A stretch of 63,747 bases of DNA, the filler included, from Rhabdomonas costata (lineage: Eukaryota): NCBI GenBank assembly GCA_019059605.1. It is 35 parts of 35 records of this genome, joined end to end, with 100 filler letters (N's around TTAATTAATTAA, not from the genome) between each part and the next. Parts side by side here need not be neighbours in the genome. Positions count along the whole stretch, not along the records: positions 54,734 to 56,456 come from JAHMHO010010061.1; 34 more parts are not named here. The stretch is one strand, 5' to 3'. Every line of letters begins with the position of its first letter. Position 1 is the stretch's first letter. A model generated the notes under the pieces. It saw only the letters and a program-made list of their open reading frames with translations. It did not search any database and was not told the origin of the DNA. Positions 1 through 63,747 of the stretch are shown here, one piece after another. The position numbers were made by a program, and so were the translations under genes.

Positions 1-405
1 TGTGGTTTTTGACTGGCCGGTTTGGCGCTATGGTGCTTGGTAGGGATCGTGGCTCCCTCTGAGACTAGGCTTGCCGGAAGTTTGACACCGAATTAAAACA
101 GAGGACACCGCAGACCGACAGGGTTTTATCCATAGATCATGACAGATCGTTGTGGTCACCTGGCGGCATAAATGCAACGGGCCGAATTATTGATTTGAGG
201 TTAGTCCTCGGCCAGATAGGATTTCCTCCAAGCCATTCTAACGGCATACCAAGACTTATTTTTTTGACATTTCCAAGCGCAGGTATTTTTGGACGGTATC
301 TTGAGGTTACGGGGTGGGGAAGGGGGGTGAAGATGACGAAAGCTTCACACGAAGCAAGCGAGAGAAAAAGAAACGGCCGGAGGGTCTTTGTATGATTGTT
401 TGCAG

Positions 406-1392
406 CCAACCCGACCTGTGGCGGTAGTGGTGTTGTATGCCCGCCGGTGCTCATCGTGGTCGCGCCGAGCACTGTGTGTACCAACCTGAGCTGCGACCAG
501 GTGGACTGCTGCACTGGTGTGGAACCCATCCGAGACGGGGAGTGAGCTTTCCCGGGTTCAAGCGCGGTCCGTTGGCCGGCGATTGGGTTCGATGCCCTTG
601 ATTGTTTACCCCCCCCCCCTTCCTCCCGCACACACAAACGCGCGCACTATCCTAGGAACGACTGCCTCACTTTGTTCTGAGAGAGATTGAAATTAGGGAA
701 TGCAGGACGCCCTGCTGGAAGTGCCGGTGTACTTTTTTTTTGGTGTGGGTATGCAGGCTCGCTGTCGTCCGAGGCCAGTGGAGTGATCAACGTCATTCTT
801 CTCACGGTATGCCTGTGTTAGCGTCGAGCTGAGTCAGGGTGGAGGTTGGTGCGAAACTGCACCAAGGAGCCGTTCCTTCTCTTGTGTACCTGGAGGGGTT
901 CAGTGGTGAAATCTCTGGAAGTGGCGGTGGGGGCAGGGCTGACGAGTAGATGGCAATGTCGCAGTCTTCCAAAGGCAGGAAATCCACCGTGAGCCTGTCC
1001 CGGTATTCGTCGACAGGGCCAACCCTTCTCGTCTATTGGATGGTTGCCTGATTGGTTTGACTTTGCGTGTGCTTGTGCGCCTGGTTGCGGTGAAATCCTG
1101 TTGCATCAGGGACGGTTCACAGAGTAAGGCCTGAAGAGAACAGGAAGCTTTTTTCGAGCCGAAAAAGGCAGATATGGACATCACAGGGATCGGGGCTTCT
1201 TAAAACCGCGGTTTGATGTGCCGCTGAGGTTTTCAGAAACATCCGCCCAGCAACTCAGCCCCCTCGGGAAGTCGGCGGGTTGGGGTGGAACAACAGCAAT
1301 GCCTGTGTGCCTGCGTGCAGGACTGCACCACCGGGATCACCCCACTCCAATTCCAGCAGATGATTGCGAACGCCACCGGTCTTCCTGTGGAG
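406..1392 (+). CDS. Partial multi-exon Cys-rich, probably surface/secreted protein
   Basis: Phase-consistent AG/GT exons 406-516, 757-806, 1321-1392: NPTCGGSGVVCPPVLIVVAPSTVCTNLSCDQVDCCT / GSLSSEASGVINVILLT / DCTTGITPLQFQQMIANATGLPVE. Confidence 0.55.
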
Positions 1393-1725
1393 GTTGGCGC
1401 CTTTCGGTCGCTCAACTTACCGCCGTTTTTTCTGCGTTATCAAGTAAGCTGTGTCCCCGTTCTCGATCCACGCTGTAGCAGAGTGGATAAAATTGATCTC
1501 GAATTTGGGCAAGGAGCACACATAGCACACACAACCTCACACCCTCCGAAAGTCACAAACACATATACCGTAAAAGGCTGTTGTGATTCTTCGCTGGGAG
1601 TGCTCTTCGGTGCTTGTGGTGTTCACGGTGTTGGGGGCAGCACGTTTACTGTTGTCGATGATGCGGACACCGACATGGAATTGACACTTTCCATTACTGC
1701 GCCGCCTGTAGCTCTCCCACACCCC

Positions 1726-1825
1726 NNNNNNNNNNNNNNNNNNNNNNNNNNNNNNNNNNNNNNNNNNNNTTAATTAATTAANNNNNNNNNNNNNNNNNNN
1801 NNNNNNNNNNNNNNNNNNNNNNNNN
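1726..1825. other. Artificial contig spacer (first of 34)
   Basis: N44-TTAATTAATTAA-N44 (stops in all six frames). It recurs about every 1.82 kb, e.g. at 3547, 5372, 7197, 9026, 10851 ... 60102, 61925. Contigs are 1721-1732 bp. Confidence 0.99.
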
Positions 1826-2709
1826 GGGGGGGGGGGGGGTTGCGGTTCGAGGGGTTCCTGTACTTCAGTGAATCGGAAGAGCAACCACCACAAAAAAAGA
1901 CTCAAGGCCTCCGGCCTACACAACGAGACAACCACAGCACAGAGGGAAGTAGAAAAAAAGTAAGGAGTGCAGAGAGAAGAGCGCTTCTGCGCACACGAGT
2001 GGGCAAAGCCAGCGGTGATCTTCGCATTCAAACATTGGACGAAACGAAGAGCGGTTGGGAACGGATCCGTCTCTTGAGATTGCAGCATACTTCGAGCCAT
2101 GATAGATAGTTGCGCAAAAACCCTCGACAAGCCAGAAAACAAAATGATGCAACATAAGTAAGTCAGGCCACTTGAGGTTGGGACTTCGCATCAGAAATGA
2201 CATGCTGCAATAACGATGAGATGGAGCTGTTAAATCCAAACATCAATCAATGTCCTGGGTCCGAAGTCCGGCAAGGCAGCGGAGAACAGTAGAGAGCGGA
2301 AGAATGGAGGAAGTAAGAGCAGTAAGAAAACACAGAAGAAGAGAAAAGGAATGCGAGATACCACGCCCCACCAAATCCCGAGGCTGAGGCGTTTCGCGTA
2401 ACAGGTGGTAGAGGTGCGCACAAGGGGAAAAACCGAAGGGGGGAGCCCACATCAAACGTGGATTGGTGTGAGGTGGGCACGCCATTGAGGGGAGTGATAT
2501 GCACACGAAAAAGAGAATGGAGAACTCTGGAAACAACTCCAAACTACAGTACTGACGCGATCTAAGCTAAAAGTGACTGTGCAAAAGCCACGATAAAAGG
2601 GACCCACCGGAGATGCAGCTCGGTTATCAAAGTCAAGGAGTAGACAGGTAATCAGAATCACCAAGCACTCGGAGCGCTGCAAGCTTGCGGCAGCTCACGA
2701 ACTGCAGGA

Positions 2710-3399
2710 TCAAAGCAGCTTCACGAGTGGTGTCCCAACACTGGACAGAGATGGCGAAGGTGGAGCCCGCACAGCCCCACTGACTTCCACGTGAACGGAA
2801 ACGTCAGGGGGCTCGCTCGGGGTAACCTGCAACAGCGGCGGGCACCCCAAAAACCGCGCAGCCGACCCGCGAACAGCCCACTTCCCAGACCAGCTCTTGG
2901 GCTGCAGGTTGAAGAACCACTCCCCACTCAACTCCACCTCCCCACACGGAAGCCCTTCTCGAAGAGGAATCGTCCCCTCCGCTCGCAGCTCAAGCACCCA
3001 CTGGTGCTCCGGAACATCGCTTCTCCACTTAGGGTCGCGATATCGCTTGTGCAGGGCCAGCTTCACCACAAGTCCCTCCGAGGTTGGGGATGGGGCGACC
3101 GAGGCCCACCCGGTATGCGTGAAGTCCCCAACGGTGTCCTTCCCCGTTCCGCTGACCCGGTACAAGTTGGGCTGCTCCGGGGCAAACGTAAGCGCCATGT
3201 TCACAGCATGGCTGCGCCCTTGCTGCCAAAACTCCCCCTCCACCGCCACCTCGGCAGCAACCGCGGCTAAGGGGGTCCCCGAGAGGCTTGAGAAGCCCAC
3301 CCACTCCTGGCGAGCCTGGTCAAAATCTGTTCCGGTGGCACCGGACCTTGAGAGGAAGAAGAACGGCAGCAGCAGCAGCGCCGGAACAAAGGTAACCAT
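2710..3399 (-). CDS. Secreted uncharacterised beta-rich protein
   Basis: ATG at 3399 and signal-like MVTFVPALLLLPFFFLSRSGA, then GTGKDTVGDFTHTG...KRY...SGEW...SGKW. The 3' end is uncertain (may splice near 2845). Confidence 0.65.
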   Translation of the reverse strand: MVTFVPALLLLPFFFLSRSGATGTDFDQARQEWVGFSSLSGTPLAAVAAEVAVEGEFWQQGRSHAVNMALTFAPEQPNLYRVSGTGKDTVGDFTHTGWASVAPSPTSEGLVVKLALHKRYRDPKWRSDVPEHQWVLELRAEGTIPLREGLPCGEVELSGEWFFNLQPKSWSGKWAVRGSAARFLGCPPLLQVTPSEPPDVSVHVEVSGAVRAPPSPSLSSVGTPLVKLL

Positions 3400-3665
3400 C
3401 GATTGCGAAAGAAAAAGAGCACGATTAAGAGCACGACTCCGCAGGGAATAGCGATGGCAAACCCAATGCACACTCCGTTGCAGGGACCACCGTGGGCCCC
3501 AAACATCCCCAAACCCGCAACCCTATTGCTGCCACCCCCCCACACCNNNNNNNNNNNNNNNNNNNNNNNNNNNNNNNNNNNNNNNNNNNNTTAATTAATT
3601 AANNNNNNNNNNNNNNNNNNNNNNNNNNNNNNNNNNNNNNNNNNNNTTGTGTGTGGGTGTGTGTG

Positions 3666-5279
3666 ACGTTGGGCCCTTAGCGCGTTGGGTGAAGCGTTGG
3701 CTGCTGGGTCGGTCCTCTGCCAATCCCTTGGCTTCTATAAGAGCTTCTGACGTGGCTGGGAGAAGTTCGCTGGATGGTGCAAAGCATTCGCTTGATGACA
3801 GGGGTGCCGGGGTGATGCTCTCTGGTCTCTGGTCTGGACGTGCGCGCATCCATTGCTTGACCGACTTTAATCAATATGAACCGGACACTCCCAACCACCA
3901 AACGACATAGTCTGAACGACCCTCAACGGCACGCGCTGTTGGGAGATTGCTGCTGCTGCGGCAGCATGTGTTTCCCATTCGAGCCGCCATATAGGGATGT
4001 GCGCCAGTAGGTAAGGAAGTGGGAGGAGCGGCACTGTCCAGGTTTCCTCCATCTCTGAAATAAAATCTGCTTCCGTCTTCCGTTGTTGACGACAGCACAT
4101 GTGGAATGACGGCCTCTTTCAATCCAAAAAAAAAACAAAGTGCTCTGTCGCCCCTCTTCTCTGTGCTCACCTCGCATCTTCTGGCTTCTCTCAACCCTCC
4201 CCCCCCCCCAAAAAAAGGGCGTACTTTGGGGAGGTAATCTCCTTCGGCATCAGCGGCATCACGTGAGCCAGGGAGATCTACGAGCCGCAGACACGTCGAA
4301 GCCGAAAGCCAATGCAAACATACCACACAATACGAACGGAGCACCATCGCTAAGACACAGACAGTATACCGAGAACCGACAAGCAAGGGGGTCGGTCACC
4401 AAACAAATGATGCCCACCAGTAATCTTCGGGGTAGTAATGAGAAAACATGTGGGAAGCGGCAGCATACGATGTTTTGCTGCACAGAGCGCAGCTCACGGC
4501 TCCCGTGGGCGTAGACGCACCGCGCACCGTACGGGCATTCCTTGTTGCTGGAGTAGTTTCTGAGGAAACGGTTAAGGGGAGGGGGCACATTGCTGCTTCA
4601 AACACATAACATGGCAGACCCGGTCCACAGCGCTCGATCACGCATTTTAGCTCACCCCCACAACAATGGCTTATGTAATGATATGATAACACATAGAAAT
4701 ATCACACAGAAATCCAAAGAAAGCCCAAAAATCTCGCCGTTACGCTTCCAACGACAGAAGGGCTACGGTTGGGTGCGCTCTGTGTAGAGCAGCATTCCAC
4801 CGAACAAGTGTTGCCCAGTAATAACCAAAAATTGCTCGACACGGGGAGAAATTCATCCCGCATTGTTGCTCTCCTCTCCTAATGTTCGTAATTATCGGGG
4901 ATCGTGCCGTCGTTAGGTGTGACGCGATGCTGAAAGATGGGGTGGATGGGCGTGACTGCAGGTGAAAAATTGCAAGGTCGCACCGACATAACACGCTCTT
5001 GTAACGCTGTGGATCCAACGAGGCCTCCTCGTCGTCGGTCTGGGTGGACCGGTTGTGCACATGCCGCTCTACTCGTGTCGTCACCACCGCACGTGGGACC
5101 TCGGCATCTTGAGATGCCAGAGAGCCCTCCTGGAAAAACCAAAAACGAGAACCAGCACACAACTTGTGCGGAACCTAAATGCAATCTCGTTCTCTGTGGG
5201 AGGCATATCAATGGTCTCCAACTTGTTCGATTAGCCCAGAATGCTTCGCATTAGCTTTGGGGATGTCAGGAGAAGCCAT
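3666..5279 (-). CDS. CCCH (TIS11/ZC3H-type) zinc finger RNA-binding protein, 5' part
   Basis: Exons 5279-5223, 5129-4984, 4559-4469 and three further phase-consistent exons. Joined motif: DPQRYKSVLCRNYSSNKECPYGARCVYAHGSRELR (C-x8-C-x5-C-x3-H). Confidence 0.9.
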
Positions 5280-5477
5280 GGAAGCTATGAAGAAGACAGA
5301 AGACAGATCTCTTCCTCAGGGGTTACCTTTTCACGCCGTCCAAGTGGGGAGCATATGGGCACCAAACACAANNNNNNNNNNNNNNNNNNNNNNNNNNNNN
5401 NNNNNNNNNNNNNNNTTAATTAATTAANNNNNNNNNNNNNNNNNNNNNNNNNNNNNNNNNNNNNNNNNNNNGCCAAC

Positions 5478-6079
5478 CTTGGGGAAAATCCATACGGGCA
5501 CAGCCGCCTGACAACATCGACCCAGCTCAGGTGGGGATGCCGCCGCCGCAGCGCCTGGGCGGCGCTGTTCCACTGCTCCAGCAAAGGCCCAGCCGCCGCC
5601 ACCGCACTGGCAGCCGGGGTTCCCTGCGAATCGATCAGCCGTGGTGGTGGGATGGGGCTGCTCGGAAGACCCTCGACAGGATCCTCCTGCATCCTCCGCA
5701 ACCCAAACTGGCGACCACAGGACCAGGCACAACCGTGAGCAAAGCACGAAAGAACGGTGGAGAAAAGACGACAAACGGAACGAGCCTCTGCCCAGAAACT
5801 CACGGCGGCGACCAGGGAAGTGCACACCCCCACAAAGAATTGCTGTAGGGGTGGGAAGCGCGAGGGGAGTCCAAAAACAAACTTCTGTCCCATATTCCTC
5901 TGGTCTTCCCAGACTCACACACGGAACCGCAGAAGGGAAGGGCTGCAAAAGGTCATTGGTGAGTGTATATTCGGGGCCAAGGCAGCAAGATCAAAAGAGG
6001 GCTGGTGCAACCTCCCCCTACCAAACTCCCCAGTGCAGCTCACAAGAAGATTCACCTCATCGGTAACCGTTTGAGAGCA

Positions 6080-6114
<35 letters not shown>

Positions 6115-7176
6115 AGGCAGTGCTGACGCTCTCTGAGGTTGCTTCAGCTTCCTTCAAATGAAACCAAAACACTAAAAAGAGCGATTTTTGTGAGTGCAGA
6201 GATATGTAATCATCCCTAACCCCAGTGATTTGGTGGTGCAAAGCCCAATATGGAAGGTGGGAGAGGGATGGGGAGATCGATGGTACCGGAGCCCGCATCG
6301 CAGGAACGTCCTGTGCCACAGGGCGAGCTTCGGGGCCAGAGGGTTGCCTCGAAGGCGCGGAGGCCGATGCCAGCGAACTCGACGAACTTGTCGAGGTGGG
6401 CCTCTGAGGAAACCCACACTCAGTGCGAAGGGAACTGAAGTGGAGGACAAAAAGGTATTTAAAACAGATATGGGTAGCGCGAGGCCAGAGGATGGGTTCG
6501 CTTTGCTAACCTTGGGCTTCCTGAGCTGGTTCACCCCCTTCATGATGCCCGAGCGGTGCTTGTTGCTGTGCCAACGCCGGTCTAAGAAACGTACATAGAG
6601 GGGTGGCGGCATATCAAGCCTGAGAACTGACAGAAAACATGCATAATTTGCATTCAATTAAATTGAACATCTGCAAAATATGAAAATTTTGAAAGGTGAA
6701 CAAAAAGAAAAAATGTTCTGACTGCCTCCCTTCCGGATGACGCAACAGCAAAAGCATAGGTTTCTCTTGGTAACCTCTGTGTGACATAATTTTTTTGTTG
6801 CAAAACTTAGCAAAATTCTCGTTGCAGGGCTAACATAGGAAAATTTCCTGACATCTAGTATAAAAAAGCAAGTTTGACGCGACCGCAAAAAAAATTAGAC
6901 ACGCCGGGAGGTGTCGGGCGTCAGGTGCCCTATTGCGGTATTGTCGCACTTAAGCATGCTGGCATGCCACACACATTTTTTCTTTTTCTCAATTAACCTG
7001 CAACATCGATCTCCCTCTAAAACTCTCTTTGAAAGAAAAAAGAAGGAAGTCTTGCATCAGGCAAGGTCAAAACTCACAGGAGGCACACACACTGTGCTTC
7101 TTTCCAGATTCTTCGAAGAAGTAGTAGGGGTACTTTTGAGCGCAGTGCTGCACAAAGGTGTCATAGCCTTCACCAT
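5478..7176 (-). CDS. Hypothetical protein, about 5 internal exons
   Basis: AG/GT-bounded segments join in frame: DGEGYDTFVQHCAQKYPYYFF...PPLYVRFLDRRWHSNKHRSG...EAEATSESVSTACSSSSSSSSS...LLEQWNSAAQALRRRHPHLSW. No family recognised. Confidence 0.5.
6085..6113. repeat. (CTG)n trinucleotide repeat
   Basis: tgctgctgc... run; encodes poly-Ser in the minus-strand exon. Confidence 0.9.
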
Positions 7177-7296
7177 CTGCGAAACCACCCACAAAANNNN
7201 NNNNNNNNNNNNNNNNNNNNNNNNNNNNNNNNNNNNNNNNTTAATTAATTAANNNNNNNNNNNNNNNNNNNNNNNNNNNNNNNNNNNNNNNNNNNN

Positions 7297-7701
7297 TCTC
7301 TTAGGGTGAAGGCGGAGCTGTTCACCGCGTCATTCCTTCGGGGAGCCCACGAAGAGGCGCAGTCCCTGACCACGGAGATCACTAACCCCATTGAGACCCA
7401 CACCGCGCTCCCCAGCCAAAGCAAGTGCATCCATCCTTCGCAAAGAAAAATCATTTTTAAATACAATTGTCCCCGTTCTGCCCCCTGGTGCTGTTTTTCT
7501 GGATTGTCTTTAAAAATGATTTTTGTTTGCGAAGGATGGATGCACTTGCTTTGGCTGGGGATGGGATGGGTTCTCTCTCTTTCTCTCTCTTAGGGTGAAG
7601 GCGGAGCTGTTCACCGCGTCATTCCTTCGGGGAGCCCACGAAGAGGCGCAGTCCCTGACCACGGAGACCACAAACCCCATTGAGACCCACACCGCGCTCC
7701 C
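7297..7701 (+). repeat. 116-bp direct duplication enclosing a 58-bp inverted repeat
   Basis: 7297-7412 matches 7586-7701 with 2 mismatches. Inverted arms 7410-7467 and 7503-7560 have 2 mismatches and a 35-nt spacer. Confidence 0.95.
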
Positions 7702-7772
7702 GCTGTTTGACGCGTACTGCCGCCAGACTCTCCTGGACAACATCCTCCGCGGCGGGTGGCCCGTGCTGTTGG
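7594..7772 (+). CDS. Exon of GH161-like beta-1,3-glucan phosphorylase
   Basis: Polypyrimidine-TAG acceptor and GTAGG donor. Peptide ...IETHTALPLFDAYCRQTLLDNILRGGWPVLLG matches the FDxYxRQxxLDNxLRGGxP motif I recall for GH161. Confidence 0.7.
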
Positions 7773-8727
7773 GTAGGCTTCGCCCCCCAACACACACAAG
7801 GCTAGTGTCTGGGGTGTGACAAAGAAGGCGCAACGGCAGGGCGAGCTTGAATGCACGTGTGCGCATCGGGGAAACACATCTGTTGCGCACACATAGATAC
7901 CCACAATTATAGAGTGATGTTGTGGCGCGGCAACCGGACGCCGGTGGTGCTGCCCGAAGAAAAATCTCAAAGGGTCAAAGGGACAAAAGTCCGGAGCCTT
8001 GGCGACCCGAGCAGATATAAAGCAGTGTGGGTGGCCGTTGGAAGAGAGCAGCTGCGCGACAAAGCTACAAAGGCCCGGGACCCGTGGGAAGAAGGGAGGT
8101 CACCACATGTTGAACGTTCGGCGGTGAGTAGGTACCCCAGGGGTCATTCGCTCCAACGGTACCTCTCGGAAGCCATCAGCGCGTGCGCCCATCATGATGG
8201 AGTGAGGGGAGAGAGACCAACGAAATGGCCTCTGATTAGCTCTTCCTCTATTTTGAGTGTGTGTTCGTGTGTGTTTATAGACGTCCACGGCTGAAGCAAC
8301 TTAGCCTGGACAATGGTCGCCCCCTTGTGGGTGCCCGGTTGCCCCGTGCAAACTGCGCGTGAGTGTAGTTGCATATGTGGGGTGTGGGGTTGGTGTAGGT
8401 GAAGGGTTTGGGTAGGTGCGGGGTGTTTGTACTTTTCAGGGGATTCGGAGAAGCCCCACGTCTATGCTCTCTACTCCCGCAAGCACGGCGATCTGGAGCG
8501 GGACTACAACGCCTATGTGATCTCTCCAGAGCCCTACTCACACGTGATGCCCCCACCCCCCGACTCCCATCACTGCTTCTAATTGGCGTTTTGAGTGAGC
8601 ACCAGGTTTGGCTATGTCACCAGTGTCACTTCTTCACCCCATATGAGCGGGCATCTCTTTTTCCATCACTGTTGTTGGCTTCAGTGATTCACTTGGTGTT
8701 GCTCAGCCGCTATTGGAGGAAGCTGAT

Positions 8728-8728
<1 letters not shown>

Positions 8729-8765
<37 letters not shown>
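8729..8765. repeat. (CA)n microsatellite
   Basis: About 18 CA units. Confidence 0.95.
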
Positions 8766-8767
<2 letters not shown>

Positions 8768-9025
8768 CCGTTCCCTATACGAAGCCCTGAACGTGCAACC
8801 CGGTTCCTCCATAACGGCGATACGGGCTGCCGGGAGGAGAACAGCCCTCGAGTGTCACCCCGACAAATGCCCCGGCAACGAGGAGCTGGCCACAGAGGTG
8901 TTCAAGGCAGTGCGTCAGGCCCAAGAGACCCTCGAAGATCCAGCGAAGCGAAAGAAATACGACGCACGACGGACCGCATCGACAAGGGCAGAAACAGAAC
9001 GAAGCCCAGCAACCGCCCAACCACA
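8766..9025 (+). CDS. DnaJ (J) domain, start unresolved, truncated by contig end
   Basis: SLYEALNVQPGSSITAIRAAGRRTALECHPDKCPGNEELATEVFKAVRQAQETLEDPAKRKKYD, with the HPD motif. Confidence 0.85.
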
Positions 9026-9694
9026 NNNNNNNNNNNNNNNNNNNNNNNNNNNNNNNNNNNNNNNNNNNNTTAATTAATTAANNNNNNNNNNNNNNNNNNN
9101 NNNNNNNNNNNNNNNNNNNNNNNNNGTTGTTTTGGACTGTTGCAGGCCTGCATGCTGTTTCCAGGTTTCTGCCGGGCATGGTTAGCGCACGCAAGGGAAG
9201 GAGAGAAGAGCCCAGGACTGTTGCATACCGGCACCGGAGTGTTCTTGTATGCTTCCGTTTACAGTTGCTCTTGTGGCCATTTTAGGGTCTTTTGTGAAGG
9301 CCTCTTTGCGGCTACATGGCCCATGGGCAGAGATTTTTCCCGGGGCTAATTTGCATACTTTAGGGTCACAGAGCCACAGAACCACATGTGTACCACAGAA
9401 TCCGTCGGGATGCTCCTGTTTGCTGGTTACTTGTAGGTTTTTCGATCCCGTTTCATATTGGGTGACTTTTTGAGTGGGGGATTACTGACCCTTGTGTGGG
9501 GGATTACTGACGAGGCAGCCAACATCTTCGACTTTCACCGAAGACTCTTCGCTTGCCTGATCTCCACCTCTGTTGTTGCGAAGGCTTTTTGCCGTCACTA
9601 AGCTTCAGACATGAACAGCAAAAGACGCGCTTGTCGCTTTTGCACGAGTCGCATACGTCTCAACTTGTGCTGGCACTCTCACCTACACCTACAG

Positions 9695-10311
9695 GATTGC
9701 CAGGACCGAGCTCCATCGATTACCAGCATGCCCCTGCCCAAGGTAGTCGCGGATTGCTGGTCCAGCGCGTCCATGGCTGACTCCGGCCTGCTGAACGTCA
9801 AACACAGCCGAAGCTCCCTGAACGACAGGTGGCAAAGGAGGGCGGGCTGTTCGTTGTGAGGGCTGTTCGTTTTGTTACCAGTCTGTCTTAGAACTAAAAT
9901 TGCGCCGAGACGAAAGCGCTTTTTCCACACTTGCCACCCACAGATGAGGCTCAATTGTCCCAAGGAGCTCGTTTTCAAGCGGTAAAACTGGTGAAAAGGT
10001 GAGGCAGAATTGCAACCTCTCCTCGTGCCCTTTGGTGTCGTTTTTCAGCAGGCTTCTTCATTAGTAATAAGCATAGCATATGCTTCACCAAGATCTACCG
10101 TAGTGAACCACTAGGATGAGCTATTTTATGGAGCAGCGCTTGTCTTTGCAGCTTCCTGGTCCGCTCACCAATCATTGAGAGTGGCTGCTCCCTGCTCAAC
10201 CGCTCCCGTGGAGACTCCGACGAGACCCCCAACCGGGTGCTCTTCCCCGATCTGCCCACCGTCAGCGCCCCTCTGGAGTCCACGGAGAACCCGGAGGATG
10301 CCGCACCGTAA
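9695..10311 (+). CDS. Last two exons of a hypothetical protein
   Basis: Exons 9695-9828 and 10152-10311 join in phase (GAC AG|C TTC) and end ...ENPEDAAP-TAA. Confidence 0.55.
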
Positions 10312-11511
10312 CAGACTCACCATCCCAACCCTCACCATCACACCACCTTAGCTCGCTCTGCATTCACTTTCACCTCCCTTGCAATGCTTCCGAGTCCTTC
10401 CCAACACCCTTTGATACCCCCGACCTTCATTCTACCTACCTCTCCCAACCGCAACCAACCCCATGAGCCAGTGCCGACCTCATCAGCGGTCAGCCTCGTT
10501 TCCGACGGTATTGGCTGACGCGTGCTCCAGATGTCTGGGCGAATGGGGGTAGACTGCCCTTTGGCTTATATAGCAGGACGGACCTCTGCAGGACAACGAC
10601 TGCGCGAAGTACTCTGTAGTCTCTCTCATGTTGGAAATTCCCCGCACAATGGACGCCCCCTCTTTTGAGGGTGTGTTGAGCTTCTCACCCAGCCCCCTCT
10701 TCTCTTTCTCCGTGCGCCCCTTTCCCTCTCTTTCTCTCTGCCTCTTTCTATGCTGTTCGTCCTCGCCGTGTAAGATATTGGCATTCCTGTACAGGTTGTG
10801 TGTTCCCTCCTTCATCTTTGCTTTGCCTCTGCTGCTGTAACCCCCACACCNNNNNNNNNNNNNNNNNNNNNNNNNNNNNNNNNNNNNNNNNNNNTTAATT
10901 AATTAANNNNNNNNNNNNNNNNNNNNNNNNNNNNNNNNNNNNNNNNNNNNACGCGAGGTATTCTCTCTGTGAGTGTGTCTGGGGTGGGAAGACAGCGTAC
11001 CTTTTTTTCCCCGCTCAACAATGACAACAACAAACTTCTTCCAAGCAGCACTCTTGTCTTTCTCCATTTCTTTCCCATCAGCAGAAGAGCAATGCCTTTT
11101 CCAGAGGCAGACCCTTCTTTAAAATATCGCAATAACACTTTGGCGAACTCTAGGATGTACGGAGGATAACGTTGTAGTTGTGAACAACTTCCATGTAAAA
11201 GTGTCGCAAATTCGATTTTCACCCAAAAGCATCATAGTCGTGGCTTATGAAAGGACTCGTATTCTGGGCATTTATCGGGCACTTGGCAACGCCAAGAGTC
11301 CCGGCTGCTGGCGCTTTTGGCACAAACATTCGTGAAGAAAGCGTATTCTCCCGATATATGCAAAACAGACAAGTTTTTTCCGTCAAGAAACCCCGGGAAA
11401 GTAAAAAAGTGTCATGTTTTGTACATTCGGTACCATTGGCAAGCGCAGCTTTCTCTGTTCGCCAATGAAAGTGTTCACCGCAAAACTTGTGTCCTCGGTG
11501 TTTGAGGTCAG

Positions 11512-12369
11512 GTGCTTTTGTTGACCGGGAACGCCTCCCTGGTGGCAGCAGGAGCAGCAGCAGCAACAGCGCCGCTGCGACCATCCCTGAAACCCTTCCC
11601 CGGGTTCACTCTGCGACGTTTGCGCCGGCCCACCACCCCACAGTTTCCATTTCTACCGCTACCGGGGGCACGTCCCAGGGCTCCCGCCGCCTCCCTGCTC
11701 GCCCTGCACCCCAGCCGAGTCCCCCATTGCAGAGTCTATCCCCGTGTCCCTCTCCTGAGTCGACTCGGGAAGGCGTCCTCAGTTTGCTCGCGGTGCTTTT
11801 GCCCGGAACTTCTCTCCACTTCCAACCTCAGCACTGTGAACCTTCAGGGAACCTCTCCGACACCCTCCCCAACCCTTCACAGGTCATCCCATTTGAGCAC
11901 CCTCCGGCGGCTTCACCCCGCCTGCATCAGCAACCTCAACCACAGGTTCCCATCGCAACATCCCCACCAACCCTGCAGTCCTCACCACAGACGCTGGTGA
12001 TTTCCCCGCTCAGCCCAAGGATTTGGTTTCTTCCGTGTCTCCCGCCGCTGCAGGCGGGTCCTCCGGGGAAGGCAGTTCTTCAGAGACAGCGAAGAGGAGT
12101 TCCTATGAGGGGCTGCCGTGCGCTCCATACTGCGGACACACCGCGGCGTGGGTGCGGACGCGCGGGAAGCGGGTGTGTGTGGGGTGGGATGGCTCAGCCG
12201 TCATCATTTTTCGCCACTAAACGAGACTGCGGTCAAATACGCACCCGAGTCAACTTACGTCCCCAACAACCGACCAGGCACCTGCTGGTCCCCAGAGTTG
12301 TCTTCACCATCACGCCTGAGCGAGACCAGCGCGTTACACTGTGAATATGATTTCGAGCCGATTGCCTGA
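11512..12369 (+). CDS. Ser/Pro-rich C-terminal exons of a hypothetical protein
   Basis: Long low-complexity open frame with AG/GT sites. Exon structure is ambiguous; probable stop at 12369. Confidence 0.35.
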
Positions 12370-13034
12370 CAGTGCCTGACAGTATCCCTACCTGTGGTCA
12401 CCCTTCACCCCCAGTTGTCTCTCTCTCCGTGTGTGGGTGGGTGGCTTTTGGTGCCAGTCACACGGTGCATATCCCCGTCATAACTCCGAGGCAGTGAAAA
12501 GTGTTGGCCAGAGCCCGCCGGAAAGGGGCCATGCCGTGGGAGATCAGCAACGATCTCCGCAGCTGCAGCCATAGCGATAGCATCACTCTTGGTCCCAAGT
12601 TGGGCTTCCCGTTCATTGGTCCTTCACAGGAAACTCAGATAAAGGGTTCACGCAGCAAGTCTCTCTTCATCGTCTNNNNNNNNNNNNNNNNNNNNNNNNN
12701 NNNNNNNNNNNNNNNNNNNTTAATTAATTAANNNNNNNNNNNNNNNNNNNNNNNNNNNNNNNNNNNNNNNNNNNNTCCCCTCGGGTCAGATGTGATAAAC
12801 AACAACACTGACATCCACAGACAGGTTGATGAAACGCACGTCCAAGGAACGTGCGTGAACTCCAGCCAGAAGAACCAGAAAAAGCTTGAGGAGGAAAATC
12901 GGTAAACACCAAGCCATTTGATATAACAATGCTCGAAATAGATCTCACCACTGCTCACCATTTCCACGCATCCTTGAAATAACATCAACTCGACTAAAAC
13001 CACTGAAACCCTAACGAGACAATAGGGTGAGAGA

Positions 13035-14249
13035 TTACGGCCCCGCCTTCCTGGCTTCCATGATGCAGAGCTCGCCCCGGAGCCGGGTCACCCCACTTAG
13101 CTTTAGCCCCGCCTGCTGGAACAGCTTCTCGAACTCCGGCAGGGTGCGCTCCCGGCCCCCCTCGTTCATCACCAGCATCGTGATGTCCCTCAGGGGTAGA
13201 GGACCCGTGGGGTTTGCATTGTCCAGCACGTCCTCGATGACGAGCACCCTCCCGCTGGGGTCCATCGCCTCTCGAATGGAAGTCAGAATCCGCTTGCACT
13301 GCTCGTCGCCCCTAAGTTTGGGAAAGATGTGGGAGGAAATGCCGGTTCGAGCGGCCAGCGAAATCGAAACAATCGCCTCCCATCGTTGGAAAGAAAACAC
13401 AAGCGTAATTTTCTTGCGGTGCTGGTTCCTCGGCTTGCGGTATGGCGGTTTGGGATGAAGTAAGCGTGGTTTGCCCTTTGGGTAGTTGCTTTTGCAGCAA
13501 GACGGAAAGGGGGCTGCGCATTCTGTGAAAGGTAGTTTGCTAACTCCCGGAATTCGGTCTAGGCAACTAAAAAGAACACAAAGGGCACACTATTTTAAGC
13601 TGCTGTCGCGCTAACTCAGGAAATGACGTCACATGTCAAAATGCATATACTATTTCCGCAGCGGCTCCCGGCAGCGAAGCAAAGGGCACAGATAATACAA
13701 CTCCGAAACCAAAAGAGAACGACAACCAGTCGTGAATAATAAATTTCAGCAAGTAGCAGTCCCCGCGAGGCACTGCCTGGAAGAAGTCCCCGCCCACACA
13801 CTCCACTCGCTCCGCAACCCCACACGAGGCCAGGTACGGGGGGGCCACAGCCACGGTCTCGGGAAGGTCAAAGAGAATCCCCTTCGCCCCGGGCAGCTTC
13901 TGAAGGACAAGGACCAACAGCGCCCCCTGGGACCCCCCCACATCCACCACCGTGTGGACCCCCGACCAGTCATAGTCCGAAGACGTGATCGCGCTGGAGG
14001 CCAGATTCGTCACCTCCTTCATAGCCTCCGAAAACTGAAGGCCCTCCTTGCGTTGCTTCTTGTAGTAGCTCCAAACGTCACTCCCCAGGGCTTCATGAGT
14101 GGTGCACTTGCCCGTCTTCACGGCCTTTGGAAGAAGACCGTAGGGGAGATAGTGCCCCGGCATGGTAAACATCGATACGAAGCTGCTCAGCGAACCCGGC
14201 GTCCCGGCCCGAAGAAGCTCCCCCGCAGGGGTCAGTGAGAACACAATGC
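13035..14249 (-). CDS. SAM-dependent class II O-methyltransferase (COMT/ASMT-like), last two exons
   Basis: Exons 14249-13727 and 13311-13035 with GT-AG intron 13726-13312. Motifs VVDVGGSQG, LFDLPE, GGDFF, KFIIHDW|GDE, GGRERT. Confidence 0.95.
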
Positions 14250-14600
14250 CTGCGACCGGGTCCATTGCTTATTCGAGGAAAACGTGCAGGATGACGGTCA
14301 GTGGGAGAGATAATCTCACAGCAATCGTCCGTGTGGTTCATGTCAAACGAGCTTGGTGCTTCACGGAGGTGCGGGGGTGGAGAGATACAACCATAACTGC
14401 AACTCGATTCCTACCGGTGATGCCAGTGAAAAGAAAGAGGGGTGGGGCCCCCGTTTACGGTCAACTTTAAAGCAACCATATGCAAGGGGCTGACCAACAC
14501 NNNNNNNNNNNNNNNNNNNNNNNNNNNNNNNNNNNNNNNNNNNNTTAATTAATTAANNNNNNNNNNNNNNNNNNNNNNNNNNNNNNNNNNNNNNNNNNNN

Positions 14601-15042
14601 GTGGTGTTTTCCCACGTGCCCTTCACTGGGGAAAACAGCGGGGAGCACGGTGCGCTATGGCACCGGACGTGGCTGCCGTGGCGCCCGACCTCGCTGCCTC
14701 GGCGGCGGGACTCAGGGCTCTGGCGGGAGAGGTGGCTGAGGATTGAGTTCTGGCGGCTGGCAAGGCGGAAGCTCTGGCTGAGGGCCGTGCTGACGGTGCT
14801 CTGGACATGGGGCAGCAGGGAGGAGCGGTGGCTGTACTGCGAGGACTGCTTCCGCAAAGGGGTAACCTGCGCGACGACGAGAGAGGGGGAGAAGAGAACA
14901 GAGAAAAGGGGGAGAGCAAAAGGAAGAGAGGGGTCGAGAGTGACAAAAGCAGGATTGTCGAGGTTTCGTTTGGATTTTCTGGCGTGAATGCTTCGTTGTT
15001 CAAAAAAGTGTGAGAGCGGAGAAGTGAAGAGAGGGAAGAGAG

Positions 15043-15077
<35 letters not shown>

Positions 15078-16248
15078 AAAGCACCACGGCAGGGAACCTT
15101 GAAGGAGTGGGCCTTTGGGGTACTGGTGTCCAGCTTCCCGAAATCCATCATCGTGAAAACCACGAACAGCGGGGCGGACGCCGGCCCCGCTCACGCAGAT
15201 TAAAAGAAGGCTTGCTGTGAGTTGCGCTCGCACTCACGATAGTTTGGGAGGAAAGCCGAGAGCGTAGGCAGGGGTGGGGGTTTGAAGAGTCCGGTCAGGG
15301 GCACCACGGAGGGCCACGCGCCGCAGCGGTGGGGCCACCAGGTGAAATGAGAAAGGGACAGAAGACGCGGATACAAAACAAAATGGAAGGAAGGTCTGTG
15401 GGAAGGATGCGCTCCTAAAGATACCCAAGGAAAGGGTGTGAGAAAAACGACGTTATTCAAGCCTGCCCGCATCCGTGGGCGCGCATATACAAGTCACTCA
15501 GAGTTGAACTAGTTTTTCAGCCTTCCGTTGCCTCCGATATGATACAACACCCTCCACCGGGTTTCGTGTTCACAAGGAAGCCCGTCTTGGATGGAACCCC
15601 GTCTCCGCCGTTACGGTGATGCTATGTCAATGAACTGTGAAAAATCAAGCTAAAGCACGTACCACTTCGGAGTGCTGATTCCGTGAATACTGCATTGAAT
15701 TTGGAGGGTTGCCAAGAACACCATCATTGTCCCCACGCCCATGACCTCAGCCAAACTTCAGAATGACAAAATGACTGAAGCAAGGGGCTCCACAGAAACG
15801 GCAAACACAAGCACAAGTCCAAGCAACGCAACGCACAAACCACACAACTGCTGAACCAGAATCCAAGCAAAGGTATCCCTTCGAGCGTGCATCCGGGGAG
15901 CCGCAGTTAATGCCACAGACAGCTGCCGTCTCTCGCTTCCCGTTCCCATCAGAGCCCAAACGTTACGGCCAACGTGGGGTACATGGCGGGTCTTACTGGG
16001 CTACCAATCGCGCTCTCCAGACTCACGCGGCATTCTTGCCTCACCTTCGGCCTTGTACTCCAGAGCGGTGACGGGGTGGCTCCACTGCGTCGCTGAGCTG
16101 CCATGGCGAAAAAAGAAGAAGTTCCCGTAGGTCCTGCTGACGCCATACTCCCAGCCCTCGGGCAAAGGCAGAGGGAAGGGCACCGTACGGGACAAGGAGG
16201 ATGAGCCACCAGGCAAAGGTCCTTGCACAGGCGGCGAGGTCTGAGAAC
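14601..16248 (-). CDS. WW-domain protein, partial
   Basis: Exon 16248-16045 encodes LPEGWEYGVSRTYGNFFFFRHGSSATQWSHP. Phase-compatible downstream exons near 15190-15098 and 14866-14601 (Ser/Arg-rich). Confidence 0.75.
15046..15072. repeat. (GA)n microsatellite
   Basis: agagag... run in an intron. Confidence 0.9.
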
Positions 16249-16771
16249 CTGGAACCAAAGGCAACTCAAAGCCACGCAACCCTCCACAAAAATTCCCGCT
16301 ACAAGCCGAGTGGCTTAACCCACAACNNNNNNNNNNNNNNNNNNNNNNNNNNNNNNNNNNNNNNNNNNNNTTAATTAATTAANNNNNNNNNNNNNNNNNN
16401 NNNNNNNNNNNNNNNNNNNNNNNNNNGGGTGTGGGGTGAGTGCCGCATTTGTAGCACAAAGCGGTTGGGGCCGATGCACCGGCCCATCCTCACGCACCTC
16501 ACCATATATGGCCCTACTTGCTTATGTCTCGTTTTCGGTGTTGTCTGGGAAGCGGAGATTTTTTTTCTGAAGCCCGACCTTTTTTTTTTGGCAAAGCTGG
16601 CCTCCCATAGTTGAAGAGCACTACGCTTGCAGATGAATTATTGTATTGTTCGTTCGATTTCTTCACGATGAGATAGTCAGTTAGGGCATGCGGGCACATT
16701 TACATTTACACATTTACATTCCGCTTCTGCTTGCTTTATTCTTGCTGGAGTGGGTATTTTCAGGCCCTCAG

Positions 16772-17349
16772 GCGTTGGAGCTGTGCCGACGCGGGCCACC
16801 CCATACTGATGATGCATCCCGGTCGGAAGATGAGGACGGCGTGCCAGGTTGGAAACTTGTTCGCAATTTTGCTTGCTTTCCTTGCGCTGATTTGATTGCT
16901 ACTGCGCCCCCCTCAGCTGTTCACCTGGCGACATTCGCCCTTTTGCTTTTCAATATCTCCGTTATCGTTTTTCTGGGATGGATAAATTCTACTGCTGCGA
17001 TTTTTGATGTGATTGACTCTTGCGCTCCTTCCCACGTCTCGGTTCTGACATCCTCCTGCTCGCTTGCCCAGAGCCCCTGATGGAGCCTGCCGAAGCCCGG
17101 TGGCCATCCAAGAAGCGCGGGCACCTCGAGCAGCCAGTTGGGTCCTCGGCTGATGTGCAAACACGCAATTCTCAGCCCACATCGAATTGAGTGGCCGTGT
17201 TTCGTGGGCCAACCTTTTCATTGGTGGCGCTGCTCCGTTGTGCTTTGCAGGGTCAGGAGGAGGTGGAGGTGATCCGGTGCACAGGTGGCAATCGTGTTCC
17301 AGAAGGGCAAGGGCCTTCTTCTGAAGGGAAACAAAGCGAGGGAAGGTAG
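16772..17349 (+). CDS. Three short exons of a hypothetical low-complexity protein
   Basis: 16772-16847, 17072-17136 and 17251-17349 join in phase to a TAG stop. Confidence 0.4.
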
Positions 17350-18843
17350 TGCATGTGATGGCACAAAAATCGGAACGCTTTCCGATGCTCAATGATTACG
17401 CGGAAAGCAACAGAAAGGTTGCGTGTTATGGTGTTCATTTTCTTCTTTTTTTACCTGTTTCAAGAGAAGATCGGAATCGGTACAAGGGGGAAATCCTTTT
17501 GCTCACTTAACCGCCAATTCTGCCCCCACCTCTTCTTAATTTCAACTTGCAGATATGCCTTAGAAGCTTGTGTAGCCTGTTCTGTTGCAGAGTTTTCTCG
17601 GTTAAAATGCCCCAGCGACCATTCTTTGAGGTGAACCGTTGTGCTGTATGTGGTTTGTGTGCAAGTAATGAGACCTTTGGACCACATTTAGATTGAATTT
17701 AAAACAATCTAATCTAATTTATTTTGATTCATTTATCCCAATATCAGTCAGCACCACAAAATCCATCCACGCCGGACTCATGTGCGCGTATATCAACGTC
17801 CGAAACGCTTGTTTCATCCTCTGATTGGTTCTCTCTTCCTAATCTTTCGTCTGAGTTTTGTCTGAGGATGGTATGTTTAAAACCTCCTCTCCTATATATT
17901 CGGAAATGTCATTAGCTCCTTCCAAAATGTCACGAACCGACTTGGTAACCGGCTACCGGGATGGCTGCTCCGCCCGGAAATCCGGAAACCAAGACCGAGG
18001 GATTCGGACCGCTGCTCGGGCCAATCCTCTACAAGGGATCTGGATAAAATCCCCCACATTGTACAATTTGACTGTTAATCTTTCTTTGCGGTCCCCTGTG
18101 CATCAAATCCTCAAAAGGGCGCCGTTCACTCGCATAATCCGCCCCCCCCACNNNNNNNNNNNNNNNNNNNNNNNNNNNNNNNNNNNNNNNNNNNNTTAAT
18201 TAATTAANNNNNNNNNNNNNNNNNNNNNNNNNNNNNNNNNNNNNNNNNNNNGGGGGGGTGGTATAAAGATTAGGTGGGGCATTATTGGGACCCTGCCCCC
18301 AATGCGGCGGCCCCCTCAATGCAATTGCCCCGGTTCTTTTTTTTGTTTAATTTTGATATTTTTCCACTTTTTCGTTTGTTTCGACTTTTTACGTTCTGTG
18401 GTTTTTCCTTCCTCCACAGTTTCTTCAAGTGAAAATAACGAGCCATTTTTATTCGAGGAATTTTTGAAAATGGAACAGTGACGCGAAACCGAAACAGTCA
18501 TCTTGTTTTCTCTGCGGCAGCTGCTTCAGCTTTTCCTTTTCGATCATTGCAGTGAGAGGCGGACTTTTCCTGCCTGAGTGTGGTTTTTGCCATACATTCA
18601 CTGTCTCACTCCCTAGGCCCGTGGGCCTTTTCCATTTCCGCTTTGAATCGCAGAATGGGCTCGAGCCCTCCCTTCCCCCCAATGCTTGTGGCCCAACCCA
18701 TGGGCTGCTTCTCCACAAGATAGCTCCCCCGTGCCCAACGCCTTAGGTGTGGTGGAGCTCTCTAGTGGTCACTCCTTTCTGTTCCTGACGCTGCAGACAA
18801 AGAGTGGGAGAGAAATTAGTCGGGCGATCGAGGGCTCCTCTCG

Positions 18844-19699
18844 ATGCTATGGTACGAGCCCCCGCCATGCCAGGCAGCAGCGGCAGCGGTTGCCATGGCA
18901 TGCGCGACGGGATGTGGCGGAGGGGCAAGTAGTGGTGGGTTTGTGGAGGGCGGGGTGGGCCTGGTCAGGCCGGAGTCCGCGCAGTCGCAGGGCAGCATGG
19001 CGTCCGATGCCTTCGCGTCGTCCCAGGTTTCCTTGGTGGACTTGCAGTTTGAGGTGGACGCCGACCATGAGCGGATGGTGCGCCTGATGGGGATGCGTCG
19101 ATGAGGCTGGGTGGGGTTAGGACTCTAGCAGCTATCTGCTTTTTCAGAGGGCGGGACGAGTTCCTGCTGCGCTGCCCTGGGTGTTTGTGTATCGGTGGAT
19201 TTTGAGATGCATCTGCAATGGGATTCCGAGATTTAGATGAGGAAGTCGGCAGCACATCATGGTGGCGTGGGCCTTGGCCTTGCAACGGCTCTTTCGATAC
19301 TTCTCCTGGATAATGTGATCTCGCTGTCTTTGGCTAGTTACGATGGGAACTGTCATGGAGTGTGACGGCTTTCTCGGTTGAGGCGTGTGGGCTGTGCACG
19401 CATATTTTGATTTTCCGTTTTCTTTTTCCGCACTGTCGAATGCCTCCGGATCGTTGATGTACTTTTCCGGAAACCTTCTGTGGCTGCAGCCCCCCCACCT
19501 CCCCTCACGCTCCTCAAAAGGTGCACACGCTTTTTGAGGAGCTGGACTGCCGGCTGTGTTGCCCTACCAGCAAGGCCCTTCCCCCGCAGGACAGCACCTT
19601 GATCACGGAGTTCAACCCCTACCGCGCCCGCGGAGCGGCCCTCCGTGGCCAAGTTGCAGATGCCCAGTTCGAGGAGTGGGCTCACCTTCCCCATCTGAG
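18844..19699 (+). CDS. FAM149/DUF3719-like protein, first two exons
   Basis: Exons 18844(or 18895)-19077 and 19521-19699: FEVDADHERM|VHTLFEELDCRL...QFEEWAHLPHLR, resembling the FAM149 VxxxFEEID...EWxxxFPHLR block. Confidence 0.7.
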
Positions 19700-20411
19700 G
19701 TGCGCCATCTTATCACCACATCGGCTCAGCAAGAAGTTCAGCATCTCTTCTTGCGGGATTGCTTCTTTTTGGGTGGTATCCATCATCGAGAGCCGGTGTG
19801 TGTGTGAAAGTGGGGTGCACGTCAATTGGAGGTTCACCATGCGTGCTGTGCCCTCCCTTGTGGTTTACGTTTTGGGATTTGATGCGCATGGCTTCCCTCC
19901 CAAGCAACGAAATTTCCGAATTGCCTCAACCACAACGTTTTACGACCCCCCACCCCCCCAAACACACCCACCGCANNNNNNNNNNNNNNNNNNNNNNNNN
20001 NNNNNNNNNNNNNNNNNNNTTAATTAATTAANNNNNNNNNNNNNNNNNNNNNNNNNNNNNNNNNNNNNNNNNNNNGTGTTGGTGTGTGGGCGGGGGTTTC
20101 CCCTTCATCTCCCCTGGGGATTTGTTTAGCTTTAAGATCCAAAGCTGTATTGGATTGCAAACCAGCAGGCTGAGAGCGGTTTCAGGATTCAGTGATTAAG
20201 GTGCGCCCTTTTGTGTGTGTGTGTGTGTGCATGTGTGTGCCCGTGGAGCTTTGGACTTTTGCCATGCGCACAGTGACGCGACATTATGGATACCCACCAT
20301 GAGAGCAACAGAAAAAGTGAGAGATAAAGCAAGCGCGGAATAAGGGGAATTTATTGTCGACGACGACATCCCGATAAACAGAAACCACATCTCAACAACC
20401 AGGGGGTACAC

Positions 20412-21656
20412 CTTTCGTGGTCATCTGCTGGTGCCAGATCAGGTACGCACAGGTTACGGCCACGCTGCGGAGCTTACCATGCTCACAATGAACCATCACC
20501 TTAAAAAAGAATAGCAATTGCCAAAATTCAAATAGCAGGGGATTTTTCTACCTCGCATATTCCTTCAACGTAAGTGCGTAGAGCCAGATCCCCAAGCAAG
20601 CGCTCTCATTTAACGGTTTGTAGTACCTGCCGCAGGCAGGGCAAAAAACAGAGAAAGGCTGTGGACTGAAGCGGTGGAGAGCAAGGAAGCACAATGTCAA
20701 GGGGAAGACAGCGGATACAAAAATACAAATGGTCTCCTTCGAAAAAAAAGACTTGTTGTATTTTGGCATTCTTCTCAACAACCGTCCGTCTCGTGCGCAC
20801 AGCAACTTGAGCACGAGGAAAAAACAACTTGACCCACTTGTCCCCCTTCCCCCTCATGCGCCGCTGTGCACCTTGACGCCCTGGCTAACGTGGTTGTGGA
20901 TGAACTGCACGATGGTGAGGACGTTGTCCTGGGGAGGCTCCGCGAAGAGGGAGCTGGGTCCCCGTGAGGGGTCCCCAGGCGCAATGTCGTCGTCCAGCAG
21001 GTAGAACCTGTGACGAAGCACAAAGCAGACCTTTGTCACGGTAGGGGCCCTAAAGTGGTGTGGTGGGGAAGGAGTTCGGCCATCCCAGGATGCAGAGAGG
21101 TGGGTGTCATGAAGAACTGGGGCACAGATGTGGAACGCTGGCTGAAACATCAATTCGAGTGTAACTTCCCTTGCTGGCGCTCTTGCGCCAGCAATAGAAA
21201 GCTGGGAATGGTAAGCCGCGGAGAAATTCAGGGTTGGGGAGAATTACATTACATGGCCGATGACGTAATCGGAGGGACAATAAAACCACCAAAAAAAAGC
21301 CATCAGTGCAGTCACCGGCCCCCTCTGATGCGGCTGAGTCGCGGTCGGCATCGGATTCCATTCGCTGCTTTTTTCAGTCTTGAGAGGAGGTAAGACTGAA
21401 AACGGGCACCTTTTTCAGATGCGGTGCAGCTCCGGGCTGATTAGGACGTGTCGATTTGTGTGCAGAACGCATCGAGTCCAGTCCACATCCAGAAGGCGAG
21501 CATCTTCACATCCCCCTCTCCTGACACACTTGTGGTGCACTTCGGGGTGTTCCGACATCAGCTGCTGCACCTCGGGCGACACAGCGGCGAGCACAGACAC
21601 CACCGCGCCGAAGCCCTCGACAGCCCATCGCCCGCTCAGCACCATTGCCAGGTCCC
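20412..21656 (-). CDS. Dual-specificity protein phosphatase, internal exons
   Basis: Exons 21656-21530, 21007-20872, 20499-20412 join to ...YLLDDD...IVQFIHNHVSQGVK|VMVHCEHGKLRSVAVTCAYLIWHQQMT (HCx5R). The catalytic exon is absent from the ORF track. Confidence 0.88.
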
Positions 21657-22636
21657 CTTTTACGTTAATTTTTTTTGTTTTGCGGTGAGGAAAAAACAAA
21701 GTGAGAGCAAAAAGACATCAAAAGAGAGAGAAGGCGTCTCTTGTCGATGCCGAATGCAACGCCCCTCACTCTCGTACTCAATGCACGTGGAGCCAGGGNN
21801 NNNNNNNNNNNNNNNNNNNNNNNNNNNNNNNNNNNNNNNNNNTTAATTAATTAANNNNNNNNNNNNNNNNNNNNNNNNNNNNNNNNNNNNNNNNNNNNGG
21901 GTTTTTGGGAGAATGGCTGTGGATGATGTGCTAATTTTTGCGTCTTTGTGTGGCGGTTTGGACACTGTGTATCCTGGTTTGTGTGATTCAATACCTCGAT
22001 TTATTGTTCTTTTTTTCGGGGGAATTCCTGGATGAAAATTTCTTGTTGTGGCAGTTCAGCGATATAGTTGCTCTGTCGGCGAACTATTTGGGAAGGCTGT
22101 AACGTAGGCTCACTTCGAAGGCTGCACCAGCTCCGCAGTAGACCAACTCATTGTGTCGTGGCGGTTTCATTAAACCTGCACATAACGGTATCAAACGGGA
22201 ATCTGCAAGTTCCTCTGTGATGCACTTGAAACCGCTTCACCCCTTTGCCAAGTGGAAAACCGCTGTCAAATTTTTATAGTGGTTTTGTGCAACCCTTGGG
22301 ACGATGCTGAACGATTAGATTCACACACACACGGAGGGCGATTCATGCTTTCGAAAACTCGAATGGGCTTTCGCCCATTTCTTGTACCTTATTCCTGCTA
22401 ACAGCAGCATCTATTCGCCTTTAGGCCCGTCCCCAATCTTTTTGCAAGTTCTTTGACTGTGAGGCATTTCAAACAAACACTGTGTACCTGTCTGCGTGTT
22501 GATCACATTATGAAGGGGATTTGAGTGGCATGTATACCAGGAGGTAGAGGGCGATGCATCAGGTTTGTGTCATGTGTCGTGCCCCATCCTAATCCTTCCC
22601 CCTCCCCTCCCTATCCCCGCCCCTGCACTCTTGGAG

Positions 22637-23159
22637 GACGATATGAATTCGCGCAGTTTTTGCTGCACATCGGAGACATCAGAGCTTCCCTTAATTTTAA
22701 GCGGGTTTCCATTAGGACGTCCCAGGATCGTTCGCTTATAGCTCGGGCCATGCCGCGGACTAGCTTCCGCTCTAAAAAAAAGTGTGTTTCTCCGGTGCGA
22801 CAATAGTAAAATCTCACCCCTGCTCGTCCCAAACGAAAAACACTCCTTTAATCCTTCAATGAGGTCGAAATGGATGGATATGTTTGTTTGGCATAGAGAT
22901 TCGTATGCACGCGCACGAAAAATACGTGCAAGTTTCCCTTAAGGATCCACATCCGACTTCGCAACCTGGGTCGAGTGTCCACCTCAGGCAGTGGACCCTG
23001 CACTGTCTTCGGGATGTGGCCAAGATAGTGCGCTACATCACCGTGGATGGCTTTATGGAGCTTCGCGAGGAAAACCCGTCTTCAGAGGGACTGACGGGAA
23101 GTTCTTCCGGAGGCGGGGGTCTTCGTCAGGATGATAAAGGAAAACGGCTTCCGAGTTGA
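22637..23159 (+). CDS. Possible exons of a hypothetical protein
   Basis: 22637-22704 (RYEFAQFLLHIGDIRASLNFKR) joins in phase to 22944 onward (DPHPTSQ...WTLHCLRDVAKIVRYIT). Confidence 0.35.
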
Positions 23160-24032
23160 CAAAATAGAAATGACCGCAACCCCTTGTTCTCGATTTGCTG
23201 TTTGTTTGCGCCTCCCGCACCTCCTCTTTCCTGAAGCAAGCGTTTGCCCTCGATGGCGTGCCGATTCGCTGCAGATTCGCTTGACTGCTTCCTTCGCTTA
23301 TGTTTCGGGAAAAGAAGTTAGTCTTGAGAGGGAGTGATGAGGAGCACCGTACTACGGCCTGGGCTTGGAGATGAGTTGGGGGGGGCCCAAAGGCTAGTGG
23401 ACTTGCTGTGCTCAGGTTGTTGGTTGTACCTTTGACTCTTGAAGAACGGGAATTGAGGAAGTGCGGAGGGGGTTGGGGTGTTTCGGCAGCCCCTTTATTA
23501 CGGCCGTTTTCAGTTTGTCCATTGCCCTCTGCCAGCTCAGTAGGAACGGCACCCTCGTTCTATGTTAAGTGTTGAATGCCGCTGGGGTTGGGTTGTTGCG
23601 GTGATTCCACCAGCACCCAAAACNNNNNNNNNNNNNNNNNNNNNNNNNNNNNNNNNNNNNNNNNNNNTTAATTAATTAANNNNNNNNNNNNNNNNNNNNN
23701 NNNNNNNNNNNNNNNNNNNNNNNTTCTCCTCAGCCGTTTGCTTGCCTTGAGGTCGGTACGTCACCACAGGTAGGATACCACCAGCAGTCGGAAACTGCGG
23801 TGGGCTCCAAGTTCTTCCACACGGTGCGCGCGCAGTACTTGGATAAAACCGAGACCTGAGACCTGGAAGGCAGATTGGGGCCAAACTTGTGTGTGTGCAC
23901 AAACTACACTATCACTACGGCTGAACAGGGACGGATATAGACGGATTACAGACTGACACAGGACATAAGCGGGGGGGGGTCATCATCTTAGACACAGCCC
24001 TTCGCTGTGAGAGAGCCCGCCCGTGCTGGCAC

Positions 24033-25388
24033 CTTTGCAACTCGCAGCTCCTCCCGCAGCCGTGTGGCCTCGGCTTGGCTGTCGGCCAGCTCAGCGAGTG
24101 AGCGCCCCCGGCCTTGGGACAGGGCCTCCTGCACCAACAGCTCGGCCTGAGCATCAGCCAGCGCGGACTGCAGCGTCGCGTGCTCCTGTGGGGTGCCCAA
24201 GACAAAAACCGCGAAAGAAAAAGGGTGAGGGTTGATATGGTCTACCCCACTCTCGAGCTCACATTCAATAGGTCTAGAGGAGACTCTGATGATAATGCGT
24301 TTAATGGCCCATAATCACTGCTGTTGTGCTGAGGCAAAGCGCTCAACCTCAGCCCAAGTCTTTTCACATCCAATGGGAGCAAAAGAGGGGGCCATCACGC
24401 GCCAGAAGACCTGGCGCCCAAGAGTGCTCCAGCACTCCGCAGCCTCCTGCGCAATCTCCGCCCTGGCCTCGGCCTCGCGGAGCATCAGCAACCAAGGCGC
24501 CGCGGCGCACTCCCGGCTCAAGGCGGCAGAGGTCTGGCGCTCCTGACCCAACTCCCAGTTCAGACGCTCCAACTGTGGGAACCCCGAGCAAGGGAAAGCC
24601 TGGCCTACCCCACTCTCACCCCATCCCAAAGAAAGGCAGCCAACTAACCCTGAGCAAGAGGTTGGGGTAAGGGAACACACGGACAAGACGAAGAGGGGTA
24701 ATGGTGGTAGTGGTACGAGAAAATAGTGGATTTCAACGTGGCACACTTGCCCACATCAAAGAAAATTGATATTCCCACGGATGATGGGTGCACCAAGCAC
24801 CACCACAGCACAAGGTGTAAGGACCATTACTGCTGGAAGTCAGTACGTTGTGAGGCTCGGCGCTCCCGGCACTTGGGCAGCAATGCCTACCGGATGGAGT
24901 GACAAGAAGTTTCATAACAATCACGCTGCAGCATGTCGCGGCACAGCAGCGAACAAGATTCGTAAACGGGGACGAACGTGGACAAGCATTCTGTGAAAAG
25001 AGGTGCGGAAAGGGAGTCAGACCTCCTGCTGGCACCGCAGCTGGGCGGCCTTTCCTTGTGCCAGAAGCTGGGCCTGCTTTCCCAGCCGAATCTGGTCAGA
25101 GCTCACGGTGTACTCTAGACTGGCGATCTGACGAATTGCTCGCCTGAGCTCGGCCTCACTGTCTTGCACCTGCGGAAACCAGAGAGAGAGATAGAAAGCG
25201 AAGGTACCGCTTTGTGAATTCATGGCGAATAGTTTATACACACAGCTGATCTCACATCAAAATGGGAAACCGACCTGCTTGCTCGCCCACGCAAAGAACT
25301 CGGCGTTGTGCTGCACGGCGTCGTGCAAGTAGGCATCACGGGTGGCGTCGGCCAAGCACCGACTTTCCAGGTTGTTCGCAAATGTCTC
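24033..25388 (-). CDS. Coiled-coil protein, four internal exons
   Basis: Phase-0 CAG/GT exons 25388-25275, 25169-25023, 24572-24411, 24185-24033; A/E/Q/R/L-rich. Confidence 0.8.
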
Positions 25389-25723
25389 CTGAGAGAATCA
25401 CAAAGAACTCAAGGGCAACGACAGACGAAATCTCGTAACCAAAAAACNNNNNNNNNNNNNNNNNNNNNNNNNNNNNNNNNNNNNNNNNNNNTTAATTAAT
25501 TAANNNNNNNNNNNNNNNNNNNNNNNNNNNNNNNNNNNNNNNNNNNNTTGTTGTTGGTGCCTACTGCGGACTGACGGACGCATGCGCAATTGGCCACGCC
25601 ACTGCAGCGAACGGCGCCGTGGTACAGGCTCACCTCCGAACGGTCCCATGCCTTTGTCGCGCTGCTACTCTTTCCAACGGCTGCCCGCTGACGGTGCGTG
25701 TGTGTGTGGCCCACCAGTCGGAC

Positions 25724-25849
25724 CTCAAGGGTGCGCTGCTCGCGGAGTATCTGCTCTTGCTCTGCGCGGCGAACATTCTCCGCAGAGCGCTTCTGCTTGG
25801 CCAAGCGCTCCCGCCGCACCTGCTGCTCTGCCTCAGCCCGGGCCTTCTC
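25724..25849 (-). CDS. Charged helical exon of a hypothetical protein
   Basis: CAG|EKARAEAEQQVRRERLAKQKRSAENVRRAEQEQILREQRTLE|GT. Upstream exons are likely but unresolved. Confidence 0.6.
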
Positions 25850-26442
25850 CTGGAGACACGTCATGCACACGCAATTTGCAAGGAAAACCAGCTGATCGCA
25901 AGGGTAAGGGAGGGTAAGGGAATCATGTCTCCTTGGAAACTCAGATTGCCTTTCCATGGGGCATGCATTGAATACCAGACATTCAGACCTTGCATGTCCT
26001 GGACTAAGGCGAGGGAAGGGTTTCCATCTCTAGGTATGGCTCTCCTGCAATTCTGTGAAGCAAAAGTGAACCATAGCTATGCGCCATCGCCGAACAAGTG
26101 AAGCAAACTGGCAGGGAGGGAGCAGTGACTGTCACACACACAGAACCATATGAAAAGAGCTGGTTGCTGCAAGAAACAAAAACGCTCGTGAAGAGAGGGA
26201 GACGTTGATGGCCCGGTTCCGGAAAAACAGTGGGAAGTTTCCGGGAGACGAGATCGCTACCGGCAGGGCAGTGAATGGGAGGCTGCGAATGGCTGCAGGG
26301 TGACCCAATACCAATCCATGTCACTGACATTGATAACGAGTGAGCACCGGTTGTCACCTTAATCCGAAGTGGGAAGTGGGGGAGCGTCCATGTGGCGGAA
26401 GTGGATGCGGCCCACCCCAGGTTGGCCGATGTCCCAAACCCT

Positions 26443-26493
26443 GTGACCTGGGGGAAGATTCCTGACCACCCCCGTGACCTGGGGGAAGATTCC
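26443..26493. repeat. 20-bp direct repeat, 31-bp period
   Basis: gtgacctgggggaagattcc occurs twice. Confidence 0.85.
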
Positions 26494-27799
26494 GCTGGTT
26501 AGGTTGGCGGAGTACATGTCCCAGGGTGGATATGCTGGGTATTCAGCGTGGGTCGAGCGGCTGTGAACCGCCTTGGGTCTCTCACGGTCCCGAGCACGCA
26601 CAGTACACGCCCAGGCGAGCGGGGCAGGGCGCGCCTTCCTTGAGGGTAGTCTCTGCACACGCCTCCGAGGGCTGTTGTTTGGTAGTCTGCAAAGGTTCGC
26701 CCGCGCACTAAACGCCTTCTTCCGTATTCGGGCCGCCAAAGGCGCTTGTGAACACCACCAGATAGGGCTATCCTGGGAGCAGCTCTGGTGGAGTCCCCGA
26801 AAATAAACGGGGATAGTGGGCGCCTCAGCCTCCGACTGGGCTGGGAGGAGCTCCGGGCTCCCGGGTTGGGGTCATGGCAGGGTGCTGACGTCGCGAGTGC
26901 CGACCCAGCGGGCTCGTGCAAGTCGACCTGAACACGGAGGACTGATGACGCGTCAGCGGCTGCCACATGGCTCGCTGCCACATTTGCGGCTGACACATGA
27001 GGTTTCGTAGTTTGCACTTTTCTGACCGACGAGGGTGTGTGAATGTATGCATTTGTGAGTGAGTGCATGTGTTCTCGTCGAGTTTGAGCATGAGAGGAGA
27101 GCGGTAGCAATGAGATAACCTTAGAACCACTTTCTCCATCTTTTTCCGAAAAACATGTGAAACCAAGTAATACTTCAGACGATCCCTCGACAGGATACAC
27201 CCCGCAACGCACGTGCTCGGCTACGCATGAACTCACCCGCTCGCGGGCCTGGGCCTCCTCCCCCACACAACNNNNNNNNNNNNNNNNNNNNNNNNNNNNN
27301 NNNNNNNNNNNNNNNTTAATTAATTAANNNNNNNNNNNNNNNNNNNNNNNNNNNNNNNNNNNNNNNNNNNNTGTGGGTTGTGAAGCCCTCATCAAAATAA
27401 ATCATGCTTGCAAGGAGCAAACCGTGCTCCGGAAACACGCAAGAAAGAGTCCTGCACAGCACTCAGAAACCGTTTCTTGACGGCTGCTTTGTGCCTTTGC
27501 GTCTTCTGACCCTACAGCGGGACCACAGAGGTTTCTGCCAACTCTTCTTAACCAAAAGGTTAGCAATCTGAGTAATCTTTGCTTGGTAGGCAGTTCAGGG
27601 CTTTCCTGAAGGTCGACCACCTGCCTCCTTTCTGGTCGCTGGTGCGTAAAGGCTTACAAGCGTGTGCGTCCAAGTTGAGAGGGGAGTCTAGTTTATGGGG
27701 CAACCTCCACGTGCATACGCACAGTGGCGACATGAGCGTATGTCGTCGGAACGGACGGTGCCGTGAAGTACCGGCTACCGCCGAGTGTTCCACATACGC

Positions 27800-28119
27800 T
27801 GAACTTAAGTGATCCCTCCATGGGTTCCAGGCCTTTGTCCCGCAAATGCGATGTAACATCGTGAGGCTGGGAGGGGGGGGAGCTGCTGCGGCTGCCGCCA
27901 TGTTGTTGCCGCGGCTGAAGCGCCTTGGTCATCTTCCCTGGGAGGCCGTGCATGTGGGAAACTGAGGAGCTGGCGGTGCGTGTGCTGGATGGGGCGGTCG
28001 CAAACCACTCTTCGCTCTGTTGTGTTGGAGAGACTCGCAGGATCTCCAGAACAGGCGAAGGGCCACTTGCGAGCCCGGTGACGAGATCCACAGGGAGGAC
28101 GTCGCAGGTGAACTCCACC
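27800..28119 (-). CDS. Probable exon of a hypothetical protein
   Basis: tttcag acceptor, then VEFTCDVLPVDLVTGLASGPSPVLEILRVSP... The frame is not confirmed by neighbouring exons. Confidence 0.35.
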
Positions 28120-29195
28120 TGAAACGATCGGCATAACCTCACCAAAGTACGCACCACGCGCACTGAAAGGCAACAGTATGATCTTTCGAGAGATCTGGCA
28201 CGAGTGCATTTTTTAGGTGGGAGGGTGGGAGCTGCTTTTGCGCGAAAACCCAGACGCAAAACACAAGAAAAGAGTACAAAGTCTGGTTGCTGCAGGGAAC
28301 GCTTCCTCGGATTGAGCGCTGGTCCTGTCCCGCTCCCGTCTTTGTTTCTCTTCCCGCCGCGTGTGGGCGTATGCGGGTTCGCTTGTGTGAAATTCCTTCA
28401 CTACCGCAGGTCGTCGTCGGGGCCATCTCCACCGTTACCTCACAAAATGAACAGAGATTGCTCATCGCACAGCAAAAAGTTGAGATAAAGCGAAAAATAA
28501 ATAAAGAGAAAAGGGTGGCTCTTCCTGCCTGCACAACCACCGCTCACATTAAAGATTGGGAAGTCCAGACAAGGTGCCATGATTAAGGGCTGACGGTGCC
28601 TGATGCTTTTTCTATATCTTGGACAACCTGTAAAAATCGTTGTGGTGACTGCTCGGGGTTGGTTAAGTGGAAGACCACACACAGACACCCCACCTAGGAC
28701 CCGCGTCGGCAACCTCACGAGACAAACACCACACGCACTTTTCTGGCACAAGACATAGATGATGTCCCCAGGCGCTGTGCATCGTGAGTATGCAAGCCTT
28801 CGGGTGAGTGGTTGACGATTCCATGGGTCACTGTTTGCATTCATGTCTGGTCGGATTCCAGAAGAGAAAACGGGGAAACAAATGCACAAACACCTGCACC
28901 CCAACGTCGTTGTCGGTAAGTAGGCGCCCTCCGATGACCTCGCACAGAGACAGCAGCTTATGGGCCTTCCCCTAAAAAAGCCAGTTCGGGAAGAGAACGG
29001 ACCAACACTGGCAAGAAAAGTGGAAGTGCCCTTTCAAAAACAATATCAAAATCGTGAAATTGGTCTCGTGGCAAGCCGAGTTTCAAAACCCAACANNNNN
29101 NNNNNNNNNNNNNNNNNNNNNNNNNNNNNNNNNNNNNNNTTAATTAATTAANNNNNNNNNNNNNNNNNNNNNNNNNNNNNNNNNNNNNNNNNNNN

Positions 29196-30390
29196 CGGCC
29201 GTCCCGGAGCCCCTGCAGCTTCTGCTGTGGAGCGTGCCGGGGACTGTGGTGGCCAGCACCCCACAGGGCTTCGCCCTGCGGGAGGTGCGGCGGCTGTGTG
29301 GGTGGTGGCAGGCCCAGGCTGAGTTGTTGGGGGTGGAGCAGGTGCTGCTGGGGGCTGTTTGCGGGTCGCGCAGCGTGGCCAAGGTGGCGCGGCTGGAGAG
29401 TGTCTTGCAGTGGCTGCTGGAGAAGGGCTGGTGCGTGTGTCCCAGGATTGCGTTGCTCACTGATTAGTAACTTCGAAGTGTCGCTTCGAGGCCTAATTCA
29501 CATCTGTATCTGCATTTCATGTGCCGGAAAGAGGTTTAGTGACGGGTTGTAAGGGAGAGAATGTGTGTGTTCATAGGAATGGCGACGAGAGCGAGTGAAG
29601 AGCATGGGATTTGGGGGTGTGGGCACTGGGGGTGCTGGTTCCAAGAGGCTAGTTACATAGAAGCGCGGCGAAAACGCTGTTTTGCACTCCAATGACCATT
29701 TGCATTAGTAGCATTTCACTGAGGTATACCTCCCTTCCCTAAAAGAGTTTTTTCCGGTTTGCATTTCAGTCACTCTGAAGCATCCATTCACACATGTCCA
29801 TTTGATGTCGATATCAGTGATATTCTTTTTCGCCGGGTGTTGACCTCTGCATTTTGTCACACCACAACCATTTCTGCGCCTGTCCTAGCTGCTGGGAAGT
29901 GTTTTCACCCATTCATCCTACCTTCCCATCGAGTCACGCCATACATTTTTCTCTCCTTTCTTCCTTCCGCCTGCCACAGGAACTTTAGCGGGGATGCCAG
30001 CCTATCCTTTGCATGGGCTTATCACTGCCTTGGGGAATCCCGCCGCTCGGAAAGGTGGCTGCACCTCCTGCGCTCCCAGGCCAGCTCCGACCCTTGCAGG
30101 GTGGCCTCCAGCTACCACAGCTTTGTCGCTGCCCTAAGCTGCAGTGACCCCTCTGGGGCGGCGTCGGCGACCAAGGTGGAGGAGAGGAGCCGTATCCTGA
30201 ACGCCTTTCTGCAGTGGGTGGAGGCTCAGCGCACCCTACCCCACGACCAGTCACGGGCTGTGCAGTGGGCTCGGCTGCAGGGCCACGCCAGCGTGGTTTG
30301 GGGGCAATCCGCACATTTCGCGGAGGTTGTGTCTGGGGACCTGCACACAGTCTGGCAAGGCCACCTCAATGCCCTGGCCCGATCCAGTCG
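29196..30390 (+). CDS. Hypothetical alpha-helical protein, two exons
   Basis: 29196-29430 and 29980-30390 join in phase (TG|G = Trp); GC-rich coding-like composition. Confidence 0.7.
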
Positions 30391-31749
30391 GTGCATCTGT
30401 CCCAGGTGTTTGGGGTATTCTTTGGAGGGGAAGGGGTTACCAGAGTAGGTTTTTCTAGCTTCTGGCTTTAAGGCTAATGCTGGGCTGTTGTGAAGTTGTA
30501 CGAAACCCATCCCAAACACTACTTCCATGTGGGGTGTGGTTGAAGGTGTATGAGAGTTGAAAGGGTAGGGGAACGAGGGCTCGAGCCACGGAGTGCTCCA
30601 TGGGCTGTTTGCAATGATTTGGCCTACTGCAGAAGGAAGTTTAGGATGTGCTTTGGCAGCACGTGTATGACGTGCTGGGGTATGTAGGTGCTACGACCCC
30701 CCACCCCCAACACACGCACACGCACATTTCAGGTTTTGAGTGGGTGAAATTTCACCACAAAGGACAAAGAAAGCACATCTTCAACAGGTCGCAACAGCTT
30801 GTTCAGCATGGAAAGCAGATGTCCTGGTTTCTGTTGTGCAAACAACCCTTACGAAGAGGTGGTGACTGTCAGAGGAGTGCATAATGCAACAGGCACATGC
30901 ACACCCCCTCACAAACAAANNNNNNNNNNNNNNNNNNNNNNNNNNNNNNNNNNNNNNNNNNNNTTAATTAATTAANNNNNNNNNNNNNNNNNNNNNNNNN
31001 NNNNNNNNNNNNNNNNNNNTGTTTTGCAAGTTTCTGTCTTTGAATCTTTTTGTCGCTGTTCTCGTGAATTCGACGGCGAAACTGACAACGTATTTTTTGG
31101 TTTTTTTTATTTACGACTTTCCAGCGTTGTCTGAGTGGTGGAGAGACTTGATGGGAATGAAATTGTCCTTTTGAGGGTTGAGAGAGTGGATGTAGTGCGG
31201 AGAAATTCGTCTTTTTGTGGTTGTTGAGGAGACGTGAAGAAACAACGCAGAAGAAAGTGGCTGGTGGCGAAAATAAAACAAACTTAGTGGAGCAAAAAGG
31301 CTTTTTTCCTCTGAGCCAATGTGTAAAGAGCCCCACCAGCGGATCGAGAGCTGCCTAAGTCACTTTGAGAGACTGGAAGCCCCCCCCCCTCTGCCGTCCC
31401 TTTATTTCAGACCCTCGAGGAGCTGCTGAAGGTGATTAATTCTCTGAGCCTCCGAGAATTGCTTACCCTTCGGTACTGTCTGTTTCTATCTCATCCTTTT
31501 CCTGGGTTGCCCTCAACGGTTGTCTTCCACGTAGTGATGAGACATGTTGGAGTGTTCAGTGTTGAGTAGTGTTGAGAGTAGTTGGCATTTACCCCTTGAG
31601 TTGGAGTCACGAAACGAGCGTAGCGAGTGGAGTAGGAGGTGGAGGAACGACCGGAGGGACTGACGACATCTTGGGGGCCCCACGCCACCATCAGCCCTTC
31701 TACTAACCCCCACTCTGCCATCATCCCTTCATCATGCGTGGAGCCCTCA

Positions 31750-32743
31750 GTTGCAGTGGAGGGATGTCCAGGGGAACCCGAGGCATCCCGACCTAGGAAT
31801 GTCATTCCGATGTAGGAATGTCGACGGAGGAAGGTCGCCCTCAGCGGGCCCCGTTTTCCATTTTGACCTCACCACTGGGTTGGCCTTGGCATCACCTGGG
31901 GTCATGCATTGGCCATACATCGGTACACTCCAACCACCGAAGGTAGAGATTGCCAACACCCACAACCACTCAATCACATCTTAGGGTCAGCATGCAACTG
32001 GCTATTATTGTGGTGTGGGGTGATGCGCTAGGGGTCACGGGTCACCACCTGGCATGACATCGACAGCTGAGGTAGGATGGGCATTCTGACACAAGATGAC
32101 ACCAACACCAACACTTCACCGCATGAGACCATAACATGCAGCACGGGCACCAACATCACCTTGGGCCATCATGACACCCCTCACCACCAGGATACCAACA
32201 AAACACTTTAGCCATAGAAGTGACATTACGCATAGCGTTACGAGCAGCATCGGTAGGTCCACTTTCATCACCACCATGACAACATCCACTCCAAGGTTGG
32301 GTGGTGATGTGCCATTTGACACAGATCATGACATGATACACCAGGGTAGGGAAGGTTTGGTTGAGTGGGTCGGTCTCGGCGACCTCCACTTGGGTGCAAC
32401 CACCATGAGGGCATCACCCGGTCAGCCTAACACGACCTGGGGTACCACGCCATGAGTACCAATGGTATCGCAACATCACCTCACAGTCACTGGACCCACA
32501 CGAAATGTTAACACCGGTGCCAAGGTGAGATGATGCCATGACACCACCAACGTGAGACGCAACGACGTGACACCATGCTGCTGCTACCACCACCACACAC
32601 ATACAGTGGGTATTACATGGTTGTTACACCACCACCTAAGGTAAGATATGATGTTGGGCCCTCACTGGGTTGCCAACATCGCCATGACCACCTGGTGACC
32701 ACGACAACGCCACACCAACAGCAGGATAACACACATTACGGTA
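31750..32743 (-). mobile_element. Highly decayed 3' part of an RLE-type (CRE-like) non-LTR retrotransposon
   Basis: Ordered but frameshifted motif remnants: DCEVMLRYHW, CPHGGC, HVMIC, RNAMRN, AVDV, LAISTFGGWS. Confidence 0.4.
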
Positions 32744-33904
32744 NNNNNNNNNNNNNNNNNNNNNNNNNNNNNNNNNNNNNNNNNNNNTTAATTAATTAAN
32801 NNNNNNNNNNNNNNNNNNNNNNNNNNNNNNNNNNNNNNNNNNNGTGGGTGTGTTCGACGAGGTGCATCGGGGGCAGACCACAGACGAAAAAACAAAAAAC
32901 AAAAAACAAACAAGGACCAATGCGCGCGGACCAAGAAATAGAACCCGCCCGTGCATGTCGCTCCTCTGCTTGATGTGCAGGTTTGTTGTTTCACTGATGA
33001 TGTTTCTTCTTGCGGTTTGAGGCCTTTGCTGGAGGGAAAGTGAAAGGCTTGAACCGCCATCACCGCAATACGAATAATTTACCGAAAGAGGACAAGCCGT
33101 AGACTGTTCAGAAGAAACGAGAAAGGTCATATCATGAGTGTTCTGTAATGGAACTTCTCACCTCCCCAGGGCCCCGCAACTCTAAACCAAAAAAAGCTGG
33201 AACAGGCGATTCCTAGACCGGGTGGGGTGCTCAGTGTCTCCAAGATTAGGAAGTACGAGTCCAATAATGCATAAGGCCGCAAATGCGACAGGAGCACTCA
33301 GACACTTGTTTGCCAATCGGGGTAGGCTCAGGCCTAGAAATTCGGGTCCGTCAGCCAGCAGATGCCATGGTAATGGTGTGTGAAAAAATAGGGCCTGCAA
33401 TCTGCAGAGTGTGTTAGAGGGAGCGTCCTTCTTTTTAGTGACGTCGACATTGCGGTGCCTTGCTTTCAAGAACATAGTTGGGTCAGGATTCAAACGAAGA
33501 TCTGCGATTCACAAAGCGAACACCGCGAACACCCCCCTGGAACAGTTTTTCCACACACAGTTCTTGGACGAATGCAAGCAAGCAACACGTAAAATGGGCA
33601 AAGAGCAAAAACCTGCAGAAGGTGGCGTCGAGAACAAAGCGAAGCACACAACAGTGGACGCAGTAGTGGCCAATCAATTAAACAATAAGAATCAGAACAA
33701 CAGAAAGAAAGCCAGGGCTAGATAAAGCGCTTCTATCATGCACACATAACACCGCCATTAACTGTAAACGGCACGCTCCCACACACACACGAACTATACC
33801 ACAGACATTAGACGGCTGGCAGGCACCATTCAGGCACTCGCACACAGACGCACGTAGAAACAAAGGCAAACAAAAAAAACAAAGCGAGCGCCTGCAGCGA
33901 CAAC

Positions 33905-34455
33905 CTCACTCTCTCCACTGCACGCATACGTCACAGGGAAAGGGGAGGCAGGGGCAAGGCCCATGGCGCAGACGGCTCTGGTGGGAAACCACGAGTTCAA
34001 GCGGTAAAAAAACAAAAGCATAGCGAGTAAAAGAAGAGGGGGCAAAGCTATGTCGCGAAAAGCAAAGGTGACGTGGGAAACGGGGACTCTCCCTCAGATG
34101 TTTGGATGCACAACAGATCTGTGCAATAAGGCAGACGGAAGAGGGAGGTGGCGGTGGGGAAATCCGTACACAAACACCTCAAACAGGTGTGGAGGCAGAT
34201 GTCGACGGCACGGGGGCTCTCAGTGAAAGAACCCCGTGAGGCCCGAAAACCTGTGAAGGGGAAAATGTCATTGCTGTTCTGACCGACCGATGACCCTTCG
34301 CTTGAGACCGGTGGCTTTCTGTTTCAATTCGCGCTGGTCCACAATACCATAACACCTCCAGCGTAGCACCCAAACAGCTCCTGTGCTGCCATCGCTTCTT
34401 CGTTCGGATGGAACATTTCGCTTTCGAGCGCCGCGAATGCTTTCCCAGTGTATCG
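33905..34455 (-). CDS. Hypothetical protein, three internal exons
   Basis: 34455-34356, 34250-34178 and 33977-~33905 join in phase: RYTGKAFAALESEMFHPNEE...VDICLHTCLRAVCAMGLAP. Confidence 0.6.
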
Positions 34456-35598
34456 CTGACATCCAGATACGGGTGATACTAGTACATCAAAGATCAAAGA
34501 TGGGATGGGAGGTACGTATATGTAGGCCAAGGGAAGCAACTCTTGGCTAGATTCCACCCCCCCCCCANNNNNNNNNNNNNNNNNNNNNNNNNNNNNNNNN
34601 NNNNNNNNNNNTTAATTAATTAANNNNNNNNNNNNNNNNNNNNNNNNNNNNNNNNNNNNNNNNNNNNGTGTTGGGTGTGGTTGGTGGGGGTGTGGGAAGG
34701 GTGTGTTTGTGTGCACATCTCACCACTCGTGGCATTTGCAACAGTGTGTTAGTGGCTGGACACAGGGCATTTTTCGCCTCTCTTCGAGGGTAGAGGGCGC
34801 TTTTTACCTTGCCTTGGTTGGGCTGCTTTTTTCTTTGGCTTTTCTTTTTCCCTTGTGATTCTCTCTTCTTTCCTTCGCGGACCATGCTCTTCTACTTTGT
34901 GCTTACACCAGTGAAGTCGTGTGCTTTTTTTCTTGGTCCTTTTCTGTCTTTCCTTTTCTGTGTTGTCCCCGTCCATTGGAATAGGCGCGCGCACACACAG
35001 TCCGCGCCATATGTCGTCAGCTGTGCAACACTATTTTCGGTGCTGATGATCTCAGTGAAGTGTGAGAAAGCCGAGTCTCTTCCCTGTCACTTTCACGGTT
35101 TCTCTTTTCGAGATTTTCTTTGTGAAGGGTATGTCTTTCATCTGTATGGTTGCACGAATCTGAAGCGGGAGCAGCCGTTGTGTATTTTTCCAGTCCAATT
35201 CTACGATGAATGGCACGGGTTTTTGGGAAGGAAGCGTCGCCGTTTCGGGAAGGCACTGTATGAGACAGCTGGACATCAGAAAATTATGGGCAACGTAGAG
35301 GCACGCTCCGATCGAACATCGCAACTTTGCCCCCCCGCCCTCCGGGAACTACCCTTCATTCTCCAATTCCAACCCCAACTTTGTTCCGCTCCGTTTCGAT
35401 GAGTCTAACGGGTGTTGAAATCAAATCACATCTGTTTCCTGTCTTGTGGTCAGTTGATGTCTGGTACGTCTCTCTCTGTATTTCGCCGCTGCCAGCAGTG
35501 AGGGTCGGCAGAGACAGGGATGCATCACTGAATTGATCTGCAAGTGTTTTAGATTGCGATGGCAATGACATTGGTATTCAGTGACATCCTGAGCAACT

Positions 35599-35650
35599 CA
35601 CAACTGGGCAGCCTTCGCACCTTTGGGAACACAACTGGGCAACCTTCGCA
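35599..35650. repeat. 21-bp direct repeat, 31-bp period
   Basis: cacaactgggca(g/a)ccttcgca occurs twice. Confidence 0.85.
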
Positions 35651-36488
35651 GCAGAATATCTGCCTGGGGAATTTAATGACGAAAATGTAAAATGTAAAAT
35701 GAAATGGAGAGGCCGCGAAACTTTGCCGGCAGGCAACTCTCTTGGAAATTTTGGCTCCCCGATTGAGTGCATTTTTCCCTGTTGTTTTGCCTTGTGTTGC
35801 CTTTTGATTTTGCCTTTTTGTGCCCTGGCCTGCTCAGACCTGTGCCTGTGCCTGTGCCCGTACCTGTGTGATTGTTCGGAGGAGGCGGGTGTTCGTGTGC
35901 ATGTGTGGCTGCCTTCGCGCCTCTGAGTGAGGTGAACTTAGCTCCCTCCGGAAGACCGAGACCCTCCCCCGATCTCCGGAGATGGAGTGCAGTCCTTGCG
36001 AAGCAGCTGAGTCGTCCCAGGTTGCGCAGAGTGTATACCCTCACCCCCGCCCCTTCACGTCCACTGTTGCCCCTTTTAGCTGCGGCTATTCCATTGCTCT
36101 TTTTATAATTAGGGGCGGGGTTATGATTCCTTTTAATTGGTGGTTGATAGTCTGGCGGGATACTGTATGAATGGGTGAATAGATGGAGTGCCTGCGCGGA
36201 GTAGATGGATGCCAATTCCACGAAAGTATGCACTGATAACTGAGCTGCAGATGCTGTGCTGCATACCTCATGCATCACACGGTACCTCTCGTGCCTTCCT
36301 GTTGCCCGAGACGCAGCCTGTGTCGAGTGCAAGCGGTCTCTTCGACCAGATTCCGAAAAACAGCAACACAATATGCTCTGCCCCCGCANNNNNNNNNNNN
36401 NNNNNNNNNNNNNNNNNNNNNNNNNNNNNNNNTTAATTAATTAANNNNNNNNNNNNNNNNNNNNNNNNNNNNNNNNNNNNNNNNNNNN

Positions 36489-36578
36489 AACGGAACCGGA
36501 GCGTCGACCGCACCCAAGAGCACAGAGAAAATCAACTTAGTTCGATTCTCAAGGAGCGGTCGACGCTCCGGTTCCGTT
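36489..36578. repeat. Perfect 23-bp inverted repeat
   Basis: aacggaaccggagcgtcgaccgc (36489-36511) and its reverse complement (36556-36578). Confidence 0.95.
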
Positions 36579-36671
36579 TCAAAACACTGCACATCTAGAG
36601 AAAGTTAGCAAGCATTAAAACAAGGTCGACAAATACACACCATGCAGGAAATGGTGAAGGTGAGAACCAGG

Positions 36672-37214
36672 CTAAAACTCGGTACGCTGGCCCAGCAAGG
36701 TAAGAACCCCGGTGAGCATCCTCATTTCCTGCTCCACCTCAGCAAGCCGTTGCGTCACCGCAGCGACAAGCTCCGACCTCCTCCTGAGACCCAAAGGCTT
36801 TCCTTCAGTGAGGGTTGCCCACTCTGCAATCACTGAAGAGCCAATGCCCACTGGAAGAGTAGGGCGGACCGGCGCTTGAGTGCTCTGCGCTTGGGGATTA
36901 TACGACGGAGGGAAATGAGCAGGGTTCTTGTCGACAGCCTTTTCAGACGTTGGGGCGTCAAGCTTCTCTGGCGGGGCGGTCACGCCAGGGGCGGGAAAAG
37001 GAAATACCCGAGCGGCGTTTGCCTTGGCAGCAGGCTGGCACTTGGGCTGCGGCCCCAGGGCCTGCTGGAAAAGGGCTGTGGTCTGTGCGGCGGTGAGCAG
37101 CCGCACCGGAGAGGGGCCGTGAGAAGGCTGGGCTGAGTTTGGCGTACCCGTGGGAAGCTTCTCGGTGGGTGTGGAGGAGCGTCGGTCACGATGCACGGCA
37201 TTTGGGCGAGACAT
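36672..37214 (-). CDS. Pro/Ala-rich protein with C-terminal short coiled coil (single or last exon)
   Basis: Polypyrimidine tract and CAG directly before the ATG at 37214; 180 codons ending ...TQRLAEVEQEMRMLTGVLTLLGQRTEF-stop. Confidence 0.65.
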   Translation of the reverse strand: MSRPNAVHRDRRSSTPTEKLPTGTPNSAQPSHGPSPVRLLTAAQTTALFQQALGPQPKCQPAAKANAARVFPFPAPGVTAPPEKLDAPTSEKAVDKNPAHFPPSYNPQAQSTQAPVRPTLPVGIGSSVIAEWATLTEGKPLGLRRRSELVAAVTQRLAEVEQEMRMLTGVLTLLGQRTEF

Positions 37215-38309
37215 CTGCGAGGAAACGTATGTTGCGCGGAACAAAATGAAGATGCAAGGTAAAAGAGAACAAAATAGGGCAGCTCCTGGTGCTGTAAGTG
37301 CAGTGGAGAAGCTCATTATTGAGGGCCAGGTAGAATACAAAGTTGTTGCGCGATTCTTTCCGACGTGATGAACTCAGACTGTAAAATTCATGCAGCGCAT
37401 CGGCCTTTCGCCTTCGCTACATTGTGAGAACTTATTCATAACTACCAAGGTGGAGCGGACCTGGGGTGAAAGTCAGTGCCCCTCCCTCACCTTCTCACTT
37501 CTTGTGTTCTTCTTAGCAGCAATGGAAGAAGTGGTAAAGCTAAAATTGGAAGGACACAGAACGCCGGTGAAGCTGTTATGGGCAAAATTTGTACGGAGAA
37601 ATCGCCGTATGGCGGGATTCAAGCAGAACAGGTTCAACGCATAGACGAGGAAGCGAGAAGATGGTCCTGACATTATCGTGCCCCGACTATACTTTGAACA
37701 TGACCATCAAGCTGGCGCATCGTTAGCAATGACTGCTACAACAACGCCTCGTGTTATTAACAAAGCAGGAGCAATGTCGGGCTGGCAATGCGGCACTGCA
37801 GTTGACTCTAAGCCATCAAGAGAGACTCATTTACACCAAAAACAGATATACTGCACCAGATGTCTGCAAGCGGGCAAGAAGGGGAAGCAAACCTGCCCCA
37901 AAACAAGAGAGACGCCAAACACTAAATCAAAGCCACGAATATAAAAAGTGGTGTTTGTACGCACATACGGACCTGGGAGAAAATGACAGACAAAAAAGAG
38001 TTTCAAACTTAGCGGGTGCCTGCTTGGTTTTCGGCACTCGCGTGGTGGAATTCGCGCGGAGTCTGCTGCTGGTGGTGGTGTGGCTGAGATGGGTGTGGGT
38101 TGGAATGTGTGGGCAGGGGACGGATGAGAGCGTGCTCAAACATAAAAAACACAGCACTGCAGAAGAAGGCGGCCTCGTAGCCGCCACTCGCTGTACTCAA
38201 CAACAAAAANNNNNNNNNNNNNNNNNNNNNNNNNNNNNNNNNNNNNNNNNNNNTTAATTAATTAANNNNNNNNNNNNNNNNNNNNNNNNNNNNNNNNNNN
38301 NNNNNNNNN

Positions 38310-38596
38310 TTTTTGTGGTGATCCCCCAGGCGGACTACTATTCGCGGGTGTGGGATAACAATAAGGTGGCAATAATTCTGGTAGTGGTGTGCCTGGTAAC
38401 GTTCTTCCTGGTGCAGCTGTTTTTTTATCGGTTCATCCTGGTGCTGCACCTCCGCACTCTGCTGACGGGGCTGGTGCGTCTGAGGTCTGCTGTGGACAGT
38501 TCCGTGGCCGAGGGCGGCAACGGCGGTGGTGGGGAGATCGCGGCTCTGGTCCCGCACACCGTCTCCGTGTTCACGGAGATTCGGGCGCTGCACCAG
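38310..38596 (+). CDS. Exon of a membrane sensor (Cache end-TM-HAMP-like, as in receptor nucleotide cyclases)
   Basis: VIPQADYYSRVWDNNK, a hydrophobic helix, then LRTLLTGLVRL...SVFTEIRALHQ|GT. Confidence 0.55.
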
Positions 38597-40541
38597 GTCT
38601 GCCCCGGTTTCCTGAGATTCTAATTGCAGTGGCAGTTTTATGGGAACGGTCTGAGGCTGCACCCCATGGCAAGGCAGGCCACTTCTACTGTTGCCACTGC
38701 GTGGAGGGATGTCGATGTGTTGGTGGTGGTGCTGGTGGTGGGGTTGTGGTAAGGAGGAAGATGTGTGGTAAAGGGCGCCGCCGCTGGGGGAAGGCCTTCA
38801 GGGGAGCGCGAAGCGGACATATCGCTATTGGAAAACTATGGAAAAGAACATGACGAGCTCTGCAGATAAATGAAAGTGCAATCCCAGCTCAGGTTCCCAT
38901 GATAAGGGTGCCTCGCCCTAAAAAAAATGACCGGCTCTCTCAGAGCATAGGGTTTACAGTGTAATGCATCAGCGCTGAGAAACCTTATTACATGAGAGGT
39001 TCGGCAGGGCTTGAACGGCAGTCGGAGCAGGGCGGACCTCAGTGAAGCATATCACTCTTCCTCGTTTCCCCGATGGAGTTCCAGGGCGCGAATTTTGGAA
39101 GCATTCGTTTCTGGTGAATTTACCGTTGACGTGGGATATAAGCTGGAGCTGGGACTAAGTGTGTAATCAAAGTAAGCAGGGTAAGTTAAGGTAAGAAGGG
39201 TATGGCAAGAGTTACAAAACGCCGGTTGGAAAATGACTCCGGACGACGCACTGTTCTGAGATATTGCCCTCGTCACCTCAAAAGTGAGAATTTAATCGCT
39301 GTACATTACAGTTTACGATTTCGGACGATTTCGGAGCGATGGTGTAAAAGCGATCCTCTTTCTCTGCCTAACGGCTCGAAAGGGGCCTTTTTCCATGCAT
39401 GTTTGGGCTTAAACTGCGCTCTCACTTTTGACCTCACGAGAAGCATATAATTGCAATCCAGAAATCCTTGATAAAATGGACGTGGGGAGGGAACCTTCTT
39501 TATCACTGATAACATAACATTCCGCTTCTCAAAACACCAATATCTCAACAAAAACCCACAAATCCAGGAAAACCGCCTCCAAAGGTTCCCAGGCATAAAA
39601 AGGCACGTCAAAAGCGGGCTCAGATACAATCACGCGAACTGCCGCGAATTCATCGGCTAGGGCAGAGCAAACAAGTCATACAGAGATTACGCACGCAAAA
39701 AAGAAAAGCAACGGCAGCCCAACGGTGAGTGAGGACCACCGCTGTCATGGAAGCCACAGTTACACTCCATGTGACGCAAAAGTATGCGACGGGTGTGCGA
39801 GGTGTGCCTGTGCGCCATGCACAGGATAGGGGGGATGCATGGGTCAACGAAGGCTAACCTCTAGAAGAGGGAAGCAGGACCACGCAGCAAAACTGGGCAC
39901 CGAAGAAAAGTGATTGCAACAATGAATCAGAACAGAATTTGCTATAAAAATGACAGCTCCATGGGGTTTCCCAACCAATCGACTCGCAGTGCGTTGCCGA
40001 CATCGAGTGAACAGCGTCCGCGAAAAAAACAAANNNNNNNNNNNNNNNNNNNNNNNNNNNNNNNNNNNNNNNNNNNNTTAATTAATTAANNNNNNNNNNN
40101 NNNNNNNNNNNNNNNNNNNNNNNNNNNNNNNNNGGTTGGGTTTGACGTCTGGTCTGGTGTGGTTTGTCTAATGGAGTTAAAGCAGCCTGATTGAGTCAGA
40201 AATCATCGAGGGAAAGCTTGATTTCCGTGGGGATGCTTCTGATCTGTTTCTCCCAGGAAACAGAACGCGGACGAGTTGAACCATTGTACAGCGTTTCTAA
40301 ACCCGTGTCGTCACGGCGTTCAGTCGCACACACGATGCACAAAACGGATCAAATATTCCGCCAGCGCTGTACCCTTAGTACTCAATAAGTGTTTGAGCTT
40401 AAGAGTGTCGGGGCCAAGGGTGAGCGTGTGTTTGTCAAGGTTTGTGTTATTCAGACTTGCTCGCGTGCCATTGAGTTATTCTGAGAGCAAAAGAGCACAC
40501 ACACTTACACATACATACAGAGAGAGATACTTCCCACAGTT

Positions 40542-41456
40542 ATGGAGTCCGTTGAAGGTGGTGGGGTTAGCCCCTCAACTCCCTCCACTGTGCGCTCCAT
40601 TAGCTCTCTGGAGGCTTTGGTGGCCTCCGCGCTGAGTGCCTCTGAGCAGCAGCTTTTTCATTCACTATTCACAGTCTTCACCGACACAGGCACCCTATGC
40701 ATCCCTGAGGCTCTGGAGCCCAAGGTCTCGCACCCCCCACCCCTCTCCCCATTCCTCCAAAGAACACAGGTCAGTCCGACATCTCCAGGTTTGCTTTGCG
40801 TTATTTTTGTCTTCCAGCAAATGGAATGTGTGCACATTCATTGCTGACCTTTTTGTCATTTAGGGTGGTCTTCCAGCTCCCACAGTTCCAATCTATTCCC
40901 TGCGGGCCTTCCTTTGACCTCTAAGTCTGAACTTTGGCTCGAACATCACCCAGCAACCGGACCCGACCGGAGCCGGTGCTGACTGTCGGGAATAGTTCAT
41001 TTTGGATTGTCTTTCTAAGGCCATTTTCGGGTCTTTGGTCTATCGGCCTTAAAAAAAAGACATCCGAAATTGTTTGGCACACGGGCAGCGCCCCCCTGTG
41101 TGCTAACATGTTTTTTGTCCATCTGCGGATTTTTCATGTGAAAAGCCTCGGGAGGCCTACCCTTGTCAGGTCCACTCTTTTCTAGATGGAGGCTGCACAC
41201 CGTTGCCCAAGACAAGCCCTGTAGTGCGATTTGACAAACCATTTTCTGTTAGGTCGGGCGGTGGTTTGGCGCATCTTCCTCTGAAGAATCGGGCGATACC
41301 GCTGTGACGACGACCAGCGATGGTGTGGAACGCTGCTGCCGACAGACTTTGGTTTGTGTGTGCAACCGGATCACCTCCGAGACCACCCTGTACAACGCCC
41401 TGCGGGCCAAGAAACCCCTGGGCCTGCCTAGTGGAACCGATTCTTCGGTGGAGCAG
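40542..41456 (+). CDS. Uncharacterised conserved protein, first two exons
   Basis: Exons 40542-40724 and 41253-41456: LFHSLFTVFTDTGTLCIPEALEPK|VGRWFG...RQTLVCVCNRITSETTLYNALRAKKP. Confidence 0.75.
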
Positions 41457-42088
41457 GTGCTTTGTTTCTACATAAAGGCACCAGGACTCTCCTCACTCCG
41501 ATAAATTTGTGGTTCGTAAGCCTACAGTGATGCATGATGCACGTGACAGTGATTTTCCGTCGGCTGCAGGTGGCGGAGCCCTCTCTGCGTGGGTGGTTCT
41601 GGTTGTGGGTGTAAACCCTCGGCTGCGTGGGGCAAGAAGCGGCGCAAAAGGGATACGACAAACCACAACGCGGCTGCTCGATTGCTCACGGTCGGAGCAG
41701 AGAGAGAGTCAATGTCTGCCCACAGGTTGTGCAGCAAAGCCGCAGCAGCTGCGACTTCTGCCGTCCGCTGGAGCTCACCGCGCGGGCCCCATGGGGCCGC
41801 GTTCACGCCCCGACCTGCGTCACCGCGGCCAATATCAGCATGGCATGCCCCACACACNNNNNNNNNNNNNNNNNNNNNNNNNNNNNNNNNNNNNNNNNNN
41901 NTTAATTAATTAANNNNNNNNNNNNNNNNNNNNNNNNNNNNNNNNNNNNNNNNNNNNGTTTTTATGGCAGTGTTAAGATGGCTCAAGAAGGTTCGTTTCA
42001 TGCTTTCACTTTATCTCAGCGTGTTTTTCGACCACATAGTTTGGCAAGTTTCAATCCAGTGCTGCAGGACGGTTGTCCTTGTATACAG

Positions 42089-43626
42089 GTCTCGGCCAGA
42101 GCAAACTTTCGAGGATGCTATTCAAGAACCTCGAGAGCACTCTGGAGGCCAAGCCTGCCTGCCTGATGGTGTTGTGGATCACCATCCCTCACACCGGTGC
42201 ATCCCATGAGGCCACCCAGGTCGTTCTGCAGAAGCTAAACCGCACCCGCTCCATCTTCGTGCAGAGGATGACGGGTGGTAGTTCGGCAGATTTCGAGAAT
42301 GTCAAGCTGTGGCTGACCACTGGGGTGGAAGACCCGAAGTGGCTGCAGGCCGTGGTACTGGACGTGGCATGTACGGCCGGGGACTCCTTTGCGGTGTATG
42401 AGCAGTGGAAAAGGTGCGACCCGCCTGCCCCTAAAACCCGTGCACATCTCCGTGCATAAACATCCCTTGGAAATGTTGACGGGGACAGCCCGTGTGAGCT
42501 TCTCACCACCAAACCGATGAGCTATTTCACCTTAGTTTGTTTTTTGGGTACCACTGTTTTATCAATTGCGTGTCTCCGTGGACGCGTCTATCAGTGATTT
42601 TCTCTGGTAATCCCTAACCTCTGCGGAACAGAGATGGCTGTCCACCTGCGGTACCCAGTAGATGGTGAGAGGTTGTTGCTCAGAACTAAGCTGAACAGAG
42701 GTGGACCCACATCAAGGAGATGGTGCGGGAAGCATCACCTTCCTAAGAATACACCAAAACGGCACCCGCAGCTTTGGAAAACTGAAAGGTTTGGAAATTC
42801 CCGTTCTAGCGTTTCTTCCTTCCCCATCTATGCGGAAGTTCTTGCTGTGGTTGGTAAGCGTTTTCTGCTGTCTGTTCTGTCCCCTTTGCAGTGCAATGCG
42901 GGTCGTCCTGAACCATCCCAAGGTTAAGGACTCTGGCTGGGTGAAGGTCGTCACTTGCGCTGTCGGCTACGAGGGAAGGCCCTTCCCCTCGGGCGGCGAC
43001 AGCGCCACCCTCCAGAAGCTTCTGCTCAGCACCTCAGAGTCGGGCGAGAACGTCCCCACCGCCGCCTGCGTGACCTGTTTGGGTGGCTCTGCAAGCTCAC
43101 CAGAGAAAACCACACCGCCTGCAAGACCCCCTACTGTAGCCACCAAGCCTGTGCTGTGGACTTGTGGGGATCTGCAGCAGAAGGTGCATTTCATTTTCAT
43201 TAGCGGTTCCCTCAAGATTAGTATAACTCTATGATGACAGATCGCTGGTTACCCTCCATGCATTCCTCGCGCAATCCTTCGGCGACATTGTGCGTTCTGC
43301 ATTCTGCGCTCTTGTAACCTTTACATAAGTCACCTCATATTCACCTCTCTCACGCCTCTCTTGGATGCCTGCCCCACAGGTTCTGGTCTTTGCATCAGTC
43401 AGCGGCACCGACGATATCATCGTCAACCAATTCCCCGAGACCATGCTGCAGATCACCACGCACTGGGTATGGGACTTTGGGCGGGAAAAGCCCGAGTATG
43501 CAGACCATCCCTACGACGTGGTAACCTCCCAAGAGATTGAGAGTGCGTACCGCAGCGGGCAACTCAGCGTGAAGGTCACGGACCGGCACATCCTGCACTT
43601 CCACGACATGGTGCAGAGGAACAGCG
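42089..43626 (+). CDS. WWE-domain protein, three internal exons
   Basis: Exons 42089-42413, 42892-43183, 43380-43626 are in phase. The last encodes HWVWDFG...PYDVVTSQEIESAYRSGQLSVKV...ILHFHDMVQRN. Confidence 0.8.
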
Positions 43627-43798
43627 GTGTGGACGCGCCCCTCCTCCCCCAACCACCTTTTTTGCAAATGGTACCACCAACNNNNNNNNNNNNNNNNNNN
43701 NNNNNNNNNNNNNNNNNNNNNNNNNTTAATTAATTAANNNNNNNNNNNNNNNNNNNNNNNNNNNNNNNNNNNNNNNNNNNNGGGTGGTTGGGTCGCAG

Positions 43799-45486
43799 CC
43801 CTCGGTAGGGGGGTCCTCTGCCGCCCCGAAGCACGAGATCCGCCACGAGGAGGGCGTGACGACGGTCAGCGGGGTGAAAGTGGTCGCCGTCAGGGACGAG
43901 GCCGCCGTGAGCCGTCTCCTTGCAACCGCCTCCAAGGTGGTCGCTCTTTTGCTCCCTCTCTCTGCCCGCCCACCGCCGTTCTCTCCTGGTCTTCTGTAAA
44001 AGGGGCGATTGCTCACAGACCGCTGTGTTGTGCAGTGCTCCTGTTTTACATGGCTTTTTGTTAAATTTCTGAGTTTTCCGTTAACTCCAACACACACGGG
44101 GACTATAGTGATTTTTTTTTCGTTTTCTTCTAGTCCTTCTCAAAATGAAAGGGACAATGCAATGAGTTGCCCTCCGTGCTGGCGCGGCGTCCTGTGTGTA
44201 TAAATATGCCTTCCTGTTTTTCCAGTTTTAATTCACAGCGGCAGTGTCTTTCACCATGCTACAATGTTTTGGCTGCATTTTGCTTTGGATTTTAGATCGC
44301 TTTCTTTCGCTTTCCAGAACCGGACGTTTGGGGAGACCCAGTGCAACGATCACAGCTCCCGCTCTCACTCCGTGTTCACCCTGACCATCACCGGCACCAA
44401 CGCCTCTACACAGCAGACCACCCGGGGCGTGCTCAATTTGGTCGACCTTGCAGGATCGGAGCGCCTGGCTCTCTCCGGGGCGACTGGGGAGAGGTTGTCC
44501 CTTTCAGTAGCACACACGCCCACATTCCAATGGTGTCTGAGGTGTAGCGGGGCGAACGTGCATGTGAACACGTACAACTCATCGAGCATATGTGCCACAC
44601 CACCTAGCGGAACCTGGGAACACAGGAACCATGAGAGGACATCAGCTCCACGTCATTTAGCGCGCTTTACGCGTAAATCACCCGCACTCGCTTAAAGCCA
44701 CCTCCACAAACCCTCGACGCGCATGCAACACGCAGAAAAATACGAGGCACACATCGACACACCGCCACACATCGCACGGATCCCCATTGAAGCTTTCATC
44801 CAGCATCCCGCGCACACACCAGCTTTTGCTGCAGTCCCCCTCCAAGTTACTCCTCACCCTTACACTCTGTTTGCTTTCCCGCAGTTTGAGCTCTGTACCC
44901 GTTTCCCGTACCTTCCGGCTTCTCATCGCTTTTTTGTTCCGTGCGTGTTAATTGCTGTTTGCACTTTTCCCGTGGACCTTTCGCTGAACTGTGGTGTCTT
45001 GTGTATACGAGACATGAATAAATGCACGTCTGGTGGTGTAGTCACACGAAAGCTCACACTTCGGGTAATGTTCACGGTTCTGTTTCTTCGACGTACGTAT
45101 ATCGAGGCCAGCGGACGCAAATCTTCACTAGATCTCACACTTCCAACATGGGAAATGTGAGGGACAGCACGATAATGGGAAAGCTCAGGAATCGAGACCA
45201 TCGCGATGTTGCAAAACCAAGCTGAAGAGGTTTCACTTCCTTACTCATTTGCGGAAGCAAGCGAAAGGGAGGAAATCACAACAGATGATGGAAGCAACCA
45301 ACAAACGGTGATTCGAGCAGACGTGCACGCCCTGATTTGCGGCGCGGCGCAGGAAGATTGAAACACAGCACATCAACAAGAGCCTGTCCTGCCTCGGCGA
45401 CGTCATCTCCGCGCTGGCTTCGAAGCAGGCTCATGTGCCCTTCCGGAACTCCAAGCTGACCTATCTCCTGCAGACCTGCCTTGGGG
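43799..45486 (+). CDS. Kinesin motor domain (kinesin-14/KIFC1-Kar3-like), three exons
   Basis: Exons 43799-43936, 44318-44493, 45353-45486: [56 protein letters not shown]. Confidence 0.97.
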
Positions 45487-45639
45487 GTCCGCTCCCCCCC
45501 CACCCNNNNNNNNNNNNNNNNNNNNNNNNNNNNNNNNNNNNNNNNNNNNTTAATTAATTAANNNNNNNNNNNNNNNNNNNNNNNNNNNNNNNNNNNNNNN
45601 NNNNNGTGGTAATGATACCGCTGAGTGTGTTTGTGTGTG

Positions 45640-46200
45640 AGAGGAGGAGGGGGAGGGTGTGAGAGCCAGTACTCTGCTGTTCCTCTTGGACACCACTTCG
45701 TTAGATCCTTTTTGGTTCTCGAGCACAAACAAAGAGCACCACCACTCAGTAGGATACCTATTACGACCACCTGGTGTCGACGTGTGGTTTCATGTGTTGC
45801 CTGCGTTGGGGTTATGTCGAGAAATCGTTTCTTTTGGCGTCCGCTTTTCCGAATGTCTGCTGGAGCACCGACGGCGTGACCTGGAATGTTCAAAAGAACT
45901 TCCCTATTGGGAACGTGGCCCTGATGGTGTCGACGGGATGCTTTTGGGTGCTCGGAGGACTTTCCTAGGATGGCATTCCAGTGGGAGAGAGCCCAGCTTT
46001 GTGGTTAATTTCCCCGTATGTGTGAGTCCACGTCGCATTGATACGAGGGCATTCCAGAAACCGGTTTTATGAAGTTACCTGTAACGATATCGTAGGACCT
46101 CAAGGAGTGCCGCACGAATTCTGGAATCCTGATGGAATGGCGATAAAATTCTTGCCTTAATTTTTTTTGGCACTTGGGCGCAGTGGAATTCTGGAGCCTG
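45640..46200 (-). mobile_element. Decayed RLE-endonuclease end of a CRE-like non-LTR retrotransposon
   Basis: Frameshifted remnants: PEFVRHSLR, LECPRINATWTH, EVLLNIPGHAVGAPADI...RFLDIT (PD...D motif). Confidence 0.45.
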
Positions 46201-46902
46201 GAAATGAAAAGCACATTGAACGACTTGCTGCAGAAAAGGGAGGGGAGGGCTTCGGTGAGCCCCCCTGGGACAGGACACAGTTTTTAAAGGATTTTTAGGG
46301 GTCCACGGCCTGAGATCTTTGGACCGTCTCGAAGGAACGTTTTAGCTAACCCCATCCCCGGACGCCTTTGCTCCTGTCTCAGGGCACACCCCGACGGTCC
46401 CCGCCTGCACCCAGAACTGGATGGCCTGTGTTCAAGAAACTGTCAGCACCACGTCGAATTTCGACACTTCCGTAAACGGTGTCACGGACTGAGCGAGAAC
46501 TGCCAGCCATTCCATTCGGCAGCACCGCGATGAAGCTTCCACATCGGGCTGTGGTGAGACCGGGTTGATCTGACCACCTCAACGGTACCCTTCCCAAGAA
46601 GTGTACCCCTCTTCTTTTCGGTATCGAAGGACTCCTCGTCGCGTCCGCTCACCACCTGGGTCGCTCCTTTTCACCGCAGCTTTGGTGGTTTAAGACGGAA
46701 GAGCTGCTTGGAGCGGTGCTTGCGCACACGACCCTCTCGAGTGCTGCAGGGGCGCTGCCGATCGGCCGCTGGCTCTCAGGCAAGTCGCTGAGGTGCCCAT
46801 GAGAGGGAGTTCTCGCATCCTTGGCTGCCTCTGCTGACAGGTCTGCCAACTGGGAGGTATCGCGTCAACTTCTTCGTCGCCTGCACTACCTTCGCGCTCC
46901 CT

Positions 46903-46952
46903 CCGTGCTGGCAGCCGGAGCGGCCGTGCTGGCAGCCGGAGCGGCCGTGCTG
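46903..46952. repeat. 21-bp tandem repeat, 2.4 copies
   Basis: Unit ccgtgctggcagccggagcgg. Confidence 0.9.
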
Positions 46953-47529
46953 ACGGTTGGTTTTTTATAATGCCGGTCAAGCTGGAAGGCTCTGCCAGAC
47001 TCTGGAAGACTTTGACCTGTGTGCACCCACTGCGGGGTCAAGTGGAAGGGATCGGACTACTTCCTGCAGTTCATGGGGCCCAAGGCATACCCGAACCGAC
47101 CAACGAAGGACTGGGGAAATTTCGAGTGAGGGTCAGCAGACCGGTTTTTTTTTGTACTGTGTTTCATTTTCCGCTTTCAGCATCCCGTTTCTTAATTGAA
47201 TGCAGTAGCCGTGGAGGTGTTGGTGGTGTGTTTCCTGTATGGAGAGGTATGGTGTAACTGTTTGTGTGAATGTGTGAAGGTTTGGTCCGGTACTCTTGCG
47301 GGAGTGGACAGTGAGGTCACTTGTGCAAGNNNNNNNNNNNNNNNNNNNNNNNNNNNNNNNNNNNNNNNNNNNNTTAATTAATTAANNNNNNNNNNNNNNN
47401 NNNNNNNNNNNNNNNNNNNNNNNNNNNNNGTTGTGTGGTTCTTTGTCTCTCTTCTCGGGAGGAATAACCCACTGTAAACGGAGTGGGCAGGAAGCGCTAG
47501 GTTGGGCAAGGAAGGATTTAGAAACTGGA

Positions 47530-47595
47530 CAAACCAAACCCTGCACCCTACCAAACCAAACGAAAACAAACCAAAGCAAAGCAAAGCAAAGCAAG
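47530..47595. repeat. Degenerate CAAAC/CAAAG pentanucleotide repeat
   Basis: caaaccaaacc...caaagcaaagcaaagcaaagc. Confidence 0.75.
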
Positions 47596-48114
47596 CCGAA
47601 CTGGACTGAACTATACTGCTCTGGCCCGCATCCATTTATTTTTTGGCATTAAGTAAAGCCACGCGGCAGGGGGGTCTGGTCTTATTGTATCCTCCCTTTT
47701 TTTTGAGCGACCACCAGGACAAGCGTTTTAGAATCTCGCAATTGGGGTAATTTTGGAGATACGGTAACAAGGGGGTTGACACACCTTCTAATACATCTTG
47801 TTTAAGCACACAGAGAACTGAAAAGGACAGACATGGCAAAGACAGGCAAGAACGCGTTGAACAAAACTTCTCTTTTGAGTTTGTGTTGTGATTTTGAGTG
47901 GGCTTGGGGGAAAGGCAAGTTTGCAAGAATCACGCAGCAAAGGTCAAGAGAAATTCCATTGCCCCTGTTACACCAGGCAAGAGCCGACAAGTGTCGTCCC
48001 TTGCGCTACAATACTGTTGCAGAGGTTGCGCAGAGCTCAAAGCGAAGTGTCCACCGCCAGCACCAGAACACGAACATCACCACAACGCAAAGGATGACCG
48101 CTGTCTTTGGAAAA

Positions 48115-48712
48115 CTAGGGCCCTCGCCAGCCTTGGCCCTCCGGGGTGCGCGGGCTGCCGGGTTTCGCGTCAGCGCCGAGGCCCAAGCGCGGGTTCTTTG
48201 CAAGAGAAATTCTCAGCTTCCGCCCACCGAGCTCCCTCCCGCTAAGCAGCACCGCCTTGCTTGCTGCATCGTCGCTCTCAAACGAGGCGTACCCAAAACC
48301 CTTCGAAAGCTGCTCACGGTCCTTGACCATCCGAAAGGTGCACTGCGGTGGAATGGAAGAGGAAAAACCTCTCACCAAAAGTTTTGTGCCAATTGTTGGA
48401 AGCCCCCCCCCAAATGTTATTTAGCTTCCGGGGGAACGCGCGTGTTGAATGTTGTCCCCATACACTCGAAAGACTTCCAGCGAACAAATAGAGAGAACAA
48501 ATCAATCAACAGACGGAACCTACAAGTAAGTGCTTTTAAGCGCATCGAAACCAGCACAAAGACGCATAAATCGTTACAATGGGAATGGGAGTCTGCGGCA
48601 CGTCCAGGAATCAAAGAAAGAGAAGCGCGCACCCTGCCACAGCTGGAAAAGAACTTTGTCACCTCGTCGTCAGCTATTTCAAAGGGAAGATTGGCAACGT
48701 AAACGTCTTTCA
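48115..48712 (-). CDS. RRM RNA-binding protein
   Basis: Exons 48712-48633 and 48342-48115: RNP2 VYVANLPF, RNP1 KGFGYASF, ELGGRKLRISLA. Confidence 0.92.
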
Positions 48713-49274
48713 CTAAGAAAAAGCAGTGTCGTTTCAACAGCGCAGGCCGAAAAAAGCGAAACATGCTTTGCAAAAGTCCTGCTAAAGAGGAGGACAACCA
48801 ACTCAAACTCAAGCAAAGAATTGAACCCCGAAAGACCCTCCGACAAGGTGACAAACGCACAACAAGGCGATGAAATTGTCCTAGTACCATGACTGCTCCG
48901 CAAGAGGGTGGGGGGAGCATCGTGTTAAGAACCGCAATTTTCAACAATTTTCAAGCAAACCATTTGTGCAGCCTCGCAGGGTTTGCAAAATATTTTGGAA
49001 GGGCTGGGGTCCGTAAAAAAATGGTCCGGAACTGTGAAGCGCGGGCCAATACTAAGTCCACAGCAAAAATAATCACAACAGCCTGAAAAACGAACAGCAA
49101 TATGTTTGGCCAGCAGTCGGGCAGCAACAAAAAGTCAGATATATACCCCAACCNNNNNNNNNNNNNNNNNNNNNNNNNNNNNNNNNNNNNNNNNNNNTTA
49201 ATTAATTAANNNNNNNNNNNNNNNNNNNNNNNNNNNNNNNNNNNNNNNNNNNNGGGTTTGTGGGGTACTCATCC

Positions 49275-50731
49275 TCACGGGGATGGGGATGCGTCTGAGG
49301 GCTTGGGGTCCTGGTCCATCGGCTCCGGAGCCTTAGCGTCCTCCTCCTTGGGTTTCTCGGGAACAGGCTGGCGTGCAATAGAAAGAAGAGAGCAAGCTGG
49401 GGGGAGAGAAAAAAAGAAGGCCTCATATAAAACCATTGCTCTTCAAGAAAAAATTTCACAGTTTAGCTAGAGGTGAAAAAATGCGGCAATGATTTGAAGT
49501 AAAAGTTGAAACTGAAGAAACTGAAAGATAGACTGGGTGCCCAAAGACCCGAAAAGCACATGCACGTGCTTGTGGGCACAGAAGAGAGACTATTTTACAG
49601 GTGGACGCGCACAGATGATCTTGAGCAAGACCTTACAGGACCCGCACGTCTTAAAGCTTAAAAAGCGACCAATTCGACAGCCCTCTGAAGCAAACAGCTG
49701 CATTTCAGCAGAAAAGAATCCATAATCTCTTGGTGGCATTCGGGTACCTTTGAACCCTTAAAAAGCAAAAATAGTCCGTTCTATTCCCGCCCGCAGGTTC
49801 CGACGGTATAAGTGTCGTGTCAGAACACAACAGGTGGTCATAGCGTAACGAAACCACAACTGCCCTCAGGAAAACCACAACCGCGTATCACCGATTCTGG
49901 AAGCGGACAATCATGTAGGGTTCGAAGACAAATACCTGACTTCATGGGGACTCAGTCATTAGCAACGACCTTGTCCCCGCTAATTCCATTTCTCTGCAGG
50001 ACATAGTTACTCTATCAGCCAGCGCTGGAAGGCCCACCTCACCCAGATTGATGGGGCGATGGGGTTAGGTTTGTCTGAGGAAGGGAAGGGACACCTCCTC
50101 AATCTTTTCGACAATGTCGGGCTTCATCTCACGCATCTTGTCAAAGAGGCCACAGAACAGCTTCTTCTCCTTGGCGTCCTTTTCCTTCATCTTCTTCTGG
50201 AGCTGAGACCCCGGAAACAGTAGGAGGATGAACGACCCCAGCGGCAAACGGCAAGCACAGCCCAATGCCACCACCCACAGCCAAAGGCGACAACACCTAA
50301 CCCTCATCCCGATAAGCAAATAACAGGCGGTTGCCCATAACTGGTTCGCATTGGAAGTCCTTCAAAAAACCAACCCAACCGAAACATAGCAATCTATGTT
50401 ATACAGCAATCAAAACGATGAATGAGTCCTCCATAACAACATTAAAACTCTGTCTTGGACTAACTTGGGGGCTAACCAAATGAACCAAAAGGAAGCGGGG
50501 CGCCGGTCTTCGTCGCTCTCCGGAAGGCAAGCAAACCTTAGAAAGTTCCTTCTTAGCGTCAGCGATCTCCGCGGACCCCGGGGTGTCGATGACCTGCTGC
50601 AAATCCTGCTTCGCCTCGCTCCAGCGGTCCAGCTCGTTGTAGGCCTTCCCTCGCCGCAGCAGGGCCTTGGTGTTTCCTGCGGAAAACTCCAGGGCCTTGT
50701 TGGCATGCTCCAGCACCCCCGTCCAGTTGCT
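49275..50731 (-). CDS. TPR co-chaperone C-terminus (FKBP4/FKBP62- or Cyp40-like), last three exons
   Basis: Exons 50731-50537, 50202-50095, 49367-49275: ANKALEFSAGNTKALLRRGKAYNEL...KELSK|LQKKMKEKDAKEKKLFCGLFDK. The PPIase domain is not on the contig. Confidence 0.85.
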
Positions 50732-51793
50732 CTGTAGCCAAACAAACAGGCACCACACACAGAAGATGCGGTCAACCCCAAACCCAAAAACAGGAACCGT
50801 TTCTTGGGGGGGGGGGTCTCGAGAGATTAGGTACCATTTCATTGTCTTCCAAAATGCGACGAAACTCAAATCCAAATTTCCAACTTTGGTTTTATTGGCC
50901 CACAGCTGTGGCGAAGCAGGAAAAGACGACCGAGGGCACCGATGGCAAGCTATCATCGGCCAAATCCGCACACACCCNNNNNNNNNNNNNNNNNNNNNNN
51001 NNNNNNNNNNNNNNNNNNNNNTTAATTAATTAANNNNNNNNNNNNNNNNNNNNNNNNNNNNNNNNNNNNNNNNNNNNGTTGGGGGTGAAGCCGCGACCGG
51101 GAGAAGAGCAGAAGCGCGCCACATCACGTCAGAATGGAAACGCGACAAATCTGGCAGAATGGAGATGGAAACCAAAGGAAAGCAAAAACCGCGAACAAGA
51201 AAGCAGGAAAGAAGAGGAACGTAAAAAGCAGAGCAAATGTTAGTGTGGATGGAGGGGAAGCGGGATGAGAGTGTGCAGGAAGAAGCAAAGGTGGAGAAAA
51301 TCTGCCGAAAAAAATGATTATAGACAGCCTTCATCAGTCACAATCTACTGGCCGCTGGGTCCTGCGGCGGCCATCTGCAAAGATAACCATTGCCAACGAG
51401 ATAGAATCGGGTTGCACGGGATGATGTCTTACCTTCTGCAGTGCAATCGGTGTATGCCTGTAGCGCAAGGGTCAGCACCTCAGTCGGATAGTTGCCCGCG
51501 GGTTGCGTTGCAGAGCGGTTATCGGGTTGAATTCCACTTGCAAGGACTAAACTTTCTGAAGCGACCAAATTTCTGTTAATCTCATCAATCTGCGTAAGCC
51601 TGGGGGCGGCCCGTGGTTCATCACAGCATTGACGGCCAGGATACCGCAGAGGTCTCGCAGCCTCAACGGACTCCCCGCTGCTGGGACAGAGGGTAAAAGA
51701 AAACGGTCGAATTATTTCCAGTCAGCGGTTGGGGGCGTTTCTGTACTATTACGTTCAGAGAATGATTCACAGAGGAGGAGGAGCCACGTGTGA

Positions 51794-51837
51794 TTGAGTG
51801 TGAGTGAGTGAGTGAGTGTGTGTGTGTGTGTGTGTGT
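51794..51837. repeat. (TGAG)n/(TG)n microsatellite
   Basis: tgagtgagtgag followed by tgtgtg... Confidence 0.9.
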
Positions 51838-52288
51838 GGAAAGATTGTGGAGTGAGGGGTGGGCGAGGAGGGGCACTTGGCACGTATCCATGTCAGCAGT
51901 TCTTGCTTTTGGGAGCAGGACAGCTGCTCCAGCTCCTCGCTGCAGCTTATCTTCACCAGTATAGCGCTGAGCTGCTCGGAAAGATTCTGTTGCAATTTAG
52001 GACGGGGGAGGTCGGGGGGTAAGAGGATGCCGATCCGATCTTGAGCTCTACAGACACCTTTCTTTATTCGACAATGCAAACAAAATGTAATGATATAAAA
52101 TGATGGCAGTCAGAACAGTCAGAACACCATTTCACGAGAGCTTCGAATAATGATTGGAATGAAAGGGTGTGGTGCAGTCCTTGCAATCGAGGTGTGCGTT
52201 CCTCCTTCGTGTGTTCGCAGTCACATCGCACATTTGCTTTGCTTGGGGGGCGCGTGTGTGTTTCTGTGTGGAGAGAAGAGGGAAGAAA

Positions 52289-52416
52289 ATGTCGCAGTGT
52301 CAGCGCTGCTTCCATGACTACGACGAGCACGAGCACAAGCCGCAGCAGCTGAACCCTTGCGGGCACTGTGCCTGCTTGAGTTGCACCCAAGAGCTCACTG
52401 GCGAAGGAGCTCCGCG
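52289..52416 (+). CDS. RING-HC finger protein, first exon
   Basis: MSQCQRCFHDYDEHEHKPQQLNPCGHCACLSCTQEL followed by a GTGAG donor. Confidence 0.85.
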
Positions 52417-52912
52417 GTGAGTCTGTATGGGTGCGTGGTTGTGTGGATTGTGAAAACGTGGTTTGCTGGGGCTCGTATGTGCAAGTTTGGACCAGCGATA
52501 GCGAAAGGATCAGTGCATCACAGTGTCTGCGAGAGGAGGTAAAACACAAAACACAAGGACCCTGGGCCCTCATCTTCTCTTTAAGAACTCACAGGTTCAC
52601 GTCCTTATTGGAATCATTGTGATTTTTCTGTTCTTGTTTTCCTTACAAACATCCACCATAACACTACCAAACATCCACCCATCCCCCGTAACCCCCTTTC
52701 AAGTCAAACAGCCTGCCTCTTCTCGGGTCGCGTACATCGCCCCGGCACTCCTCTGCGAGACCAAATAACCTTACAAACATCCACCCATACCCCACAACCC
52801 CNNNNNNNNNNNNNNNNNNNNNNNNNNNNNNNNNNNNNNNNNNNNTTAATTAATTAANNNNNNNNNNNNNNNNNNNNNNNNNNNNNNNNNNNNNNNNNNN
52901 NTTTTTTGTGGG

Positions 52913-52978
52913 TTAGGGTTAGGGTTAGGGTTAGGGTTAGGGTTAGGGTTAGGGTTAGGGTTAGGGTTAGGGTTAGGG
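52913..52978 (+). repeat. (TTAGGG)11 telomeric-type repeat, interstitial orientation
   Basis: The G-rich strand runs into the contig, opposite to a true left chromosome end. A second short tract lies at about 54087-54103. Confidence 0.95.
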
Positions 52979-54087
52979 TCACAAGAGGTAAGGGCAAAGT
53001 CGGCGGAAGGTGGCATCGCCTTGTGCAGGTTAAGCCTTGATCTGGGTGAATAGTAAAAAGCTGAATTTGCTTTTGTTGACTACAGAAAAAATGTTAAGAA
53101 AGATGGAGTTGGACATTTAGTGGATAATCAGATAATAGAGGGAGTAAATTCGTTTCATATTTCTCGGAAATCGCCAGTTATCGCTTGGATCTTGAACCGC
53201 TTCGCGGACATCAAGACATCAAGACATCAAGACATCCAGCGCACAAATGACAAATCCGGGGCACGCGCATACAAAACAACCTGCAAGGCGGGAAAACGCA
53301 ATATTTCAAAAAATTACCAAATACCGAAATACAACACCCAGGGGGTGTAGCATCCCTAAATTGGCCTAAATAAGCCCAAATCAACGCAAAAACAAAGAAG
53401 GAAAACGGATTCAATTACTCCGAGATATGACCCAAAAAGTCGATTTTTTGGGCCCAAAGTCGCCTGCCATCGAAAACTTTTACATTTAAAAAATGCCTTC
53501 TTAACCAACACCCTGAGAGTACCTGGTGAAAGTGTTGTGACTGAAAGCGATTTTTTGCAATCTCTGCTGGTCATTGTTGTTCCAGAAGTAGTGAAATATT
53601 CCATCAAAATGCGTTACAGTAACAAAATAATGGCAAAAACATGGCTCCTGGACGAAATTGACATTTTTCCCATACAACAGCCCAAAAAGGACGAAAACGA
53701 CCAAAAATTTGCGAATTTTCGAAAATCTCCCCGAATACCGTGGAATGATGTCCCGGGGGTATAGCACCCCACAAAAGCGCTAAATACGCCCGAGTAAACG
53801 CAAAAATAACGAAAGAAAACGAATTCGGATACTTCGAGACATGACCCGAAAAAGTCGAAATTTTGGTCATTTTTGGGTCCTTGCAAATTTTCTAAGTCGA
53901 AATTTTTTTTTCGAGTTTTTGGTTCATATCTCCCAGCAAACGTGTCGGTCACGGGAGATCATATGTTAGGAAAAAGCACCACATGTCCCTGCGTCATCCA
54001 AAAAAAAACACGAGGGAAAATCGTTTAGAATACTTCGCTGGGCACGATGGTTAGAGACTTAGTTACAGTTAGCCTTATATATAAGAG
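52979..54087. mobile_element. Putative non-autonomous AT-rich repeat element between TTAGGG tracts
   Basis: Non-coding and A-tract rich. Diverged ~110-bp direct repeat (53341-53450 vs 53755-53866), (GACATCAA)3 at about 53208-53231, and palindrome CTTATATATAAG at the right end. Confidence 0.45.
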
Positions 54088-54269
54088 GGTTAGGGTTAGG
54101 GTTATCGGCGCTGAACTTCCAAGGTGTCTGCGTACACAAGTGTGGTATTGCACCGCAGATAAAAAGGGAATGTATCCGCAATAGAGGAAACCACACCAAA
54201 GCACAGCTCGGGGTCATGGTATTTGCAAAAAAAAAAAAGTGAAAGAATCGAAAGCATGTGACACCGGAC

Positions 54270-54386
54270 CTCTTCGGCAGAGGACTCCACTTCGGGGGCT
54301 TCTGCACCTTCCACGGCGTCCTCTTCCGGTTTCGTTTCAGGTGCTGGGGTGGGTGCCGCGGAGGTGGCTACCTCCGCCTCGAGTGC
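54270..54386 (-). CDS. Acidic A/E/P-rich internal exon
   Basis: CAG|ALEAEVATSAAPTPAPETKPEEDAVEGAEAPEVESSAEE|GTCCG, 39 codons. Confidence 0.65.
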
Positions 54387-54546
54387 CTGTCCGCCATCCC
54401 GAATCAAAGTAATACACAGCGCCGGCGCAAGGGCACTGATGGTGCACCGCCACGCACACTGTATGTACATTAGCTTTTTTCTTGGCATGGGGACCATTGC
54501 ATTGGGGGGGGGGGGGCGTTAACCGTTTTGGAACTTTATGGATCGA

Positions 54547-54627
54547 TTGGAACAAACAACATTACTTTATAGGAGGCGGCCAGCGCAGCGGCGGCTGTTT
54601 CCTATAAAGTAATGTTGTTTGTACCAA
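54547..54627. repeat. Long hairpin with 23-bp perfect core
   Basis: acaaacaacattactttatagga (54552-54574) and its reverse complement (54600-54622); pairing extends on both sides. Confidence 0.95.
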
Positions 54628-54781
54628 AAAAAANNNNNNNNNNNNNNNNNNNNNNNNNNNNNNNNNNNNNNNNNNNNTTAATTAATTAANNNNNNNNNNN
54701 NNNNNNNNNNNNNNNNNNNNNNNNNNNNNNNNNTCTGGGCTGGAGTGGGCCGAAGGGGCTGCGGCGTGGGTGGACGGTCAG

Positions 54782-55834
54782 GTCGCCGCCCACCGGAGGG
54801 TGTACGTGCACTGCAGCCAAGGGGTTAGCCGGTCCACGGCGCTGGTGCTGTACTGCTTGGGGCGGGTACGGGCAAGCCACAGGGGGGAAAGCGTGTGCTG
54901 CAGATTGATTGCGCTTAGCGCCATTACGTTTATCAGAATTCCTGCATGCCTCACGGGCTCTACGTTGTCAGCCAAGCCCACTCGTCGTGTCCTCGTGGGT
55001 TGTGGAGATGCGGGTCCGGAGGGGGGTGGTAGTTCGAGGCAGCAAGACAATTCTCCTGTTCTGAATTACATAAAATTACTGCATAGCACTTGACGTGTAT
55101 TACTTAGCCGCCGCTTGTCGAAAAACAGTGTCGCACGCACTTCCGCTTTCGGATATGCCCTGAACCACCACGTGCAATTTAATTACCCGACGGCGAATGA
55201 CCCTCGCCGAAGCCTTCGCGCTGATTCGGCGGGTCCGGCCTGTGGTGATGCCCACCACAGGCTTCTTCGCTGGGCTTGTGCAGGTCGAGAAGGATACCCT
55301 GGGCCTCGCCGAGTCGACGTTTCCCCTGGAGGTACATTTTCCTTATACCGGTTCGCAGTCCTGCAAACCCAAACTTTTTTTTATATTTGAGAATGTTGCC
55401 AGACATTAAGGCTGTGTTAATGCCGTCGACAGTGATGACCTGTCCTGTAGCCGTTATCTGTGCCTGTTGTGATAACTGCGGAGGTAGTTGTCTGCATCGC
55501 CGATGCAGTTTTCAACGCTTCTATTCCTCCATTCGTCTTCTCGACCGGAAGCTTGCATTCCCCAATTCTGCCTTCTGTCCCCTGCATCCAGGCGTACACT
55601 TTGATGGCCCTGCGGGAGATGTTCCCCTCAGTGGACCCCGCAATTGTGAACGGCGTCTTGCAGCGGGCCACCGCGGCCCTTGCCGAGCGGGGCGCTGAGG
55701 AGGAGTTCCGCGGGAAAGTGGGCAACGCGGCGATCTTCCCTGTGGGCTACCTGGCAGTAGACCTACTTCGGGATGAGCATCCCGAAGCACTGGTGCGGCG
55801 CAAGGGATGCACGCTGCACCATCCCTTTGATTAA
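54782..55834 (+). CDS. Dual-specificity phosphatase with C-terminal CUE-like segment, last three exons
   Basis: Exons 54782-54871(or 54865), 55194-55331, 55592-55834: VYVHCSQGVSRS, MTLAEAFALIRRVRPVVMPTTGF, LREMFPSVDPAIVNGVL. Confidence 0.92.
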
Positions 55835-57585
55835 GAGGGATGGGGGTGGTGCTTCAAGGAAGCGACGGAGAGCGTGCGGAATTACGAAGAAAGTGGAAGC
55901 GTTGCTGGTCAGATTGTTTTTTTGAAGGTGGGGAAGTTGAGCCGAGTTCCCCCAGAGGCGACTGTGTTGGTCCAAGAGCACCTTCCCCAGGAAAATCACT
56001 GCGCGCAGGTTAGGCGCAGAACAATGCAGAGGATTGATTGTTGGGGTGGTTGTAGTTTTGCGCTTGGCGGGAATGCACAATGTTTTTTGACATACTTCTG
56101 GCAAATCGGTTGGGAGATGTCCCTCGCGTGTTGCTTCGTATGTTTCTCAAATGTGCTTGTCAAGCAATGTCAACTCCTGTGAGTTGGTGTCGTTTAAAAA
56201 AGCTGAGAGATGGGCACCCCAGCCCATGATGTCCCCGCCAACGCGACACCAACATTTGCTGAATGTTAGATACTTCTCGTAGCTTTTCTTTCGAGAGCTT
56301 TTTTTGGCTTGGGCTTCATCGTCTGTTTTGTGCCCTTTCTGAAGTCTTGCGGGAAATATCACAGCCGAGTTGAGCGTTGACCGCCAATATGAGGCGAATC
56401 GCCATAGTTCAGCTGTGCAACACCATTGACAAGGTGTTTTCCCCACCCCCCCCAACNNNNNNNNNNNNNNNNNNNNNNNNNNNNNNNNNNNNNNNNNNNN
56501 TTAATTAATTAANNNNNNNNNNNNNNNNNNNNNNNNNNNNNNNNNNNNNNNNNNNNTTGTTTTGGTTTTTGAGGGACCACCTTCCTTATTGCATTGGTGT
56601 CCCGGGTTTCTTTGGTTTGTGTCATTGAACACATCCCCGCTGTGCCTTCCCTTCCCTGTTTACTACTTCTTGTGATTGTGCTTGCGGTGATTCCGAGAAG
56701 TGAACTTGCTCTTGTGAGGTTGGAAAGGGGTCTGCCAGGACAATGGTTAAAATGACTCTCGGACGGAGAGTGGCGAATGCTGGTACCTGGAGGGGTCGCA
56801 GGCTTGTATGGTTGTCATTGCCATAACATCTCACTTCATCTGCACTAGTTACTGACGGGATGATCTCTCCGGTGGTTCCTGACAAGGAAGGGTTGATTGT
56901 CTTTATGGTGAGAAGTCGGGTCTGTCTGGCTACGTTTTGGTTTGCGGTGTCCCTACCAGGGAACTTCAGCCTCCAGAGCCGCATCACTGAGTCTTGTGAG
57001 GGCGTTAAACGTTTAGCCTTTTTGTTTTGCGTTTCGAAAGAAATAACGAATGAAATCGGAGTGTGCAGAATACTGCACGGAGTGCTCTTTTTTTTTTTTT
57101 TTGCAGAAAAGCAAGATTTTCGAAAAAAGGGATGAATTCAAAGTTGGGTGAAACGGTTAAAGGATGGGCCTTTTTTCTTGCAATAAATGCCCCCTTAAAT
57201 AGCCCACTTGGTTACCCCTTTTTAGCTGCTTTTCCGGAAAAGGTCGGTTACCCTCAATGTTCATTGCTAGAGCTTGACCTGCAAATGACTGTTTTGTCCA
57301 CTCCGTTAGAACTGTGAGAGAGTCGCTCTCTTTTCTCGAAAGGGAACAGTCTCGGCCTTGTGGCTTGTGGAAGAGTTTTTCTCTCACGGGTTTCCTCAGT
57401 GGCACTCTGAATCCTCCGGGTTTTCGATTATCCCTAGCCTCTTTCACAACCCTCCTACGAATTCCCTCGCCACCACTTCCTGCCATCTGCATAGCGTGTG
57501 TGGTGAGAGTCCCTCGTTGATTTCATCGGTATAGGCGCACTCACACAGAGCGACACAGACCGACCCCACCCTTGCCCCTCGGAAG

Positions 57586-58261
57586 ATGGGCCTTTCCGCG
57601 CTTCACGCGGTGCTGCTAATCGTGCTGGCCACGGTTGCTTGCCATGCCCACATCTTCCAGCTCACCATTGAGGAGGGGGACCGGCAGGTCGCATTCTTAC
57701 GTTGTGCACCTTGCTAAGGCTTCAGTGCAAGTCATACACCTTCCCACGCCGCACTCCGCTGCTCTTTCCTGCTTTCTTACATTTTGGGAAAACGGCAGCA
57801 ATGTCCACGAGGTCCTGTTCCGCTTCAACGTAAACCATTCCCCGCTGAAGCACTTGGGCAGGGGTTCGGGACACAAGGGAGGAAACGTTTGTGACTGGCG
57901 ACAGCAGTATCCCGAACAGAGAGTTTCAAAGCCCTGGGGAAGGGCTTCGCGCTCGTGTATGTATCACCGCGCCCTTCTTGACGGAATAGTTGCTTTCGAG
58001 TTCGACACGGGCACCAGCGCAGGTGAAAACTTCCCAAAAGGCTTCCCTGGCATTCAACACGTCATGTGCCACAACACAAAAACTCTCCGCCTTCCTCCCT
58101 CACAGGTGATTCACGTGCAGTCCTTCGGGTTTCGCGGGGCGCCCTCGTCGAACTGCACCATCACTGTGAAGGACTTCCAGTACCTGGTTCGAGGGGACTC
58201 CCTCAACCACTGGGTGCCCTCCAAGGAGCTCCCCGACAAGCCCATCGGGTTTGCCCTGGAG
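57586..58261 (+). CDS. GPR107/GPR108-like (LUSTR/Lung 7TM) protein, first two exons
   Basis: Exons 57586-57687 and 58106-58261: signal peptide, then HIFQLTIEEGDRQ|VIHVQSFGF...PIGFALE. Confidence 0.78.
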
Positions 58262-59345
58262 GTCAGCCACCCCAACACNNNNNNNNNNNNNNNNNNNNNN
58301 NNNNNNNNNNNNNNNNNNNNNNTTAATTAATTAANNNNNNNNNNNNNNNNNNNNNNNNNNNNNNNNNNNNNNNNNNNNGGTGTTTATCAGACTCACGTTC
58401 TAAAGAGGAGGGTTGCGGTGGATGGTGCCGGAGTTTTGCGGCATGTAATGCTCCATAGCAAGCGATCAAACAAGCCTACCTACAATGCTGAAAACATCGG
58501 TTGCCGGTTCTTCTCGGCAATTCTTTCCTTCTCTCTGGACATTCATTGATGAATGGCTCAGCTTACCACATGCGTGGCATGTGCGCTCTTGAACTGGAGG
58601 TGGTTATCTCTGGAACAGTGTGGAATTAGGTCAGCCCTCTCGGCGGTCTCGGAAAGGAAACAAGGGCCTCCGTTTAGGACGGTAGTCCTACTCTTCACGT
58701 GGTGAGGTTCTGTCGGCGTCTCTGCACTGTGGCGTTTCCATTCTGTCCCTTCTGACTCTATCAAGATCTATCTCCAAGTATCGGTCGCGATTGCTGTCGC
58801 ATTCCACTTGAGGCTCCTGTCACTACTGTCACGGTATCGATCACGCTCGTGATTTCTGAGCGGTGCCGCCATTGACGGTTGTTCAGCAAAGGAAGCACCT
58901 GCAACACTTTAAGGCGGAAGACTTTTTACTTTGCTTCGGTGTGCATTTTTGGTTCATTCAAAGTAGATGATGAAGAAGAATGGAAGTTAGAGTAGGTGGA
59001 TGCAAAGCAAGACAAGATCCAAGTCCATGTGAACACAGATGAGAGCTCAGGGAGAAATTGCCGTGATGATGCTGCAGGGTAAATAACCTACCTAGCGTCT
59101 TGGTCCATTGGTGTGTAGCCATGATTGTGAGAGTTGTGCTGCTTTGGAGGAGGTGGTGGTGACGAGAATGTTCGGAATGTGGATGAGTGTGTTTGCACAT
59201 TGCTTGGCTTGAACTACTTAGGTGACTTGTGGAGCGTGGCCTGGCTCTCGGAAGACCTCCCAGGCAATTTTATAGGCCTCAATTAGTTTGTTTGGTAGGA
59301 ATCAGAAAACACTTGACCATGATTTGAATTTGGCTTGCACGCTTT

Positions 59346-60049
59346 TTGCCTGCCCATTGCTTCGCTTTTGTTTACTATCTGGTACGATGGCTGGCGCGGG
59401 AACGTGTGATCGGACATGGTGCACGCCACGATGGTAAAGCCAACATGGTGAACCAGCTCCGGGATGTCCACAGTGTGGCGGCGCTGGTGCGCTCAAGACG
59501 GGCGGTGCCACTGGGTGGGGAGATGCTTATCGGCACTTGCCACAGGCTCCGCGGCGACGAGGATGCAGAATGCTATGCTCCAGAGTGACCGTCGGCGTCC
59601 GCAGTAATCTTGACAAGATCAAGGCCCTCTTGCACAAAAGGGACGAGCCCATTGATCTACCTACACCCGTCAGCTGCGAAGTCACCCGTGAAGATGCGGA
59701 CAAGCTGATACACCTACTCGTCCCGGGCACCGCACCAGGATCTTCTAATCTCATGGCGGAAAACATCCAACAACCAGCTAATAGCACTCTGTGCAACATC
59801 CATGACGATCTCGTGATCCTGGTGGCTCAGTTTATAGCAACGGCAGGAGAGGTCACTGACAAGCAGCTTGCGCAATGTTTTGTAGCTGGTCGTCTGGAAC
59901 AACTGCGGAAAAATAACGATGGCATCCGGACCACTGTTGATCTCGAGACTTTGCACTCGTTAGTGTCACACTTTGTGCTTCATCGAAAATTTCTACCAGA
60001 GAATAAGCTGGGCTTCAGACAGGAGTTGTTATGTTGCTTAAACCGATGA
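59346..60049 (+). mobile_element. Decayed reverse transcriptase N-terminal region of a CRE/SLACS-like non-LTR retrotransposon
   Basis: LVPGTAPGSSNLMAENIQ (cf. GSAPGPSGLRAEHL) and AGRLEQLRKNNDGIRTTVDLETLHSLVS (cf. ARLVALxKxxGGVRPIAVGExLRRL); intronless, with stops. Confidence 0.75.
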
Positions 60050-62223
60050 GGTGTATTAGGCGTTGTCGTTACACGTTGGTGTGAACCAACGTGTAACCAC
60101 ANNNNNNNNNNNNNNNNNNNNNNNNNNNNNNNNNNNNNNNNNNNNTTAATTAATTAANNNNNNNNNNNNNNNNNNNNNNNNNNNNNNNNNNNNNNNNNNN
60201 NGCCCCAGCTTCTGGCGCTCCACGCAAGGTGTCAGAAGGTTTGCACCCATACCTGCTGTTCAACTGGTTAGTTGTGATCTCGTTGTTAGCTTCTAGCGTG
60301 CGATTTTCTTCTTTTCTTTTGTCAATTTCGCGCAACTGTGGACATGCGGGCAGTCGGGGAAAAGGATGAGGACGAGTACTCGGGCACTGCTGAGGCTGAG
60401 CTCATCCTGACCCTCCACGTGAGATTCCGGTTCCTGAAATGAGCGCCATGGAGAAAGTACTTGCTTGGCGCTGAAGTCACTCTGTAGCAACACGTGTACA
60501 AAAGAGCTTCTGATGTGTCAACTCGTTTGATAATTTTAGTCCGTTTTCTCTTACGTTAGTTCTTGACTACCGCAAAGACGTCAAGATCACATTTTACAGA
60601 TTTTTGTGTTCATTTCCTCAACCTTTCCGGCCTTTTGATGTTGGCAATAGCAAAAAACAAAATAGCACAACCGAGAAGAGGCAGCGTTGCCACCACACAA
60701 AAAGGGCTGGAACGTGCGCGAAAGGGCGGAACCCAGGGAATTTTGGTAGCACCGAACAGAGCTCAAACGTCCGCAGAAGCACCAAGGCTCACTTTCTTGG
60801 TTATTAAGTTCTCAGAAAGTTCTGTAATGAACTAAGAAAGATCTAAGAGAGTTCCAAGAAAGAGGAGCAACAGGCGGTCCACTCCATACATTCAAAAGGG
60901 AAGTGGAATATAACTGCTTTCCATCCTTCCCTCGCACACAAAGAGAAACTCTTCGGTGTGCTATTCGGTTTGCTGCTGTCGCCATGGTGAGGTAAGCGCC
61001 CGAGGAAGAGCTGCTACTGGCAATCGCTGGATTGGAAGTTGGAACCGTTTGTTTCCCCTTCCCATCTTTTCGTTCCTCCTTGTACATTGTCTGTTTGTTG
61101 CTGAACTCCGGTGCAAGGACTCCGTGCCTGTGTCAGTTATAAAAGCTAGTTAAAATTCCACTCAAAATAAACGTTCTGTGTGGTGGTAATGTTAGAGGGC
61201 TAAGCACTCAAGATAAAAAAATTATGCAAAATGTGACGAAAATTGACGAACTTATTTTTTATTCCACGCGTGTCTATAAAACATTATTGAAAAATGAAAT
61301 AAGTTGCGCGTGATGACATTACAAAAAAAAGAGTCAATTTTTGATCTATCGTCGGGGAGCGTATAAAGCCGTTGAGTGTGTCACAGCGTGTGTACATCCG
61401 GACGGGAGCAGTTTCCCTCCGACACCATCACACGAGTCCTTAACCTTCCTGTGGGGTAAGATAACCTTCGGGGAAGGACACGGCATCTGCCCTTGTTTTG
61501 TACGCATATTCACACCCGTGGGCAGTGAGGAGGACGGGTCTGGTCCCAATGAAGGTGCAGGGGGGGATAGAGTTCTCACTTCAGGTTTTTATCTCGCGTT
61601 CTCGTGCCGCTTGCCTTGCGAATCTTTGTCTTCCTATGCATTTTGCAGTCCACCTCGGCCACTGGACGAACTTCCCCTCCAGTCAAGCTCGGATAAGGAG
61701 GACGGCCCTTCGCCTTCAGCCCGCGGATCCACACTATCATGGACACGAGTGCAGCCACCCCGCAAAGTAAAGAAAAAAAGGACCAAACCGCAACCCCGCA
61801 GAAGAGCCTCGAAGACTTGAGCAATGAAGAGCGCACACCGCTCTTCAGGCAAGCCAACGCCCGATACCGGGCAGCACACCGGGAACATCAGCGCAAGTAC
61901 GGGTTACAAAAGTTTTCGGATTGANNNNNNNNNNNNNNNNNNNNNNNNNNNNNNNNNNNNNNNNNNNNTTAATTAATTAANNNNNNNNNNNNNNNNNNNN
62001 NNNNNNNNNNNNNNNNNNNNNNNNGGGTTTGTGTGTGTGCGGGATTTGTGTGCCCCTTTGGAGCCCCTGTCGACGTACCACTTGGAACCCAAAGGTTGCC
62101 CACAGCGACAGTTGTCAACATCGCTCGCAACTCCATAACCTCTCAAGAACCCCTCTCAGCCTCTCCTCCTTACCGCACAAATCTTGCAAGTCTAAAATCG
62201 AAAACATGACAAGTCTGAAGAGA

Positions 62224-62319
62224 ACGTGCATCGCAACCTAACCCTCACCCTTCTTCTAATGGGATCCCAGGGGGCACGTGCATCGCAACCTAACCCCCAC
62301 CCTTCTTGTAATGGAATCC
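62224..62319. repeat. 44-bp direct repeat, 52-bp period
   Basis: acgtgcatcgcaacctaaccc(t/c)cacccttctt(c/g)taatgg(g/a)atcc occurs twice. Confidence 0.9.
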
Positions 62320-63446
62320 AAATTGGGGCGGGATAATATAGTGCTGCCAATTCTTCTTGGTCTCTTTCACATTCTCTTCGTTTATTGCTTCATGTTTTTG
62401 CACAGGTGAAAGTTGTGGTGAAGGTGGTGTGAGAGATTCACAACTACAACCACCCCGCACACCGAGATAACCTGCCTCGAGGACTTTTTTCGTCCGGGGA
62501 AAGGAAAACGGTCTTGGGGCGTTTATTTCCCCGGACCCGGCTTCCTGCACTCTGCAGCACTATGCGTCTGTGTGTGTGGTTCCCGTCTGCCCCATTTTGT
62601 GGTGGGGACCTTCCCCTGTCGAGGAAGGTCCCCAATTTCTCCTGTGTGTTTCCGCCTGCGCCTTTCCCAACACGCAGATCCCTTTTTTATGGCGACTCCG
62701 TTTTGGTTGGCAGGCAATGGCTCTGAGGAAGCCTTTTATCCCAAAGCTTGCTGGACCCCTGGGAACTCTTTTTCTGTTTCTACAGGTATACTCAAAATGG
62801 TCAATTGTCGGCGCCTCGGATACGGCTTGGTTCTACCAAGCCCGGTAGCCCGTGTCCACACCCACACACGTGCATCCCACCGGCGACATCCGATTTATAT
62901 CTTCACACGTTTACGCTTTTGCAGACGAGCAGCGTTGGTGCCCACGCTACCCCTACCTTCACAAAAATCCCAGGTCATGAACACCTTGTCGGGCTGCCGG
63001 CTCCCTCTCCGGCTTAAAGGACACAGTCCATCAACGTGCCCGAATCCCGCTCAGTATCCCGCTAAAGTGCCCGAACGCGATTAAACCCCATGTCAACGGA
63101 TGTGGAACAATACCCGCCTTGCGGTGCGTTTTCGTTGGTTGTGGACTTCACGTCAATGGTTTTTCCCGGAGTCTTATTCCCATTCTCTCAGCTTTAGGAA
63201 GGAAGGAAACTACATTATCTATCAGCTGACGTGGACTTCTCCCTCATCCCACCCCCAACCACGACATCACTCGATCCAGTGTGGTGTCAATGCAAGCCTC
63301 TCTAATCCCCGCTTCCTCACACCGGAAAACATGTTCCGGCCAATCCTGTCCATTTTTTTTAAGGAGGGATCCCTTCTGTTCGCTTGAGCTTGCGGCCTTT
63401 CGCTTCTGCTCACACAAGGAACTGCTCTCTTCTGCAGCCACCGAAA

Positions 63447-63747
63447 ATGGGCGCTTTCCACCTTCTTCGCCTTCTGTGCCTGGGAATCGCCGTCGTGAGC
63501 GCCTCGTCTGTGAGCAAGTTCATCACGTACACGGACATGCACCTGGACCCCTTTTACGGGCAGCCTGGAGGGTTCAAGTGCAACACCAGCTCCCCGCCCC
63601 TGGGGAAGTACGGGTGCGACAGCCCGTACGCTCTGGTGAAGGCCAGCGCAAGTGCGGGGGCGGCCGTGCTGCCGAATCCTGCGTTCCTGTTTTACTTCGG
63701 GGATGCGGTTCGGCACGCAGCCTCCGAGCTGCCCAAGCACCCCACCC
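63447..63747 (+). CDS. Acid sphingomyelinase-like (SMPDL3-type) metallophosphoesterase, 5' part
   Basis: MGAFHLLRLLCLGIAVVSA signal, TDMHLDPFY, GKYGCDSP, PAFLFYFGDAVRH. It runs off the window and is missing from the ORF track. Confidence 0.9.
   Translation, partial: MGAFHLLRLLCLGIAVVSASSVSKFITYTDMHLDPFYGQPGGFKCNTSSPPLGKYGCDSPYALVKASASAGAAVLPNPAFLFYFGDAVRHAASELPKHPT

Follow-up and report, generated by a model that had tools for sequence, protein, structure and literature searches.

The window analysed here, 63,747 bases in all, is not one locus: it consists of 35 independent contigs of 1,721-1,732 bp (~1.72 kb) each, joined by 34 linkers of the form N/TTAATTAATTAA/N. On one of these contigs (54734-56456) lies a dual-specificity phosphatase (DSP) gene, of which the 3' two-thirds are present, the 5' part being cut off at the contig start; two introns interrupt its coding sequence. 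The gene model comprises the following features:

54734..54871, + strand: DSP exon 1, 5' end cut by the contig start, encoding ...VYVHCSQGVSRSTALVLYCLGRVR (Pfam DSPc, PDB, orthologs)
54872..55193, + strand: intron 1, 322 nt, given in its GC..GG placement (ortholog spacing, frame)
55194..55331, + strand: DSP exon 2, encoding RMTLAEAFALIRRVRPVVMPTTGFFAGLVQVEKDTLGLAESTFPLE (Pfam DSPc, PDB DUSP10, orthologs)
55332..55591, + strand: intron 2, conventional GT-AG, 260 nt, with a C-rich pyrimidine tract (pyrimidine fraction 0.73)
55592..55834, + strand: exon 3, a conserved C-terminal domain ending ...RRKGCTLHHPFD, closed by a TAA stop (55832-34)

The last four nucleotides of exon 1 (ACGG) can be assigned either to the exon or to the intron. 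Exon 1 matches the Pfam DSPc profile (E=1.5e-5, residues 8-38 on profile positions 62-92) and PDB entries including DUSP3, and it aligns to the orthologs as far as YYLMTRE; its frame then continues into non-homologous sequence and runs to a stop. Exon 2, taken from 55194, places residues 2-33 on DSPc profile positions 101-132 and aligns to 'RMTMTDAF' of PDB DUSP10. Its reading MTLAEAFALIRRVRP... lies in a different frame from exon 1, with an in-frame TGA upstream at 55161-55163. Because the DSPc profile is split over two frames with stops between them, an intron is required here, as the initial annotation had proposed, and the frame condition on its length L is L = 1 mod 3. Either DSPc half by itself stays below the Pfam cut-off; eight profile positions lie between the halves, the same number as the residues left by a 322-nt join. 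Among PDB entries, DUSP18 and DUSP21 have exactly the spacing of this join, and that of DUSP16 is shorter by one residue.

The host gene resembles the atypical dual-specificity phosphatases (PF00782; DUSP3, DUSP10, DUSP16, DUSP18, DUSP21) in its HCxxGxxRS loop and the helices that follow, and its catalytic motif VHCSQGVSRS fits the HCxxGxxR(S/T) loop of the DSPc fold (PF00782). Unlike these phosphatases, the protein is fused to a C-terminal domain of ~80 residues ending (K/R)RKGCSLHHPFD; exon 3, which encodes it, gives a weak match to CUE (E=6.8e-4, below the Pfam cut-off). GC3 is 0.79 over 616 training codons, these exons included, and the codon usage of the exons is clearly unlike that of intron sequence.

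A full HMMER search with exon 3 as query returned 10 relatives with E <= 1e-3, and for three the E-value was 1e-10 or lower. Identity across the full domain is 34-46%; in addition, a fragment of 58 residues matches at 69%. Six of the ten (P0220, P0222, P0224, P0225, P0226, P0227) combine a DSP domain with the C-terminal domain ending ...GCSLHHPFD; the DSP part is absent from the other four, which comprise fragments as well as a protein of 171 residues and a repeat protein of 2,451. Exon 2 searched against longer proteins found nothing, and the searches of the collections with exons 2 and 3 gave no protein identical or near-identical to the gene product.

The distance from CxQG[IV]SR to GF is 35 residues in all six orthologs. 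Joins of 322, 325, 328, 331 and 292 nt give 35, 34, 33, 32 and 45 residues, respectively, so that the length of intron 1 is fixed at 322 nt, the only join that reproduces the ortholog spacing. This spacing places the predicted junction of the mature message. In the alignment (A1), exon 1 (...YCLGRVR) and exon 2 (RMTL...) adjoin without gap or overlap, opposite YYLMTRE followed by NMTL. When scored against an HMM of the six orthologs, the three-exon product of the 322-nt join reaches 183.0 bits (E=3e-57), compared to 183.2 bits for 325 nt, 179.0 for 328 nt, 176.2 for 331 nt and 179.4 for 292 nt; this HMM by itself cannot tell 322 nt from 325 nt. The join from a GC donor had been put forward before, on the grounds that it gives YCLGRVRRMTLAEAF with the usual DSP spacing, and the orthologs bear this out.

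The ends of the intron that is fixed in this way are not canonical. The features concerned are:

54868..54871, + strand: first ACGG of the direct repeat, on the 5' junction (slide 0,4)
55190..55193, + strand: second ACGG of the direct repeat, on the 3' junction
55161..55163, + strand: TGA, in frame with exon 2; any acceptor must lie downstream of it

Because ACGG stands at both junctions, a repeat already pointed out in the initial annotation, the cuts can be drawn in five equivalent ways: 54868-55189 (AC..CG), 54869-55190 (CG..GA), 54870-55191 (GG..AC), 54871-55192 (GG..CG) and 54872-55193 (GC..GG). None of these has GT/GC-AG or AT-AC ends. Of 20,000 random junction pairs from this window, 1.73% show a slide of at least four nucleotides. 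The TGA is in the frame of the ATG at 55197, and no AG occurs in 55164-55198, in agreement with what had been observed earlier; the last AG upstream of this ATG is at 55127-55128, and the AG-free stretch measures 69 nt. At the AG frequency of the window (0.0628), the chance of an AG-free run is ~0.125 for 33 nt and ~0.012 for 69 nt.

Two donor candidates, GT at 54866-67 (328 nt) and GC at 54872-73 (322 nt), are in frame. The GT donor, previously offered as an alternative, keeps the frame but leaves the loop two residues shorter than in all six relatives. We enumerated all open-frame GT/GC-AG or AT-AC joins (n=50), and in each of them the conserved spacing is lost. Where a join ends in AG, the acceptor is the AG at 55211-12 or at 55259-60, so that MTLAEA is removed; the one GC-AG join that was scored, 54876-55212, obtains 165.2 bits on the ortholog HMM. 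A U12-type AT-AC intron was also considered and rejected: the joins that retain MTLAEAF add many residues, and the shortest of them, 54904-55186, adds 13 and scores 172.3 vs 183.0 bits.

Elsewhere in the window, Pfam scans of 111, 39 and 68 ORFs revealed three more introns, all GT-AG, among them the following two:

44494..45352: conventional intron of a kinesin gene
13312..13726, minus strand: conventional intron of an O-methyltransferase (OMT) gene

The 63 kb of the window contain no second copy of intron 1, and an Rfam search of the window gave 0 matches, with no rRNA, snRNA or SL RNA. Where named, the best protein relatives of the window genes come from scattered eukaryotes. The kinesin gene has a best relative at 78% identity, and the OMT relatives, at <=49% identity, are mostly bacterial or metagenomic. 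The sole DSP relative to which a cluster look-up gave a taxon label comes from a dinoflagellate, which we count against a nonconventional intron of euglenozoan type. At one contig end there is a (TTAGGG)11 array, and the window search found no TTTAGGG arrays. A TTAGGG array suits Euglenozoa better than dinoflagellates, and the array is compatible with a euglenozoan host.

We then consider whether the ends of intron 1 can pair with each other. The elements concerned are:

54869..54872, + strand: CGGG, which could form the 5' side of a terminal stem of 4 bp with 55186-55189 (sequence)
54863..54868, + strand: CGGGTA, alternative 6-bp partner of TACCCG at 55184-55189 (perfect complementarity)
55184..55189, + strand: TACCCG, which would supply the 3' side of such a terminal stem or stems

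The CGGG/CCCG stem of four GC pairs lies flush with both junctions in the placement 54868-55189; other collinear complementarities are CAGGG/CCCTG and GAAAGCG/CGCTTTC. In the terminal 10+U7+10 test, taken from PMC11170887, the fold energy is -3.7 kcal/mol for the placement 54868-55189, a value attained by 20% of random pairs, and 0.0 for the GC..GG placement. The full-length region folds worse than its shuffles (z = +1.77), with pair probabilities of ~0 for CGGG/CCCG and 0.06-0.17 (maximum 0.17) for CGGGTA/TACCCG. A construct of the ends only reaches -25.2 kcal/mol vs -26.7 +/- 3.6 for its shuffles and is no more stable than 65% of them. The predicted pairing of the ends is therefore no better than chance; the CGGGTA/TACCCG pairing suggested earlier is indeed perfectly complementary, but not stronger than chance.

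The most fitting known comparison, and the precedent that the initial annotation had named, is the nonconventional intron of euglenids. In Euglena gracilis such introns make up 57% of the mapped introns (16,151/28,337), and 11,653 of all 28,337 introns are classed as 'ss-variant' (PMC11170887). Their share in E. agilis is 71.8%, and 84.4% of all introns of that species are 'slidable' (PMC12501133). They coexist with conventional introns, and an 'intermediate/nonconventional' subtype is known (PMC3935182; PMC4770533; PMC11170887; PMC12501133). Their lengths average about 517-539 nt, with minima of 30-36, and their terminal dinucleotides are not regarded as the signal (PMC4770533; PMC12501133). 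The most conserved feature reported is the pairing of +4..+6 with -8..-6, with +5,+6/-8,-7 paired in 55/55 introns (PMC4770533). A tested splicing code reads 5'-N3CDG-/-CH'GN5-6, followed by the cut and an exon beginning with R, and its variant motif N3-CGG...CCG has been validated by experiment (PMC12501133); 38.8% of the nonconventional introns of E. agilis do not have the code (PMC12501133). Four end preferences have been described: the intron tends to open with a purine and close with a pyrimidine, the upstream exon to end in a pyrimidine and the downstream exon to begin with a purine (PMC4770533).

Intron 1 shares several of these properties. It has no GT-AG borders, its borders are blurred by a short direct repeat, it lies in the same gene as a conventional intron, its length is in the usual range and its 5' end may be read as GC. 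As to the end preferences, the placement 54868-55189 has purines (A and A) at the start of the intron and of the downstream exon and a T at the end of the upstream exon, but G as the last intron base, so that three of four agree; in the other placements fewer do. It differs from the Euglena introns in that the +4..+6/-8..-6 pairing is absent in all five placements. Instead of the euglenid hallmark, CAG/CTG or CGG/CCG with N3 and N5-6 spacers, its sole stem is CGGG/CCCG, flush with the cuts and not favoured in folding. Contrary to the euglenid preference, the intron closes with a purine in four of the five placements; only 54870-55191 has a C there.

On this comparison we consider it probable, with modest confidence, that intron 1 is nonconventional, or 'intermediate/nonconventional', in the sense known from Euglenozoa, a label reached by elimination and from the direct repeat. 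The 4-nt junction repeat, a typical feature of nonconventional introns, counts in favour, as do the conventional introns alongside in the same gene and window, an arrangement described for euglenids. Against it counts that there is just one case, from an assembly of low quality. So do the resemblance of GCAAGC to a spliceosomal GC donor and that of the 69-nt AG-free zone to a spliceosomal 3' region, each a hint of a conventional intron whose acceptor has changed.

That hint leads to the main rival, which we regard as unlikely: a spliceosomal GC-AG intron at 54872-55193 whose CAG reads CGG, either through a base-call or assembly error at 55192 or because this base has truly changed from A to G, as in a null allele or decaying copy. 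An error or mutation at this position had been allowed for in the initial annotation. A single substitution would yield GC...AG exactly at the ortholog-supported junction of an intron that, in one placement, resembles U2-type GC-AG introns in having GC at +1/+2; the G at +5 of GCAAGC is the only prominent position of E. gracilis GC-AG introns (PMC11170887). The AG-free zone lies upstream of the 3' end, a TTAAT stands 11 nt from the intron end, and the assembly is highly fragmented. On the other hand, the 3' end as it stands is GG, and the ACGG repeat would then be a coincidence made by the altered base itself, estimated at ~1%. The pyrimidine tract is also weak (fraction 0.53, longest run 3) compared to 0.70-0.73 in three of the four conventional acceptors of the window, although the fourth is equally pyrimidine-poor (0.50). 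The three exons and the catalytic motif are intact, with the GC3 given above, and an error at one given base is rare relative to nonconventional introns if the host is euglenozoan. The choice of host weighs heavily here: a euglenozoan host makes a nonconventional intron much likelier, and with any other host the changed base would win. A dead gene copy, in which the interruption stays unspliced and the exons are relics, is very unlikely in our judgement. It would agree with the lack of a matching transcript or identical protein in the collections searched, with the truncation of the gene by the contig start and with an intron that obeys neither the conventional nor the Euglena nonconventional rule; it is opposed by three open exons, a conserved catalytic motif and C-terminal HHPFD, 183 bits on the ortholog HMM, codon usage distinct from that of intron sequence and an intron 2 with perfect GT-AG ends.

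Equally improbable is a nonconventional intron with another junction, at 54866-55193 (GT..GG, 328 nt), 54866-55190 (325 nt) or 54866-55196 (331 nt). Here the cut would fall where the Euglena splicing code wants it, with three nucleotides between it and CGG 54869-71 downstream, in line with the validated variant motif mentioned above, and the 328-nt placement has a 3-nt CGG repeat at its junctions. The terminal energies for 325 and 328 nt are -7.0 kcal/mol, attained by 4.4% of random pairs, but the minimum over six candidate junctions attains this value in 16.6% of random trials. Although the ortholog HMM does not separate 325 from 322 nt, the residue spacing is 34, 33 or 32 vs 35 in 6/6 orthologs, and the 3' spacers are N1, N4 or N7, not N5-6. 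The 328-nt junction would moreover start the downstream exon with C, which is disfavoured (PMC12501133; 0/55 in PMC4770533). Less probable still is a new mechanism, be it a spliceosomal CGG acceptor class, A-to-I/G-type editing that makes an AG or nested (recursive) splicing, the three explanations proposed by the initial annotation. Editing is not known to run in the G-to-A direction, which counts against the second, and editing finds no support here; a nested intron ending within the AG-free zone would likewise be without AG, leaving that proposal unsupported. As for the acceptor class, it too is unsupported: CGG appears as an end in just one of the five equivalent placements. The predicted-boundary list of a heterotrophic euglenid has GTGG 70 times and GCGG 66 times, so that GY..GG recurs, these being counts over the whole supplement file, with overlapping tables and unverified, aligner-predicted boundaries (PMC8219788). 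Four manually curated nonconventional introns quoted in the same supplement end in pyrimidines, not GG (PMC8219788).

Two further joins were rejected. A 292-nt intron at 54877-55168 has the motif N3-CAG...CTG-N6 and a 5-bp CAGGG/CCCTG stem, a match that carries no weight because an in-frame code-conforming pair occurs in 13,105/20,000 shuffles (66%). The 27 nt that it would add to the exons look like intron, with a coding score of -7.4 bits that 99.1% of the 552 exon windows exceed, its 10 additional residues are seen in no ortholog (spacing 45 vs 35), and its downstream exon would begin with C. An N3-CGG...CCG-N5/6 pair is also present and fits the code perfectly, but it defines introns of 329/330 nt, which are out of frame.

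Two other systems offer partial parallels. In some diplonemids most introns are without GT-AG and their ends can pair; unlike the 'extensive base-pairing' described there, the pairing in intron 1 is minimal and not above chance (PMC12621601). The introner elements of Amoebophrya likewise have direct repeats of 3-5 nt that overlap the exon/intron boundaries, the repeat overlapping the 5' inverted-repeat arm and lying directly 3' of the 3' arm, a layout that intron 1 shares, and their splice sites vary relative to the hairpin, as with intron 1 (PMC7789003). We nevertheless reject an introner of this type: the direct repeat fits, but the inverted repeat is too short (4-6 bp vs 8-20 nt, PMC7789003), and intron 1 is a single copy in the 63-kb window, unlike the repeated introner families of Amoebophrya (PMC7789003). 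A further difference is that the telomere-like arrays in the window are TTAGGG.

Removal of intron 1 would join ...GGGCGGGT(ACGG)CGAATG... and give YCLGRVRRMTLAEAF. The spliced message expected across this junction is GGGTACGGCGAATG, in its longer reading ...GGGCGGGTACGGCGAATGACC.... If intron 1 is nonconventional, excision would take a GT-AG-independent route in which the terminal dinucleotides are not read, and use of the GC placement would make intron 1 a case of the 'intermediate/nonconventional' subtype. In E. gracilis, nonconventional introns leave after conventional ones. Splicing itself, its agent and a euglenozoan host are all inferred here from sequence. A more specific version, which we hold to be distinctly unlikely, is that intron 1 is spliced at the ACGG repeat without the +4..+6/-8..-6 pairing, with cuts flush with the repeat and the mini-stem. 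If true, this would point to a second, repeat-guided rule of GT-AG-independent splicing; alternatively, to a GC-AG intron taken over by the nonconventional pathway after loss of its AG, or to such splicing in a lineage where it is so far undescribed.

Taken as a member of the known nonconventional introns, which is most likely what it is, though we say so with reserve, intron 1 is a further and somewhat atypical one. If the host is euglenozoan, one more such intron is unsurprising, because they form the majority of introns in both E. gracilis (57%) and E. agilis (71.8%). For annotation, gene callers that accept only GT-AG will break this phosphatase gene. Because its 5' end resembles a GC donor and AG is absent from its 3' zone, intron 1 is a candidate for intron-type conversion. 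It would join the ~39% of nonconventional introns that lie outside the published code, and as an exception to the Euglena splicing code anchored by six orthologs it provides a test case for them.

The phosphatase ends in a domain of about 80 residues that closes with (K/R)RKGCSLHHPFD, and our searches with the coding part of exon 3 (55592-55831) show that this domain defines a small family, represented by ten relatives (P0218-P0227) in which it is usually fused behind a dual-specificity phosphatase domain. One protein of 2,451 residues contains 16 matched stretches of the domain. A comparison with Pfam returned a CUE match only, which is sub-threshold, and the domain appears to be without earlier description.

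The window (1-63747) consists of 35 contigs, each about 1.72 kb long and in roughly descending order of size, strung together artificially by 34 linkers that each read about 50 N, TTAATTAATTAA and about 50 N. Genes that stand side by side in it are for this reason unlinked, and features are cut at every contig edge. Two further open reading frames gave domain matches, and each is probably one exon of a larger gene.

Open reading frames with domain matches
43329-43679, plus strand, WWE domain (E=1.1e-6)
52163-52417, plus strand, RING-finger match (E=1.2e-4)

Repeats of telomere type were found on the contig 52902-54633. TTTAGGG arrays are absent from the 63,747-nt window. A G run near 54505-54517 lies just before the inverted repeat that stands at the contig end, and this repeat may represent either a hairpin or a fold-back of the assembly.

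Repeats of contig 52902-54633
52913-52978, telomere-type array (TTAGGG)11, 11 nt from the contig start
54090-54101, second, short TTAGGG copy
54547-54627, inverted repeat of 40 nt, 85% complementary, arms 1 nt apart

Conventional introns are present in two other genes, a kinesin-14 and an O-methyltransferase, and both introns share the donor GTTGTC. The kinesin-14 exons, 78% identical to the best relative, are split by a GT-AG intron of 859 nt.

Genes with GT-AG introns
44318-44493 and 45353-45503, plus strand, exon pair of a KIFC1-like kinesin-14 motor
13038-14268, minus strand, O-methyltransferase gene (PF00891)
13312-13726, minus strand, 415-nt GT-AG intron splitting the O-methyltransferase gene

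The closest relatives of the O-methyltransferase are mostly bacterial or metagenomic, with identities of at most 49%. The gene may be of bacterial ancestry and may have gained a spliceosomal intron.
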